Assembly (NCBI GenBank): GCA_963823665.1
Contig: CAWGMQ010000008.1
Span: forward strand, 128,001-192,000
DNA: 64,000 nucleotides
Direction of reading: 5' to 3'
Source: an uncultured Planctomycetota bacterium
GTDB taxonomy: Bacteria > Planctomycetota > Planctomycetia > Isosphaerales > Isosphaeraceae
Translations under genes and position numbers: made by a program
In this document: positions 1 to 64,000 of the stretch, one piece after another
Layout of the letters: every line of letters begins with the position of its first letter
How positions within the stretch are numbered: the stretch's first letter is position 1
Notes under the pieces: model-generated
What the model was told of the DNA's origin: nothing
The model's input: the letters and a program-made list of their open reading frames with translations, nothing else
Database searches by the model: none

Positions 1-1014
1 CAAGCTCTGACCCGGTTCCTGCAGCTTGACGACTCGCGTTTTCTCGCGGTTGACGGTGAGCCGAAACCGTCCCTCTAACAGATTCTCGATCCAGTGAATC
101 AATTGCTGAGATTGATAGCGTGCCAGGACCACAAAGTCATCGGCATACCGCACGAGTTTGGCGTTGGCCCAGCGACCAGGTCCGTCGAAACGATAAAACA
201 GCTTCTCGAACCAATGCAGGTAGAGATTCGCCAGCAACGGTGAAATTACTCCACCCTGCGGCGTCCCCTGTTTCGGCCGAGTCACTTTAGTCTTACCGTG
301 TTCGTCGGTCTCGATGACTGGGCTTTCCAGCCACATGCGGATCAGCGTCAGCACGGAGCGGGCGGCAATCCGTCGTTCCAGGCACTTGATCAATGCATCA
401 TGTGGAATTGTGTCGAAGTACGATTTCAGATCCGCGTCATAGATCTCGCGAAACCCGGAGGTAACATGCTGACGGATCGTGTCAATCGCTTGGTGAGCAT
501 TCCTTCCTGGACGAAACCCGAAGGAGCAGTTCAAGAAGTCAGCCTCAAAGATCGGCTCGAGTATCAACATGGCCGCCGTTTGGACGATCCGGTCTTTGAC
601 CGTGGGAATTCCCAGCGGTCGCATCCGGCCGTCCGGTTTCGGGATATAGACGCGTTTGACCGGCTGCGGACGATAGCGTTTGGTGCGAAGCTCTTCGTGC
701 AACTGCCGTATGTAGGCATCCCATGCAGGGTCATCCAATGTGACGAGGTCCTGACAGGTGACGCCGTCCACCCCGGCAGCGCCGTTGTGATTCAGCACCA
801 GGGTCGCCGCAATCCGCAACACGTCTTCCCGATAGATCCGGTCGTACAGAGCGTAGAACCGGAACTTCGGCTCCTGCTTGGCCTTTTGACCTAGCTTCTT
901 TCTCAGTTCAGAGACTTTCGGCGGTAGCAGGACCCCAGACTTCACTTCTGGCTCAGCCAGTTGTTGGTCCCAGGTCAGGCCACCGTGTTCTTCCGTAGTG
1001 GGACGTTTGTCCAA
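1..1014 (-). CDS. ltrA: Group II intron reverse transcriptase/maturase (partial; absent from the ORF track)
   Basis: Manual translation: TTG start at 1014 after GAGGAG; ...[23 protein letters not shown]..., [20 protein letters not shown] and LVRYADDF motifs. Confidence 0.92.
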
Positions 1015-1504
1015 GCGGATCTCCTCACTTCTGATGAAGCGTGAATTTGGCAGGGGTCCTTTGCTCCACGGTGGTTAGCCGTATCGTCGCTACTACGACC
1101 CCCTCCGACTCCCGGCCAGGCCGCACGGCGGTTATGGTTTCCCGTCGGTCGTTGGTCAGAGATCACTTCCAGATCTCAGACCGCCAAGCCGGGCCTCTCA
1201 GGTTCCTCACTGATCTGTCGACGCCCGCCATCCCCTCTCACCCCGGGTAGCCCATCCGCTGCACGTGCTCGTTGCTTCACGGATGGTGTCAGGTTTCGGC
1301 ATCTTCGGAAGATTGACCACCACCACTGGTTTATCGAGGCCGAAACGGGTTCACGCTTTCGCATTACGGCTGACGTCTTCGCGTTCTCGGGCTCCGACGG
1401 CGCGGTTGCCCGCACCGCCGCCGAGTCGGCTTCATGGTGAACGAGCAATTGCCATGGGCAGTTCCTTTCAACTGTCGAGATCAGCGAGACTTAGCCTGAC
1501 GCAC
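1..1504 (-). mobile_element. Group II intron, 5' portion (runs off the left edge)
   Basis: Minus strand starts GTGCGTCAGGC at 1504, matching the GUGYG 5' splice consensus. About 490 nt of non-coding sequence follows, then an RT/maturase ORF. Confidence 0.85.
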
Positions 1505-1711
1505 CGAAGGTAACGAAGAGGGAGACGCGAGCGGAAAACTTGGCTAAGCATGGACGGTGGGCTCATGGTCTTGGAGAAGATCTGAGAGCGAACGGCGAGT
1601 CAGCAAGAGCTTCGTTCGCCCGAGAACAAAGACGGTGGGCCAGCGCTTGCGTCTCGTTTGCGTGGTATCATCAGCGCGTTAACGCATCATTTTGTCGCGA
1701 GGAGCAATTTG

Positions 1712-2320
1712 ATGAACCCGCACCGCACACTGTCGTATCAGATCCAGGAATGCCGTCGGCTGGCGTCGTACTTGATTGATGGCGTCCGGGTTTACTCGGA
1801 CCGGGAGATCGCCGAGAGGCTCGGGGAGGACGAGGCGTGGGTTGCCGGCGTGCTTTACCCCGATCGTGTTCCAGCCGCGCCGCCGGTTGTCCCGGTTCCG
1901 ACCAACGGGCCGGTCCGTCCGGTGTGGGATCGGTACGACGCGGGTCGGCCGTCGGTGGGGACAGTCAATCCCATCGGAGTGCCGACGACTATGGTTTTTG
2001 ACAATCCATCGCTCGTTCGAGGCAATGGCAGCTTCGGGAATCAGCAGGTATGGTACCGATACGACGCGACTCCGCGGCCGGCCACGGCAGATTGCCTTGG
2101 AACACCCACCACGATGGCTTTCGACGGCCCATCGCACTATCGAGGGAACGGCGGCTCCAGCAATCGGCCGGTGTGGGATCGGTACGACGAGGGTTCGGCG
2201 CGGCTGGCGATCGTGAATCCCCTCGGCGCGCTGACAAACATGGTTTACGACGCTCACCCTGACCAAACTCGGATAGTCCTCTGGACGACACGCGGGAAGC
2301 CGAATGACCCGGCGACTTGA
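1712..2320 (+). CDS. Hypothetical protein with a possible N-terminal HTH and three about 41-aa repeats resembling YD/RHS repeats
   Basis: GAGGAG RBS before ATG 1712. Repeated VW(D/Y)RYD...NP(I/L)G..T(T/N)M(V/A)(F/Y)D units. Exact 22-bp DNA repeat at 1919-1940 and 2168-2189. Confidence 0.55.
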   Translation: MNPHRTLSYQIQECRRLASYLIDGVRVYSDREIAERLGEDEAWVAGVLYPDRVPAAPPVVPVPTNGPVRPVWDRYDAGRPSVGTVNPIGVPTTMVFDNPSLVRGNGSFGNQQVWYRYDATPRPATADCLGTPTTMAFDGPSHYRGNGGSSNRPVWDRYDEGSARLAIVNPLGALTNMVYDAHPDQTRIVLWTTRGKPNDPAT

Positions 2321-2460
2321 TCGAGCCCGACGGGGCGTTCGAGACCGAAGCCGTACTTAACCCAGCGGATTGCGTCTTAATTTGGCCGGGCAATGCGTCC
2401 TGATCGACACGGGACGGCGGCTCGGAGCGGGAGCGCGGTGGGGTATTGATCGGGGCGCGG

Positions 2461-2855
2461 CTAGGGCGTCGTTGCGGCGACCGAAGGCGGATAGACGTAC
2501 ACGCCGTCCACGCTCGTCCCGCCGAAGCTTCGATCGCTGAATCGTGTTGGAACTCTGCCGGGAAACCGCTGATCTCCATAGCGGCTTGGGCCATCGGATG
2601 GGTCGTCGGGATTAGCTTGACTTGCATAGCATCCAACCCGCGGCTCGCCATCTCCCAGGCCAGTCGTAAGACCTCTTGATACCCTGCGCCCTGGTCGCCG
2701 GCGCGGAATTGGTCCGAGGCAATGTGGAGATACCACGGTCCCCCGTCACTGTCCTTGGCCCAAAACGCGGCCTGTAACGGGAAGGACTTCTCAAGTTGCC
2801 GGACCAGGTCCGCTCCCGCATCGATTTCTTCGGTCACCAGTGGCGCTTGATCCAT
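2461..2855 (-). CDS. Hypothetical protein (one apparent frameshift near 2570)
   Basis: MDQAPLVTEEIDAGADLV...AAFW...WYLHIAS continues in a second frame as ...FGGTSVDGVYVYPP-stop 2461. Confidence 0.55.
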
Positions 2856-2874
2856 GGGAGTACTCGGTTACGAA

Positions 2875-3111
2875 TTATTTTGTTCGGGTAGGAATTGCCC
2901 GAAATACGTCGCCGACCGACTTGAGGTAGGCGACATCCCCTTTCTCGGCGCGTCGTGCGACCTCGTCGAGCCAGCGGACAGTGGCCGGCTCCAGACACGG
3001 TTCGGATGGATCACCGGCAGGATAAATGACGTCGACCTCAACCTCGACGGCATATCGACCGCGACGCACCCAGCGCTTACGCTTCTCCCGGCGTTCAAAC
3101 AGCTTGCCCAT
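2875..3111 (-). CDS. Small hypothetical protein
   Basis: 78-aa ORF with protein-like composition (GRYAVEVEVDVIY...WLDEVARRAEKGD), co-oriented downstream of the DGR. Confidence 0.5.
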   Translation of the reverse strand: MGKLFERREKRKRWVRRGRYAVEVEVDVIYPAGDPSEPCLEPATVRWLDEVARRAEKGDVAYLKSVGDVFRAIPTRTK

Positions 3112-3179
3112 TTCTGTATCATAGGCTCACCGGGCCCTCAGCGAAACAGTGCCTGGTGGCCTCGATCACGACGAGAAGG

Positions 3180-3341
3180 GAGAAGGCCGCACGGAGCGTT
3201 CGGCACGGTCATCCAACCGGCTACCAGCACCGTGCGGCCTCAGCGTCAGGTTTCACCGGCCGAAATCGGATCCGGCCAGTTCGGAAAACGACCTGTTCCG
3301 GCTGGGACTTCAGGGCCATTACTTGCCCGCCCGCGCGGAAT
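3180..3341 (-). ncRNA. Putative structured 3' spacer of the DGR template RNA
   Basis: 11-bp perfect stem 3184-3194/3230-3240 enclosing a GGUAG/CGAAC internal loop and an inner stem; further hairpins at 3256-3279 and 3282-3300; lies directly 3' of TR. Confidence 0.55.
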
Positions 3342-3465
3342 TCAGGGCCAGGCGGAACCCGTTATCGTTCGTGCGGTTCGTCGGGTCGTTCGTGTTGCGG
3401 TTCGCCGTCCGGCAATTCGCCGCGTCGTTGTCCCACCCGCCGCCACGGTTCACGCGGTTCGAGCC
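3342..3465 (-). repeat. DGR template repeat (TR)
   Basis: 124-bp ungapped match to 5149-5272; 18 mismatches, all at TR adenines on the sense strand. Reads GSNRVNRGGGWDNDAANCRTANRNTNDPTNRTNDNGFRLAL (AAC-rich). Confidence 0.97.
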
Positions 3466-4477
3466 TCTTGGGATCGTCCACCACGCCCTGTTCTAACACA
3501 GAGCGGCGAAATGTCCAGCTCATTGCCCCGCCGGCCTTCGCGAACGCGACCAACGCGGCCAGACGTTGCTGAAGAGCCGGCTCACTCAGGAATCCCAGGC
3601 GCTCTGCGCGCTCCAGAACCCGCACGCGCCGTCGCCAGCGACGTTTGCTCCTCCGGTTCAGCTCCACGTGAGTGGGCCAGATTCGACAACCGAGGAAGGG
3701 AACACCCGCAGCCGTTCGCCGCACTTCTCCCGGCTTGAACTCCAGGAGCAGGTGAGATGACGCGAAATCCGCGCATCGCCCGTGAAAATCGACCAGGCGC
3801 TTACGATTCGTGTCCCAGAGTACCAGATCGTCCATGTATCGCACGTACCCGCGAACGCGCAGCGTCACCTTCGCAAATCGATCAAGCCAGCCCAGATAGA
3901 AGTTCGCGAGGTGCTGTGACGTCAAGCTGCCGATCGGCAGGCCGATTCCCAGGTCGCCTCGATAGGCCCGGATGATCCGGTTGAACAACTCCAGGAGCCG
4001 CCGATCCTTGAATCGCATCGCGAGCAGATTGATCAGCCTGTCGTGCGAGACACTGTCGAAGTATTTCCGTACGTCGAGCTTCAGGAACCACTCGAACTTG
4101 CGGCTAAACTGATGCGCCCGATGAATGGCGGCCTCGCGCCCCTTGCCGGTTCGACAGGCGAACGTGTCATCGATGAGCCAGCGATCCATCACCGGCTCGC
4201 ATACGTTCATGATCGCGTGGTGCAGGACGCGTTCCTCGAAGCACGGCGCGGTGATCACGCGCTCCTTGGGGTCCCGGATCACGAATTGTTGAAATCGACC
4301 GACGCGAATCGAGCCGTTGCGAATCCCATCTGAGATCACCGCGATGCGCTCGTCGAGCCGTGACGCGAACTCCCGCACAATGGTCTGCCCGCGCCGGCCG
4401 CGGGCGGCCTTGTGGAACGCCAGGCGCAGATTCTCGAGCTCGGGAATTCGCTCAAAGAGGTTCGCCGCTCGGCGCAT
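3362..4477 (-). CDS. DGR reverse transcriptase
   Basis: 371 aa; RDPKERVITAPCFEERVLHHAI, GLPIGSLTSQHLAN (DGR-type SQ motif), YVRYMDD; no maturase or endonuclease extension. Confidence 0.95.
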   Translation of the reverse strand: MRRAANLFERIPELENLRLAFHKAARGRRGQTIVREFASRLDERIAVISDGIRNGSIRVGRFQQFVIRDPKERVITAPCFEERVLHHAIMNVCEPVMDRWLIDDTFACRTGKGREAAIHRAHQFSRKFEWFLKLDVRKYFDSVSHDRLINLLAMRFKDRRLLELFNRIIRAYRGDLGIGLPIGSLTSQHLANFYLGWLDRFAKVTLRVRGYVRYMDDLVLWDTNRKRLVDFHGRCADFASSHLLLEFKPGEVRRTAAGVPFLGCRIWPTHVELNRRSKRRWRRRVRVLERAERLGFLSEPALQQRLAALVAFAKAGGAMSWTFRRSVLEQGVVDDPKRLEPREPWRRVGQRRGELPDGEPQHERPDEPHER

Positions 4478-4940
4478 TTTGCCGGGGTCCCAGAGTCAAA
4501 AGCAGCGGGAGGAGCTGTGCCGCGTACTTATCGATCTTTCCGTTTCCAATGCCTTCGATTTGCGCCAGATCGCTTTTGGACTGGCAGCGGCGCTGCACCA
4601 TCTGCGCCAACTGCTCGTTGGTGAACAGTGTGTAGACTGGTACGGCTTCGGTCTGGGCCAGCTCCTTGCGAAGCGATCGCAACTGCGAAAAGACCGCGAA
4701 CTCCTCGGCTGACAATATCGCTTTGTAATCCACCCGGCTCCGCGACAGGTTCAGGTTGTGCCCGGTCTCGCCAGGCGCATGGCTCAGGTAGTCGATGCAG
4801 ATCGCCCATAAGGAGTTGACCCCCTGGTCGATCAAGCGCCGGTCTATCGACAAAACCTTGTGGCGAGCCAAAAAACCGTTCAGTTCGTGCTCGAAGGCGG
4901 CAGAATCGTTCACAGGAACCGTGAAGAAGCGCAATGCCAT
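4452..4940 (-). CDS. HRDC-domain DGR accessory protein
   Basis: ATG 4940 gives 162 aa. C-terminal FSQLRSLRKELAQTEAVPVYTLFTNEQLAQM...LAQIEGIGNGKIDKY is the HRDC pattern. Overlaps the RT start. Confidence 0.85.
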   Translation of the reverse strand: MALRFFTVPVNDSAAFEHELNGFLARHKVLSIDRRLIDQGVNSLWAICIDYLSHAPGETGHNLNLSRSRVDYKAILSAEEFAVFSQLRSLRKELAQTEAVPVYTLFTNEQLAQMVQRRCQSKSDLAQIEGIGNGKIDKYAAQLLPLLLTLGPRQNAPSGEPL

Positions 4941-4981
4941 CCTGCGGACCTCAGACGTACACCTAAATGAATCCGGCGCGG

Positions 4982-5001
4982 GCAGGGGGTTTACCCCCTG
5001 C
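4982..5001. other. GC-rich hairpin downstream of VR (candidate DGR target-recognition cruciform)
   Basis: GCAGGGGG-TAAA-CCCCCTGC on the sense strand: perfect 8-bp stem, 4-nt loop. Confidence 0.5.
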
Positions 5002-5107
5002 ACCCCCTTTTTCCCTGCCAAGATGCCACCCGCTCCGCCGTCGGCCTCCGGCCCCTCCGGTCGCGGCTCCGCTGCGCTCCCTACGGGCCTCCGCCCGACG
5101 GCTTCGC

Positions 5108-8100
5108 TTACTTGCTCTTGCCAGTCTCCGAGGCAGTCCCAGCCAGACTCAGGGCCAGGCGGAACCCGTAAACGTACGTGCGGTACGACGGGACGCCCGT
5201 GCTGCGGTGCGCCGACCGGCAATCCGCCGCGACGTCGCCCCACCCGCCGCCACGGGACACGCGGTCCGAGCCCGTAGCCGGCCCCGACGGATCGGACGCC
5301 AGCTTCGTATCGTAACCTTCGTACCAATCGTGCGTCCACTCATAGAGGTTTCCGTGCAGGTCGAACAGGCCGCGTCGACATGGCCGAAGCTCCCGCGGAG
5401 GATGGACGTGCTTGCCGCTGTTCTCCACGTACCATCCGAACCGGCCCAGCAGACTGGCGTCGCTTCCGAAGCCATAGGCCGTCCGCGCCGGCTCGAGCGG
5501 CCACTTCCCATTCCGCTTCCGTGGGTAGGCGAAACCCACGCCGGCCGGGCTCCGACGGCCAGTTGCGCGGTGCCCAGCTTGCGCTCGGGTTTGGCTCACG
5601 TGGATGCTTCTCGTTATTCAACGTCGCGGGGTCAGCGTACGGCTGGTCGCTCTCCGGCAGTCCCATCTGCTGCCCCAGCCAGCGGCAGAAGCCCACGCTG
5701 TCATACCAATCGGCAGCATACCCCGCGTCTTCCGGTTTCGCGTCGAGTTGCTGCATGTAGCCAGCATACGTGGGTTGGAACGCGATCAACTCCTCGAGGG
5801 TGACCTCCCTGTCCAGGAGCGCGAAGGGGCGTGTGAGCCGGACCGGGTGCCGCACCTCATCCTTCTGCCGTTGGGGCTTAGCGTCCGCGGACCCGATCAT
5901 GGAGTCCCCTGGCGGAAAGACGATGAAGGTGTAGTAGAACGTCTTGTTCGGCGCCGGCTTCGTGGGCGACGTCGGTTTCACCGTGATGCGCAGCGTGAAC
6001 CACTGGCGGTCTGGCGAATAAGGAACAGGGTTCTGATCCACCTGGCGGGCCAAGTCCGCCTGGCCCCATTGCCGCAACAGCCAGCCCGCGGCGCCATGGA
6101 CTCCTGAACTGGGGTCGTCGCGATACCAGGCTGCCAGCCGCTTGATCAGAGGGTCTCGACGCGACTCGGGAACGTCGGCCAGCGCGAACTCTCCCAGCGC
6201 CAAAAGCAGCGCGTACCGGGCGTCGCGCGGATGTCGATTGGCCGGACCGTTGTCGGGCTTTTCCAGGCAGTCCAGAAGCGCATCCGCCCCAACCCCGCGA
6301 GACCGGCAACGGAAGATGAACTGCGTCAGGGCTTCCGGATCATCGCTCACCTCGAAAACCGGCAGGATCTTTTCGCGCTCGCCCAGGCGTAAGAGCGTCA
6401 CCGCGGCGCCTGCGCGGCGCTGGCCGAACGCGACTCGCTCCACGGATCCCAGCGCCTCGGCCGGCTGAGTGGAGGCGATCTGGCTGAGCTGGTCGACCAC
6501 TGCCGGCGAGCGGCTCCCCGCGACAATCGGGTAGAGCACATCGAATTGCTCGGGGGTGGCGACGGCGAGCAGGCTGGTGAGCCGGGCTACGTCGCTCCCG
6601 GCAAAGTCGGCTAGCGCGTTGGCGGCGCCCAGTCGCTGGGCATCGCTCGCCCGCGCGTCTGCGAAGAGGCGCTCCAGATCCCCGACCAATCGTGCGCGAA
6701 TCGGCCGCAGCGCCTCACGGAGCAGCGGCTGGTACTCCGCGTTGGACGAGACAAGTTGCCCGGCGATGAACTTCACGTCCGCGGCGGACCACCACGCCTG
6801 CTCGGACGCGGGGATAAAATCGGCCAGAGCCAGCGCCGCGCGGAACCTCCGTTGCGTGTCGGATTTGTCATCGCGCAGCAGGCCGCGAAAGCGCTCCGTG
6901 AGACGGGCCGCCGAGGGACGAAGCAACGCACGGATCGGCAAGACGTAGGTCACCTTGCCCGTGAGCAATTCCTCCACCAATGGTTCCACCTGCGACGGAT
7001 CGCGGGAGACCATCGCAAGCCGCGCGTGGATCTGCCCCCGCTTCTCGTCCGGAGTCTCGGCCGTTCGGGCAACGAGCGAAGAGAGCAAGGGCATGGCCAC
7101 GCCAGGATTGGCGTCGAGCTGCTTCACGATGTCCGGCACCTGGGACGGCTCGGCGCTCAGCAGGCGGCCCACCAACCCCTCGACTCGGGTGGCCTCCTGT
7201 CGCGCCGCGACTTGATTGCGCAGGACGAGCCCGGCTGAGGCCACGGCGATCATTCCTGCCAGCGCCAAGGCGGAGCGCCAGCCGTGTGTTCGCGCCGCCT
7301 GGCGCATCATTTTCTGCTGGGTCTCGGTCCAGTGGGTGGAATCCGTCAGCGTGTGGATTCTTAGCCATTCAGTGAGCGACGGCAGATGGCGGCTTTCGGG
7401 CTTGGCGTTCCAGAGCGCGGAGCGCTCCGCCAGCTTCAGCTCGGCGCGACCACGGCGTGTCTCCTTTTGTTTTCTGGTCAACCAGTCGCGAAGCGAGGGC
7501 ACGAGGTAGTCATGCGTAAGCTGATAATACCGACCTCCCGGGGCCGCGGTCGTTTGCTCTGCTCCCGGGCCTTCCGGATCGGTCGGAGTGATCAACCGAA
7601 GCTCGCTGTCGAGGATGTGCAGCACCTCGTGGAAGTCTCGGGGCCGGGCTGCGTTTCCAGCGGCGGCTTGCAGCTCTTGTTCGGACCTCATCTGGCCCTT
7701 GATGTCGGTGCCCGATTCCGGCAGCAGCGCTTTCGAGCACGGCCTGCGCCGCCTTCTGGTGCATGCGATGGCGGGGATTCGCTTGAGGCGAGACGAACGT
7801 TTCCTCGAGAAACGTGACGCCGACGCCCGCCGCTCCCCCCACTTCTCGCAGCGTGGCGGGCGTCCACTGTTTCGCTTTCATCATCTCGGCGAAAAGTGCT
7901 AGCCTCACCGAGACAACCTTCTTGCCCTGCGCCAGCTCTGCGATTGCCTGGTCCAGGAATTGCCGCTGGTCCTTGCTGATCTCCCGGCCGTTCTCAGGCA
8001 GGTTCCCGAGGGCCGCTCCGAACGCCGTGAGCACTTTCGTGGCGTGCCGCGTATCGAAGAGATCGACCAGGGCGGTGTTGTGGCCCTGGATCAGCTCCAC

Positions 8101-9686
8101 TTCCAGGTCGGCGAGAAACCGGCTCACCGCCAGCCAGAAATCGTCGCGCACCAGCACGATCGCCTGCACACGCTCGCCGTCGCACTGGCGCAGGGCGGCG
8201 ATCAGCTCCGAATCGTCGTCGCCGCGCCGGGCGTGCAGCCACTGCTCGAACTGGTCGATCACGAGCAGGAGCTTGCGGCCTGCGCCGAGCACGCGGCCCT
8301 TGCGCACCAACGCCAGTGAATCCACCAGGCCTGCGTCGTCGGGCAGGGCGGGGCAGGCCTTCTTCAGTCTGGTCAGGAGCCTCTGCTCCGTGTCATCGGC
8401 GGTCGCCTCGATGTGCACCGAGCGTACGTGCGCCGCCAGCCGGGGCAAGAGGCCTGCTTTCAAGAGTGATGATTTGCCGCAGCCGGATGGGCCATAGATC
8501 AGGCCGACGCGAAAGGTTTTTTCCGGGTCGATCGTCTCGATCTGCGTCTTCCAGAAGCGGATGCTTTCGGGCAGGCCGTCGCGGTTTCTGGGGCCGGGAA
8601 GCAGCTCGAGGAAGAAGTCGGCGTCGTGCTCGTCGAACGAGCGCAGACCCTTGGGCACGATCTTGATGGGGCGTTGATTTGAATCTGAGGGTACAAGCGG
8701 CGAAACCGGAGAGATCGCCTCGGGCACCGGCTCAGGCCGTGGGCGCGTCACAACTGGCGCTGCTGGCAGACCTGCTGGCACTGTCTTGACGAAATCGTGC
8801 AGGTCCTCGGCCATGTCGCGGGCCGTGGTGTAGCGATCGGCCGCCCGCTTCGCGAGGGCCTTCAGGCAGATACGCTCGAGCTCTTTGGGAATCGTGTCAT
8901 CGACCTGTCGGGGCGGGCCGGGTCTGCGCTCTTGATCTGATCGACCAGGTCGGCGATCGAGTCGGCCTTGAAGGGACGGCGGGCGGTCAGCAGCTCGTAG
9001 AACACGACGCCGAGGCTGAAGATATCGGAGCGGCCGTCGACGCGATGGCCTTCGCCTCGGGCTTGCTCGGGGCTCATGTACACCGGGGTGCCGGCCATTC
9101 CAGCGCGCTTGCCGAAATCTTCGTCCCGCAGCGCCAGCCCAAAATCCGCGACGCAAGGCTTTCCACGTTCGTCCAGCAGGATATTCGCGGGCTTGATGTC
9201 GCGATGCACAAGCCCTTTGGTATGGGCGTAGTGCAACGCATCGGCGACCGCGGCGACCAAGGCGGCCGATTCCTGAAACGGCGGCCGGCCCTGCAACATT
9301 CGCTCTTTCAGGTCGCTGCCCTGAAGGAATTTGGACACAACGTAGCACAGCCCATCCTCGGTGCGCCCGGTGTCCCACACGGGTACGATGTTCGGATGCT
9401 CGAGCTGTGCCAGGATCTTGGCTTCGGTGAGATACGATTCGAGATCTTCGGGCGCGGCGATTCGCTCGACGTTCGGCATCTTGATGGCCACGGCGCGATT
9501 CAGCTCGTTGTCATGGGCGAGATAGACTCGGCCGAAACCGCCTTTTCCGAGCAGCCTGATGACCCGGTAACGGCCGATCTTGGTCGGGTCGGTCGAGGGG
9601 AACGACTCGGGCAGGATCGAGGATATCGTTGGATCGAGTGGGTCGGATGGTTGTTGGTTTTGGTCCATCGTGGATACCGCGGACAT
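5108..9686 (-). CDS. DGR target: Ser/Thr kinase - P-loop (STAND-like) NTPase - hydrophobic helix - helical repeats - FGE-sulfatase/CLec domain, about 1520 aa, split by three 1-nt frameshifts (near 8915, 7735, 5487)
   Basis: LGKGGFGRVY, VAIK, HRDIKPANILL, DFGLA, GTPVYMSPEQ; GPSGCGKSS and LLVIDQFEQ; FRLPTEAEWE, GLFDLHGNLYEWTHD, RGGGW...GFRL. ORFs 8862-9686, 7510-9378, 5340-7691 and 5108-5599 join end to end. Confidence 0.88.
5149..5272 (-). repeat. DGR variable repeat (VR) at the 3' end of the target gene
   Basis: Encodes GSDRVSRGGGWGDVAADCRSAHRSTGVPSYRTYVYGFRLAL; differs from TR only at TR adenines. Confidence 0.97.
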
Positions 9687-9880
9687 GGCTGGTGCGGATT
9701 GGGGCAGTTTTTACATGTGCGGGCATCGCCGTCGTACTGCGTGGCTCGGCACCAGTTTACCAGAGCGCGGCGGTGGACGCGCCGGCGCCGTGTTGTAGCG
9801 GGCACACGCCGTGTGCCGCCCGCACTTGGTTTCCGGACGAGACCCGGGTCTTCCACCGTGGCATCTCTGCGCCGTGCGCG

Positions 9881-10142
9881 CATCTCGGAGACCTGCGGTC
9901 ACGCGGCGGGGCGGGGTCGGAGACCCGCGCCCAACATTGCGACTGCGCATCTCGGAGACCTGCGGTCACGCCCTGGGGCGGGGTCGGAGACCCGCGCCGA
10001 ACACTGCGCCTGCGCGTCTCGGAGACCTGCGGTCACGCCCTGGGGCGGGGTCGGAGACCCGCGCCCAACACTGCGCCTGCGCGTCTCGGAGACCTGCGGT
10101 CACGCGCTGGGGCGGGGTCGGAGACTCGCGCTCAACATTGCG
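9881..10142 (+). repeat. Four tandem 67-bp REP-like units
   Basis: Units start at 9881, 9948, 10015 and 10082: TCTCGGAGACCTGCGGTCACGC..GGGGCGGGGTCGGAGACCCGCGCCCAACA. An inverted family member lies at 56051-56100. Confidence 0.9.
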
Positions 10143-10198
10143 TGGACGATTCAGCGTTTTCTGATGCGCGACGGTTTTGTGATGGCGGCCGCCGGAAT

Positions 10199-10350
10199 GC
10201 ACCCCCCCCTGGCCCCCCCTTCTAAAGGGGGGAAGCTTGGCGCAACATTCGCGGCCGGAAATCTCCGCTACTTATGCTGCAAGTTTTCAACAGACCGCCC
10301 TGGCCCCCCCTTCTAAACGACGGAGCCTCGCGCAACATACGCGGGGGGAA
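10199..10350. repeat. Two copies of a C-rich palindromic repeat (CCCCTGGCCCCCCCTTCTAA-GGGGGG type)
   Basis: Copies near 10202 and 10297; related inverted copy near 55045-55078. Confidence 0.6.
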
Positions 10351-10604
10351 ATCACCGTTCCTTGGATTACAAGTTTTCAACATCCCACCGCCCGCCCATC
10401 CATCGCGGGATTAATTCACAGCGGTAGCCAACGCTCCGTCGCCGTGTAGAGCCAATCGGTCCGCAGTGGCGGACCCTACATGTGGCGTGCTTGATTCTTC
10501 GCCCGGATCGACTCGCAGGCGCTTGACCACTGTCCTTCGCGCCGTTCAAAATGCCAGCCTGGCTCGAGACGATCTGTGAATACCACGGGGGCGAGGAGCG
10601 TGCA

Positions 10605-11342
10605 ATGGGGGAGAGTGCAAAATCGGTACTGGCGCTGTTCATGATCGTCGGAATGGTCGGGAGCGTCATGGCCTGGATGATGGATGGCGCGACGTGGCAG
10701 CCCAAGGCTGGTTTCCCGGCGCTCGCGGTTGGGTCACTCGGAATCCTCCTGTGGTCCTTGACGCGGAAAGACAAGTTCCCGGATTTGCTGCGGAAGCTCT
10801 GCGGCCAGTATTTCGAACGGGACGGATTCTGCTTCGCGATCGCGCCCGCGGCGTCGAAAGGCGAGGGGCGGCTTGATATCTATTTCCAGAATCGGTTCGA
10901 GAATCCTTGCCGCGCCCAGGTTGCGATCCGGCCTTCGCAGCAGTTCTTCCTCAATCGACGGCCGATCGAGATGTTGACCATCGAGATCGAATGCGAGGGA
11001 GCGGCGTTCGGAGTCGCGCGGGTGCCGTGGGCCGTGCCGGCGAAGCATCAGGGGAAACGCCAGTCGTTCGACGTTGGTGCCCATGTCGAGTATCCCTCAG
11101 GTCGCGGCAAGATGATCCGATACCGCGACGGACTGCGCGTCGGCACGGCCAAGCGTGACATCTGGTCGGGAATCTTGACGATGTCGGGAGCCGTCGGCGG
11201 GATGGTTGTGCTCTCACAGCCGGCCAAGGTCAAGGTCGTGCTCCCCAAGGGAATCGCCGAGGACGTGGCGGAGGATGCGCCTATCAAGATCGAGACCCTG
11301 TGGCGGCCCGTAGCCGAGGCAAACACGGTCAAGACCGCGTAG
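10605..11342 (+). CDS. Hypothetical membrane protein
   Basis: Two N-terminal hydrophobic helices; GAGGAG precedes ATG 10605. Confidence 0.7.
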   Translation: MGESAKSVLALFMIVGMVGSVMAWMMDGATWQPKAGFPALAVGSLGILLWSLTRKDKFPDLLRKLCGQYFERDGFCFAIAPAASKGEGRLDIYFQNRFENPCRAQVAIRPSQQFFLNRRPIEMLTIEIECEGAAFGVARVPWAVPAKHQGKRQSFDVGAHVEYPSGRGKMIRYRDGLRVGTAKRDIWSGILTMSGAVGGMVVLSQPAKVKVVLPKGIAEDVAEDAPIKIETLWRPVAEANTVKTA

Positions 11343-11544
11343 TTCAAGGTGCCAAGGGCTGAAGCCCGTGGCTATTAACCGAGGCCCCGTTGGGGCCATG
11401 GATAAGGCGGTCTTCCAATACCTTGAGTTTCACGCGAGTGTTTTCTAACTGCCGCTTACTTTCGAGAATCACATGCCGGTCATGTCCGTCGGTGCTCTCG
11501 CCCGAATGACAGTAGCCCACTCCGACCCACAATTGGAGCTTCCC

Positions 11545-12364
11545 ATGCCTGAATTGCCGAGACGAGACTTCATGGCGGCAACCGCGGGGCTGGCCGCAGC
11601 CGCCACTGCGGGTCTTGTGGGAGCAAAGCCGGCGGAGGCTGGCGATCCTACGTTCATGAACAATGTGCCCGACCCGTTGCTCGGCGGCGAGGAGCTGCCG
11701 ACGTTCAAGTACGAGCTGGAAAAGTCACGGGGCAAGGTGATCGGCAACAGCTCGGGCAAGGAGGCGACCGTCCTGCAATTGCCGATCTCCAAGGGGATTG
11801 CCGGCGTCTCGATGCGGCTCGAGCCGGGGGCGATGCGCGAGCTGCACTGGCACGCCACTGCGGCCGAGTGGGCGTTCGTGATCGAGGGGCGCGTGCGGAC
11901 GACGGTTATCGACCCGCGCGGCGGGGCCGAGACAAACGACTTCGACCCGGGAGACGTCTGGTACTTCCCACGCGGACACGGCCACATGCTGCAATCCCTG
12001 GGCAACGAGCCTACGCACTTCATCCTCATCTTCGACTATTGACGGCGACATCAGCGTCACGATGTTCGGCTCGCACGGGCGGTACCGAACTGAGACCCTC
12101 GCTAAAGGGGACGTCGGGTACATTCCGCAAGGTTACGGGCATTCGATTGAAAACGTGGGTGCCAAGCCGTGCCGCGTGCTGATCGGGTTCAATACTGGTG
12201 AATACGCGACGATCGACCTCTCGCAGTGGATCGCCGGTAACCCGCTGGACGTGCTGGCGACCAATTTCAGCAAGCCGGCGGGCCTTATTGAGAAGTTCCC
12301 GCATGGGGACGTGTTTGTGACGGGTAAAGATGGTCCGGGCCAAGGTAAGAATGCGCACGAGTGA
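11545..12364 (+). pseudogene. Tat-exported oxalate-decarboxylase-like bicupin with an internal deletion
   Basis: RRDFM twin-arginine leader; cupin-1 RELHWHATAAEW...YFPRGHGH; joined out of frame at about 12037 to the distal half of cupin-2 (IDGDISVTMFG...GDVGYIPQGYGHSIEN). Confidence 0.7.
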
Positions 12365-12479
12365 AGGCAATTTTGTTCGTCAATCGATCTGATCGCTGCA
12401 ACCCGGAAACTTTCTGGAAATCTCCTGGTCGACCGAGCGACAAATCCGGTAAGTCATCACATTTTATAGGTGCGGGAGT

Positions 12480-13760
12480 ACGCTTGCGCAGGGGTAATGC
12501 AGCCGGCGGGGGCCGGCTCGTGGCGCCGATCGCGTTTTGAAGGCACACCCCGGGGTCAGGAAGAATTCATTGATGATCGAGGGAAGTGTTCCAGAGAATC
12601 GAGGAGTTCCCGGGGCTCGAAGCGTTCCAGGGGCTCGAAGCCCCTGGCTTTCGACCTTCGCCCCGTTGGGGCGGGAACTGGCCGGGGAGTGGCCGACAGG
12701 AGTGTCGGCCCTACGGGGACTGGCACGCCGGGGCATGAGGACTGCGGTGGATGATGGGTGCTGTTGGGGGGGTCAGAGTGGGAATGAGATTGAGATCAAG
12801 ATCGGGATCAGGATTAAGATCAGGATCGCGCTGGTTTACAGTAGTGTACGAATGCTTGAAGGCCCCCGTAATATTGCCACTTTTTGCCATTTTCTCGACG
12901 GGTTCGACGATTGCTTCGGATGGAATTTCTGCTCTGCAAGTTGAATCGGCATAATCGGATAGGAATAGAGCGAGGGCGTTCTTTGGCGATAGCAAAAGCT
13001 CATGGCATGGGTCACTGAAAATTGCCACGGCAAATCGCGGGTGTTGTTCACTATGTTTTTGGCCCTTTTTTCAGGCCACTCTTAACCGAGATTCTCGTCG
13101 GCACACGCGAGCGTAGACGGCTCAGGGCGAGACGGTCGGTTGCATAGCAAACGGTGGGAATGGGAAAGCCCCTTCGCGGAGCGAACGGCGACAATGGGTG
13201 TGTCGGAACGGGAGGCCCCTTCGCGCTGCGAAGGGCGACAATGGGTGTGGTTCGCCGTTGACCGAACCGGCTATCTCCACACGGAAATCGCGACGCGTGG
13301 CCTTTGCCGTCATTAAAGGAACGATCGCTACAATGCGGAAGTTTGGGGGTGCCAAATGACGCAGATGACGCAGATGACGGAGGGCAGCATCTGCTAAACG
13401 CGTGCTTCCACGACTGCGAGTCCGTCGTTTCAGCGTTCGTCTGACGGTTTGACCCCCTCGGCGCGTTGGAACGAGAGGGCGGAGGGCGGGGTGCGGAGGA
13501 GGGCAACATGCGGATGTCATCGCCGAACGCGCCGCGGAGCGGCCTTCGGGACGTTCCGACGCGGAGCATTGAAACGAGAGAAACCGTCCGTGCTTCAGCA
13601 ATGATCTGCGGCGGAACGCTCCGTGGCTTCGGGCGCGCGGGATATCGGTGGAGTTTGGCAAGACAAAGGCGGCTCGCTTGATCACGATCAGCGTCGAGCA
13701 GATGTAAGAGCACGTCTGCGCCACCTCTGCGCCACCACTGCGCCACCTCGCAACTCGATT
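12480..13760. repeat. Intergenic cluster of several REP-like and simple repeats
   Basis: CCAGGGGCTCGAAGCCCCTGG (about 12627); GATCAG-type hexamers (12787-12827); two CCCTTCGCG..GCGAA.GGCGACAATGGGTGTG copies (about 13170 and 13217); GATGACGCA repeats (about 13356-13378); CTGCGCCACC x3 (about 13716-13748). Confidence 0.65.
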
Positions 13761-13972
13761 CGCGGCAATGAGTTACTGCGGTTCTGCGCGTGTTCCGGTT
13801 ATTCCTGCGCCACCCTTAAGGTCAACCGCCGCAAGGGGTTGGCGCAGATGATGGGTGGCGCAGGCCCAAAGAGTTTTTTTGTTCTGATTTGCACGGCTAC
13901 AAGAACTGCTGACTCAGGAGCGGGTGGAAACAACTCCCGCCGAGGAAGCACCGCCGAGGATTCCACTTGCCG

Positions 13973-14000
13973 TTGACCGAAGCGGGCAGATCCATACAAT
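13973..14000 (+). promoter_or_regulatory. Sigma70-type promoter for the lysS operon
   Basis: TTGACC-N16-TACAAT, 55 nt upstream of the lysS ATG. Confidence 0.55.
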
Positions 14001-14055
14001 TTGGGGTCCTGCTCGCCCGAAGTGGATGGTTGCGAACAACTAATGTAAGGGAACG

Positions 14056-15525
14056 ATGGCCGAAGAGCCGCGAGACAACCTCGAAGCGGTGCGCCTGGAA
14101 AAGCTCGAGCGAATCGCCGGCCTGGGGATCGACCCGTGGGGCCAGCGTTTCGACGGGCATCAGGCCATCGCGGCGGTCCGCGCTTTACCGGTTCCCGCGG
14201 CTGAGCCGGGGAGTGAGCCCACGGGACCTGTTGTTCGGGTTGCGGGGCGGATCATGCTTCGCCGTGGTCAGGGGAAGGTCTACTTCCTCGACCTTCGCGA
14301 CTGGACTGAACACATCCAGATTTTTATCGGAAAGAAGCAAGTCGGCGACCAAGGCTGGAGCCTGGTCGAATTGCTTGACCTGGGAGACCTGATCGGAGTC
14401 GACGGCCGGCTGGGCTACACCAAGACCGGTGAGCTCACCGTCTTCGCCGAGAAGATCACGATCCTGACCAAGAGCTTGCTGCCGCCGCCGGAAAAATGGC
14501 ATGGCTTGACCGATGTCGAACAGCGCTACCGCCAGCGCTACGTCGACCTGTTCAGCAATCCCGAATCGCTCGCCACGTTCATCGCCCGCTCCAGGCTCAT
14601 CGCCTCGTTTCGCCGGACGATGGCCGAGAAGGGCTTTCTCGAAGTCGAAACGCCCACGATGCAATCGATCGCCGGCGGGGCGGCCGCGCGGCCGTTCATC
14701 ACGCATCACAATGCACTCGACCTCGATCTGTTTCTCCGGATCGCACTCGAGCTGCACTTGAAGCGGCTTCTCGTGGGCGGGATGGAGCGCGTGTTCGAGA
14801 TTGGCCGGGTGTACCGGAATGAAGGGCTGAGCCCGCGGCATAACCCCGAGTTCACCATGATGGAGGCGTACCAGGCCTACGCGAACTATGAAGTCATGAT
14901 GGAGCTGACGGAGTCGCTGATCTGCGGCGCGATCGAATCGATCGGTGGTGGGTTTCAGCGTCCGTGGGGCGAGTCGACGATTGACTTCACTCCGCCCTGG
15001 CCGCGCCGCACGTATGCCGAGCTGATCCATCAATACGCGAGCATTGATCCGGCTGATTTCGCGGCGATCAAGGCGAAGGCCGAATCTTGCGGGATTGCGA
15101 CGGCGGGCAAAGACCCCGACGTGGTCACCAGCGAGGTTTTTGAAGCGGTCGTCGAAGATCAGCTCACCGGTCCGATCTTTGTGATCGACTATCCTGCGGC
15201 GATCTGCCCGCTCACGAAGCGGAAGGCTTCAAACCCTCGAGTCGCCGAGCGATTCGAGCTTTATGTGAACGGCATTGAGCTTGCGAATGCCTACACCGAG
15301 CTGAATGACCCCAGACTGCAAGAAGAGCTGTTCGCCATGCAGCTTGCGGGGTTGCCCGAGGAGGAGTCGATGGCCAAGAAGGACGACGACTTCGTCCGGG
15401 CGCTCAAGCACGGCATGCCCCCGGCCGGCGGGCTGGGAATCGGGATCGACCGGCTGTGCATGATGTTGATGAATCGCGCGAGCATTCGCGATGTGATTCT
15501 GTTTCCGCTCTTGCGTCCTGAATAG
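14056..15525 (+). CDS. lysS: Lysine--tRNA ligase (class II)
   Basis: PEKWHGLTDVEQRYRQRYVDL, FLEVETP, YRNEG..RHNPEFT, GMPPAGGLGIGIDRL. Confidence 0.97.
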   Translation: MAEEPRDNLEAVRLEKLERIAGLGIDPWGQRFDGHQAIAAVRALPVPAAEPGSEPTGPVVRVAGRIMLRRGQGKVYFLDLRDWTEHIQIFIGKKQVGDQGWSLVELLDLGDLIGVDGRLGYTKTGELTVFAEKITILTKSLLPPPEKWHGLTDVEQRYRQRYVDLFSNPESLATFIARSRLIASFRRTMAEKGFLEVETPTMQSIAGGAAARPFITHHNALDLDLFLRIALELHLKRLLVGGMERVFEIGRVYRNEGLSPRHNPEFTMMEAYQAYANYEVMMELTESLICGAIESIGGGFQRPWGESTIDFTPPWPRRTYAELIHQYASIDPADFAAIKAKAESCGIATAGKDPDVVTSEVFEAVVEDQLTGPIFVIDYPAAICPLTKRKASNPRVAERFELYVNGIELANAYTELNDPRLQEELFAMQLAGLPEEESMAKKDDDFVRALKHGMPPAGGLGIGIDRLCMMLMNRASIRDVILFPLLRPE

Positions 15526-15558
15526 TCGAGACGGCGTTCCACGGAGGGAGAGTCGCAA

Positions 15559-16974
15559 GTGTATAAGTATTTGCTTTGCTGGCGGTATTTGAAGACACGC
15601 TATATCGCGCTGGCGAGCGTGATCAGCGTGATGCTCGGGGTTGCGACGATGATCGTCGTGAACTCGGTGATGGCGGGTTTCGCCGAGAAGATGCGCGACC
15701 GGCTGCACGGCGTGCTGGCGGACGTTGTTGTCGATTGCGTTTCACTCGACGGGTTCTACAACTCAGACGAAGTGATGGCGCGGATCAATCAAGTCGCCGG
15801 AGACGAAGTGATCGCCCTGGCGCCGACGATGGAAACGCCCGGAATCCTGCATTTCCGCTATCCCAATGGTCAGGTCATCACCAGGCCCGTCCAGCTCATC
15901 GGCGTCAAGCCACTGGACCGCGCCAAGACGGGTGACTTTGCCGAGTTTCTCTTTGACGATCGCGGGCAGAGGATCAAGCCATCGTTCGAGGTGACCAAAG
16001 AGCTCAAGATGCAATCGCCGCGCGCGGAGATACTCAAGGAGCTTGGCGATAATGACATGGACAAATTGATGGCGCAGGAAATCAAGTCGCAGATCGACGA
16101 AGATCTCCCCGACCATGGGACGATCCTCGGCTACGCGCTGGCGACGTGGCATCCCGGGCACGGCAAGGAGGACGTCTTCCTGGCTCCTCCGGGCACCAAG
16201 GTCGGGCTGCTGTTTCCGCGGGCCGGGCAGTTCAAGTCGGAGGGGGGCTTCGCGACATTCACGGTTGTCGGCTTTTTCAAGAGCGGGATGAGCGAGTACG
16301 ATTCGACACACGTGTATGTGCCGCTCGAGCGCTTGCAGGACCAGCGGCTGTTGCGCGATGTTCACGGCCGCGGTGCGGTCAATCAGATCCAGATCAAGGT
16401 GAAGCCCGGCGTCGATCTCGATCAGCTTGCCGAGAAGGTTCAGGATGCTCTGAATGAGCTCCAGCCCACGTTCTTCCGGGTTGAGACCTGGGAAAAGAAG
16501 CAAGGCCCGCTTCTGGGTGCCGTGGCGGTCGAGCAGAGCATTCTCAACATCCTCTTGTTCTTCATCATCGCCGTGGCCGGCTTCGGGATTTTGGCCATCT
16601 TCTCGATGATCGTGGTGGAGAAAACGCGGGATATCGGGGTCATGAAGGCGCTCGGCGCATCCACCGCTGGAGTGCGCGGCATCTTCCTCGGCTACGGGCT
16701 GCTGCTGGGCGCAGTTGGCAGCGGCGTGGGAATGGCGGGCGGTCTGCTGTTTGTTCGCTATATCAACGAATGTGAGAGAACGCTCAGCATCGCCATGGGC
16801 CACAAGGTTTTCGATGACACGATCTACTATTTCGACAAGATCCCGACGCTCGTGGAGCCGTTCACGGTCGGCTGGATCGTTGCCGGGGCCATGTTGATCG
16901 CGGTGCTGGCGAGTATATGGCCGGCACACCGGGCAGCGAACGTCCATCCGGTCCGATCGCTGCGTTACGAGTAG
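15559..16974 (+). CDS. LolC/E-family (FtsX-like) ABC permease
   Basis: LGVATMIVVNSVMAGF, VVEKTRDIGVMKALGA, PAHRAA..PVRSLRYE. Confidence 0.88.
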   Translation: MYKYLLCWRYLKTRYIALASVISVMLGVATMIVVNSVMAGFAEKMRDRLHGVLADVVVDCVSLDGFYNSDEVMARINQVAGDEVIALAPTMETPGILHFRYPNGQVITRPVQLIGVKPLDRAKTGDFAEFLFDDRGQRIKPSFEVTKELKMQSPRAEILKELGDNDMDKLMAQEIKSQIDEDLPDHGTILGYALATWHPGHGKEDVFLAPPGTKVGLLFPRAGQFKSEGGFATFTVVGFFKSGMSEYDSTHVYVPLERLQDQRLLRDVHGRGAVNQIQIKVKPGVDLDQLAEKVQDALNELQPTFFRVETWEKKQGPLLGAVAVEQSILNILLFFIIAVAGFGILAIFSMIVVEKTRDIGVMKALGASTAGVRGIFLGYGLLLGAVGSGVGMAGGLLFVRYINECERTLSIAMGHKVFDDTIYYFDKIPTLVEPFTVGWIVAGAMLIAVLASIWPAHRAANVHPVRSLRYE

Positions 16975-17036
16975 GGCCCCTCGCACTAACGTCAGGCTAA
17001 AGCCTGACCTACTCAAACCCATGGAAGGCGAAGACG

Positions 17037-17747
17037 ATGACGGGCCAGCTCAAAGCATTTGGTCTGACCAAGAGCTACTGGAAAGGGCGGAACGAAGTTC
17101 CGGTTCTGCGCGGCGTGGATCTGGAGGTCGACCGCGGCGAAATGGTTGCCGTGGCGGGCTCGAGCGGCTCGGGCAAGAGCACGCTGCTCCACATTCTAGG
17201 GTTACTCGACGGGCCGGATTCGGGCGAGGTCTGGCTCGAAAACTCACGGATCGACAAACAGTCCGAGGCGAAGCGCGACCGGCTGCGGAACCGCGCCTTC
17301 GGGTTCATCTTCCAGTTCTATCACCTGCTTCCGGAGTTAACGGCGCTCGAGAACGTGATGATGCCGCAGTTGATTCGCCACGGCATCTTGTCGTACTGGC
17401 CAGTGCGGCGCCGGCTGCGCCGCGAAGGTCAAGAGCTGCTCGAGCGGGTGGGATTGGGCCATCGGCTGACGCATCTGCCGACCGAGCTCTCCGGCGGCGA
17501 GATGCAGCGCGCGGCGATTGCCCGTGCCCTGGCAAGCCATCCCGCGATCTTGCTGGCGGATGAGCCCACCGGAAACCTGGATGCGGGCAATGGCCAGGCT
17601 GTGATCGAGCTGCTGCGCGACTTGAACCGCGAGCGCGACCTCACTATCATTTTGGTAACGCACGATCAGCACATTGCTCAGCAGGCCGACCGGGTTGTCC
17701 GGCTTGCCGAGGGCCGAATTGAAGAATGGTGTCCCGCGCTCTCCTGA
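17037..17747 (+). CDS. lolD: LolD-like ABC transporter ATP-binding protein
   Basis: GSSGSGKST, FQFYHLLPELTALENV, LSGGEMQR, LADEPTGNLD. Confidence 0.88.
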   Translation: MTGQLKAFGLTKSYWKGRNEVPVLRGVDLEVDRGEMVAVAGSSGSGKSTLLHILGLLDGPDSGEVWLENSRIDKQSEAKRDRLRNRAFGFIFQFYHLLPELTALENVMMPQLIRHGILSYWPVRRRLRREGQELLERVGLGHRLTHLPTELSGGEMQRAAIARALASHPAILLADEPTGNLDAGNGQAVIELLRDLNRERDLTIILVTHDQHIAQQADRVVRLAEGRIEEWCPALS

Positions 17748-17810
17748 ATGCATGATCGTGGCGGTAGCAGGGCGCCGGATCCCACGTTGGGAGAGTGGAG
17801 CGCAGCCGGA

Positions 17811-18674
17811 ATGAACCCGAGAGTTTACATCAGCGGGAAGCTTTTCGAGAAGTCCGACGCAAAGATCAGCGTGTTCGACCACGGCCTGCTGTATGGCGAC
17901 GGGGTCTTCGAGGGCATCCGTGCCTATTCGGGGCGTGTCTTCCGTCTCAAGCAGCACGTTGACCGCCTGTATCGATCGGCACTGGGAATCCACCTCGAGA
18001 TTCCCATGAAACGCGAGGAGATGGCGGCGGCGATTGTGGATACGCTCGCCCAGAACAAGCTCGTCGACGCGTATATCCGGGTACTGGTAACCCGAGGCGC
18101 CGGCAGCCTCGGGCTCGATCCGCGGAAGACTTCGGACCCGCAGGTCATCATCATCACTGATAAGATCAGCCTCTATCCCGACGAGCTTTATGAGCATGGC
18201 CTGAAGATTGTCACGGCCGCCACCACGAGGAATCACCCCAATGCGGTGAATCCGCGGATCAAGTCGCTCAATTACTTGAACAATATTCTGGCCAAGATGG
18301 AAGGCATCGAGGCGGGCTGCGTGGAAGCCCTCATGCTCAATCACAAAGGCGAGGTTGCCGAATGCACGGGCGACAACATTTTCGTGGTGCATTCGGGCGC
18401 GATCCACACGCCGTCGGTCGATTCGGGAATCCTCGAAGGGATCACGCGGGAGGCAGTCATCGAGCTGGCCCGCGCGGCCGGATACTCGGTGACCGAGCGG
18501 ACGATGGACCGGCACGACGTTTTCACTGCGGACGAGTGTTTCCTGACGGGAACCGCGGCCGAGCTGATTCCCGTCGTCGCCTGTGACGGGCGCAACATCG
18601 GCTCGGGCCGGCCGGGGCCGATCACCCGTGAGCTCCGCGAGCGGTTTCACCGCCTCGTCCGCGAAGAGCGATAA
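17811..18674 (+). CDS. ilvE: Branched-chain amino acid aminotransferase
   Basis: FDHGLLYGDGVFEGIRAY, KSLNYLNN, ILEGITR, FLTGTAAE. Confidence 0.93.
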   Translation: MNPRVYISGKLFEKSDAKISVFDHGLLYGDGVFEGIRAYSGRVFRLKQHVDRLYRSALGIHLEIPMKREEMAAAIVDTLAQNKLVDAYIRVLVTRGAGSLGLDPRKTSDPQVIIITDKISLYPDELYEHGLKIVTAATTRNHPNAVNPRIKSLNYLNNILAKMEGIEAGCVEALMLNHKGEVAECTGDNIFVVHSGAIHTPSVDSGILEGITREAVIELARAAGYSVTERTMDRHDVFTADECFLTGTAAELIPVVACDGRNIGSGRPGPITRELRERFHRLVREER

Positions 18675-18689
18675 CCGAAGAGAATCAGC

Positions 18690-19160
18690 GTGATCGAGAT
18701 CAGCTCCATCCTGGCTCCGACTGATTTCTCCAGCCACTCCGAGCGCGCGGTATGGTACGCCTGCCAGCTCGCCGAAAGGCTGAATGCTCCGCTGCACCTG
18801 CTGCACGTCTTGAGTGAGATCGTTCCGGCTGGTCCGGACCCACTGCTCATGCCCGTGATGCCGCCCCAGTTCTACAAGGAAAACGAAGACCGGGCTCTAG
18901 TCACGCTCGAGCAATTGCCGCATCCTGACTGGGGAAAACCCCCCTCCGTGCTGAGGTCCGTCCGGTGGGGAAGCCCCGTCGACTCGATTGTGTCTTACGC
19001 GATCGACTACAAGATCGGCATGCTCGTCATCGCAACGCACGGCCGCACCGGGTTGAGCCACGTCTTGCTGGGTTCGGTGGCCGAGCACATCGTCCGCGAG
19101 GCACCGTGCCCGGTTCTGACCATCCGGGAGAACAGCCGGGGCCGGCCGGCCGCCGACTGA
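18690..19160 (+). CDS. Universal stress protein
   Basis: ILAPTDFS...ATHGRTGLSHVLLGSVAEHIVREAPCPVLT. Confidence 0.92.
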   Translation: MIEISSILAPTDFSSHSERAVWYACQLAERLNAPLHLLHVLSEIVPAGPDPLLMPVMPPQFYKENEDRALVTLEQLPHPDWGKPPSVLRSVRWGSPVDSIVSYAIDYKIGMLVIATHGRTGLSHVLLGSVAEHIVREAPCPVLTIRENSRGRPAAD

Positions 19161-19261
19161 GGGTGGCTCGAATAAGCTTCCGAAACGCCGATCGATCCAG
19201 TCGCATGACTCGCGACGCGACTTTCCAGGCATTCACCCGCCTTCCTCGAAGGAGTGCAACT

Positions 19262-19792
19262 GTGACGGAAGCGGCATCCCGGCGTCGAGTGATCTATCGC
19301 GGCTCGAAATTCAACCTGGCGCTCGAGCCCTACGAGCGCGCCGATGGACTGGCTGGGGAGCGTGAGCTTGTGATCCACCCGGGGGCAGTTGCGCTGGTTC
19401 CGCTGATTGACAGCGAACACGTGTGCCTGGTCGAGAATGAACGCTACGCGGCGGGTAAGACACTGCTGGAAGTTCCTGCCGGAACGATCGATCCCGGTGA
19501 GGCTCCCGAGGTGACGGCCGGGCGCGAGCTCGTGGAGGAAACCGGCTACCGGGCTGGCAAGATCACGCGCATCCGCGAGTGGTTTGTTTCACCCGGATTC
19601 TTGACGGAGAAGATGTATCTCTTCCTCTGCGAAGAACTCGCGGCCGGCCGGCAAGCCCTTGAGCCCGACGAGCGATTGCGCCCTGTTGTCGTGCGCTGGG
19701 AGGATGCGGTTGCGATGGCTTTCGACGGCCGGATTGAAGACGCGAAAACAATCATCGCGTTGCTCGTCTGCGACCGGCTCAGAAAACGGTGA
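19262..19792 (+). CDS. NUDIX hydrolase (ADP-ribose pyrophosphatase-like)
   Basis: Nudix box PAGTIDPGEAPEVTAGRELVEETG; GAAGGAG before GTG 19262. Confidence 0.88.
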   Translation: MTEAASRRRVIYRGSKFNLALEPYERADGLAGERELVIHPGAVALVPLIDSEHVCLVENERYAAGKTLLEVPAGTIDPGEAPEVTAGRELVEETGYRAGKITRIREWFVSPGFLTEKMYLFLCEELAAGRQALEPDERLRPVVVRWEDAVAMAFDGRIEDAKTIIALLVCDRLRKR

Positions 19793-19801
19793 GACCCGGC
19801 G

Positions 19802-20773
19802 TCAGTTGCCCGAGCCTGAACCGTTCGCGCCGTGGAACGGCACCTTGCTCGGAACGAGCACCGCGTCGCTCCAGTGCACGCCCGGCCGCAAGTGCAGCTC
19901 GTTGTTGAGGAAGATGTCCGGATCGTGCGGCCCGGCGCGGCGGGTATTCAGCCAGCGAACGCTGTTATCGCCGAACAAGACGTTCTGGCCGCGCCCGCCA
20001 TGGTTTCGGCTGTTGCCATCGCGGATCGTGGCGAAGTTGATGTGGTCCGGCGAATCAGCGAGCACCGGCATGCTCGCGGAATGCGTGAGGTCGTGCGGCC
20101 CCGGGTGCCCGGTGGGATGCCGATAGCCGAGATTATAAGCATAGTCCCAGCACAGCATCGCGCGATAGAGCTCGGGATTGGTTCGCCTGATCTGGTCAAC
20201 CTGCTCGAAGCTCGAAAGCTCCTGACTCACATGGGCGCACGGCCCGTTACATGGGCAATCAAGGATCGACAGGTCTCTCAGCATGCCCGCATCGTGAAGC
20301 ATCACCGCAAACATACCAGCGTGAGTATCCGACCGATGCGAGGGTGGATAGGGCAAGGTTGCCTGTGAGGTTGCGTACTGCGCCAGGCTGTTGCCAAGCT
20401 GCTGCAGATTGAAGACGCAACCGGCCTGGTTCATTCGCTCCCGCGAGCGCTGGATGGCCGGCAGGAGGGTGAGCACGCCGGCAACAAAGATGCTGGCGGC
20501 GACTGCAAAGTCAGCCCAGCGAAACGGCAGGCGAGTCGAGACCTGCTCAAGCAGCGTCAGGGGCCGTCGCCGGTTTCGCGCGACGAACGAAACTGTGCGC
20601 GCTGCGAGGTCAGGCGGATGCTCAAACCAGGATCCGTCGTCCATGAGCTGGTCGATTGCGACTCGCAGCTTCTCGAACCGGACGACCTGGTCCTTGTCTC
20701 GACGAAGGGCTTGCTCAAGCTGGTCGCCCTCCGTCCCGCTCAAAACGCTTTCGATCATTTCTTCGGCATTCAT
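19802..20773 (-). CDS. Membrane-anchored hypothetical protein with pilin-associated/DUF1559-like C-terminus; candidate anti-sigma factor
   Basis: TM helix followed by LLPAIQRSRE...CVFNLQQLG and NHGGRGQNVLFGD; immediately downstream of an ECF sigma gene. Confidence 0.6.
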   Translation of the reverse strand: MNAEEMIESVLSGTEGDQLEQALRRDKDQVVRFEKLRVAIDQLMDDGSWFEHPPDLAARTVSFVARNRRRPLTLLEQVSTRLPFRWADFAVAASIFVAGVLTLLPAIQRSRERMNQAGCVFNLQQLGNSLAQYATSQATLPYPPSHRSDTHAGMFAVMLHDAGMLRDLSILDCPCNGPCAHVSQELSSFEQVDQIRRTNPELYRAMLCWDYAYNLGYRHPTGHPGPHDLTHSASMPVLADSPDHINFATIRDGNSRNHGGRGQNVLFGDNSVRWLNTRRAGPHDPDIFLNNELHLRPGVHWSDAVLVPSKVPFHGANGSGSGN

Positions 20774-20777
20774 GGCT

Positions 20778-21482
20778 TCATTCGTCCCCGATGCGCTTCG
20801 CCGATTTCGCCATCTGCTGCAGCTTCTCGAGTGCGGCGTGCAAGCGCGACTTCACGGTTCCAACCGGAATCTTCAGGATATCAGCAATTTCACGATACTT
20901 GAGATCCTGGTGATAAGCCAGAATCAACGTTTGGCGGAGAGCATCAGGCAACCGCGCGATGCTCTCACGCACCCATTGTTGTCGTTCCGTTTCCTGGAGT
21001 TCTGCGAGCGGCCCTTCATCTTCACTTACCAAGAGATCGATCAATTGACCAGCCGCGTCGCCCTCGTTGCGGCCGGCATTCACCCGCCGATCGAGGCTCA
21101 CGGTTGGATGTCGCCCGGCCTTCCTCAGTGCATCCACGGCCTGATGCGTCGCAATCGCGTACAGCCAGGGACGAAACGGGCGGCCGTTTTCGAATAAACC
21201 ACGTTTCAGGTGAACTTGCAGGAATGTGTTCTGAAAGACGTCTTCCGCCGCGGTTTGATCGCCGATGTATCGAACCAGGTATCGATACAACTCGCGTTCG
21301 TAGCGGTGGACGAGCTCGTTGAACAAGACCGCACGCCCCTCCTCGCGGTACTTGTTCATCAGCTCCTCGTCAGAGAGCTGACTGATGTCGTCCGCGCGAT
21401 CGGAGCTTATGGCCTTAACCATCTTACGTTCCGCTGCGGCCGAAAGTTCAAACCGGAGAACACAGCAGGTGCGATCTGCCAC
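20778..21482 (-). CDS. ECF RNA polymerase sigma factor
   Basis: AEDVFQNTFL, FRPWLYAIA, YREIADILKIPVGTVKSRLH; true start may be 21422. Confidence 0.92.
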   Translation of the reverse strand: MADRTCCVLRFELSAAAERKMVKAISSDRADDISQLSDEELMNKYREEGRAVLFNELVHRYERELYRYLVRYIGDQTAAEDVFQNTFLQVHLKRGLFENGRPFRPWLYAIATHQAVDALRKAGRHPTVSLDRRVNAGRNEGDAAGQLIDLLVSEDEGPLAELQETERQQWVRESIARLPDALRQTLILAYHQDLKYREIADILKIPVGTVKSRLHAALEKLQQMAKSAKRIGDE

Positions 21483-21617
21483 CAGTTGCGCGAGTCAAGA
21501 AACGTTCGCAAAGCGTAACAGCAAGTCTATAGCGATCTTCGGGCGAGTCAATAGAGGTCTCGACGAACGCGTTCGGTGAGGGCGGCCCCGCATTTTTTGG
21601 CAGAGCCACAATCCTTG

Positions 21618-23411
21618 TTACCGGATCAGGCGCATCCGCTCCATATACGGAAGAATAGGTAGCACGAAGTCTGCGCCGACGCGGATGCGTGGCCAGACCG
21701 GCTTGGGATGCGGCCAGTACACGCAGAACGCCTTGCCGATCAGGAGCGATTCAGGGACTTCCCAGCTTGCGCGGCCCGATGTGTCCCAACCCTGGCTGGG
21801 ATAGTCGGGATCAAAGCGATCCGTCTGGCCCCATGCACGCGCGTCGCGGCTCCAGGGGCTGTTGTCGCCCAGCATCAAGTAACGACCCGGTCCCAGCGTA
21901 TAGTCGCGAGCCTCGTGGTGCTCGAGCGCCGCGAAACGCGTCGGATTTGAGAGCAGATCGAAGAACGCCGTGGAATCGGTGTGAGCGGGTGCATCGAAGT
22001 TCGCGTAGTCGCTCTCGGCTGGCTCGAGCGTGTAGTAAACGTCTCGTTTGAGCTTCAACCCTTCGGCCTCGATCGCCGCGTTGCGGACCCCGATTCGGGC
22101 CGGCTCCAAGTCTGCGGTGGTCGGGGCGAGGTGTACTCGATCCGTTTCATACGTGAAGCCGTCGCCGAACGGCAGCTTTCCGTCGACCCAAAGCGTGAGC
22201 CGGTCGTCCACATTGGCGAACGTGAGCTCGAAGCGTCCAGAATGCGCGACGTCTGTTTGAACCGGCGTCCCCAGGACGGATTCACCGTGAAAAAGTGTGG
22301 CGCGGCCGGTCGTCAGGTCGATCTCACAACGGTTCGAAACACCGGCTTCGATCAGCTCGAGCCGCACTGCACCCGTGGCTTTCAGCACGTTGAGTCGCAA
22401 CGACAACGTCAAATCGCCGACCCAGTGAGGCTGGAACCAGGGGCGAGCCGCTTTTCGTGGTGATTTTTCGTCGTCGGGCAGCACGTCCGTGTTATAAGAG
22501 TTGAAGTCCGTGACCAGGATCGCTCTGGGCGGCCCCTGGAGTTCTCGCTTGGCCTCGATCGCCTTCCAGTCTTCCGGGCTGGGAACAAGATGGTGGTACC
22601 GCAAGTCGGCCCAGTCTTCTCCGTCGGCTCCACTCACGAATTGACCCGGTGCTTGCTCGACCCAGCTTCCCGTGCCGGCGGGCTCGGGTTTGAACCGCAG
22701 CCATCGCGGGCTGTCCTTCAAAGCGGTCGCCCGATGTTCGTCGTCATAGACGAGCATCTGCATCGCTTGCTGGTGGTACAGGGGCCGTCGCAGCCGCTGG
22801 GGAAAGTCCAGAGGCGCCATGGGCCGCATCCACAGGTCGCCTCCTTCGATTCTCACCACCTCGTTCGGCATTCCCACCAGCCGCTTGATGTAGCGGACCT
22901 CGGGCTCCTCGGGGAGCTTGAACACTGTCACGTCCCAGCGCTTGAGCGCGCCGGGCATTTCGCTGCCCAGCAACGGACGAGTCGCGCCCAGCTTGATAAC
23001 GTAGACCCGGTCGCCCGAAAAGCTGGGTTCTTGATCGACCCGTGTCTCGAAACGGCAATTCGCGCAAGTACCCTTGACGACGCGGACACCGGTGCTGCCG
23101 CCACTTCCGGAGGAATCGACCTCGCGATCGGCGTTGACGGTGTAAACGTCGCCGCACTGTGGGCAAACGATCTCCTTGTGGCGGCCCATGAGGGTCGTCG
23201 CCATCGAGCCTGTCGGAATCACGAACCCCTCGGCCTCGAGACTCCAGACCAGAAACGCCACGAAAACCACGACGAACGATTCGATCGACTCGCGTCCACT
23301 CTTCGACTTCGGCTTCGCATCCGGCTTCATCGCGTCCGGGCTGGCGGGGGCTCCGGAACTGGCCTGGCGCCGTGCTCGAACCCAAAACGAACTGTTCATA
23401 GCGATCCTCAC
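21618..23411 (-). CDS. lepB: Signal peptidase I (S26) with large insertions
   Basis: FVIPTGSMATTL, YIKRLVGMP, YLMLGDNSPWSRDAR; CxxC pairs in the insert. Confidence 0.85.
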   Translation of the reverse strand: MRIAMNSSFWVRARRQASSGAPASPDAMKPDAKPKSKSGRESIESFVVVFVAFLVWSLEAEGFVIPTGSMATTLMGRHKEIVCPQCGDVYTVNADREVDSSGSGGSTGVRVVKGTCANCRFETRVDQEPSFSGDRVYVIKLGATRPLLGSEMPGALKRWDVTVFKLPEEPEVRYIKRLVGMPNEVVRIEGGDLWMRPMAPLDFPQRLRRPLYHQQAMQMLVYDDEHRATALKDSPRWLRFKPEPAGTGSWVEQAPGQFVSGADGEDWADLRYHHLVPSPEDWKAIEAKRELQGPPRAILVTDFNSYNTDVLPDDEKSPRKAARPWFQPHWVGDLTLSLRLNVLKATGAVRLELIEAGVSNRCEIDLTTGRATLFHGESVLGTPVQTDVAHSGRFELTFANVDDRLTLWVDGKLPFGDGFTYETDRVHLAPTTADLEPARIGVRNAAIEAEGLKLKRDVYYTLEPAESDYANFDAPAHTDSTAFFDLLSNPTRFAALEHHEARDYTLGPGRYLMLGDNSPWSRDARAWGQTDRFDPDYPSQGWDTSGRASWEVPESLLIGKAFCVYWPHPKPVWPRIRVGADFVLPILPYMERMRLIR

Positions 23412-23573
23412 CGTGCGGCATGCCGCGTATTCGTCTGGTCCTCGTCAACCTAGAATAACAAACCTCTGTCTCGACATGAACCGGCGCCTGCCCGGGTCAC
23501 TCTCGCTTCGATCCGCACGCACGCTGTAACATGGGGCTGTCGGATCTCTATTGCCTCACGGAGACTGCGATCA

Positions 23574-24068
23574 GTGACCGAAACTCCCGCTAGCTCTCAA
23601 CCTGGCGAGGCCACACCGCGGTCGGCCGTGCCTCGCCGCAATCGACTCCATGCTCTTCGCGTGGCTGCGGCCGTTATTTGGATCCTGGTGATCCTCGGTC
23701 TGTGCTGGACTCCGAAGTTCGTCGTACGCAGGGTCGAGAACGATTCGTTTTTCCGGCTGCCCAGTCTGGACAAGCTCGTCCACGGGGTGATCTTCGTCGT
23801 CCTGGCGATTCTCTGGATGCGGGTCGGCTCGTCGTGGCGCGCCATCGGGGCCATCATCCTGGGCGGCTTTGCGCTTGGAATCATCAGCGAGCTGGGCCAG
23901 TTGATGCCGTTTGTACGGCGCGATGCCAATTTGTACGACATGCTCACCGACTTCGCCGGTGTGTTGATCGGAATTGCCGCGGCGCCGCTTGTGGAGCCCT
24001 GGCTGGCGCGGCTCGAGCGCCGGCTCATTCGCGACCGCGATGCCGAGCCGCTCGCCGCGGATCGTTAG
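23574..24068 (+). CDS. VanZ-family membrane protein
   Basis: DKLVH, SELGQLMPFVRRDA..DMLTD. Confidence 0.75.
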   Translation: MTETPASSQPGEATPRSAVPRRNRLHALRVAAAVIWILVILGLCWTPKFVVRRVENDSFFRLPSLDKLVHGVIFVVLAILWMRVGSSWRAIGAIILGGFALGIISELGQLMPFVRRDANLYDMLTDFAGVLIGIAAAPLVEPWLARLERRLIRDRDAEPLAADR

Positions 24069-24090
24069 ATCGAGCATCAAACAACAGACC

Positions 24091-26070
24091 ATGAAGGACA
24101 AGCCTCCCTTGATCAACCGCCCTTGGCCCCGCTTTGTGTCCGGGGCCGCGATCACGCTGCTGGCCGCCATCCTTACGCACTCGCCCGCTGCTGCCCTTGC
24201 GGAGCGAGAGCTCACGCTCTCCTGGGACAAAGAAATCCTCACCGTCGGCGGCAAGCATCTCCCCGGCGGCGCGCTCGAAATCTGGTACATCGAGGCCTTC
24301 TGCCGGCCCGGTTCCACCGCACGCGACTGGACCAAGACGGTGATTCGCCACAAGACCGAGCTGATCGCGACGGCGGCGGACCACCGTTCGATCACGCTGC
24401 GGTCTCTTCTGGAAGACGGTGTGGTGGTGGACCACGAGATCCGTGCGGGCCACGATGAAGTCGACTTTCAGGTCGTTGCGAGAAACCCCACATCCACTCC
24501 GTCGCTCGCGCACTGGGCGCAGCCGTGCATTCGCGTCAATCGCTACGCCGGCACGAAACTCGAGCATAACAGCGAGGCCTATCTCCCGCGCTGTTTTCTG
24601 TACGTGGACGGCAAGCCCGTCCGGATGCCGTTCGAGCCCTGGGCGAAGAAAGCCCTGTACACTCCCGGCCAGGTCTGGTGTCCCAACGGCGTCAGTCGCG
24701 ACGACGTCAACCCGCGCCCGCTTTCGTCGATCGTACCCTCGAATGGCTTGATCGGCTGCGTTTCGGCTGACGGCAGAGAGCTTGTTGCCACCGCCTGGGA
24801 GCCTTACCAGGAGCTTTTTCAGGGTGTGATCGTTTGCCTGCACTCCGATTTTCGCATCGGCGGGCTCGCGCCCGGCGAGTCGAAGACGATCCGCGGCAAG
24901 ATCTACCTCATGCCGGCCGATTTTCCTGCGCTCGAGTCGCGTTATCGCAAGGACTTTCCCAACCAGGAGCGCGCGGTTGGAACCGGAAATCCGCCGGCGA
25001 GTTTGAACCAGAAGAAGCTCATCGAGTTCGGCTGGGACGAGCCCGACACCGCCTTCATGCGCCGGCATCGCGATCAGCTCGAGTCCGCGCCATTCGACGG
25101 CTGCGTGTTTCACGCGGTGGCGCGCAGCGGCGGGAAATCCGAGAGCTTCACGTGGCTCGGCTGGGGGCGACACGAGTTCTCTCGAGTTGATCTTGAGTCC
25201 GCCTATGATGACCTGGCTTCGATCAAGTGGTCGCGGCCGCGCCACGACTTCCTCCGATTCAACGTCACGCCGGCCGATCTCGACTGGTTTGACGACCATG
25301 GACCGGCGCTTGCGAACGCCCGCCTGGCCGCGGAGCTTGCCAGGGCCGGGCATTGCCAGGGCATTCTTCTTGATACCGAGGCCTATCAGGCGAAGCTCTT
25401 TGATTTCTCGAGACAGAGCGATGGGCGGCGACGTGGCTGGGCCGAGTATGCATCGATGGCCCGGCGCCGCGGGCGTGAGCTGATGGCGGCTTTTCAGGAG
25501 GGTTTTCCGGGGCTCTCGGTCCTCTTCACGTTCGGGCACAGCCTCGTCTGGCGGCAGAGTGACCACGGCAAGAAACCACTCGAGCAGTGCCCTGATGGTC
25601 TGCTGGTTCCGTTCCTGGACGGCATGATCGAGGGGGTGAGAGCAGGAGCGCGGCTGATCGACGGGCATGAAATGTCGTACGGTTACCTTGATGCAGAGGC
25701 GTTCCGCCGCGCCCGTCAGACGATCAAGGTGGATGCCGCCGAGCTCTCTGCGGCCCGATCGGGTTACGAGCGATTCATCTCACCTGCATTTGGGATCTGG
25801 CTCGACTACGACTGGCCGAAGAAAGGCTGGAGGCCGGCCGAGCCGGAGAGAAACCACTTCTCGCCCGAGCGTCTGGAAATCAGCCTGCGCGCCGCAATCG
25901 AGCAATCGGACGAGTACGTATGGATTTATACCGAAAAACCGCGCTGGTGGTCCGAGAAGGGCCCGGTCGATCTGCCGGCCGCATATGTCGAGACCGTCCG
26001 CCGCGTTCGCCGTGCGCTCACAGGCGTTGCTGCTGTTCGTTCTTCTCCGGCCGGGAGCGGGCCGGAATGA
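24091..26070 (+). CDS. Secreted two-domain hypothetical protein
   Basis: Signal-peptide-like N-terminus; long ORF with a linker near GTGNPPAS before a second domain starting KKLIEFGWDEP. Confidence 0.7.
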   Translation: MKDKPPLINRPWPRFVSGAAITLLAAILTHSPAAALAERELTLSWDKEILTVGGKHLPGGALEIWYIEAFCRPGSTARDWTKTVIRHKTELIATAADHRSITLRSLLEDGVVVDHEIRAGHDEVDFQVVARNPTSTPSLAHWAQPCIRVNRYAGTKLEHNSEAYLPRCFLYVDGKPVRMPFEPWAKKALYTPGQVWCPNGVSRDDVNPRPLSSIVPSNGLIGCVSADGRELVATAWEPYQELFQGVIVCLHSDFRIGGLAPGESKTIRGKIYLMPADFPALESRYRKDFPNQERAVGTGNPPASLNQKKLIEFGWDEPDTAFMRRHRDQLESAPFDGCVFHAVARSGGKSESFTWLGWGRHEFSRVDLESAYDDLASIKWSRPRHDFLRFNVTPADLDWFDDHGPALANARLAAELARAGHCQGILLDTEAYQAKLFDFSRQSDGRRRGWAEYASMARRRGRELMAAFQEGFPGLSVLFTFGHSLVWRQSDHGKKPLEQCPDGLLVPFLDGMIEGVRAGARLIDGHEMSYGYLDAEAFRRARQTIKVDAAELSAARSGYERFISPAFGIWLDYDWPKKGWRPAEPERNHFSPERLEISLRAAIEQSDEYVWIYTEKPRWWSEKGPVDLPAAYVETVRRVRRALTGVAAVRSSPAGSGPE

Positions 26071-26107
26071 CGGGATTCGCGGATGGTCGTTTCCTGCGCT
26101 GGACCGC

Positions 26108-26563
26108 TCATCCCGCGTTCGGAATGACAAAACTCAGATGATGGGCGCAATGGATGAGCTGAAGGCGATCCCATTCCGCCTTGGTCAGCGGGCCGAAGCG
26201 CCGGTGTGGAATCTTGGGACCGCCCGAGGCTTTGTAGTGCGCGACCGCGCTCCGTAGCCCCTCCGCCTCCTCACGCTCGCCGAGCGCTTCCGCGGGCATG
26301 ACTTCCTGGGGGCCCTGAATGCCCTCCGGCAGTAAACCCGACTCGAGGACCTGCCGCTTTTGCTCTTCGCCGACCCACTGCGAGGGATCCTGGGGTATTG
26401 TCGCGGGCAGATCAACCACCCTGCGCAGCACAGTTGCCAGATGGCGGCAGGTCTGGGCCAGCGACCAGTTGCCGAGCGTCGTGCTGGATCCGATCAGGCG
26501 CTCGACCTCCGGCATGATGTCGTCGAAGCTTCTGAAGCTGAGCGTTCGTCGTCCCGGTGTCAT
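26108..26563 (-). CDS. DUF1569/DinB-like protein
   Basis: GNWSLAQTCRHLA...HRRFGPLTKAEWDRLQLIHCAHHLSF. Confidence 0.75.
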   Translation of the reverse strand: MTPGRRTLSFRSFDDIMPEVERLIGSSTTLGNWSLAQTCRHLATVLRRVVDLPATIPQDPSQWVGEEQKRQVLESGLLPEGIQGPQEVMPAEALGEREEAEGLRSAVAHYKASGGPKIPHRRFGPLTKAEWDRLQLIHCAHHLSFVIPNAG

Positions 26564-26712
26564 GCATTGCGTCTCCGTTCTCGTGTGACGTAGGTCGGGA
26601 ACCATTTCCGCAAGAAAGCGGGCTGTCGTCAATCGCTTTGTAGCCCGTCTGGTTCGCTGATAATCTCTGGCACCGATGTGCATTGTACATTCGCTTACGC
26701 TGGAGAGACTCG

Positions 26713-26811
26713 ATGGAACGGCGCATCATCATCACGCTCGGCGTGAACGACCTTGAGCGAAACAGAGGATTTTACGAGCGTCTCGGATGGCGACGATCGC
26801 TTGCGGGCTGA
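26713..26811 (+). pseudogene. N-terminal remnant of a VOC/glyoxalase-family gene
   Basis: MERRIIITLGVNDLERNRGFYERLGWRRSLAG-stop, with a GGAGAG RBS. Confidence 0.55.
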
Positions 26812-26951
26812 GACCTTCACTACACGCGGATCCGGGTCGTCTTCTGTCGAACCGCGTGCTACGATAGCGATCCGTCACCGAGCCGTGACCGAATCATCGA
26901 CCCTGACCCGGAACTGCACACCGGTAACCGAATCAACTCCACGAGCAACCC

Positions 26952-28244
26952 ATGAGTTCGTCCGAATCCAACGGCTTCCCCACGTTACGTCACGACATCG
27001 CGGGAATTCCCGTCCGCGAGCTGGCGGCCCAGTACGGCACGCCCTGTTACGTATACGACTCGAGCGCGATCATCAAACGCATCGAGGAACTGCGGGCGTT
27101 TGACGTGATCCGCTATGCCCAGAAGGCTTGCTCCAACATCGCGATCCTTGATCTCATGCGGCGACACGGCGTGCTTGTTGATGCCGTGAGCGCCGGCGAG
27201 CTCGAGCGCTCGTTTGTAGCCGGTTACAAAGCGCAGGGCGACCCGCCGCCGGTCGTGTACACAGCCGATATCTTTGACGAGGAGGCCCTCTCGCTGGCTG
27301 TTGAACGCGGGGTCCACGTGAACGTGGGCTCGCCCGACATGATCGACCAGCTCGGCCGGCGTGCGCCCGGGCGGCACATCACGCTGCGCATCAACCCAGG
27401 CTTCGGGCACGGACACAGCCAGAAGACGAACACCGGCGGCGACCATTCCAAGCACGGCATCTGGCACGATGGACTCGCCGAAGCTCTCGCACTGGCGGCC
27501 CGGCACAACCTGACGATAACGGGCGTGCACATGCACATAGGGTCTGGAACAGACCTGGAGCATCTGTCGCAGGTTTGCGGCGCGATGGAACGCGTCGGCC
27601 GGCAGATCGGTCCATCGATCACGGCGATCAGCGCCGGCGGCGGCCTGCCGATCGCCTATCGACCCACCGAGCAGCTCGTCGATCTCGCGGCCTACCACCG
27701 GTTGTGGGATGCGACACGCAAGCGTCTGGCCGGGGCGTGGGGCCATCCCGTGCGACTGGAGATCGAGCCGGGCCGTTATCTCGTTGCGGAAAGCGGCTAT
27801 TTGCTCACCCAGATCCGCGCGATCAAGCAAACGTCCTCGAGGACCTTTTATATCCTGGATGCCGGCTTCAACAATCTGGCCCGGCCAATTCTGTACGGCG
27901 CATACCATCCGATGTCCGTATCACCCGCCGATAGCGCTGCGGAAAGACCTCTGGAAGATGTGGTGGTGGCCGGTCCGCTCTGCGAGTCCGGCGACGTGTT
28001 CACTCAGGAGGAAGGCGGCACGGTGTGCAGCCGACGGTTACCCGTTGCTCGCGTGGGAGACTGGCTCGTGATCGAGCGAGCCGGGGCCTACGGCTTCGCG
28101 ATGAGCTCGAATTACAACTCCAAACCGCTCGCGCCGGAGGTTTTGATCGTCGGAGGCCGTCCTCACCTGGTCCGCGCCAGACAAACGTTCAAGGACCTGA
28201 TCCTGGGCGAACGCATTCCGGACCTGGACGCCGAACATGCGTGA
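26952..28244 (+). CDS. lysA: Diaminopimelate decarboxylase
   Basis: RYAQKACSN, HMHIGSG, EPGRYLVAESG, GPLCESGD, GAYGFAMSSNYNS. Confidence 0.95.
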   Translation: MSSSESNGFPTLRHDIAGIPVRELAAQYGTPCYVYDSSAIIKRIEELRAFDVIRYAQKACSNIAILDLMRRHGVLVDAVSAGELERSFVAGYKAQGDPPPVVYTADIFDEEALSLAVERGVHVNVGSPDMIDQLGRRAPGRHITLRINPGFGHGHSQKTNTGGDHSKHGIWHDGLAEALALAARHNLTITGVHMHIGSGTDLEHLSQVCGAMERVGRQIGPSITAISAGGGLPIAYRPTEQLVDLAAYHRLWDATRKRLAGAWGHPVRLEIEPGRYLVAESGYLLTQIRAIKQTSSRTFYILDAGFNNLARPILYGAYHPMSVSPADSAAERPLEDVVVAGPLCESGDVFTQEEGGTVCSRRLPVARVGDWLVIERAGAYGFAMSSNYNSKPLAPEVLIVGGRPHLVRARQTFKDLILGERIPDLDAEHA

Positions 28245-28370
28245 CCGAGGGAGAGAGGCGGTGGCTCGGACGGGATGCTCCGACCTCGCACGCAGGTGCG
28301 CTCCGCGAGCTCATCCCGGCTCATCGTTCTGGGCGTCCTCCCGCCGACCCAGCGTCCCCGATCCGGTACT

Positions 28371-30038
28371 TCACTTCGCTGCCTCGCCAATCACCTGAAA
28401 CAACATCTGGCCCTGCCGTACAACGGCCCCTTCCTCGATCAGTACGTGTCCATCGGGTGGATTCGCATAAACAACGATCCCATCTTGCGGAGCCAGCACC
28501 TTACAATCCCTAATCTGGCGCTCCAGCTTCTTCTCTCTGGATTGCTCGAGGTTCCATGTCGCCTTCTTGGCTAATTCGTTCGAGCGCGCTTCCATGACGA
28601 GGTGTTGGAGCTGTCTGGTTTGCTTGTCCTGGGTGTAAGCTTCCAGGATGTGCAGCCGGTTCACGGTCTTTTCTATCGCAAGCTTGGCACGTGCGATCGC
28701 GACGTCGGCCTGCTTGAGCGTCAGGTCCCTATCTGGACCAATCTGGTTGATCGCCTTGCGTTGCTCATCGGCAAGCGCCAGCTCTGCTTCGGCAAGCTTC
28801 AACTCTGCTTGAGTCTCCCGTTTCTCGCGGGGCAGGAGATCATCCACGTAGGCAGTCACGTCGTGTTCGGCCGCTTCGCGTCTCAATGTGGCGTTCGCGA
28901 AGATCGCTTCCGCGGATTTGGTCGTGATCTGCTGGTTCGTCAACGAATCGCGAAGAGACGCCGAATCGAGCTCGCAAACGAGTTCGCCTTTCTTGACCCT
29001 CGATCCGTTGGGCACGATCATCAAGATCGACGTCTTGTCCTTGACTGGTGTGCTCACCGTCGTCGAAGCCGCGATTGAACGGTCCTTCTGGCGCGCTGGG
29101 TTCGTCGTGCTCCGCTCGCCTTTCGCTTGGACGACCTGCCCAGTCGTCACGGCGACGCCGGCGCCGTAACCCGCGAATCCAAACAAGGCGATACCCGCCA
29201 CGAGGCCACCGATCTTGCTCATCGTCATGCTCCAGAGGGTTCGTTGGACGAGGCACACAACTGATGCGGTTCCCGCCTTTGCCACTACGCCCGACTTTGC
29301 AACTTGAGAAGCGCCCGTCATCGTTGAATGAACCAATTGATCTGGCACCGGCGAGCACCGCATCGCAAAACGCGTTTCCCATCCGGGCAACCCGCTCAGA
29401 GCCATCGGTGCCAGCCCACGACGCATCAATCGACTGCGCAACAGGTCCCGCGCTCGAGCCATTCGACTGCGAACCGTTCCCACCGGGCAGCCGAGTTGTG
29501 CGGCGACCTGATCATGGGTCAGTCCCTGCCAGTAACAGCGCAAGATCACGTCGCGATACTTCGCCGGCAGTCGCCGAACCTCCTCTTGAACGAGAATGTC
29601 CGATTCGAATCGGCCGGCCTCTTGATCATTCGGGGGACTAAACACCGGAACCACCCTGAGTCGCGCACGATGCTCAACCACTCGGCGCCTAGCCGCATCG
29701 GCTCGTGCACGGGCCGCGACGCGGCACGCCACGCCATAAAGCCAGCCCGCGGCCGAGTCATGGCGCCCGATCGAGCCCCTGCGCCGGAGGAGCACCAGAA
29801 AGGTCGCCTGAAACGCGTCCTCGGCGTCATTCGAGTTTCGCAACAAGTTCCTGCACACGCGCAGCACCATCGGACCATGGCGAAGTAACAACAGCTCGAA
29901 TGCCGCTTCCGCCGAAGCGTCCCCGCCGCGCGCAAACCGCTCAAGCAATTCCCGGTCACTGAGCCCGACTGCCGTGCCCATCTCAAACAGCATCTCGATG
30001 TCGCGCAGAGCCGCGCTCGATCGCCCCGCAACCTTCAT
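28371..30038 (-). CDS. ECF sigma factor fused to a TM helix and an HlyD/RND membrane-fusion-like domain
   Basis: RHGPMVLRVCR, AEDAFQATFLVL, GTVRSRMARAR; then VPNGSRVKKGELVCELD, a coiled coil, and VLAPQDGIVVY...EGAVVRQGQMLF. Confidence 0.85.
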   Translation of the reverse strand: MKVAGRSSAALRDIEMLFEMGTAVGLSDRELLERFARGGDASAEAAFELLLLRHGPMVLRVCRNLLRNSNDAEDAFQATFLVLLRRRGSIGRHDSAAGWLYGVACRVAARARADAARRRVVEHRARLRVVPVFSPPNDQEAGRFESDILVQEEVRRLPAKYRDVILRCYWQGLTHDQVAAQLGCPVGTVRSRMARARDLLRSRLMRRGLAPMALSGLPGWETRFAMRCSPVPDQLVHSTMTGASQVAKSGVVAKAGTASVVCLVQRTLWSMTMSKIGGLVAGIALFGFAGYGAGVAVTTGQVVQAKGERSTTNPARQKDRSIAASTTVSTPVKDKTSILMIVPNGSRVKKGELVCELDSASLRDSLTNQQITTKSAEAIFANATLRREAAEHDVTAYVDDLLPREKRETQAELKLAEAELALADEQRKAINQIGPDRDLTLKQADVAIARAKLAIEKTVNRLHILEAYTQDKQTRQLQHLVMEARSNELAKKATWNLEQSREKKLERQIRDCKVLAPQDGIVVYANPPDGHVLIEEGAVVRQGQMLFQVIGEAAK

Positions 30039-30151
30039 TCGGCGTGCCCTCGGTGTAGCATCCGGCCATGATCTCTAGTGAGTGCCTCGAACCAAGAAAA
30101 ACTATCCGCGATTTCGCAGGTCCGGCTTCAGCCTGACGATTCCTCCTCCGA

Positions 30152-32852
30152 CTACATTCGCAACGACCGCGCCTCCTTGATCACCGCCATCCCCTCCGTC
30201 AATCGATCCTGTGCCACAAGCGCCTCCCCCAGCAATCGTCCGCTCTCAGCGGCGCCCCATCGAAATTGACACTGCGGACTCGAAGCCAAGCGAAGCGCTT
30301 CGCGGGCGGCTTGTTCCGCCGCCACCGGCTGCGACTCACTCAATAGCAACTCGGCATTCACCGCCAAAAGCTCAATCTGATAGAGCCCCATTCCGCACCG
30401 CCGTGCCAGGTGCAGTCCCTCCTCCGCGGCACTCCGTGCGACAACAGTGTCGTGGCTTCGCATCGCGATGCGAGCGCGAACCAGGTGGTACACGCACAAA
30501 TGTTCGACCGAACCTGAATGTAAGATCCAGGTGGTAGCATCGTCGAGCGATCGCTGCGTGCTCTCAAAATCTCCGAGCCGGCTCGCCGTATCCGCCCGGA
30601 ACAACTGGCCGCGCACACGATCGTCTTCCCACCCGATCAGGCCATAGACCTGTTCGGTCTGCGTGGCTTGCCACGCGTCTAGCGTCCGTCCGAGATAGAT
30701 CAGAAGTTGGACCCGCGGAATCACGCAACCGAGCGCTTCACCCGGCAATTGAGCTGCCCTGCCCATCAAGAAGTGGGCGACCTGGGTGCGCGCGGTATCC
30801 CCCTCTTTCTCGACCTCGTTCAGCCGCCCTTCTAGCAAGCGGATGTCGGCCCGGAAGAACGGCAGGTTGTTCTGTTCGTAGGCGTGGTCGAGCTCCCCCA
30901 GCGCTCGCAGATACCATCCCATCGCCCAGCGGTCGGGACACGGAGAGAACCCGCGCAGGATCCTCAAGCCCCGGGCCATCTCGCCGAGCTTCCACGCAAG
31001 GTGCCGATGCCCGCCCAGAATCTGAAAGTACAATCCTTGTGCTTTCGCCGTTTCTCCTGCTGCGCACGGCGTGCGAGATGGCTTCCTCGACGAGATCCAG
31101 TGACGCTTTTTCCGTAGGCAGGCGCCAGCCCGGCTTTCGGACCAGGCTGATGAGCTGCTCGCCGATCAACTGGTGCCAGAATCCCTGTTCCGAGCTCGTT
31201 GCCAGTTGGGCGAAGTAATCGCGCACCGCGGGGTGTACGCTCACCGAGCCGTCGGCCTCGCGCAATGCCAGATGTCGCAGCACAAGCCCGTCGAGCGCTC
31301 GCTGGAGCGCGCTTGCCTCGAGGGCGGCCAGCGGGCCGCTCGCTTGCCATTTTCGCTGGTACAGCTTGCAAATCTCATGGACGCGCCGGAGCGCAAAGTG
31401 CTTGACGGCAAATCGCTGAACGATTGCGCGTTCTCTCTGAACGGCATGCAACAGGTCCGGGGGCGTCAGATCCTGGGCTCTTGGCTCGACCGGTCCCCAC
31501 CCTTCCTTGAAAAACGCGGCTTCGAGTACCTCGGGCTTCTTCTTGTACGGAAAGAGGGGATGGTTCTGGAAGGATTGGTACAGCTCGATCGCTTGGCGAA
31601 GTTGCTGCTGATCTTGCCATTTCAAGGGGCGCTGTTGTGTTGACACCTCGAAATTGGTCTTGTCGTAGAGCTGGATCACTTCCTCGATCATTGCTTCGGC
31701 GTTTGCCTCGAAGTCATCCCGGAGACTGGCGATCGCCTGCTTGACATTATCTCGGAAAAGCCGGTCCGGTCCTGCGATTGGAGTTTCGACGAGCGCCGCG
31801 GCGACCCCCGCGGACACCGCCTCGCTCACCTCGAGCATCAAGTCGCGCGTGATTACTTTCGATTCGGGCATGAGCGAAAGCTCACCGATCAGTTCGCCCG
31901 TGGTGCGAAAGTGTACCGCCGGGGAACACAGAAACAGCGGTACGATCTGGTCGACGCGCATGCTTCGCTCGAGCAGGCAGAGGCGGCATAAAAGCGCCAG
32001 CTCTTCTGCCGGCAGGTGTTCTTCATAGGCTTTGAGCAACCGAGCCAGCCGCAGCGCCTGCCGGTCGTGTTCCGGAGACGCGAACATGGGCGCCTCCGGC
32101 GCCTTCGCGGGGTCACCTCCCAGGAACTGGCCGATCAGCCCACCCAGGTGATCGAGCGTCAAGGCGTGCGCGCCGTAGGAATCTATCAGAGGCGCAAGCG
32201 CCGCGTCGTCACCGCGCACTCCGTGACGTCTGAGCAGCTCGATCGCCGCGGCACGACTCAACTGCTCAACGTCGACATGCCGGTAGCCTTCTCCGAGCGA
32301 GGAATGAAGATCCGTCAGCGGGAATCGGCTGGTCACCAGCACGACGGTCTGGCCCGTGCGCTCGGCGACGCGAGTCAGGAGGCCTTTGAGCAGGGGATCT
32401 TCGAGCTGTCCGAAAACGCCTCGAGCGTTTCCCTCACCGCGCTGCACGCGTTCCAGTCCGTCGAGCACCAGCAGGTGTGGTCCACCTGTCGCGAGCGCGC
32501 TGCTCAAAAGATGAATCAGCGCGGCCCCTTTGGCAGGCGCCTCCGACCTGGCATCAGGCGTGAAGTAGCGGTGCAGTTCCTGGAGGAAGTACCCGGTGTC
32601 GGGCTCCTGGTAAAAGCTCCACACGAACAGGCCCGTCGGGCGTGGCGAAAGTTTTCCTTCGCGGAGCTCGTCCAGGAATCTTGCCGCGATGGCGGTCTTG
32701 CCTGCTCCACCCAGCCCGACCAGGGCGATCACACCTCGGGCGCCTCCGGTCCATAGCTCCTTGAGCGCGGAAAGCTCGGTATCACGCCCGACGAATTGGG
32801 GGGCTCGCGGTAGTGGATGGACCAGGCGGTGCTCACTGGGGTGCCAGGCCAC
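30152..32852 (-). CDS. STAND-type P-loop NTPase with C-terminal TPR-like repeats (frameshift near 31050)
   Basis: FVGRDTEL, GLGGAGKT, LLVLDGLE, VLVTSR, HALTL, HPAVRDYF; C-terminal helical repeats in ORF 30152-31033. Confidence 0.75.
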
Positions 32853-32865
32853 GGCGTTTCATTCC

Positions 32866-35800
32866 TCAGTAGGTCGTTTCGACCGAGTCACCGGCGATCT
32901 TGGCGAAGCCGGGAGCGTACATGCCCGCCCAACGCGCCGGCGCGACGATTCCCTGGCCCTTCAACCACTGCTCGGCCCGGTCGTGCTGGGCGCGGGAATC
33001 CGGGCCCGCATGAACTTCACCAAGGCGATACCGCAATAGCTGCGCTCGCAGCGGCATCTGGGCCTCGTCGTAGGACGTCGCGGCTCTGAGCAGATATTCG
33101 ATCGCGCGCACCGGGTCTTCCTTACAGGCGGCGATGCCGGAGCGGATATAAAGCGCATGCGCGCTGGCCCACTGGTGCCCTTCCTTTTCGAGCCGGGCCG
33201 CGTCCTCGGCGGCCTGGCGCAGATGGGCGCCGGAGTCGCCCGGCTTCTCGGCCATCGCCAGCGAACAGCGGGCGCGCATCTCGAGCAGGTCGATCCGCGT
33301 CATCCGGATCCGCAAGAGCATCGACCTCTCGTACCGGGGCCAAACCGACTCGAATCGGACGAGCGCCCGGCTGACGTCGCTGCGATATAGATAAAGATGA
33401 ATAAGCGCTTCGAACGCATTCGAGTGTCGAAGGTTGAAGCTGCCGGAGGCGCTCTGTTCGAGCGCGGTTTCAAGCTCGGTTTCGGTTTCGGGCTGTAGGT
33501 TTCCGGCGAGCTTGATCAGGGTCATGTAGAAAGAACTCAGCATGGTGGCCGCGTACCGGTCGCCGCGCTCCTGGGATTCTCGGAACAGGATGGACCAGCG
33601 TGCGTTCAATTCGCGGATTTCCCCCATCTGCACCAAGCTTCGCAGCAAGAAGTTATGAATCGTGTCGCGTTCCCACGTCACGCCCTTGCAGTGGTGGCGG
33701 AAGATGCCTTCGGCTTCTTCGAGCGTGGTGCGCGCCAACTGCCACAGGCCGCGCATGAGTGCGGCGAACCCGCGCACCATTCCGATCATGCCGCGGGCAT
33801 AATGCGAGTCAATCTCGCGAGCGATCCGTTCGGCTTCCTCGAGCAGGCTGGCGACGCGCGTTGCCGCGGGTGTGCCCACCGTGGCGCGGTGTCCGGCTTC
33901 CATCGCCAGGGCTCGGGCAATCCGCAGCGGCTCGCCGGCGCGAAGCGCCAGAAGCAGCCCACGCGTCTGGAAGTCGGCTCCCCGGATCGGCTCCGACATC
34001 GAGAGCCCCGCCACCGCCGACCAGCAAAGATCGATCCGCGCCAGCGTCATCGCCGAGACCTGGCTCTCGTCGCGTTTTCGGAACTTGAGCCCGTGCAGCT
34101 TGAGCAGGAAGCGATGCCAGAAGAGTGACAGCCAAGCTTGGCGCGCTGTGCGCGGCATCGATAGCCCTAGCGGGCCGAGCAGTGTGCGCAGAGCGCCAGG
34201 CCGCCTTCGACCTCGCCGGAGAGAAGAAGCTGCGTCGATGCCAGCCGCTTGAGCTCGAGCGTCTCGGCCGCCGTGGCCGTTTCCGCGGCTTTTGCGTAGA
34301 CCTGGGCCGCCTCTTTGCCTCTCCCCGCGTTGGCGAGCGCGTCTCCGAGCTTGCGCCAGAGCATGCCGGCCTGTGCATGAGTGCCCTGGTGGAGCTCGAG
34401 GGCCACGCGAAAGAGCCGCGCCGAGCGGTCGAACGCGAGCGCGGCTGCGGCCTGGTCGGCGGCCACGGAATAGTATTCAGACGCCCGCGCGGTTTGACCT
34501 GCGCCGCGACAGTGCACGGCGAGGATCTCCGGGTCGACTGACCCAGATGTGATCAGCACAAGCGCCAGGCGCTCGTGGTTCCAGCGAATGGACTCGGCCG
34601 GCAGATGCGCGACAACCGTCTCGCGAATCCGGTCGTGATAGATCTCGACTTCCTCATTGTGAGCTTGCCCCAGGCACCGGATCAGACGAGCCGACCGGAG
34701 TGACGCGAGTGCAACTCGCGCCCCGGCCCCCAAGTCCGAAGCCTGGAAGGCCAGGCTCTGAGTAATCGGCCTGCCCGACACCGCCACCAGACCCAGCAAT
34801 CGCACGGCGTCCTCCGGCTGCCGCTTGATCCGCGTCCAAAGCACCTCGTCGAGGTCAAGTTTGCCGATCGCTTCCCAGCGCTCGATCGGCTCTCCGCTCT
34901 GGATATGCCGCACCAGCTCGTCGATGAACAGCGGGTTTCCGCCTGATTCGGTCGCAACCATGTGCGCCTGCGCAAGCGCGACGGCATCGTCTCGTCCCAG
35001 AAGCGCCAGTGCAAGTTGCCGCGACTCGGCGAGGGACAGCTCCTCGACGGCCAGCTCGCGGTGGTCGAGCCCCTTGGACTCTTTCGGCATCGCCTTGCGA
35101 ATCTCGAGGAGGAACGGGTTTTGGTCGGCATCTTCAGCGCGAAAACAGCCGATAAAGAGCAGGGCCGGCCTCTGGTCCGCGCAGATAAGCTCGGCAAGCA
35201 GGTGGGCACTGTCGACGTCGCCCCACTGGAGGTCGTCGATTGCCAGGATCAACGGCGTTCGCTCGGCCAGTCGTCTCAAGAGCTCGCGGAGCCCGGCGAA
35301 GGTGCGCCGGCGCAGTTCCTGCTGGTCCGGCGTCTCCTCTGGCGGCAGCCGAGCCCCCGCGATCGCTTCGAGGCTCTGAAGCACAGGAAACGCACGCGCA
35401 AGGAAACCGACATCGTCGGGAAGCAGCCGCTCGGCCTGCTCGAGCGGCAGCTCCTTCAAGTACCGCGCCAGGGAGTCGATCAGGCTGTCGAGGGCCTTGT
35501 AAGGAACCGACTCTCTCTCATAGCACCGCCCGGAGAGAACGACCGCTTCCTCGCGCTCGAGGAGCTCGTCGATAAACGACCGAACCAGCGTGGTCTTGCC
35601 GGTGCCTGTCCGGCCGAAAATAAACAGCGAAACCGTCTTCCTCCGATGCAGCGCGGCGAGGCCACCATCCAGGACTTGACGATGCCTGGACCTCCCGATC
35701 AAGGGGAATGCGCGAGCCGGCTCGGGTTGATCGTCTGGCTCGGGAGGCCGTCCGCCCAACAGCGCAATGACGTCTCTCCCACCGGGTCGTCTGGAAGCGT

Positions 35801-37198
35801 CACGGTCGAGCAGAGCGACGCACAGTCGCACCAGGTCAGGCGGCAGTCCGTCAACCAGCGCACCGGGTGACGGGGCCGCCTGCTTCTGCTTGGCCGCGAG
35901 CACCTCATCGGGCGTGCCGGCGAACGGAAGCTGCCCGGTCATGGCTTCGAACAGAATAACGCCGACGCTGTACCAGTCGCTCGCCGTGCTCACCGACTCG
36001 CCGGCGGCCTGCTCCGGCGACATGTGACCCACAGTCCCAACGACCTGCCGCTCTGCACCAATGCTCTCGAGGTCGGCCGTCAAGCCGAAATCGAGCAGCA
36101 CGACCCGCCCCTCGAGCGTGACCAGGACGTTGGGCGGCTTGATGTCCCGATGCAACTTTCCGGCTTTATGCAGCTCGCTCACGCCCAGCGCGAGCTGCGC
36201 CAGCGCTCGCGCAGCGCTGCTCGTCAAAGTGAAAGTTGAAAGTCCTCCGCGCTGGGCTCGGCTCGCCGGCGGCTTGGGCGGGGCGCGCGATCACCGTGGG
36301 CTCGGCATTCCAGCGGGCCGAGGCTTCCGCGGGGCTTCCCCTGACGAAGCTGATGAAATTCGTCCCCTCAACGAGCTCCATGGTGAAGAACCAGCGGTCT
36401 TCGACAGCGACCAGCTCGTAGAGGTTCACCAGGTTGGGATGAGTGATATCGCTGAGCGACCGGAACTCTTGCTTGAAGCGCACAAGGGCGACTGGGTCCA
36501 CCTTTCGCATCGTTTTAAGAGCGACCAGCTCGCCCCGCTGCTGGTCGTACGTTTCGTAGACTACGCCCATCCCGCCGGCGCCCAACCTGCGTACCAGCGT
36601 GAATCGGACCGTGTTCAGCATCGCCCGCAGGCTCTCGGCCTCGGAGTGCAAATGATATGCCTCATCGATGGCGAATGAGAGCTGATCTTCTGTGGGGTTC
36701 ACGGTGGTGGGGATTCGCGTGCTGCGCAGCCCTGTTGGCTCCAGCACCCGTTCGACGGTCACCGCATCAGCCGATGCCGCGCGGCCGCCTTCGCCTTCGA
36801 CCTGCGTGTCGTCCTTCGCCGGTTCTCCCTCCATCGGCTGTGTCGGAGTCTCCGACACGACGTCGCGGGTATTGGAGCTCGCAAGCGCGGCGAGCGCCCC
36901 CAGATTTCTGCGCCGCTGGAAGCGTTCGCCGTCCACGAGCGCGCGAACCATCTCCCCGTTGGCGGCAATTTCGGGGAAGGCCGAGAGATAGACCCGCAGG
37001 GGAAGCTGCGCCGCGGCGTGTCCATCGCTCGTGTTGATCCACGAGCAGAACATCCAGTCGCAGGTCGTCGGAGATCTCGGGGTGGGCCGAGAGAAAAGCG
37101 AACACGTCCGGGCCTGCCGGCTCGCTTGTCCAGAGTTTGGAAAACTCTCGCGCGAGCGACCCTTCTGGTTTGGCCGGGGCTTCGGTTTCCATCGGCAT
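32866..37198 (-). CDS. Ser/Thr kinase - AAA/STAND ATPase - helical repeat protein (frameshifts near 37020, 36220, 34190)
   Basis: LGAGGMGVVY, VALK, HRDIKPPNV, DFGL, GTVGHMSPEQ, GRTGTGKTT, IDDLQWGD, GNPLFIDEL, HDRIRE; ORF pieces join end to end. Confidence 0.82.
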
Positions 37199-37771
37199 AA
37201 TGACGACCCCCTGCCTTACCGGGCCATCATGTCCCGGCAGCCGCATCAGCGGCTTGACCAGATCGGGAGCGTGCGGTCCACCAGAAAACCACTCGTTCGT
37301 GCGCCGATCCAAGCTGAACTCATCTCGTTCGGCGCGAGATGCTCCACGCATACAGTCATTGATCGAAGTCTTGCTGGGAGAAGACGTTCCGGCTCTTCCA
37401 AATTCGAAATACACGCTCGTGCGGATCTCCGCATCCGCCGGAAACGAAGTATAGGATACGATCAGACACCCAGGAGGATCAATTGAGTACCGTTGCACTA
37501 GTTTGCCAGGATGTCCCGGGTCGCATAACTTCACATTCAGTGACAATCCAACGAAATGGACTGAGGCGGTCGTCCAAGACACTGCATCTGCGCAGAGGAA
37601 CGTCGACTATGCCGAAAGAATGAAGCTAACGCCGCTGGCGCTGCTCCTTCTCGTCGCGGCCGCAATCGGCGAAGTAACCCCTTCCTTCCGCGCGAAGAGT
37701 TCGCTATTTAGTACGTAGACGTTATTTCGCGACGAGCCGGAGGTGCGATCGTGTGCGGGCACGAGCTAGCC

Positions 37772-38224
37772 ATGAGTCTGCGGGCTGCGTACCTGGCGAT
37801 GCGTCGGCGCACCGGCGCGGTGCTGGCGCGAACGGGGGTCACCGCCGATCAATTCGTTGTTCTGGCCGCGCTGTCGGAGGACGATGCACTCACGCAGCGC
37901 GAGCTGGTGTCGCGAACATCTTCCGACCCGAACACGGTGCGAGCGATGCTGGTTCTCCTCGAGCGTCGGGGACTGATCAAACGGCGGCCGCACCCGAGTG
38001 ACGGTCGAGCGCGAAGTGTGGCGCTCACGCAAAAAGGGCGAAGCACGTTCCGGCGTCTCTGGCGTGAAAGCGAGCGCTTGCGCCTGGCGCTGGTGACAGC
38101 ACTCTCCCCAGCCGAGGCCGCGGCACTCGTCGATCAATTGCGGAGAATCGCCAAAGCGCTTGAGCCGAATCCGATCGCGCATCCGAAGTTAAGTAGCCGT
38201 TTGCCCGCGCGAGCGACGACCTGA
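37772..38224 (+). CDS. MarR-family transcriptional regulator
   Basis: LTQREL...LERRGLIKRRPHPSDGRARSVALTQKG. Confidence 0.9.
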   Translation: MSLRAAYLAMRRRTGAVLARTGVTADQFVVLAALSEDDALTQRELVSRTSSDPNTVRAMLVLLERRGLIKRRPHPSDGRARSVALTQKGRSTFRRLWRESERLRLALVTALSPAEAAALVDQLRRIAKALEPNPIAHPKLSSRLPARATT

Positions 38225-38282
38225 CGCGTTTGTATCTCAACAGTCATCGATCTGACCCACCCGCTTTCCAGGGAGTTCCCGG

Positions 38283-39458
38283 ATGAAAACTTCGACCTTG
38301 CTCGCGCTGGCGAGCGCCGTCATCTTTTCAGCATGTAAGCCGGCCCACGCCCAGGACCGCCCAGGGGGCGCCCGGCCTCCCGAATTCGTCTCACCCGAGG
38401 TATCGACCGAGAAGAAAATCACGTTCCGCGTGCACGCTCCCAAGGCAGAAAAGATCACACTCGCCAGCAGTGATCTGCCCGGCATCGGCCGGGGAGTCGA
38501 ATTGAAGAAGGCGGAGAACGGCGTCTGGGAAGCGACCACGGGTCCGGTTGCGTCCGGCGCGTACCGCTACAACTTCAACGTGGATGGTCTTGCGGTGATT
38601 GACCCCAGGAACCCGGCAACCAGCGAGTCGAATATGAACACATGGAGTCTCGTCTACGTGTCCGGATCAGAGTCGTTTGACATCAAGGACGTGCCCCACG
38701 GCGCGGTTGCGCAGGTCACCTACCAGTCCAAATCCCTCAAGCGACCCAGGCGCATGCACGTCTACACTCCGCCGGGGTATGAGAAAGGTGAGGGCAAGTA
38801 TCCGGTCTTTTACCTGCTCCACGGCGCTTTTGATTGTGATGCATCCTGGAGCACGGTCGGCCGCGCCGGCTTCATCCTCGACAACTTGATCGCCGCGGGT
38901 AAAGCCAAGCCCATGATCGTGGTCATGCCCATGGGCCACACAGGCGCGTTCCGATTCGGTCCGCCGGGAGAGAACACTCTTGAACGCCAGATGAACGAGT
39001 TTGTCGAGGATTTCACCAAGGACCTGAAGCCTTACGTCGAGTCGAATTATCGCGTCAAAGGTGACCGGGCCAACCGAGCCATCGCCGGCTTGTCGATGGG
39101 CGGAGCCCAAACGCTCAGCATCGCGTTCGGCCAGCTTGGCGATTACGGTTACGTCGGTGTCTATAGCTCGGGAATCTTCGGTATTAGCGGTGGATTCGGC
39201 GGCCGCGAGCCAAGCACGCAATGGGAAGATAGCCACAAGACCACGCTCGACGATGCTGAGCTGAAGAAGGGGCTATCCCTCGTCTGGTTCGGCTGTGGAA
39301 AGGATGACTTCCTGGTTCAAACCTCAAAGGCCACCGTCGACATGCTGAAGAAGCACGGCTTCGACGTCGTTTCCAGGGAGTCTGAAGGTGGTCACACCTG
39401 GATCAACTGGCGCGATTACCTGAACGAATTCACGCCGCTTCTCTTCAGCGGGAAGTGA
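38283..39458 (+). CDS. Secreted esterase (N-terminal Ig-like/CBM48-like domain plus alpha/beta hydrolase)
   Basis: VYTPPGY, YLLHG, IAGLSMGG, GGHTWINWR. Confidence 0.88.
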   Translation: MKTSTLLALASAVIFSACKPAHAQDRPGGARPPEFVSPEVSTEKKITFRVHAPKAEKITLASSDLPGIGRGVELKKAENGVWEATTGPVASGAYRYNFNVDGLAVIDPRNPATSESNMNTWSLVYVSGSESFDIKDVPHGAVAQVTYQSKSLKRPRRMHVYTPPGYEKGEGKYPVFYLLHGAFDCDASWSTVGRAGFILDNLIAAGKAKPMIVVMPMGHTGAFRFGPPGENTLERQMNEFVEDFTKDLKPYVESNYRVKGDRANRAIAGLSMGGAQTLSIAFGQLGDYGYVGVYSSGIFGISGGFGGREPSTQWEDSHKTTLDDAELKKGLSLVWFGCGKDDFLVQTSKATVDMLKKHGFDVVSRESEGGHTWINWRDYLNEFTPLLFSGK

Positions 39459-39464
39459 TGATTC

Positions 39465-41027
39465 TCATCTCGTCACGAGCGACGCCCCGTCGGGCTGCGG
39501 ATGCGCCAGCGCCGCCTGGGCCGCGGCGTGCGCTCGCGTCGAGATCGGCCCTGCGTTGATGCCGAAGAGCACGGTCAAAAAGACACAGACGCTCACGGCG
39601 GCTGCTACCGGCCAGCCGCCCGTGATCTCGAGCGCGCCTTGGGGCTTGCCGAAGTACATCACGACGACGATCCGCAGGTAGTAGTACGCACCTGCCGCCG
39701 CGCTCAACATCCCGATAACTGCGAGCAGGACGAACGCGTTCGAGTCCAACCGGTCTCCTGCGACGAGCAGCGAGCTGAAGAGCTGGAATTTTCCCCAGAA
39801 GCCCGCGAGCGGGGGAATTCCGGCCAGACTCAATAGACAGACTGAGAGCCCCAGCGCCACCCAGGGATGCGTCGATCCGAGACCAGAGAGGTCGTCGACC
39901 TTATCGATTGGCCGGTCCTTGAAGCGAAGCGCCATGAAGCCGCCGAAAAGACCGAGAGTCATGAGGGCGTAGGTCACGAGGTAGAAGAAAATGCTCTCTG
40001 ATCCGTAATACGAACTGCCGGCATGGCGATCGTTCGCAAACGCGGCCGTCACCCCCACCATCATGTACCCGGCGTGCGCGATCGAGGAATAGGCCATCAA
40101 TCGCTTGAGGTCCTCCTGCAAAAGCGCCATGAAATTTCCCAAGATCATCGTCGCGGCCGCGATGATCCACGAGAGAATCACGGCCTTTTGAACGAGCGCC
40201 TCCTCGCCTCCCTTTACGGCAAGCACCGCGGTCAATACCCGAACGAAGGCGACGAAGCCGACGAATTTGGGAATCCACGCCAGCGTCGCGGCAACCACCA
40301 TTGGCGACCCTTGGTATACGTCGGGCGCATAGAAATGGAGCGGCACTGCCGCGACACGAAAGCACAGACCCGCCGTCACAAAGACCACCGCCACCAACGC
40401 GAGCTGCGGATGCGGCAGGTTCGGCAGCCTCTCGAAAAAGTAGCCCAGAGCTTTCAGGTTGCTCACCCCGGTCGTTCCATAGAGGAACGTCAGCCCGTAC
40501 AGCAACAGGCCTGAAGCAAAGATGCTCAGGAAGAAATACTTCATCGCGGCTTCCTGCGTGATCGAGTTGCGCCTGGAGAGATAAAGGATGACGTAGGTGG
40601 GCATGCTCACCAGCTCGAGCCCGACGAACAAGAAAACAATGTCGTTGGCGGCCGCGACGATCATCGAGCCGGCGCACATGATGAGCAGGGCTCCGAAAAA
40701 CTCGCCTGCCCGCTCATCGCTCGGCTCACTGTGCGCCAGTCCCATCAGGATGAGTGCGGAGAATAGCAGCACCGCCCGCGCGTAGAACGACAGGTCGTCG
40801 TTCAGGGCCACTGCGGCGTAGAGATCGGTGTGAGTCCGTCCGAGGGAGAAGAGTGCGACAACTGCCGCCAGCACTGCAAGTACGCTCATCGATGACCAGA
40901 ATCGCCTGGGCCGCGCCATGAACGCCGAAGCCGTCATCATCAAAATCGCGGTCGCGAGCAAGATCAACTCGGGTACGAGCACAAGCGCGGTCTTTTGAAC
41001 GACCGAAAGCGAATAGGCGGAACTCAT
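39465..41027 (-). CDS. nuoN: NADH-quinone oxidoreductase subunit N
   Basis: EAAMKYF, VPLHFYAPDVYQG, KRLMAYSSIAHAGY, SLAGIPPLAGFWGK. Confidence 0.93.
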   Translation of the reverse strand: MSSAYSLSVVQKTALVLVPELILLATAILMMTASAFMARPRRFWSSMSVLAVLAAVVALFSLGRTHTDLYAAVALNDDLSFYARAVLLFSALILMGLAHSEPSDERAGEFFGALLIMCAGSMIVAAANDIVFLFVGLELVSMPTYVILYLSRRNSITQEAAMKYFFLSIFASGLLLYGLTFLYGTTGVSNLKALGYFFERLPNLPHPQLALVAVVFVTAGLCFRVAAVPLHFYAPDVYQGSPMVVAATLAWIPKFVGFVAFVRVLTAVLAVKGGEEALVQKAVILSWIIAAATMILGNFMALLQEDLKRLMAYSSIAHAGYMMVGVTAAFANDRHAGSSYYGSESIFFYLVTYALMTLGLFGGFMALRFKDRPIDKVDDLSGLGSTHPWVALGLSVCLLSLAGIPPLAGFWGKFQLFSSLLVAGDRLDSNAFVLLAVIGMLSAAAGAYYYLRIVVVMYFGKPQGALEITGGWPVAAAVSVCVFLTVLFGINAGPISTRAHAAAQAALAHPQPDGASLVTR

Positions 41028-42777
41028 AAGTGCTTCTCTTGTTCTCTAGTGGGCGACGCTGCTTTGCCGAGCGATGAGGTTGGATTGTTCTGTTCGACAC
41101 GCCGGTCACCCGCATTCGTGGCTCGCGCGGCCTGTAGGCGCGTGCTACACTGGTCGCCGGTTTCGCGATGCGATTGAGGATCTCGCCCGCTCGCCGTTCC
41201 GGCGCATTCTGATTGATCTTCGCCAGCGTCGGCTTCATCTGCTCGAGCACTGGCCGCGGATTGACCCCGATCACCACGATCAAGAACATGAGCGGCGCAA
41301 GCCCGGCGATTTCGTGCGCGCCCACCGGTGGTATCACCGTGTGGCGCAGCGCGCCGGGGCTGATCGCCTCTCCGGGGGCGGCGTGTGGCACCGGCTCCTT
41401 GAGTGGCCCGAATAGCACCTTCCGCACCATCCACAGCAAATAGCACGCACCCAGCACCATGCCCGTCGCCGCGAACACTCCCGCCCGGCGGCTGCTCTCG
41501 AACGCGCCGACCAGGATCGGAAACTCCCCGACAAACCCGTTCAATCCGGGCACGGCCGCCGAGCCGAGCGCCGCCAGGATCAGGAAAAAAGCCAGAATGG
41601 GCATGCGGTTCCACAACCCGCCGATGGCGTTGATGTTGCGCGTATGATACCGCTCGTAAATCATTCCGACGCAAGCGAACAGTGCACCGGTGGTCAGGCC
41701 GTGGTTGAGCATCTGAATCGATGCGCCGTCGAGCGCCGTCGAATTCAGAGCGAAGATCCCGAGCACGATGAACCCCATGTGGCTCACCGAGCTGTAAGCC
41801 ACCAGCCGCTTGATGTCTGTCTGCGCCAGCGCCGCGAGCGCGCCGTAGATGATTCCGATCACCGACAAGGTCGCCAGCAAGGGAAACATTGAAGCCGACG
41901 CAAGCGGCGTCATCGCCAGGTTGAAACGGATCAGCCCGTAGGTTCCGACCTTGAGCAGCACCCCCGCGAGCAAGATCGATCCGGCGGTCGGCGCCTCCAC
42001 GTGAGCGAGCGGGAGCCATGTGTGAAAAGGGAAAAGCGGAACCTTGATCGCGAACCCAGCCAGCAGCAGCAGGAAGATCAGCACCTGTGGGCTGCTCCAC
42101 AGCGAGGCGCTCTTCCACTCGCTCCAGGTGAGGGCAGCCAGCCCGTTCGTCAGCTCGGGAATCGAAAACGTGAGCACGTTTCCTGCCGAGTGATGGTAGT
42201 GCACCACCACCAGAGAAATCACACCGAGCAAGGTCAGCAGGCTCCCGGCCAGCGTGTACAAGAAAAAAGTAACCGCTGCCCGCCGCCGCTGCGGGCCGCC
42301 CCACAGGCCGATCAAGAAGAAAAGCGGAATCAGGGTGAACTCGAAGAAGATGTAAAAGAGCACTACGTCCAGGCTTGAAAACAGACCCAGAAGCCCGGTC
42401 TCGAGCGCCAGCAGAAAAGCGTAATATGGGCCCGGACTCTCCCTGATTGCCGACCACGATGCCCCGATCGACGTGATCAGCAGAATCGAAGTCAGGACGA
42501 AAAGCCAGAGGGAGAGGCCGTCGAGCCCGAGCGCGAATCGTATGTCGGGCCTACCCAGCCACTCGAGCCCCAAGTGGCTGCCTCGCAAAAATGCGAACTG
42601 GGGGGCGCTCACCTCCGAGTCGAAGGCCCAGAGCAAGATCAGGCTGAAGAAGAGCGTTACGAGGGCCGTTGCAAGCGCGATCGCCCTGGCCGTCTGGAAT
42701 TCCAGTTTGGGCAGCAACACAAGAAGCAAGCTGCCCAGAAACGGAAGCAAGACCGTGATCAAGAGCAATGTCGCCAT
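41024..42777 (-). CDS. nuoM: NADH-quinone oxidoreductase subunit M (probable 3' frameshift)
   Basis: FEFTLIP, FAIKVPLFPFHTWLPLAHVEAPT, KRLVAYSSVSHMG. Confidence 0.92.
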
Positions 42778-42812
42778 TCAACCAATCCTCGAAGATCTAG
42801 CCGCCCAGAGTA

Positions 42813-44918
42813 TCAGGGTGAAAGAACCAGAAGCACCAGCAGAAGAACCACGACGCAAAGCACCGATGCCCCGGCATAGAACTGAACCAACCCATTCTGG
42901 TATCTGGCCAGAACGATGCGGCCGAACCCGCGCGGAATCTTGGCGATGGCCCGCGCCAGCCCGTCCACGAAATAGGCATCCACAAAATCGCAAATGATAC
43001 CAAATGCGCGAGTCGGCCGGGCGATCAGCCACTCATAGAATTCATCAATGTAGAATTTGTTGAGTGACGCTTCATAGAGTGGCTTGGTTCTTCCCGCGAG
43101 CAGCCTGTTCAGCATTGGCTCGTAGAGCGGTTTCACTCGGCCGGCGATCTGGCCCGCCATCTCGTCTGCCCCGTAGAGCATGTAGCTGAGGACGATTCCG
43201 GCCAGGGCGGCCAAGGTACCCGTCATGGCCGTCGCCCAGTCGAAGTGGTGCTCGAAGTGCCCCAGCGACTCAAAGCCGAAGGTGAACTGAAGGTGATGCG
43301 CAAACCATTCGGTCGTTCCCGCAAACGGGCCCGCCAGCAAGCAGATGAGCCCGATCAACACGGTGCAACCCGCCAGCGCGATCAAGGGGTAAGTCATGAT
43401 CGGCGGCGATTCGTGCCCGACGTGTCCGCCGGAATCGTGGCCGTGCCCGTTCGACTGGGGGTCCGGTGCATGTGAATGGTCGGGCGCGGCGGCGTCGCTC
43501 GGCGCCGCCGCGCTCGCCACCTCGGGATCGTCGGGCCTCGGCAGCTTCTCCGGGCCCCAGAACGTCATGAAGAAAGCTCGCCCGGTGTAGAACGCCGTCA
43601 TGAAGGCCGTGACGACTGCCAGCACGTAAACGAGAGTGTAAACCCAGTGCCAGGCGAGCCCGAGCTCGCGGGCCGTTCCAGCCGCGGACTTGATCGACGT
43701 CAGGATTTCATCCTTGCTGAAAAAGCCGGAGAGTGGGAATACCCCGGAAAGCGCGAGCGCTCCCACGGCAAACGTTGCGCACGTGAAAGGCAGCCGGTGG
43801 CGCAGGCCGCGGAATCGACGCATGTCGATCACGTCTCCCATCGCATGCATCACGCTGCCGGATGCGAGGAAGAGCAATGCCTTGAAGAATGCGTGGGTGA
43901 AGAGGTGAAACATCGCCGCCACGACGGCGAGCTGGGCCACATTGCCAACACCCGCGCCGAGCGCCATGAACATGTAGCCGAGCTGGCTGACCGTGGAATA
44001 AGCCATCACCCGCTTGAGGTCGTTCTGCGTCACCGCGATCGATGCCGCGAGCAATGCGGTCGCGCAGCCGGTCACCGAGATCAAGACCAGCACGCCGGGG
44101 GCCAGCGTGAACAGCGGCATCGATCGCGCCACGAGGTACACGCCGGCCGTCACCATCGTGGCCGCGTGGATCAGCGCCGAGACAGGCGTCGGGCCTTCCA
44201 TGGCGTCCGGCAACCAGACGTAGAGCGGGATCTGGGCGCTCTTCGCCGTCGCCGCCCAGAAGAGCAAGAGCGAGATGCCGGCGATGGCCGCTGCCGGCAG
44301 CTTATGCAGCGTGCCTTCGGCGAACACGTTGCTGTAGCTCAGATCGTGGTTCGGGACAATCGACCACATCCAGAAAATGGCGATTGCAAAGCCGAAGTCC
44401 CCGATCCGATTGACCAGAAACGCCTTCATGGCAGCCGCTGCCGCCTTGGGCCGGGTGTGCCAGAAGCCCACCAGCAGATAGCTGCACACGCCCACGCCTT
44501 CCCAGAAGGCATAGGTGAGCACATAGTTGTTCGAGAGCACCAGACCCGTCATCGAGGTGACGAACAGGCCGATCAAGGCGAAGAATCGAGGATAGGCAGG
44601 GTCGCCCGCCATGTATCCCGCCGCGTAGACCGCCACCAGCGTCGAGACGAACGTAACCATCGAGAGCATCATCGTGGTGAGGCCGTCGATGCGAAACTCG
44701 ATCGGCACGTCGAGCTGGCTCACTGTCAGCCAGCGCGTCACCACGACCGTGTTCGTCGTCGAAGCAGCGCCCAGGAGCCCGAGCGAAACCAGGAACGCGA
44801 GCGCGATGCCGCCGGCGACCGGAATATGCGCAAGCTCGCGCACTCGCTTCGGCCCCAGCACCGCGATGGCGGCGCCCAGAAGCGGGAAGAACGGAATCAG
44901 CCAGGCAAGATGAATCAT
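42813..44918 (-). CDS. nuoL: NADH-quinone oxidoreductase subunit L
   Basis: KSAQIPLYVWLPDAMEGPTPVSALIHAATMVTAG, HAFFKALLFL. Confidence 0.95.
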   Translation of the reverse strand: MIHLAWLIPFFPLLGAAIAVLGPKRVRELAHIPVAGGIALAFLVSLGLLGAASTTNTVVVTRWLTVSQLDVPIEFRIDGLTTMMLSMVTFVSTLVAVYAAGYMAGDPAYPRFFALIGLFVTSMTGLVLSNNYVLTYAFWEGVGVCSYLLVGFWHTRPKAAAAAMKAFLVNRIGDFGFAIAIFWMWSIVPNHDLSYSNVFAEGTLHKLPAAAIAGISLLLFWAATAKSAQIPLYVWLPDAMEGPTPVSALIHAATMVTAGVYLVARSMPLFTLAPGVLVLISVTGCATALLAASIAVTQNDLKRVMAYSTVSQLGYMFMALGAGVGNVAQLAVVAAMFHLFTHAFFKALLFLASGSVMHAMGDVIDMRRFRGLRHRLPFTCATFAVGALALSGVFPLSGFFSKDEILTSIKSAAGTARELGLAWHWVYTLVYVLAVVTAFMTAFYTGRAFFMTFWGPEKLPRPDDPEVASAAAPSDAAAPDHSHAPDPQSNGHGHDSGGHVGHESPPIMTYPLIALAGCTVLIGLICLLAGPFAGTTEWFAHHLQFTFGFESLGHFEHHFDWATAMTGTLAALAGIVLSYMLYGADEMAGQIAGRVKPLYEPMLNRLLAGRTKPLYEASLNKFYIDEFYEWLIARPTRAFGIICDFVDAYFVDGLARAIAKIPRGFGRIVLARYQNGLVQFYAGASVLCVVVLLLVLLVLSP

Positions 44919-44931
44919 TCTATGGTTCCAT

Positions 44932-45405
44932 TTAGCGCCGGCGCTCGATCCACGGCTGGACCGGGTGCGCGGGCTCGACGCCCGCGGGCGCGAGGTGCGG
45001 GTATGACTCCGGGCCGGGCGCCGCTTCGATCGGTTCGGCCGCCAGAGTCTCTTCCATCTCCTCCTCGGCCTTCACACCTGCCTCACGGATATCCTGCCAA
45101 AGTGTGACGTCCAGCGACGAACGGCGGTTGTACAGCACCACGATCAAGGCCAGCGCGATCGATGCCTCGCAAGCCGCGACAGTCAGGATGACGATCGTGA
45201 AGACCTGCCCGGTCCACGTGCCGTGGTAGCGGCCGAACCCGACCAGCGAAAGCGCGATTCCTTGCAGCATCATCTCGACCGAGAGGAACATCACGATCAA
45301 ATTGCGGCGCGAAAGGAACCCCAGCATTCCCAGGGCGAAGAGCGCCGCCCCGATCAGCAAGTAATTCCTCAGTACGTCCAGCGTGAAGACGTCGGTGGGA
45401 GCCAT
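44932..45405 (-). CDS. nuoK: NADH-quinone oxidoreductase subunit K (C-terminally extended)
   Basis: RRNLIVMFLSVEMML, VAACEASIALAL. Confidence 0.9.
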   Translation of the reverse strand: MAPTDVFTLDVLRNYLLIGAALFALGMLGFLSRRNLIVMFLSVEMMLQGIALSLVGFGRYHGTWTGQVFTIVILTVAACEASIALALIVVLYNRRSSLDVTLWQDIREAGVKAEEEMEETLAAEPIEAAPGPESYPHLAPAGVEPAHPVQPWIERRR

Positions 45406-45484
45406 TGCATTTTGTGCTCGAAAAGGCGCTGTGCGCGATTTATGTTCGGATGCTCAGATAAGTAACGCAAGCGTTCGCGGGTCA

Positions 45485-46330
45485 TCAAGCCTCTGCCGGC
45501 GGCTTGGGCGGCTTGGGGTCGGTGATCACGACTGCGCCGACGAGCGCAACAAACAAGAGGACTCCCGCCAGACCGACCGTCACCAGATGAGTCGTGTAAA
45601 GCGACTCACCCAGCCCGGCGACATTCGGCTTTCGTTGGCCATCCGCATTCGAGATCATGCTGGTCGGGGGCAGCACGCGCTCGGCGGCGGCGCTGAATGA
45701 GCCCGCCGGGTCCAGATGGTACAGCTTGCGGAACTCCCGCGCCCGCGTCACATCAGCTACTCGCGCGGACGGCGGGCCTCCCAACTTGGCTGGGTCTGGC
45801 ATCGGCGTGAATAGAACGGCGGAGAGCGAGTAGATCAAACACCACAGGAGCAGGAAGCACGTGAAGGTCGCTGGGCCGGGAGCTCGGGCAGCGCGGTCGT
45901 AAATCGCTTTACCCTCCATCTGCGCCAGCATGATCACGAACAGAAACGTGACGATGATCGCGCCGGCGTACACGATCACCGTGCCGGCCGCGAGAAACGA
46001 TGCGTCTGCGAGCAGGAAGAGGCCCGCTGTTGCGATCACGACCATCGCGAACCAGAGTGCGCTATAAACGGGATTGCGGCTGGTGATCGTGAGCACGCCA
46101 CCGGCGATGGCACCGATGCCGAAAACGTAAAAGAAAAACCCAGCCATCGGCTCCCCGGGCGGCTTCCAGAAGACGAGAAACAACAGCAGGCCCAAGCTGG
46201 CCGAAAGCGCGCCTGCGGCGTGCACGCGACGCGGCCGAGCAGCTCCATGCTTGTGCGGTAGCAGCAAGTACGTTCCGGCCGCCCCCAAGAGTACGACGAA
46301 TGCGGCCATGATCACGTCAGCGGTCGTCAT
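45485..46330 (-). CDS. nuoJ: NADH-quinone oxidoreductase subunit J
   Basis: RNPVYSAL, VYAGAIIVTFLFVIML. Confidence 0.9.
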   Translation of the reverse strand: MTTADVIMAAFVVLLGAAGTYLLLPHKHGAARPRRVHAAGALSASLGLLLFLVFWKPPGEPMAGFFFYVFGIGAIAGGVLTITSRNPVYSALWFAMVVIATAGLFLLADASFLAAGTVIVYAGAIIVTFLFVIMLAQMEGKAIYDRAARAPGPATFTCFLLLWCLIYSLSAVLFTPMPDPAKLGGPPSARVADVTRAREFRKLYHLDPAGSFSAAAERVLPPTSMISNADGQRKPNVAGLGESLYTTHLVTVGLAGVLLFVALVGAVVITDPKPPKPPAEA

Positions 46331-46872
46331 CGCGGCTCTGCCTTCCCATACGGCATCGGCTCCTGGTCTTTCGTGGCGTCGTAGACCGAAAGGAGCTTCG
46401 TCTTGTCGAAGATCATTCCCTCCCGGGTCAGCCCCGTCAGGTCATAGAGCGCGGTCAGCTCGATCGCTTCAACGGGACAGGCCTCCTCGCACATCCCACA
46501 ATAAATGCAGCGCAGCTCGTCGATGACGAAGTTCTCCGGGTATTTTTCCCGGTCGGGCCAGGAGGGTGGTGCGGTGGCGCCTACGATGTCGATGCAATGC
46601 GCAGGGCAGGCCGTTGCGCACAGCATGCAGGCCACGCATTTCACGCGCCCGTGCTCATCCTTGTTGAGCCGGTGAACTCCGCGGTAATTCGGGCTGGGAA
46701 CGTGCTGTTCCTCGGGATACTGCATCGTGATCGCCTTGCCGCCAAACATCACCCCGCCGATATGCGCGCGCCGTCACTGCCAGCCCGCCGGCGATCGGGA
46801 AAAGATAGAACCGCTCTAGCACGTTCAGCCGCGGCGGCTCGATCTTCTTGAGCTTGGGATCATCGGGCGCAC
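46327..46872 (-). CDS. nuoI: NADH-quinone oxidoreductase subunit I (frameshifted)
   Basis: CVACMLCATACP and CIYCGMCEEACP. Confidence 0.9.
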
Positions 46873-46887
46873 TCGATCCTCCTTCAA

Positions 46888-47928
46888 TTAGCTGTGAATC
46901 AATTGCACGATAATCGCGGTTGCGACCAGATTGATGAGTGCCAGCGGAATCAGCGACTTCCAGGCAAGGTCCATGAGCTGGTCGTAGCGAAATCTCGGGA
47001 GCGTCCAGCGAACCCACATGATGATCAGGATCATCACGGCCACCTTGAAGAGGATGACGCCGCATTTGACGAGCGCGATGAAGAAGCCGGTCTGCTCCTG
47101 GCTCAGAAAAAACGGCAGGTCCCAACCACCGAAGAACAGGATCACCGTCATGAAGCTCATGTTGATTACGTGTACGTATTCGCCGAGAAAAAACATGCCG
47201 AACTTCATGCCCGAATACTCAGTGTGAAAGCCGCCCACGAGCTCCTGCTCCGATTCGGGCAAGTCGAACGGCAGCCGATTGGTCTCGGCGAACGAGCTGA
47301 TCAAGAAAATCAAGAACCCGACCGGTGATATGAAGAACCCCCAGACGTGATGGTCCTGCCAGTTGATCATCGCATTCAGGTCGAGCGTGCTCATGGCCAG
47401 AACGACGCCCAGAATCGAAAGGCCAAGTGGGATCTCATAGCTGATCAACTGGGCGCTCGAGCGGAGCGCACCAATAAAGGAGTATTTGTTATTGGAGGCC
47501 CATCCGGCCAGAATCACGCCGTAAACCGCCAGGCTACTGATGGCGAAGATATAGAGGATGCCGATGTCGACGCCCGGCGCGATCTGGAAGCTCCAGTTCT
47601 GCCAATCGTCACTCCACACCGGGCCGAACGGTATGACGGCGAAGGCGACCAGGGCCGCGATGATCGCGATCAAGGGTGCCAGCATGTAGAGCGGCTTGTT
47701 GACGTAGCGCGGCACGACGCCTTCCTTCAGAAGCATCTTGGCACCATCGGCCAGCGGCTGCAGCAGGCCGAAGGGAATACCGAACTCGCGGCCCGCACGG
47801 TTGGGGCCGATGCGGTCTTGCGCAAAAGCGGCCACCTTCCGCTCGACATAGATCAGGTAGGCCACCGCGCCCAAGAGCACGCTGGCGACCACGACAATCT
47901 TGAAAGTAATACCCAGAAGCAACAGCAT
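46888..47928 (-). CDS. nuoH: NADH-quinone oxidoreductase subunit H
   Basis: ERKVAAFAQDRIGPNR, AETNRLPFDLPESEQELVGGF. Confidence 0.95.
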   Translation of the reverse strand: MLLLLGITFKIVVVASVLLGAVAYLIYVERKVAAFAQDRIGPNRAGREFGIPFGLLQPLADGAKMLLKEGVVPRYVNKPLYMLAPLIAIIAALVAFAVIPFGPVWSDDWQNWSFQIAPGVDIGILYIFAISSLAVYGVILAGWASNNKYSFIGALRSSAQLISYEIPLGLSILGVVLAMSTLDLNAMINWQDHHVWGFFISPVGFLIFLISSFAETNRLPFDLPESEQELVGGFHTEYSGMKFGMFFLGEYVHVINMSFMTVILFFGGWDLPFFLSQEQTGFFIALVKCGVILFKVAVMILIIMWVRWTLPRFRYDQLMDLAWKSLIPLALINLVATAIIVQLIHS

Positions 47929-48012
47929 CGACTCAAATCCTGCCTGACTCTTGTCTCATTTGATCATTCGGAACATGTTGCGTCAGCCGCCCGGCCGATT
48001 CGATTCTTTCAT

Positions 48013-49761
48013 CTACCGTGCGCGGGCCGCGCCATGGGCGAGAAACCACGTATCGGTGAAGGTCACACCCCCCCGACGCCCATCGGCCGGCGCGGCGGCG
48101 CCCAAAAGCACGCCGTGCACTGGCAGTTTTCCTCCATTGGCGACGGCGAACGCCGGTATCAGCCCGGCGACCTCGGCAAGCACCGTGCTCGACTCAATCG
48201 GTCCGCCTCCCGGCCGATGCAGCAGAATCGCCAGGAGATCGAGGTCCGGTAGTGAGCCGTCGCGGGGCGGGAGCGCTGCTTCGGCGTACTGCAAACGGCC
48301 GTCGGCGTTCACGTAGCAGCCCGCCTTTTCGGCGAATGTCGCCCCGGCCAAGACGACGTCGGCGCGGTGCGCAAGAGGTGTCACATTCGTGTCCTGTACC
48401 ACCAGGAACTTCACTCTTGAGCGAAGCGCCTCGCTCCCGGCTTCGTCGATCCAGGGGTCGATCGCGTCCGAGACGACATACAGCCCTTGAAACTCACCCG
48501 CGGCCGCCCGCCGAACCAGCTCGTCGTAGCCTGTCACATTGCCTTCGAAGTGCTCGAGAACCGCGGAAACCCCGCGCCGGTTGGGGCATTTTTCCGCGTG
48601 GATCGTGAAGGGCCGCGGCACCACGAAGCTCGTGTCACCCGTCCGCCCCTTGGTCTGGTCGGGCTGAAAGGTCTGGTCCGTTCCGCTCGAGAGGACCGGC
48701 CCCAGCGTCAGAACATTGGCCGGGTTCAGCCCCTTGATATAAGACGCAGCGAGGTAAGCTTCCTCGACGGTCAAGAACGGGGAGAGCACACCCGCCACGA
48801 TTCCGCCCGCCTCGCAAATCTCCTTGAGGCCCCGATCGGCGGCGCGGGCAGCCTCATCAATCGCGACCGGCTGGAGATCGCCGTTCTTCCGGACGTACAT
48901 CGCCCCGAGCAAGTTGGGGTTGTTCGCGGCCTTGTAGCTATATCGGCCTTCGTCGCAGATCCAGTAGTCGTTCACCAGAGGGTTGCTTCGGGGTTTGAAC
49001 CGCCAGAGTGCACCGCGATTTTCCTCGGCAGTGATGTTGCAGCCCGTCGAGCATCGCGTGCAGATGCTATTATGTTTGGACAGAAACCAGGCCCGTTGCT
49101 TGTGCAGGAAGTCTTTGTCGAGCAGGGCGCCGACCGGGCAGAGGTCGACGACGTTGCCGGCGAGAGGGTTGTCGACCGGCTCTCCCGGGAAGACGTCGAT
49201 CTCGGCATGATTGCCGCGCCTCGTCACCTGGAGCTCGCCGGTCTGGGAAATCTCACGCGTGAAGCGCACGCAGCGGGTGCACATGATGCAGCGGTCCTGG
49301 TTGAGCTGGATCAAGGGCCCGACGTCCTTCCGCGGGTTGACGGCGCGCTCCTCGACGAAGCGATGCACCGACTGTCCGTAGCGGAAGCTGTAATCCTGCA
49401 GGCCACACTCGCCCGCCTGGTCGCAGACCGGGCAGTCGAGCGGATGATTGAGCAGGAGATACTCCATGATCATCCGCTGATGCTCCTTGACCTTGGGGCT
49501 TTCGGTCACGAGCACGGTCAGGTCTTTCGCGGGCGTCTGACAGGCGGGCACCAGCTTGGGAAGCATCTTGATCTCGCCGGTCTTTGCGTCCTTCGTGCCG
49601 GTTTCGATTTCGCACATCCGGCAATTGGCGACCACGGATAGGGCCGGGTGCCAGCAGTAGTAAGGGATATCGATCCCCACCCGCTGCGCCATTTGGATGG
49701 CGTTGAGCTTCTCCCCCTCCGGGATCGTGTACTCGCTGTTATTGATGAAAATGGTTGCCAT
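48013..49761 (-). CDS. nuoG: NADH-quinone oxidoreductase subunit G (short form)
   Basis: NHPLDCPVCDQAGECGLQD, CIMCTRCVRF, CPVGAL. Confidence 0.92.
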   Translation of the reverse strand: MATIFINNSEYTIPEGEKLNAIQMAQRVGIDIPYYCWHPALSVVANCRMCEIETGTKDAKTGEIKMLPKLVPACQTPAKDLTVLVTESPKVKEHQRMIMEYLLLNHPLDCPVCDQAGECGLQDYSFRYGQSVHRFVEERAVNPRKDVGPLIQLNQDRCIMCTRCVRFTREISQTGELQVTRRGNHAEIDVFPGEPVDNPLAGNVVDLCPVGALLDKDFLHKQRAWFLSKHNSICTRCSTGCNITAEENRGALWRFKPRSNPLVNDYWICDEGRYSYKAANNPNLLGAMYVRKNGDLQPVAIDEAARAADRGLKEICEAGGIVAGVLSPFLTVEEAYLAASYIKGLNPANVLTLGPVLSSGTDQTFQPDQTKGRTGDTSFVVPRPFTIHAEKCPNRRGVSAVLEHFEGNVTGYDELVRRAAAGEFQGLYVVSDAIDPWIDEAGSEALRSRVKFLVVQDTNVTPLAHRADVVLAGATFAEKAGCYVNADGRLQYAEAALPPRDGSLPDLDLLAILLHRPGGGPIESSTVLAEVAGLIPAFAVANGGKLPVHGVLLGAAAPADGRRGGVTFTDTWFLAHGAARAR

Positions 49762-49775
49762 CTGGTTGCCGTTCC

Positions 49776-51170
49776 TCAGTGACTTCTTCCGCCCCCGCCC
49801 CCAAGCCCGGTTAGCACCGGCAGACCTCCCGCGGCGTTTGGAACGATCTGGGGCGTTTTGCCGTGTGCGATGTTCTCTTGCAGCGGCGTGATTTCCGCGT
49901 CGGCGTTCTGCCGGCTGCGAATGTACTCTTCGAGCTCACCTCGGAACTTGGCGACGGCGTTCTTGATCGGCCACGCGGCCCCGTCGGCCAGGCCACAAAT
50001 CGTCGTTCCCGGAATGATTCCCATGTTGTTCGCCATATGGAGCATGATGTCCAGGTCTTCGAGCCTGCCGCCGCCGGCCTTGATGCGTTTCATCATCTTG
50101 TAGAACCAGCCGGTGCCCTCGCGGCATGGAGTGCATTGTCCGCAGCTCTCGTGGGCGAAGAACCGGCACGTGTTGTAGAGGTAGTCGACGATGCTGGTCT
50201 GGTCGTCGATCACGGTCACGGCGGCCGTCCCGAGGCCCAGGCATCCCGGCTTGCGCAGGCTCTCGAAGTCGAGCGGGGTGTCAAGCTCTTCGGAGGAGAG
50301 CAGCCCCATGCTGATGCCCCCCGGCACGGCTGCCTTGGCTTTGCGACCTTTCCAGACTCCGCCGGCGTGCTCGTCGATCAAGGCGCGGCAGGTGATTCCC
50401 AGCGGAAGCTCGACGCAGACCTGCTTGTTGACGTGGCCCGAGACACAGTACAGTTTTGGTCCGTAGCTCTTGGGAGTGCCGATCGATTTGAACCAGCTCG
50501 CGCCGCGCTCCAGGATGTGGGGAACGCAGCAGAGCGTTTCGACGTTGTTGACGACCGTCGGTTTGCGAAACGCGCCTTCGATCGCCGGAAACGGCGGCTT
50601 GATCCGCGGCCAGCCCCGCTTCCCTTCCAGGCTCTCGATCAGCCCGGTCTCCTCGCCGCAGATGTAGGCGCCCGCGCCGCGGTGCAGCCAGACGTCCAGG
50701 TTGAAGCCGGTGCCGTAGATGTTCTGTCCCAGGTGGCCGGCCGAACGAGCCTCTTCGATTGCGGCCTCGAGAATCCGGTAGGCGCGGATGTACTCGAATC
50801 GAAGATACAGATAGGCGGTCGTCGCCTTGGTGGCGAAGCAGGCGATCAAGATTCCCTCGAGAAGCTGGTGCGGGTCTTTCTCCATGAGCAGGCGGTTGTT
50901 GAACGTGGCCGGCTCGCTTTCATCGGCGTTGATGCACATGAGCGTTTCCTTCCGGTCCTTGGGAAGGAACGTCCACTTGAGCCCGCACGGAAACCCGGCG
51001 CCGCCGCGGCCGCGAAGCTCTGAGTCCTTGACCAGCGTCACCACGGAGTCGGGATCGCTCGCCAGCGCCTTGCGCGCGGCCTGGTAACCTCCCCGCGACT
51101 CATACACCTTGAGCGTATGGCCATCGGTGACGTTCCAGTTTCGGCTGAGCACGGGTTCAAACTCGGGCAC
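49776..51170 (-). CDS. nuoF: NADH-quinone oxidoreductase subunit F
   Basis: LRGRGGAGF, GAGAYICGEET, ESCGQCTPCREG. Confidence 0.96.
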   Translation of the reverse strand: MPEFEPVLSRNWNVTDGHTLKVYESRGGYQAARKALASDPDSVVTLVKDSELRGRGGAGFPCGLKWTFLPKDRKETLMCINADESEPATFNNRLLMEKDPHQLLEGILIACFATKATTAYLYLRFEYIRAYRILEAAIEEARSAGHLGQNIYGTGFNLDVWLHRGAGAYICGEETGLIESLEGKRGWPRIKPPFPAIEGAFRKPTVVNNVETLCCVPHILERGASWFKSIGTPKSYGPKLYCVSGHVNKQVCVELPLGITCRALIDEHAGGVWKGRKAKAAVPGGISMGLLSSEELDTPLDFESLRKPGCLGLGTAAVTVIDDQTSIVDYLYNTCRFFAHESCGQCTPCREGTGWFYKMMKRIKAGGGRLEDLDIMLHMANNMGIIPGTTICGLADGAAWPIKNAVAKFRGELEEYIRSRQNADAEITPLQENIAHGKTPQIVPNAAGGLPVLTGLGGGGGRSH

Positions 51171-51252
51171 AGACTCGAGCTCCTCAGCAAGTAATTACCT
51201 TGAGTCTCTTCACCTCGAACTCCCATCAGCTATCCGTCAGACTGACCGCCCG

Positions 51253-51790
51253 TCACCGCGGGCGAGCACCCAGTTCCGCGAGCATCCGATCCACTTGAGC
51301 CTCGTCGAGCGGCCCGAAAACACGACCGTCGTCGGCCAGGGCGGCCGGGGCGAAGTCGCAGATTCCCAGGCATTCGGCGAAATCAACGGTCAGCTCGCCT
51401 GCCATGGTGGTCGCGCCCGGCTCGATTCCCAGCTTGCTGGCAGGCATGCCCGAGCATCTCGTCGCCGCCGCTGAGCATGCACGAGAGCGATCGGCAGATC
51501 CAGACGCGCACGTCGCCGATCGGCGCCTGCGGGAAAAAGCCGTAGAAGCTCATCGTGTCGTGAACTTCCGCCGCCGTGATCTCCAAGAGCTCGGCGATCT
51601 CGGCCATCGCTTGCAGCGGCACGCACCGCAGGTGCTCTTGCACCAGGTGCAATGCCGGCAGGGTGACCGCACGCTTGCTCGGATAACGCGGAAACAACGA
51701 GCAGATCTTCTCCTTGAGGGGTTCGGAGATGATCGGGATTCGCTCCGGTTTGTTGTTCACGCTGACGGGATCAAGAGGCATCTCGGTCAT
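51253..51790 (-). CDS. nuoE: NADH-quinone oxidoreductase subunit E (frameshift near 51450)
   Basis: CRSLSCMLSG then ECLGICDFAP in the next frame. Confidence 0.9.
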
Positions 51791-51823
51791 TTCCTGTCGA
51801 AGATCGATGCAAAAAGTTCTCGG

Positions 51824-53048
51824 TCAACGGTCAAGCTCGGCGGCAATGATGTTCAAGCTGCCCAGCACGGCCACGACGTCGGCCAGCATGAGTCCCTTGA
51901 TGATCTTGGGAAATACGGCAAAGTGAATGAACGAGGGGGGCCGCGTCCGCACCCGCCAGGCTGTCTGGCTGCCGTCGCAGACGAGGTAGTAGCCGAGCTC
52001 GCCGTTAGGGCTTTCCACCGCCGCGTAAATCTCGTCGCGCGGAGTCTCGACGCCTCGGTTGGGCATGATCAGCTCGAAATGCTGGATCAAGCCTTCCATG
52101 CTGTTGTACGTCGTGAGCTTGTCGGGCAGGGGGAACTTCTCGGCGATCGGCACGTTCACCGGTCCTTTGGGCAGTTGCTTGATTGCCTGCGTGAGAATCT
52201 TGTGGCTCTGCCGCATCTCTTCCATGCGCACGATGAACCGCGCCCAGGAATCGCCCTCGTCGGTGTAAGGCACCTCGAAATCGAGCTCGGGGTAGACCAG
52301 GTAGGGTACGTCCTTGCGGAGGTCGCTCGTCACGCCGCTTGCCCGCGCAATCGGGCCCGGTGCAGGAGTAGGCGACGGCATCGGCCTTCGAGAGTACACC
52401 GACCTTTCGCAGGCGGTCGAGAAATATGCGGTTCGCGAAAAAGCAGCTTCTCCATGTCGGTGTAGACCTGGGGAAAGCTGTCGAGGACCGCCTGGATTCG
52501 ATTGAGCACACGATCGTTGAAGTCCTGCAAGACTCCGCCTACTCGGGTGTAACCTGGGTGAAAGCGGTAGCCCGACATCTCTTCGTAGACGTCGTAGATC
52601 AGCTCGCGCAGGTTGAAGGCGTAGAGAAAGGCGGTGAACGCCCCGAGATCGAGCGCGGCGGCGCCGGTGCAGAGCAGGTGATCGCTGATTCGTGCCAGCT
52701 CGGAGATGATGACGCGGATGTACTGACAGCGCGGGGTCAGCTCGATGTCCCAGCAGCTTCTCGACCGCGTGGTGCCACGCCACCTCGTTCATCGGCGGGC
52801 TGATGTAGTTCTTGCGGTCGACGATGGTGACGTACTGGTTGAAATTCAAATGCTCGCCAAGCTTCTCGAATCCCGGAGTGCAGATACCCGATGTCGGGCG
52901 TGGCTCGTTCGACCCGCTCACCGTCGAGCTCGAGGATGAGCCGGAGCGTGGTGTGCGTGGCCGGATGCTGGGGCCCGAAGTTGAGCGTCCAGGTCGCCTG
53001 TTTCTGCTCTGATGCCAGGGCGGGTTCGTCGAGCAAGTCGGTCGTCAT
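51824..53048 (-). CDS. nuoD: NADH-quinone oxidoreductase subunit D (several frameshifts)
   Basis: [44 protein letters not shown]. Confidence 0.92.
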
Positions 53049-53615
53049 CCCGTCTCCATGATGAATGGCGTGGCGAGAGTCATGATTCGCCCCGGGAGAT
53101 CCTTGGGGAAATTGTGGCGCTCGCCCCGGCCGCGCAGCGGATAGTCCTTGCGGAGCGGGTAGGCGGTGAATTCCTCGGGCATCAAAATGCGCCGCAGGTC
53201 GGGGTGGCCGATAAATCGGATACCGAACATATCAAATACTTCGCGTTCCATCCAGTCCGCGCCGGGCCAGAGGGGCACGGCCGAGGGGAGTGCCGGGTCG
53301 GGGTCATCGACTCCCGCCTTGACGATCAAGCACTCCGAGCTGTCGAGGTTGCGCAGCACGTAGTGCACCTCGATAGCGCCGCCGTGTCCAGCCGGGGTAG
53401 CCCAGGTAGTCGGTCGCGCCCAGTTCCGAAAGCAGATTGAACCCGCACTTGCTCTTGAGCGTCTCGAGCAGTTCCTGGAGCCGCTCTACCGGCACGAACA
53501 GCCGCAGGTTGTCGCGAAAGCGCGACATGCTGAAGACGCCCTCGCCAAGCTCTCTGTCGAGCTTGTCAAGGGTCGCGGCGTGGGGATCAACGGCGATGGA
53601 CAAGTCACTGCTCAT
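53045..53615 (-). CDS. nuoC: NADH-quinone oxidoreductase subunit C (frameshifted)
   Basis: [24 protein letters not shown]...PLRKDYPL. Confidence 0.9.
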
Positions 53616-54335
53616 GGAAGTTCTAGCGTGATTCCGCTTCCCCGAGCTCGGCCTCGCCGCCGGGGAGGCGGTAGCCGAACCGTTCTTCGTCTCCGCGCTC
53701 GTGCGCGATCGCGCGCCCGGCGGCGCCGAGCACTGATCGGCCAGGTATTTCTCGCGCTCGAGTTGCTCGGGAAGCCCTCCTGCGCCCGACATCGTTCCAC
53801 CTTTCTGGATCTTTTCCTGGATGTCGATCAACGCCCGGAGGATCTGCTCGGGCCGCGGTGGACACCCGGGAATGTAGACGTCGACCGGCATGAATCGGTC
53901 GACTCCCTGCACCACCGCGTATGTGTCGAATACGCCCCCAGTCGATGCGCAGGCACCCATGCTGATGCACCACTTGGGCTCGGGCATCTGCAGCCAGATT
54001 CGCTGCAGAACGGGCATCATCTTCATGGCGACCCGCCCGGCGACGATCATCAGGTCGCACTGTCGCGGGCTGAAGCGCATCACCTCGGCGCCGAACCGGG
54101 CGATATCGAACCGGCTCGCTCCGACGGCCATCAGTTCAATCCCGCAGCAGGCCGTCGCGAACGGCATGGGCCACAAGCTGTACTTGCGGCACCAGTTCAC
54201 CACCGAGTCGCGCTTGGTCACGAATGTATTTTCGGGCATCGCGCCGGCTCCCGAGGGCGCGACCTGAAGGTTCGCGCCCACCGCTCGCCGCAATTCCGCG
54301 GGCAGCGATCCCCCATCCCGGTTGCCTATCGCCAT
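53612..54335 (-). CDS. nuoB: NADH-quinone oxidoreductase subunit B (3' frameshift; start may be 54239)
   Basis: [29 protein letters not shown]. Confidence 0.92.
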
Positions 54336-54732
54336 TCGAACACCCCTTTTCGCCACGCGTAGGCGAACGCCGCGCCCAGGATCGCGATGAAGACCATGAT
54401 CTCCCAGAAGACCAGCCCGCGAAAGACGGCCGGAATACCAGCCGCCGCAGCGCCTTGCACCACCGGTGCCCCCTCGCTCCACTGGGCCACGGCCCAGGGA
54501 TAGAGAAAAAGGAGCTCCACATCGAACAAAAGAAAAACGATCGCGACCAGGTAGAACCGGACGTCAAACCGCTGCCGCGCGTCCGTTGCGGGGTCCATCC
54601 CCGACTCGTAGGGCATCTGCTTCACGCGCGTCAGCCTCTTGGGCGCGAAAAGGCGCTGGCGACGATCATGCTCGCGGCAATGCCGCTTGCCACGATCAGC
54701 AACAGAAAGACTGGCGTGAATTCCAAACCCAT
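54326..54732 (-). CDS. nuoA: NADH-quinone oxidoreductase subunit A (frameshift near 54655)
   Basis: [38 protein letters not shown]. Confidence 0.92.
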
Positions 54733-54771
54733 CGATCAATCGTTCCTCTACTGGAATTCCCTTTCGGACCA

Positions 54772-54791
54772 TTTGTGAAGTGTTTCACAAA
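54772..54791. promoter_or_regulatory. Rex operator upstream of nuoA
   Basis: TTTGTGAA-GTGT-TTCACAAA matches the Rex consensus TTGTGAA-N4-TTCACAA; 40 nt upstream of the nuoA start. Confidence 0.8.
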
Positions 54792-54799
54792 GTCCGGTC

Positions 54800-54824
54800 A
54801 AAAAAAACCCGGATCAGCTCCGGG
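54800..54824 (-). terminator. Intrinsic terminator-like hairpin in the nuo upstream region
   Basis: CCCGGA-GCTGA-TCCGGG followed by T8 on the minus strand. Confidence 0.6.
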
Positions 54825-54907
54825 ATCAAGGGCGAATTAGCGGAACCACACTGAAAAAGCTCCCGTGCACAGACATACAGCACGAGCGGCGGTCTCGAAG
54901 TGCGTTC

Positions 54908-54935
54908 ATTGTATGGAAGTAAAACTCACCGTCAA
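54908..54935 (-). promoter_or_regulatory. Sigma70-type promoter facing nuo
   Basis: TTGACG-N16-TACAAT; same spacing and the same CCATACAAT as the lysS promoter candidate. Confidence 0.6.
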
Positions 54936-55145
54936 CGAGCTAGTGATTTCGCCCTGGTTCAAAACACCGCGCCCGACCCTGGCCTGTTGAAAACTTGCAG
55001 AATAAGGAGCGGAGATTTCCCGCCGCGAATGTTGCGCGGAACTTCCCCCCCTTTAGATGGGGGGGCCAGGGTGGGGTTAACGGCGCCACCCGCCAGTGAT
55101 CCGACCGCTGCGCCGCTGATCCCCACCGCCTCCACCCCCCTCACG

Positions 55146-57254
55146 TCAAGGCCCCCGCACATCCTGCGATCCCATAACTTCCCCCGTCGCTCCCCCCGCA
55201 CCCGCCCCGCCGTTCGATACCCCCGAATTCAACCTCGCCAACCGCTCCCGCTCCCGCGCCTCTCTCTCCGCACGCGACCGAATCCACTCCCGCCGCCTGA
55301 TCTCCCTCCAAGCGTCCCACCGCTCGCGGTCCGTCAGCGGTCGTGCTTCCGGCTTGGTCGGACCCCCAACTCCGACCGCCTCCGGACCACCCGCCGGAAT
55401 TGGCTTCGTTTCCAAAAAAATTGGGTTCGTTTGACAAGCATCAAATCCCGAAACACCGCCGGATTTCGTCGGAACTTCAATAATCTCTTGATGTTGTGCT
55501 ATGCACACGTCATCACAAAAATTGGCTTCGTTTGGCGCGTTTTCACCGATTTGACTCTCGTCGCCGCCTGCGGCAACCCCTTCGTCCCGCCCCCGAACAG
55601 CAGCTTCCGCCAGTTGCTCCTGACTGACTTCGCTCACACCACCCGCGTTGAGATCCGTGTCGCAGGTCCCGGCTCCCTCAGATTCTGAACCCCCCGTTCC
55701 AGGATTCGGCACTTCGTCCCCCACCGCAGCCGCAGGCTCGGCTCCAAGATCGCTCTCACCCGCGATCGCGATGTACTTCTCGGGCAGATACCCCCCACAC
55801 GCAAGAACGTCCGATTCCTCAACCACGACCGACTCCCACCCGCGTCCCTTCTCATTCGAAGTAGCAGGCACACTCCGTGTGCCGTCCGCCTGAGTCTCAC
55901 GGCCGTTTTCAACTGCCGCGCCCGAAGTGCCATCCGCGATTGGCCCCCCGCTCCCACACTCACCCGCATCCGCCCCACCCTCCGCGTGTTCGGGGCGGGT
56001 CTCACCATGTTGGGCGCGGGTCTCACCATGTTGGGCGCGGGTTCTCACCATGTTGGGCGCGGGTCTCCAGACCCCGCCCTCCGCCCGACCGCAGGTCTCC
56101 CGCCCCTCCGCCCTCCGCCCTCCGTCCTGCCTTCCGCTCGCCCCCAACGTTCTCCCTCCACCAAGACCCCGGCCGCCCATCATAAGGGCTAATATCTTTC
56201 CCCGGCACCGGGGGCAAGGCTTCCCCATCGCTATCCGCCTTCCGCGCGCGTTTCTCCCTCCGAACCGCCACGAGTCCTCGCTCCAGCGAGCCCTTGTATT
56301 TCAGATACTCTCGGCGTAGCGCCACAGCCTTCGGGCTATTCTCGAACGCCTTGAGCGCCCGTATCCGTACAGCATCCTCGCCGGCATTCTGTTCGTGCTC
56401 CGCGGCAAGCTCCCGAATCCGCTCGATCTCGGTCTGCACCATGTCGATCAGGCTCTGCCTGGCCTTCTCCGGTTCATCTTTGCGCGATAGGTCGCGCCAC
56501 TTCACCTTGATGGCCTGCACATGGGCCTCGAGCACCGGTTCGCTCATATCGCTTTGTAGATCGTCAAACGGTTTGCCCACCGGCCGAATCGCATGACTTG
56601 CCGCGAAAACCTCCGCGACGCGCCGGTCTGCGATGCCGTCCACAGGATGCCGTCCCAGCAGCCGGATCATCCGCAACCGATCTCCCGCGGCCCAGAAATG
56701 CTTCTGCGCATTCTCCAGCAGTTCTTCCAGCACTCCGAGCATCCAGAAGCAACCGATCGCGCTCGATTCCAGTTTCCCCACGAGCTTCCCGGGCTCGAGC
56801 GCGGCGCAGTTTCGCTGCCCCACGACGGTCCCGCCGGTTTCCTGTTGTTAAAGCGACTCGTGCCATACAACGCCAGCGGCACCCCTCGCGGATCGGAGAA
56901 CAGAAAGTTCCCCGTGTCGTGTGCCTCTTCGATCTCGACATCCACCGCCTGATCGATCGCGCTCTGCGCTTGTTCGAAGTACGCGCGCTCCGCACGGTCC
57001 ATCTCCCCTGCCACGAACAAGTTCGCATGCACCAGAAATTCCTCGGAGTCGGTCTCCGGCGCATAAGTCCCGGCCCAGCGAAACAATCGCGATTCATACG
57101 CAATGCTCTCGTCCCGCCCGAGCTTCTCCTGCTCCGAGCGAATCGCGCGCTTCCGACTATTCATGGCCGAGCGCGCACGCCCGCGCGGCGAAGTCGGCCC
57201 GGTCGAACGCAAAGCATTGAGCCGATTCGCATTGATTTGTGCTTCAGAGGCCAT
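55146..57254 (-). CDS. Hypothetical protein of the 'AQINANRxNA..STGP' type with a low-complexity C-terminus (frameshifted)
   Basis: MASEAQINANRLNALRSTGPTSPRGRARSAMNS; ORF pieces 56667-57254, 56023-56823 and 55146-56228; APNEANF, QTNPIF and ETKPI motifs. Confidence 0.6.
55985..56100. repeat. 21-bp tandem repeats plus an inverted copy of the 67-bp REP family
   Basis: CCATGTTGGGCGCGGGT(C/T)CTCA x3, then ...GACCCCGCCC...GACCGCAGGTCTCC. Confidence 0.8.
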
Positions 57255-57940
57255 ATCAGTGTGAATTCCTATTAAAATAAGCTTGAAAGCCTGGCTCGAA
57301 GTCCCGCGACCCCGAGAGTTTCATAAGTAGAAGTGAACGGAACTAATCGGATCCAGAGATGTAGGTCGCTGCCCATCGCGCCGACACCAGTGTCGGCAAT
57401 CGACTTTGAGCTACAGAGATTATGCGACGGGTTTCCTGAATTTGGCCATTTCGTCGACCAGGAAGTCTGGGATTTTTTTCACGTTGCAACGCATGCAACG
57501 ACCAATTCGAATAAAACCCCAAATTTGCGCACTGCGGTTTAAGGTCGAGATCGACGCCGAACCGATGTCCCCTGGCCCACGGGTGAAATGAATTGGGTTG
57601 GCGATGCGCTGTACCACGCGTCCACCGATCCTGAGAATGAAACGGATCGACCACGGCCATCCGAACAGACAGATTCCCGAACCCGGTCTCACTCAGCCGC
57701 GAGCTAGAAGTCTCGCGCCGGGCAGTGGGCCGCGATGTCGAGTTCATGCGAGACCAGTTCACGGCCCAACGCCCGTATTCCGAGCGAAATGCGGATCAGT
57801 CTGTAAGACGAAGTTAGAATAGACGAAGGACACGCGTCCTACAGTGCTACCAGGGTAGACGCCCACGATGGCGCGAATTGAATCCGACTAGCGAGCTCAG
57901 TTCTCGTCGACCCCTGCGACGATCGCATCGGTGCGTCTGT

Positions 57941-58009
57941 TCGAGAGGTGAGGATGCGAATCTCTTGAGTCGGCAGACACACTAGGACCTGAACCTAGCG
58001 CGTCTGCCG
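57941..58009 (-). pseudogene. Decayed tRNA-Leu(CAG) fragment (att-like)
   Basis: GGCAGACGCG-CTAGG-TTCAGGT-CCTAG-TG gives the D-loop and anticodon arm; no intact acceptor stem or T arm. Confidence 0.7.
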
Positions 58010-58563
58010 TTCGGTAACGTTGGAAACACATTGCGGTGATGTTGATTTCCCTTTGAAAATAGGCGATTCCACAATCGCCCAGTCTGAGTGACATTGTAGT
58101 CGGGTTGGGCTCGCATGGCCAATGTTGTTACCAAAATGTTACCAAACTTAGACTCGCGGCCTACAGGCCCGTTTCCCGTCAGCCGGCAGCATCAAGCGAC
58201 AAGCCGCGTTCGGCCGCCGCTACCAAGAGCGCTACCATGCCGCTGGAGCGCGATCCCGATCTCGGGGCCGTTATGGAGGCGTGGCCAATGCTATCTGAGG
58301 CCGCCCGCTGCGCAATCATCGCGATGGTCAAGAACGCGACGAATTAGAGAACCCGGGCGGAGCACGCTCGGATCAAGAGGCTCACTTCAACACGGTCGCC
58401 CCGCTCGACCGTGAGCCGGACCTGGTATTACGCGCGTTGCGCTTTGTGTTGTTACAAAAGTTGTAGAGGTGCCAGCCTCCCCAGCTCCGCACGGATTAAC
58501 GCGATCGCGCGCGCAGTTCGCACTCGCGCGCGAGACGCGGAACAAAGAATTGAGCGCAAGGCA

Positions 58564-58845
58564 TCAACTTCGGCCCTGGAAACTCCGAAAACGAACCAAG
58601 AATGCTGCGACAGGAACTAAGATCAGCAAGCAAATCACCATCGTCGAGTATGTCGGACTTTCGCCAACAGCGTGGACGAGGGTCTCCAGCATGCTCAAGA
58701 TGCCCTTGGCGACGAAACCCCACAGCGCGGCGATTACTCCGATTCGAAACAACTGAGTCCGCTGCCGTCGCGCAATTTGGTGGTCGTTTCGCATCCTTAA
58801 TGAAGACAACAGGTCACCAGACTTATGTTCATCGTCCTCCGGCAT
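58564..58845 (-). CDS. Small hypothetical membrane protein
   Basis: Two hydrophobic segments; no recognised motif. Confidence 0.35.
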   Translation of the reverse strand: MPEDDEHKSGDLLSSLRMRNDHQIARRQRTQLFRIGVIAALWGFVAKGILSMLETLVHAVGESPTYSTMVICLLILVPVAAFLVRFRSFQGRS

Positions 58846-59247
58846 CGGGAATCTCATCTCGTTGAACCCCTTGTGACATCCGCGAAGATTTGCGGCTGCC
58901 GATGAGGCTGGGCGCAGAATCGGCCCAGCAAGTGTTAGAATGGGCTGGTGATCGAAACACGTGCTTTTGAGCGCTGTCGGGAGCTAAGGCCAGGTCCCGC
59001 AGCAAAGGTTGATCTCGCGCCGCCCTGCCAGTTACGATTGTGACTATCGACTACAGACCGCGAAGGAGGCGCCCCAACATCGCTTCTCGTGGGTCAAGAG
59101 GAGAACGGTTCACTACATCAGTCAACTCCCAGTTCATTGGAACGGACACGGAATCAAGGGGCGCCCCTGGCACAACAATTATCCTGCTCGCTGAAACTTT
59201 ATGCGGATGCCCCCTAACAGTCAAATAACTTTTTATGCGACGAATAT

Positions 59248-60636
59248 TTGGGGAATATTCGGCGCATATTCATCCCCTTGTGGCGCCAACGCCGTAGGCT
59301 CGATCAGATGCATGACCGGAAAAACCAGCAGAAGTGCGACTTCGTGTTAAAGAGCGAAGTTCTGATCCAGAGGGAGAAAGAACTTCATCACCGTGGGCGT
59401 AGCATCGACAAGAAAAGCCTGATAGCAGATCTTGGTTGTAGCCAGGGAACTCATTCGAAGAAAGTGCGCGGAAAGGCCCCATGTTCCGCAAAGGAGATCG
59501 ATACTTTCTATCGGGCTTATTTCGACGACCAAAAGGATGTTCGGACCGAGCTCGGCATCGGCGGCCCGATGGACTTGTGCCATCGCAAGCCTTGGCGCAA
59601 GGCCGCGCCCCGAGCCGGTCAACTCACGCGACAGACATCGGCTGAGGTGCGGGTCTCCCCCGAGTCCTCGTTTGACATCTTCGTACCGAAGGAGACAGTC
59701 AACACATCCCAGATGGAGGCAGCAGCGCACCGCGCCCTACAGAACCTGCCGAATCATCGAGAAATCGTGAAAACGAGCTACTATGGCACGATCGACGAAG
59801 TGCGAAACGCCCATTCGCATTGGGGAGTGATCCTTAGCGACCTGAGCTTGGCTAGTGAGCCGTGGATGTCGCTAAATGATCGGCGAACATTGCTATGCGA
59901 CCGTAGCTTGCTTGCCGCTGAAATGATCGGCATGCTCTTGACCCACTTTCGCCCGATCGAAAAACAGCACAGGAGATTTATCAACTGGCTACGAGATATT
60001 GCAGAGCAAGGTCGCGATGCGATAGAGCCCAAGAACCCGGTAAAGGCCATGGAGATAGAGCTTGGGCTGCTCCACGATCTCAACGACTCGGGCAACTTGG
60101 AGTGGTTCTCATTTCCCGACGAGTTCTTTGACGACGAAAGGCAAGCAGCGCAGATCGATGATTCACTAACAAGCGGGTGTAACAAGGCCGAATTGCGCGG
60201 CGTCAGTTGTATGTTCGAGTATCGATTCAGTAACATTCACCAATTCCTTCGACGCGCTCGCGCCTGCATGAAACGAGCCGACTTCGAATCGTGCGATCGA
60301 CTTGTAAAGACGTGCTGGGAAAAGATCGATCGAGACTCGCCGCCCCTAGCGACTGCAGAAATCTTGATGACGGAGAGTGATTGCCATGCCCTCCGGGGAT
60401 GCACTGGTGACGCTCTCGCACGACAGGAAACGGCGTTAGGAATTTACGGAGCTGACACCCCACAGTGGATAGCGTGCCGCCTTCGAGGGGCACAACTACG
60501 AGCGAGGTATCAAGGCGCCGACGAGTCGCGAGCCATTTCGCAGATATCCGAACAGGAGGGGCTTAGTGCGAGGATAATGCGTTCGGGCCTGCGGCATATG
60601 GCGCACTTCGACCTGGGGTTAATCCTTCCCTCGTAA
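59248..60636 (+). CDS. Hypothetical protein (possible N-terminal HTH, helical C-terminus)
   Basis: 462-aa ORF in more AT-rich DNA; LIADLGCSQGTHSKKVRG resembles an XRE-type helix-turn-helix. Confidence 0.6.
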   Translation: MGNIRRIFIPLWRQRRRLDQMHDRKNQQKCDFVLKSEVLIQREKELHHRGRSIDKKSLIADLGCSQGTHSKKVRGKAPCSAKEIDTFYRAYFDDQKDVRTELGIGGPMDLCHRKPWRKAAPRAGQLTRQTSAEVRVSPESSFDIFVPKETVNTSQMEAAAHRALQNLPNHREIVKTSYYGTIDEVRNAHSHWGVILSDLSLASEPWMSLNDRRTLLCDRSLLAAEMIGMLLTHFRPIEKQHRRFINWLRDIAEQGRDAIEPKNPVKAMEIELGLLHDLNDSGNLEWFSFPDEFFDDERQAAQIDDSLTSGCNKAELRGVSCMFEYRFSNIHQFLRRARACMKRADFESCDRLVKTCWEKIDRDSPPLATAEILMTESDCHALRGCTGDALARQETALGIYGADTPQWIACRLRGAQLRARYQGADESRAISQISEQEGLSARIMRSGLRHMAHFDLGLILPS

Positions 60637-61388
60637 ACACCGGGATCGTTCGCCGCCTTGGCCGAGAGCGTTTCGGCATTGGTGGGATGAAGCTCAAGGT
60701 GGTTTCGCAGGAGTTTCCACTCGCCGATGCTGGGCGCAAAGCCCACTGAGTTAAAGATGCGGCGACGATGCTCCATTGACTCACGAGCGTCGCGGTCGAC
60801 CGACGCTTCCTAAAGCGACACCGATCTCCTTGGCGATCTACTCCGATCTCGCCGCTGTTGCGGAGGTTTGGCCAGTGTTGCCGAAGGCCGGCCACAACAG
60901 AGTCTTGGCGTTGATTAAGGTCTCGGAGTTGAAGAATTCGAGATTCGGAATCGTCAGCCAGCCTGCTGGCTAGGACGGCTTTTGTCGGTGTGTCTCTCGG
61001 CGCATCGTGGCTATCAGCTAAGTAATCGAACTATTTGCGTCGATGAGTAGAACGTAAATCGCAAGCTATCAGATTGCAAACCAGAGAGCAGCCCATTCTA
61101 ACCGATGCGAGCAAAGAGTTTACGTCGAGCGATTTAGCTCGTTGCACTCCCTGTTGCACTGCATCCGTTGCTGATCCCCTCGCTGAGTTGGTCGGCAATC
61201 TCACGCCTGAGGAACGTCAGCGGCTACTCGAATTACTTACGATTTCCACTACCGATCGCTGAAAGTGCTCGGTCCTCACTCGAAAGCGCGCCGACTAAGC
61301 GATGTCGCCGCGAACTTTGTGAATCTCTAGAATGTCAACTGAGATTGGGATAGGGAGTCCCTGAACGCTGGGGTTTCACGAGGCCGGA

Positions 61389-62420
61389 ATGTTCCGAGAT
61401 GATGATCAATGTCCATGTGCGAGCGGCTCGCTCGTCCGAGACTGCTTGTGCAAGTACAGACGATTCGTGCCACGTCCCGTTTGCACTGAGCCACGTGGAT
61501 TGATCACGGGGATCAGCGTTGCTGGATGTTATGCCTCAGCAACTAGGAACTGCACGCCGCCACTCACCCGAGAGCACCTCATTTCAAGGACGGCGCTGAA
61601 TTACTTCGCCAAGGGTCGTCTCTCCGTCGGCGTGTCTAACCATCCCTGGCAGCGCCAAAAGGACTGGGTTCAAGGCGTGGGAATAAGCGGCATATCCGCC
61701 ACGGTGCTGTGCGCGAGGCATAATTCGGCACTTGGTGAGCTCGACGCCTGGGCCCGATCATTCATCGAAGCGTTGGATTTGTGGAGCGTCCACATACCCA
61801 GTGAGGCACCGGGTGACTTTCATCGCCTGTTCAGCGGCTATGACTTGGAAAGGTGGTTGCTTAAGGTCTTGTGCGCACATCTTGCGGGCGGACGTTGGCG
61901 TAGCTGGGCGGCTACCAGCACGTGGCGACCACCTCGCCTGTGGCTAGACATCCTCTTCTCGGGCGTGCCGTTCCCGCCCCGCTGTGGGCTATACCTACTC
62001 AGAACGCCTACCAAGTACTGGCGGCCGGAGAGCTCGATCTATATCCGTCCAGTCTTCGGAACGCGGTCGTTCTCGGACTCCCCCGGCCTGCCGATCATCT
62101 CACCGATGAGCGAGCAGGTACTCGTCGGCATCGAGATTAGCCTATTCGGGTTTCAAGTTCTTCTTTGCACGGTGCCGATTCGCACCGGGTTCCTGCCCAG
62201 GGAGGCACTCTACCGCCCACGGCTACATAGGCGGTTCGCGCTGCAAGGCCCTAAGCGCGAGTCAGCGATTCACCTCGGCTGGGACGAACATCCCCCGACA
62301 TTCGCCCGGCGAACTTATCCAGGTTTCAGAACCGATTCGCACACTTCACAGACAGACTCACCGGCCATGCAGCGAATTGAAGCTGCGGCTCGATCAAAGA
62401 AATGCACGATCCCACGCTGA
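61389..62420 (+). CDS. SEC-C-motif protein with an HNH-like zinc/nuclease signature
   Basis: RDDDQCPCASGSLVRDC; CY...C...TREHLIS...VLCARHNS. Confidence 0.6.
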   Translation: MFRDDDQCPCASGSLVRDCLCKYRRFVPRPVCTEPRGLITGISVAGCYASATRNCTPPLTREHLISRTALNYFAKGRLSVGVSNHPWQRQKDWVQGVGISGISATVLCARHNSALGELDAWARSFIEALDLWSVHIPSEAPGDFHRLFSGYDLERWLLKVLCAHLAGGRWRSWAATSTWRPPRLWLDILFSGVPFPPRCGLYLLRTPTKYWRPESSIYIRPVFGTRSFSDSPGLPIISPMSEQVLVGIEISLFGFQVLLCTVPIRTGFLPREALYRPRLHRRFALQGPKRESAIHLGWDEHPPTFARRTYPGFRTDSHTSQTDSPAMQRIEAAARSKKCTIPR

Positions 62421-62519
62421 TCGAGTATTCACGCATACTGACAGCCTGGCGTGACGGTCGGTAGGACGTGGGTTCGCTACGCGGGCACGGTCGTCGCTCA
62501 AACGTTGAAGGACACCTGC

Positions 62520-62586
62520 GGCGGGTCGCATTCGAAAACCCAGCCTCTTGCGAGGACCGGATTTTGAGTCCGGGACGTCTGCCATA
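62520..62586 (-). pseudogene. Decayed tRNA-Leu(CAA) fragment (att-like)
   Basis: TGGCAGACGTC-CCGGA-CTCAAAA-TCCGG-T-CCTCGCAAGAGG gives the D-loop, anticodon arm and long variable arm; degenerate T arm, no 5' acceptor strand. Confidence 0.75.
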
Positions 62587-63020
62587 CTCGTGGTATTGGA
62601 AACACGTTGCGGTGATACTTAAAGTCTGCGCATCCAAGGCTCGCACGACGCCACCTTGGTGTTTTCGCATTGTGGCCGCATGGGGCTGACGTTGCCAATA
62701 CTGTTCCCAATTTGTTCCCAACTCGCGCCCGAATAGAGGCCGGTAAAGGCTGGTCGGCGTGATCTGTTCCGCGCTGCTGAAGTTCACGACCGTGAAATTT
62801 CGGCGAAGCTGCTCGATGACACGCAGAATCTCGTGTCCATGGTCGCTCCGGCCGCTCATACTTAGTTTACTGTGCGACAACTTGTGGTTTGGGAGCTGAG
62901 TCATCGGGGGCACGCATATCCCTTCGCTGGCAGACGTGGCGCGACAGCGATATGATTCTAGGCCACGGATCTCGATCGATCCTTACGGGGCAAGTAGGGT
63001 GATCGCACGGGGATAACAAC

Positions 63021-64000
63021 GTGAACGTTGCATTCGAGCTTTCTGGCAGCCCAGGCACACAGATCGATACCTTGGCAGCAGTCGTGTTGCGCAATCCGAC
63101 CGAAGTTGACTACATCTTGGCCCTATGCGATGTGCTGCCGAGCGAACCAAAGTACCCGCTCTGGTCGATCTATCACGCACTTTACGCGGAGCGGAGGAGG
63201 GAGTCATCGCCGATTGCTCAGCACCACAGCGATCAGCCGCGGACCGAGCAGCCAGAAATCAGTGATGATAAAACAAACGCGAGAGATGACTTGGTCGCAG
63301 CGATCAGGTTAGCACGCGACGTGTGGGAGAAATCAATCGCGGAAGAGCAGACAGAGGCGTCAGGTGACCTGCGAATGTTGGTAGCGGTCTGTCCCCCGCT
63401 GCAAGACGAGATAGAATGCCAGAGCGAGTTGCCATGGTTGATCATGGATCATGGCTCGATTCGCGCGCGCCTTCTCTGGGGAGCATGGAAAGCCACAGAT
63501 TTCGCTGTATGTTTGTTCTTAAATCGTGGCATCGCACCATCGAAGTGGTCAGACGAGATGGCGAGGGAACTCCGACGCCGAGCGCACAGACGCCAACCGG
63601 CGCCGCGCAACTTGATCCCTGTCCAACAGCTGCGAGCGAGCGACCTTGGGGGGTGCTGCGGGATTATCGTGTTCGTGCACGGCCTCCTATCTACTGACCT
63701 AGGAACCTTCGATGCCGCGATCGATCGCCTGGAACAGAATCTTGCTTTTCGGAATCGTGTGTTAATGGTCGGATTCCCGCACGACACCATGAAGGGTATC
63801 TGGGTAAATGCACAAGAGCTCGCTGGATATTTGGATCATTTGAGTCGGCGAAATCTCGATCGGCCGCCGACGGTCGCATTCGTGTGCCATTCACGAGGAG
63901 GATTAGTGGCGCGAGCTACCGCGGCATACCTGCACACGAGACCATCCATCTGGAATTGGAAGCAGCAGCTCCGGGGCTGCGTCACATTCGGCACGCCTCA
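63021..64000 (+). CDS. Alpha/beta hydrolase (lipase/PGAP1-like), partial; absent from the ORF track
   Basis: Manual translation open from GTG 63021 to the window edge: IIVFVHGLLS, AFVCHSRGGLVAR, CVTFGTP. Confidence 0.8.
   Translation, partial: MNVAFELSGSPGTQIDTLAAVVLRNPTEVDYILALCDVLPSEPKYPLWSIYHALYAERRRESSPIAQHHSDQPRTEQPEISDDKTNARDDLVAAIRLARDVWEKSIAEEQTEASGDLRMLVAVCPPLQDEIECQSELPWLIMDHGSIRARLLWGAWKATDFAVCLFLNRGIAPSKWSDEMARELRRRAHRRQPAPRNLIPVQQLRASDLGGCCGIIVFVHGLLSTDLGTFDAAIDRLEQNLAFRNRVLMVGFPHDTMKGIWVNAQELAGYLDHLSRRNLDRPPTVAFVCHSRGGLVARATAAYLHTRPSIWNWKQQLRGCVTFGTP

Follow-up and report, generated by a model that had tools for sequence, protein, structure and literature searches.

Evidence for a complete chromosomal DGR of the HRDC-accessory type with a kinase-NTPase target in a soil planctomycete

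The locus described here is very probably a complete chromosomal DGR of the HRDC-accessory type, with a kinase-NTPase protein as its target and a remote target paralog written by an older version of its template repeat (TR). It lies on the minus strand of a 64,000-nucleotide stretch of DNA (the window) from a soil planctomycete with a 16.46-Mb genome, and its parts follow one another in the order target, HRDC accessory gene, reverse transcriptase (RT), TR and conserved structured RNA (Table 1). An earlier sequence-only reading had placed the RT and HRDC genes between TR and the variable repeat (VR1), where both were located, and had described the setting as chromosomal and non-phage, and the setting is indeed chromosomal. 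That reading had also considered the element class not to be new, and such an architecture has been published before (Kaur 2021; Doré 2024). The nuo operon and the other housekeeping genes in the window appear intact.

Table 1. Features of the locus, in window coordinates.
Feature	Position	Strand	Basis or remark
Conserved structured RNA segment	3185..3339	minus	3' of TR; long hairpin at its end
TR, template repeat	3340..3465	minus	3' of the RT ORF, overlapping its end; adenine-restricted differences from VR1
DGR reverse transcriptase	3362..4477	minus	RVT_1 2.9e-13; PDB 8ub7_A match; tree
HRDC accessory gene, 162 aa from ATG at 4940	4452..4940	minus	Pfam HRDC 4.3e-18
Perfect 9-bp GC-rich hairpin	4982..5001	.	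between target stop and HRDC start
DGR target gene, ~1526 aa with its three frame breaks bridged	5108..9686	minus	Pfam; colinear paralog; independent contigs
VR1, variable repeat	5147..5272	minus	last 42 codons of the target CLec domain
Frame break 3, CG repeat lacking two bases	5483..5488	minus	tblastn junction 5484-5488
Single hydrophobic helix, predicted transmembrane segment	7221..7271	minus	between NTPase and solenoid; Kyte-Doolittle
Frame break 2, one base extra	7729..7735	minus	tblastn junction 7729-7733
Frame break 1, lacking one base that an independent contig has	8898..8918	minus	tblastn junction 8898-8916

Aligned without gaps over 124 bp (TR 3342-3465, VR1 5149-5272, minus strand), the two repeats differed at 18 positions, every one of them an adenine in TR (9 A>T, 7 A>G and 2 A>C); this recount agrees with the length, number and split first reported. 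The 124 bp contain 29 adenines rather than the 28 counted previously, and the chance that 18 random mismatches would all hit 29 adenines in 124 bases is 1.7e-14. One base past this repeat, at 3341/5148, lies a 19th change, again A>G, and when the repeat was extended to 126 bp all 19 mismatches (19/19) fell on a TR adenine. The base is the second A of a further variable codon, AAT (3342-3340), the first A of which is inside the 124 bp. The previous tally of 18 variable codons, 10 of them AAY, was therefore revised to 19 (11 AAY, 4 GAY and 4 ACG), and the number of encodable proteins, formerly put at ~4e16 (3.8e16), was recalculated as ~5.7e17 with the 19th codon; the accompanying statement that no stop can arise stood, a stop codon being reachable from 0 of the variable codons. 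Past the last mutated adenine, where an IMH would be expected, the final 20 nt of TR and VR1 are identical and GC-rich. No inverted repeat was found directly 3' of VR1 or of VR2, a second variable repeat described below, the nearest hairpin lying ~150 nt downstream. Across four soil-metagenome runs (X1-X4) the bin holding the VR (5043-5269) was almost without cover, and when metagenome contigs were scanned for the pattern of the VR1 flank there were 0 matches.

The closest solved structure to the RT was 8ub7_A, a 328-aa reverse transcriptase (E 3.2e-45, residues 2-286), whereas group II and retron RT structures matched at 1e-14 or weaker. We take 8ub7_A to be the RT of the Bordetella phage DGR (bRT), with which its 328-aa length agrees. 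YMDD and LPIGSLTSQ are both present in the RT translation, and IGxxxSQ in an RT is presumably a DGR hallmark. In a tree of the RT, 27 relatives and the 8 group II RTs encoded in its own genome, the RT and its relatives formed a 100/100 clade separate from the group II RTs; together with the structure scores, this placement bears out the original designation of the RT as DGR-type. It scores under every NCBIfam RT cut-off and is the sole RT of the DGR kind in the genome. A neighbouring RT, at 1-1014, clears the NCBIfam group II intron cut-off.

The RT ORF comprises 371 aa; relatives are typically 336 aa and end just before TR, with a TAA just ahead of it. The HRDC stop and the RT start overlap by 26 nt. 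Among 31 related loci, drawn from Planctomycetota, Bacteroidota, Verrucomicrobiota and others, an HRDC homologue was situated immediately 5' of the RT in all 31, and 24 contained a TR/VR pair with A bias whose TR was located immediately 3' of the RT. The genome's sole Avd-family gene (PF05635) is on contig C6, unlinked to the cassette. The segment 3' of TR is conserved in 7 Planctomycetota loci and is predicted to be structured: RNAalifold on 6 sequences returned 30 pairs, 9 of them with compensatory changes, and in relatives the terminal long hairpin is followed by a T-run. An Rfam search with this RNA matched 0 families. By analogy, it may be the counterpart of the Spacer in the Bordetella phage DGR, and it is a candidate for a role in priming.

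From its N-terminus, the target protein is built of a Ser/Thr kinase, nSTAND1, one hydrophobic helix, a solenoid of HEAT/ARM-like type and an FGE/CLec domain whose C-terminal end holds the VR. The profiles proposed for it at the outset were all matched above the Pfam cut-offs (Pkinase 2.1e-46, nSTAND1 3.6e-18, FGE-sulfatase 2.3e-13 and 5.7e-14); nSTAND1 (PF20703) scored 66.8 bits, and 70.0 bits in an intact 1562-aa paralog encoded on another contig, against a cut-off of 27.1. The translation contains the P-loop GPSGCGKSS and the kinase motifs HRDIKPAN, DFG and VAIK. Positions 161-254 of 255 in the FGE-sulfatase profile span the VR-bearing segment, and in the paralog a complete FGE-sulfatase domain was matched (2.9e-28). 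The AlphaFold2 model of the C-terminal CLec part was of low confidence (pLDDT below 50), and the predicted lectin fold of the C-terminus comes solely from Pfam. Some 390 residues of solenoid (~390), together with the hydrophobic helix, separate the NTPase from the FGS domain; the helical repeats are backed by fold prediction and a fold search and the helix by hydropathy, so both elements of the sequence-only reading were upheld. At E<=1e-10 the family comprises 2539 proteins, and the combination of Pkinase, nSTAND1 and FGE occurs in most of its top 120 members.

The hydrophobic helix is the sole segment above 1.6 in a Kyte-Doolittle scan (19-residue mean 1.78 in the window target and 1.95 in the paralog); it is 17-21 residues long, has basic residues on its flanks and is hydrophobic in the 49-row family consensus. 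We reasoned that, since the kinase and the NTPase need cytoplasmic ATP, the N-terminal part would be cytoplasmic and the sensor domain outside, a predicted topology that is derived from the hydropathy scan only. Alternatively, the target may act in the cytoplasm as a STAND (NLR-like) sensor of invaders within a conflict or abortive-infection system, a role suggested for nSTAND1-FGS proteins; it would then be no membrane receptor, and the helix would be a buried linker. In STAND NTPases a C-terminal HEAT/ARM solenoid usually serves as a sensor arm in the cytosol, which counts for such a protein, as does the lack of any signal peptide or second membrane helix in a hydropathy scan of the target; the STAND-CLec targets of DGRs treated by Kaur et al. 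2021 (PMC8195603) and Doré et al. 2024 (PMC10907252) are, as described there, mostly cytoplasmic antigen sensors. The length, basic flanks and family-wide hydrophobicity of the one segment over threshold argue against a buried linker, and Doré et al. predict a periplasmic CLec for some membrane-spanning targets. We consider a cytoplasmic target rather unlikely; its location would leave the DGR mechanism unchanged, and roles in defence and signalling are not mutually exclusive.

The target ORF lies in four frame segments, with three frameshifts in 4.6 kb, which bears on whether the kinase and CLec parts form one gene, as had been proposed, or several. By tblastn, the window target was colinear with the intact paralog (aa 50-1554) through the 4 frame segments. 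Contigs from independent soil metagenomes showed indels at all three break sites, each correcting indel being supported by one low-depth contig (depth 2-4). At frame break 1, record 7 of run X1 inserts G behind 8918, with 2 other differences in 151 nt; at frame break 2, one X3 contig omits 7734 (depth 3.71 of 33.4) and one X4 contig omits 7735 (2.1 of 2.1), and X1 and X2 contigs span the site without a gap; at frame break 3, record 19 of run X3 (303 nt, 0 other differences) inserts CG behind 5483. When all of these were applied, a single 1526-aa ORF without a stop resulted. Because the indels recur in independent contigs and restore the ORF, the three breaks are probably assembly indels, and the proposal of one gene was sustained by both the paralog and the restored frame.

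Were the frameshifts genuine, the DGR would be real but its cis target a recent pseudogene in this strain, and the element a relic or one serving only the remote paralog. Indels are unevenly spread in the window, with three breaks in 4.6 kb but none in the nuo genes (~15 kb) or in several housekeeping genes; this would fit a pseudogene, as would another kinase-AAA_16 gene (34167-37053) that is likewise split and the ungapped X1 and X2 contigs at break 2. Set against these are the frame-restoring indels themselves, found at 3/3 sites in contigs of independent samples with identical or near-identical flanks, and the clean ORF (0 stops) that they yield. Furthermore, ~2.9 kb of contigs at 100% identity have almost no substitutions yet three indels, which would be typical of long-read assembly error, and VR2, the alternative target, appears older than VR1, not younger. 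We regard a pseudogene as improbable and take the cis target to be probably intact.

The sequence-only reading had suggested a genome search for remote VRs, and this search led to VR2, carried by the intact paralog. VR2 and TR differ at 25 positions, 17 of them at A (p = 6e-8). Third-position identity between the paralogs was 25/28 within the VR and 22/46 just upstream (Fisher p = 3.8e-4). Five of the eight non-A mismatches of VR2 agree with the base, or with an adenine, in the TRs of relatives, and 3 mismatches of VR2 fall within the 3' constant stretch. These comparisons indicate that VR2 was written by an older version of TR and that VR1 has been rewritten since; VR2 is probably no longer a current target. 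The genome holds FGE/CLec similarity at 46 places and a close paralog, from which ordinary duplication or gene conversion between CLec paralogs, not retrohoming, might have produced the TR/VR likeness, but this has a negligible chance of being correct and was ruled out by adenine specificity and the conserved cassette: 18/18 mismatches are at adenines and an A bias is absent from other CLec paralogs (L004 and L005), TR is non-coding in the context of the target frame, and it stands directly behind a DGR-type RT in a position kept in 24/31 related loci.

By analogy with known DGRs, the locus would operate as follows. One minus-strand transcript would contain the RT, TR and the structured 3' segment, as in the Bordetella phage DGR; the RT and the HRDC protein would copy TR into cDNA, misincorporating at adenines, and the cDNA would take the place of VR1 in the target gene's 3' end. 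Homing could thus recode 19 codons within the CLec/FGE domain and yield ~6e17 variants, none with a stop. In the product, the Ser/Thr kinase and nSTAND1 would be cytoplasmic, followed by one membrane helix, and the HEAT/ARM-like solenoid and hypervariable lectin-fold domain would lie outside the cytoplasmic membrane. The protein would then be a diversifying sensor in which a ligand bound by the variable tip would switch both NTPase and kinase, and the target may in this way couple ligand sensing to phosphosignalling.

An architecture of S/T/Y-kinase, nSTAND1 and FGS with a DGR was described by Kaur, Burroughs, Iyer & Aravind 2021 (PMC8195603), and the present target shares with it the N-terminal kinase effector, nSTAND1 (PF20703), C-terminal FGS and nearby DGR RT. 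As presented there, however, those systems name a four-helix (Avd-type) accessory and the emphasis is on cyanobacteria, whereas the accessory here is HRDC only, the host is a planctomycete, and the hydrophobic helix and solenoid intervene between NTPase and FGS. According to Doré et al. 2024 (PMC10907252), DGRs of multicellular bacteria, including that of Thiohalocapsa PB-PSB1 (RT 'clade 5D'), diversify putative antigen sensors; they resemble this locus in being chromosomal, in targets that join nSTAND1 or NACHT to a single CLec, with Pkinase among the target domains, in remote targets diversified in trans, and in that some CLec domains are predicted to be periplasmic. The term HRDC does not appear in their main text, whereas an HRDC cassette is present here, and diversification was proven there at read level, whereas here it is predicted from sequence comparison. 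Cyanobacterial targets in Vallota-Eastman et al. 2020 (PMC7517822) likewise have a Ser/Thr kinase N-terminus, a C-terminal CLec VR and genome-dispersed paralogs with varying TR/VR homology, but in the description of the kinase proteins there the kinase is joined directly to CLec, without mention of an nSTAND1 or solenoid module, both of which are present here; the term STAND occurs once in the text of that paper.

HRDC DGRs constitute 'Architecture C' of Wu et al. 2018 (PMC5758913), with the Treponema denticola DGR/TvpA as prototype; HRDC was reported in 14/372 DGRs, in 11 different layouts, about half of the HRDC DGRs being without avd. This locus also has its HRDC accessory gene inside the cassette, but in contrast to those 11 layouts the arrangement target-HRDC-RT-TR is fixed, with HRDC 5' of the RT in 31/31 loci and TR 3' in 24/31. 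Likeness to the DGR of Bordetella phage BPP-1 (mtd-avd-TR-brt) extends to the closest solved RT, TR-to-VR differences specific to adenines, a target with a CLec fold and, as reported in 10.1101/2023.10.23.563531, a structured RNA (Spacer) directly 3' of TR. The BPP-1 element resides in a phage and has an Avd accessory, TR 5' of the RT and a tail-fibre target, whereas the present one is chromosomal, with an HRDC accessory, TR 3' of the RT and a signalling-protein target, and the hairpin directly after the VR was not found here.

A broader reading, which we put forward tentatively, is that one HRDC-type DGR serves or has served a small set of unlinked, membrane-spanning STAND-kinase receptors with an outward hypervariable lectin tip, a layered TR history and an Avd-independent RT machinery. 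If this is correct, a hypermutating surface receptor would be connected to a kinase and to a switch of NLR-like type; the layers of TR history, older TR in VR2 and present TR in VR1, would record successive rewriting of receptors; and the fixed target-HRDC-RT-TR-RNA layout across several phyla would represent an Avd-independent DGR variant with its own Spacer-like RNA.

The locus is a well-formed example of an already described type of system and leaves the picture of DGR action unchanged; what is new is the intact paralog on another contig with a VR2 imprinted by an older TR. It constitutes a clean, fully parsed addition to a class so far known only from sequence, the STAND or kinase sensors that DGRs diversify in complex bacteria, no member of which is known to have an established ligand or output. 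Three entry points are provided: the intact remote paralog supplies a reference protein of full length, homing at the two VRs can be dated relative to each other from the TR history, and an HRDC-only cassette with a conserved structured RNA 3' of TR now stands beside the Avd-containing DGRs to which the survey published on RNA elements of this sort (10.1101/2023.10.23.563531), as presented, is confined.

On the minus strand, the TR (3342-3465) and VR1 (5149-5272), the variable repeat of the target gene, form an ungapped alignment of 124 bp. All 18 mismatches between them fall on TR adenines (A>T nine times, A>G seven times and A>C twice), exactly the tally reached by hand in the sequence-only reading; the probability that 18 mismatches would land only on adenines, which account for 29 of the 124 bases, is 1.7e-14. 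The figure of 28 adenines given in that reading is correct for the 18 codons counted there and not for the 124 bp. The homology extends two bases further, to 3340/5147, which brings in one more change at an adenine, the 19th (AAT to AGT); the variable codons therefore number 19 rather than 18 (11 AAY rather than 10, together with 4 GAY and 4 ACG), about 5.7e17 different proteins are possible, and, as had been claimed, none of the codons can mutate to a stop. Contigs from four soil-metagenome runs (X1-X4, from three studies) gave near-zero cover of the VR bin. One of them (run X3, record 19) ends at 5267, 5 bases inside the VR edge, and another, of 137 nt (run X4, record 27), maps to the TR and differs from it at 10 letters; we take neither as more than a hint. 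The upstream flank of VR1, used as an exact pattern in a scan of metagenome contigs, matched none of them, and no hairpin was found directly after the VR.

When the genome was searched with the TR for remote VRs, one further match was recovered, VR2 (C5:1153404-1153527), at the C-terminus of an intact paralog of the target that is encoded on contig C5. VR2 differs from the TR at 25 positions, 17 of them adenines (p = 6e-8) and 8 elsewhere. Five of these 8 are explained by the TRs of related genomes, which carry the VR2 base at 3436, 3364 and 3358 and an adenine at 3432 and 3366; of the other three, 3462 sits at the 5' edge, and 3352 and 3344 belong to the 3' constant stretch. Third positions of codons for the same amino acid agree between the paralogs at 25 of 28 sites inside the VR versus 22 of 46 just upstream (Fisher p = 3.8e-4). 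This synonymous-site agreement and the ancestral TR states show that VR2 was written from a TR and is more than a diverged copy. On the simplest reading, VR2 would last have been rewritten by an older version of the present TR, which would since have lost two adenines and changed at three other bases, and VR1 would have been rewritten after that event; outside the adenines, VR1 is identical to the present TR. The history of VR2 and VR1 points to activity over evolutionary time, not to activity at present. Two other TR-like places (loci L004 and L005) were rejected as VRs because they lack adenine bias. Beside the paralog, on the minus strand of contig C5, lies a subtilisin-like peptidase gene (locus L031, 5723-7218) that appears to be split into two overlapping frames, with a Ser-motif (GTSYATAVVSG) in the second ORF as read from the translations.

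The target as assembled consists of four frame segments. The paralog (L031 7367-12055, minus strand, 1562 aa) aligns colinearly with all four at 65-68% identity, and from this alignment the frame junctions lie at approximately 8898-8916, 7729-7733 and 5484-5488. Short contigs identical to the window were found in the four soil runs, indicating the presence there of this organism or of one almost identical to it, and indels in independent soil contigs fall exactly on all three junctions (see table). When the three indels were applied, a single 1526-aa ORF resulted, which aligned with the paralog in one piece; the earlier view that the kinase and CLec parts belong to one gene is thus upheld by the colinear paralog and by the independent contigs. 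We consider the frame breaks to be probably an assembly error, mainly because the identical contigs carry almost no substitutions yet three indels. That same pattern weighs against real, strain-specific breaks, which we regard as unlikely, even though each frame-restoring indel is represented by a single contig of depth 2-4, no gap is seen at 7734 in the X1 and X2 contigs spanning it, and no break is apparent in the window's housekeeping genes, among them about 15 kb of nuo genes. Three suspected extra frameshifts (30152/30738, 39465/40726 and 55146/56023) were not counted as frame breaks, since the nuo pair represents two separate genes and the others have no family. A second kinase-AAA_16 (STAND-like) gene (34167-37053, minus strand), adjoined by a NACHT/AAA_16 gene (30738-32852), is split into two frames: one ORF matches Pkinase profile positions 2-90 and the following ORF positions 100-256. 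Either a further frame break or an indel introduced in assembly may account for this split.

Features of the cassette, frame-restoring indels and target domains (window positions unless marked as paralog residues)
Feature	Position	Strand	Remarks
Target gene	9686-5108	minus	first part of the cassette, 5' to 3'; ATG at 9686, stop at 5108 after the three indels
Spacer, perfect 9-bp hairpin	4982-5001		spacer of ~170 nt after the target
HRDC-domain gene	4940-4452	minus	162 aa; Pfam HRDC 4.3e-18
RT	4477-3362	minus	RVT_1 2.9e-13
TR	3465-3340	minus	starts where the RTs of relatives terminate
Conserved segment 3' of TR	3339-3185	minus	~155 nt; kept in seven Planctomycetota loci
Indel	5483		CG inserted behind; run X3 record 19, 303 nt, 0 other differences
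Indel	8918		G inserted behind; run X1 record 7, 151 nt, 2 other letters
Indel	7734/7735		one base absent; one contig each of runs X3 and X4
Pkinase	paralog aa 57-311		Pfam 2.1e-46 (window)
nSTAND1	paralog aa 377-796		Pfam 66.8 bits (window), 70.0 bits (paralog); cut-off 27.1
FGE-sulfatase	paralog aa 1291-1549		Pfam 2.9e-28

The closest solved relative of the window RT is 8ub7_A, a 328-aa reverse transcriptase matched over nearly its full length (E 3.2e-45), which is the Bordetella phage bRT, in keeping with its length; group II intron and retron RTs matched at 1e-14 or weaker. With the window RT, no NCBIfam RT model reached its cut-off. Maximum-likelihood analysis of 36 rows separated it and 27 relatives from 8 group II RTs of the same genome (branch support 100/100) and placed it within a Planctomycetota subclade (98/97); three loci with a stop inside the matched stretch (L032, L033 and L049) and, by our choice, L059 were left out of the tree. 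The window RT is a DGR RT, the earlier assignment being borne out by both the match to the solved RT and the split from group II RTs. Its named relatives are Planctomycetota (Isosphaeraceae, Pirellulaceae and Planctomycetaceae). An HRDC homologue lies just 5' of the RT in all 31 related loci, and 24 of the 31 from named genomes have an A-biased repeat pair (at least 80% of mismatches at adenines) with the TR just 3' of the RT; the remaining seven are mostly short contigs. No second RT of the DGR kind was found in the genome, and its sole Avd-family gene (PF05635) lies on contig C6, unlinked to the cassette.

Within the cassette, the 3' end of the HRDC gene overlaps the RT start by 26 nt. The RTs of relatives are typically 336 aa and end with a TAA just before the TR; this stop is missing in the window, so the RT ORF continues through the TR to 371 aa. 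For the conserved segment 3' of the TR, RNAalifold on six of the seven Planctomycetota loci yielded 30 predicted pairs, 9 with compensatory changes, and in relatives a T-run follows its terminal long hairpin. The fold of the TR plus 3' flank as a whole region was not stable above shuffles (z = -0.87), and no Rfam family was matched across the whole window at gathering thresholds; the support for the predicted RNA structure comes from comparative analysis. According to the available part of a preprint (10.1101/2023.10.23.563531), the Bordetella phage DGR requires a Spacer RNA directly downstream of its TR, a position matched by the conserved segment described here; the survey of Spacer-like elements reported in that part took Avd-containing DGRs only. 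Directly 3' of the DGR RNA segment, an ORF on the minus strand (1989-2855) has a plausible N-terminal 95 residues, beyond which it is low-complexity and looks frame-shifted; it matched no Pfam family.

The domain list proposed from sequence (kinase, STAND-like NTPase, hydrophobic helix, helical repeats and CLec) proved right on the evidence of Pfam, hydropathy, and structure modelling with fold search. Kinase motifs (GxGxxG, VAIK, HRDIKPAN and DFG) and a P-loop (GPSGCGKSS) are present in the target translations. Only one segment exceeds the hydropathy threshold (KD 1.78 at window 7271-7221; KD 1.95 at paralog aa 838-858); basic residues flank it on both sides, and its hydrophobicity is kept in a 49-row family alignment. 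AlphaFold2 modelled the last 703 residues of the paralog as 23 helices within the first 392 residues (pLDDT near 90), followed by a beta-rich part, with the last 126 residues at pLDDT below 50. Foldseek hits for the helical stretch were HEAT/ARM solenoids (PP2A A subunit, importins and designed armadillo proteins; E ~4e-5), matches that are generic, with TM-scores of only 0.12-0.28, and the fold search with the ectodomain model found no specific relative. We infer that the hydrophobic helix crosses the membrane and leaves the lectin domain on the outside, and that the target would couple ligand sensing to NTPase and kinase switching. The RT-linked targets at L032 (5151-7340) and L046 (4783-6882) begin to align with the paralog at about aa 823-852, matching helix, solenoid and CLec, with no upstream kinase-nSTAND1 part detected, whereas Planctomycetaceae SH139 (L038) has the full architecture; the N-terminal module of the cis-target thus varies within the clade.

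The genome comprises 16.46 Mb, very large for a planctomycete-like genome, on 12 contigs, estimated at 92% complete and 3.5% contaminated. The cassette is surrounded by genes for a group II intron RT, a class II aminoacyl-tRNA synthetase, an ABC transporter, ECF sigma factors, a signal peptidase and a diaminopimelate/ornithine decarboxylase-type enzyme, and by the nuo operon; the ORFs scanned around it included no phage gene, in agreement with the chromosomal, non-phage setting first proposed. The group II intron RT/maturase gene (1-1014, minus strand; TIGR04416 308 bits, cut-off 300) runs off the window start about 2.3 kb from the TR and shares 98% identity, across 257 columns, with a contig C6 copy. 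The genome contains two RT families of this type, represented by at least 8 copies; no Rfam group II intron RNA was matched within the window. About 190 bp upstream of the target start codon lies a tandem repeat (9878-10142; four copies of a 67-bp unit, 93% matches), and a 90-bp repeat of about two copies occupies 10207-10382. Similarity to the FGE/CLec C-terminus of the target occurs at 46 places in the genome, many inside open frames of 1000-1800 aa.

The architecture of the target is already in print: the available text of Kaur et al. 2021 (PMC8195603) describes STAND NTPase-FGS proteins that may have an S/T/Y kinase as their N-terminal module, names the clade nSTAND1 as one option for the NTPase, and notes that FGS genes are often DGR-linked. 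As far as the accessible portions go, Doré et al. 2024 (PMC10907252) report DGR-diversified nSTAND1/NACHT-CLec targets in multicellular bacteria, with Pkinase among the target domains, remote targets trans-diversified and some CLec domains predicted to be periplasmic; Vallota-Eastman et al. 2020 (PMC7517822) report kinase-CLec variable proteins with dispersed paralogs in cyanobacteria; and Wu et al. 2018 (PMC5758913) assign HRDC accessory genes to 'Architecture C', found in 14 of 372 DGRs, about half without avd. The supplementary tables of these four papers may already list close relatives of the locus. Among 8000 scored candidates, 2539 proteins belong to the target family at E<=1e-10; the best 120 are mostly Pkinase + nSTAND1 + FGE-sulfatase proteins of ~1600 aa, a few having TIR in place of the kinase. 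The TR/VR observation is confirmed, and its interpretation as a DGR with a kinase-NTPase-CLec target is supported. To this the present analysis adds that the target breaks are probably not real, that a remote second VR carries a datable TR history, and that a broad RT clade keeps one fixed HRDC-RT-TR layout, with a predicted structured RNA 3' of the TR.
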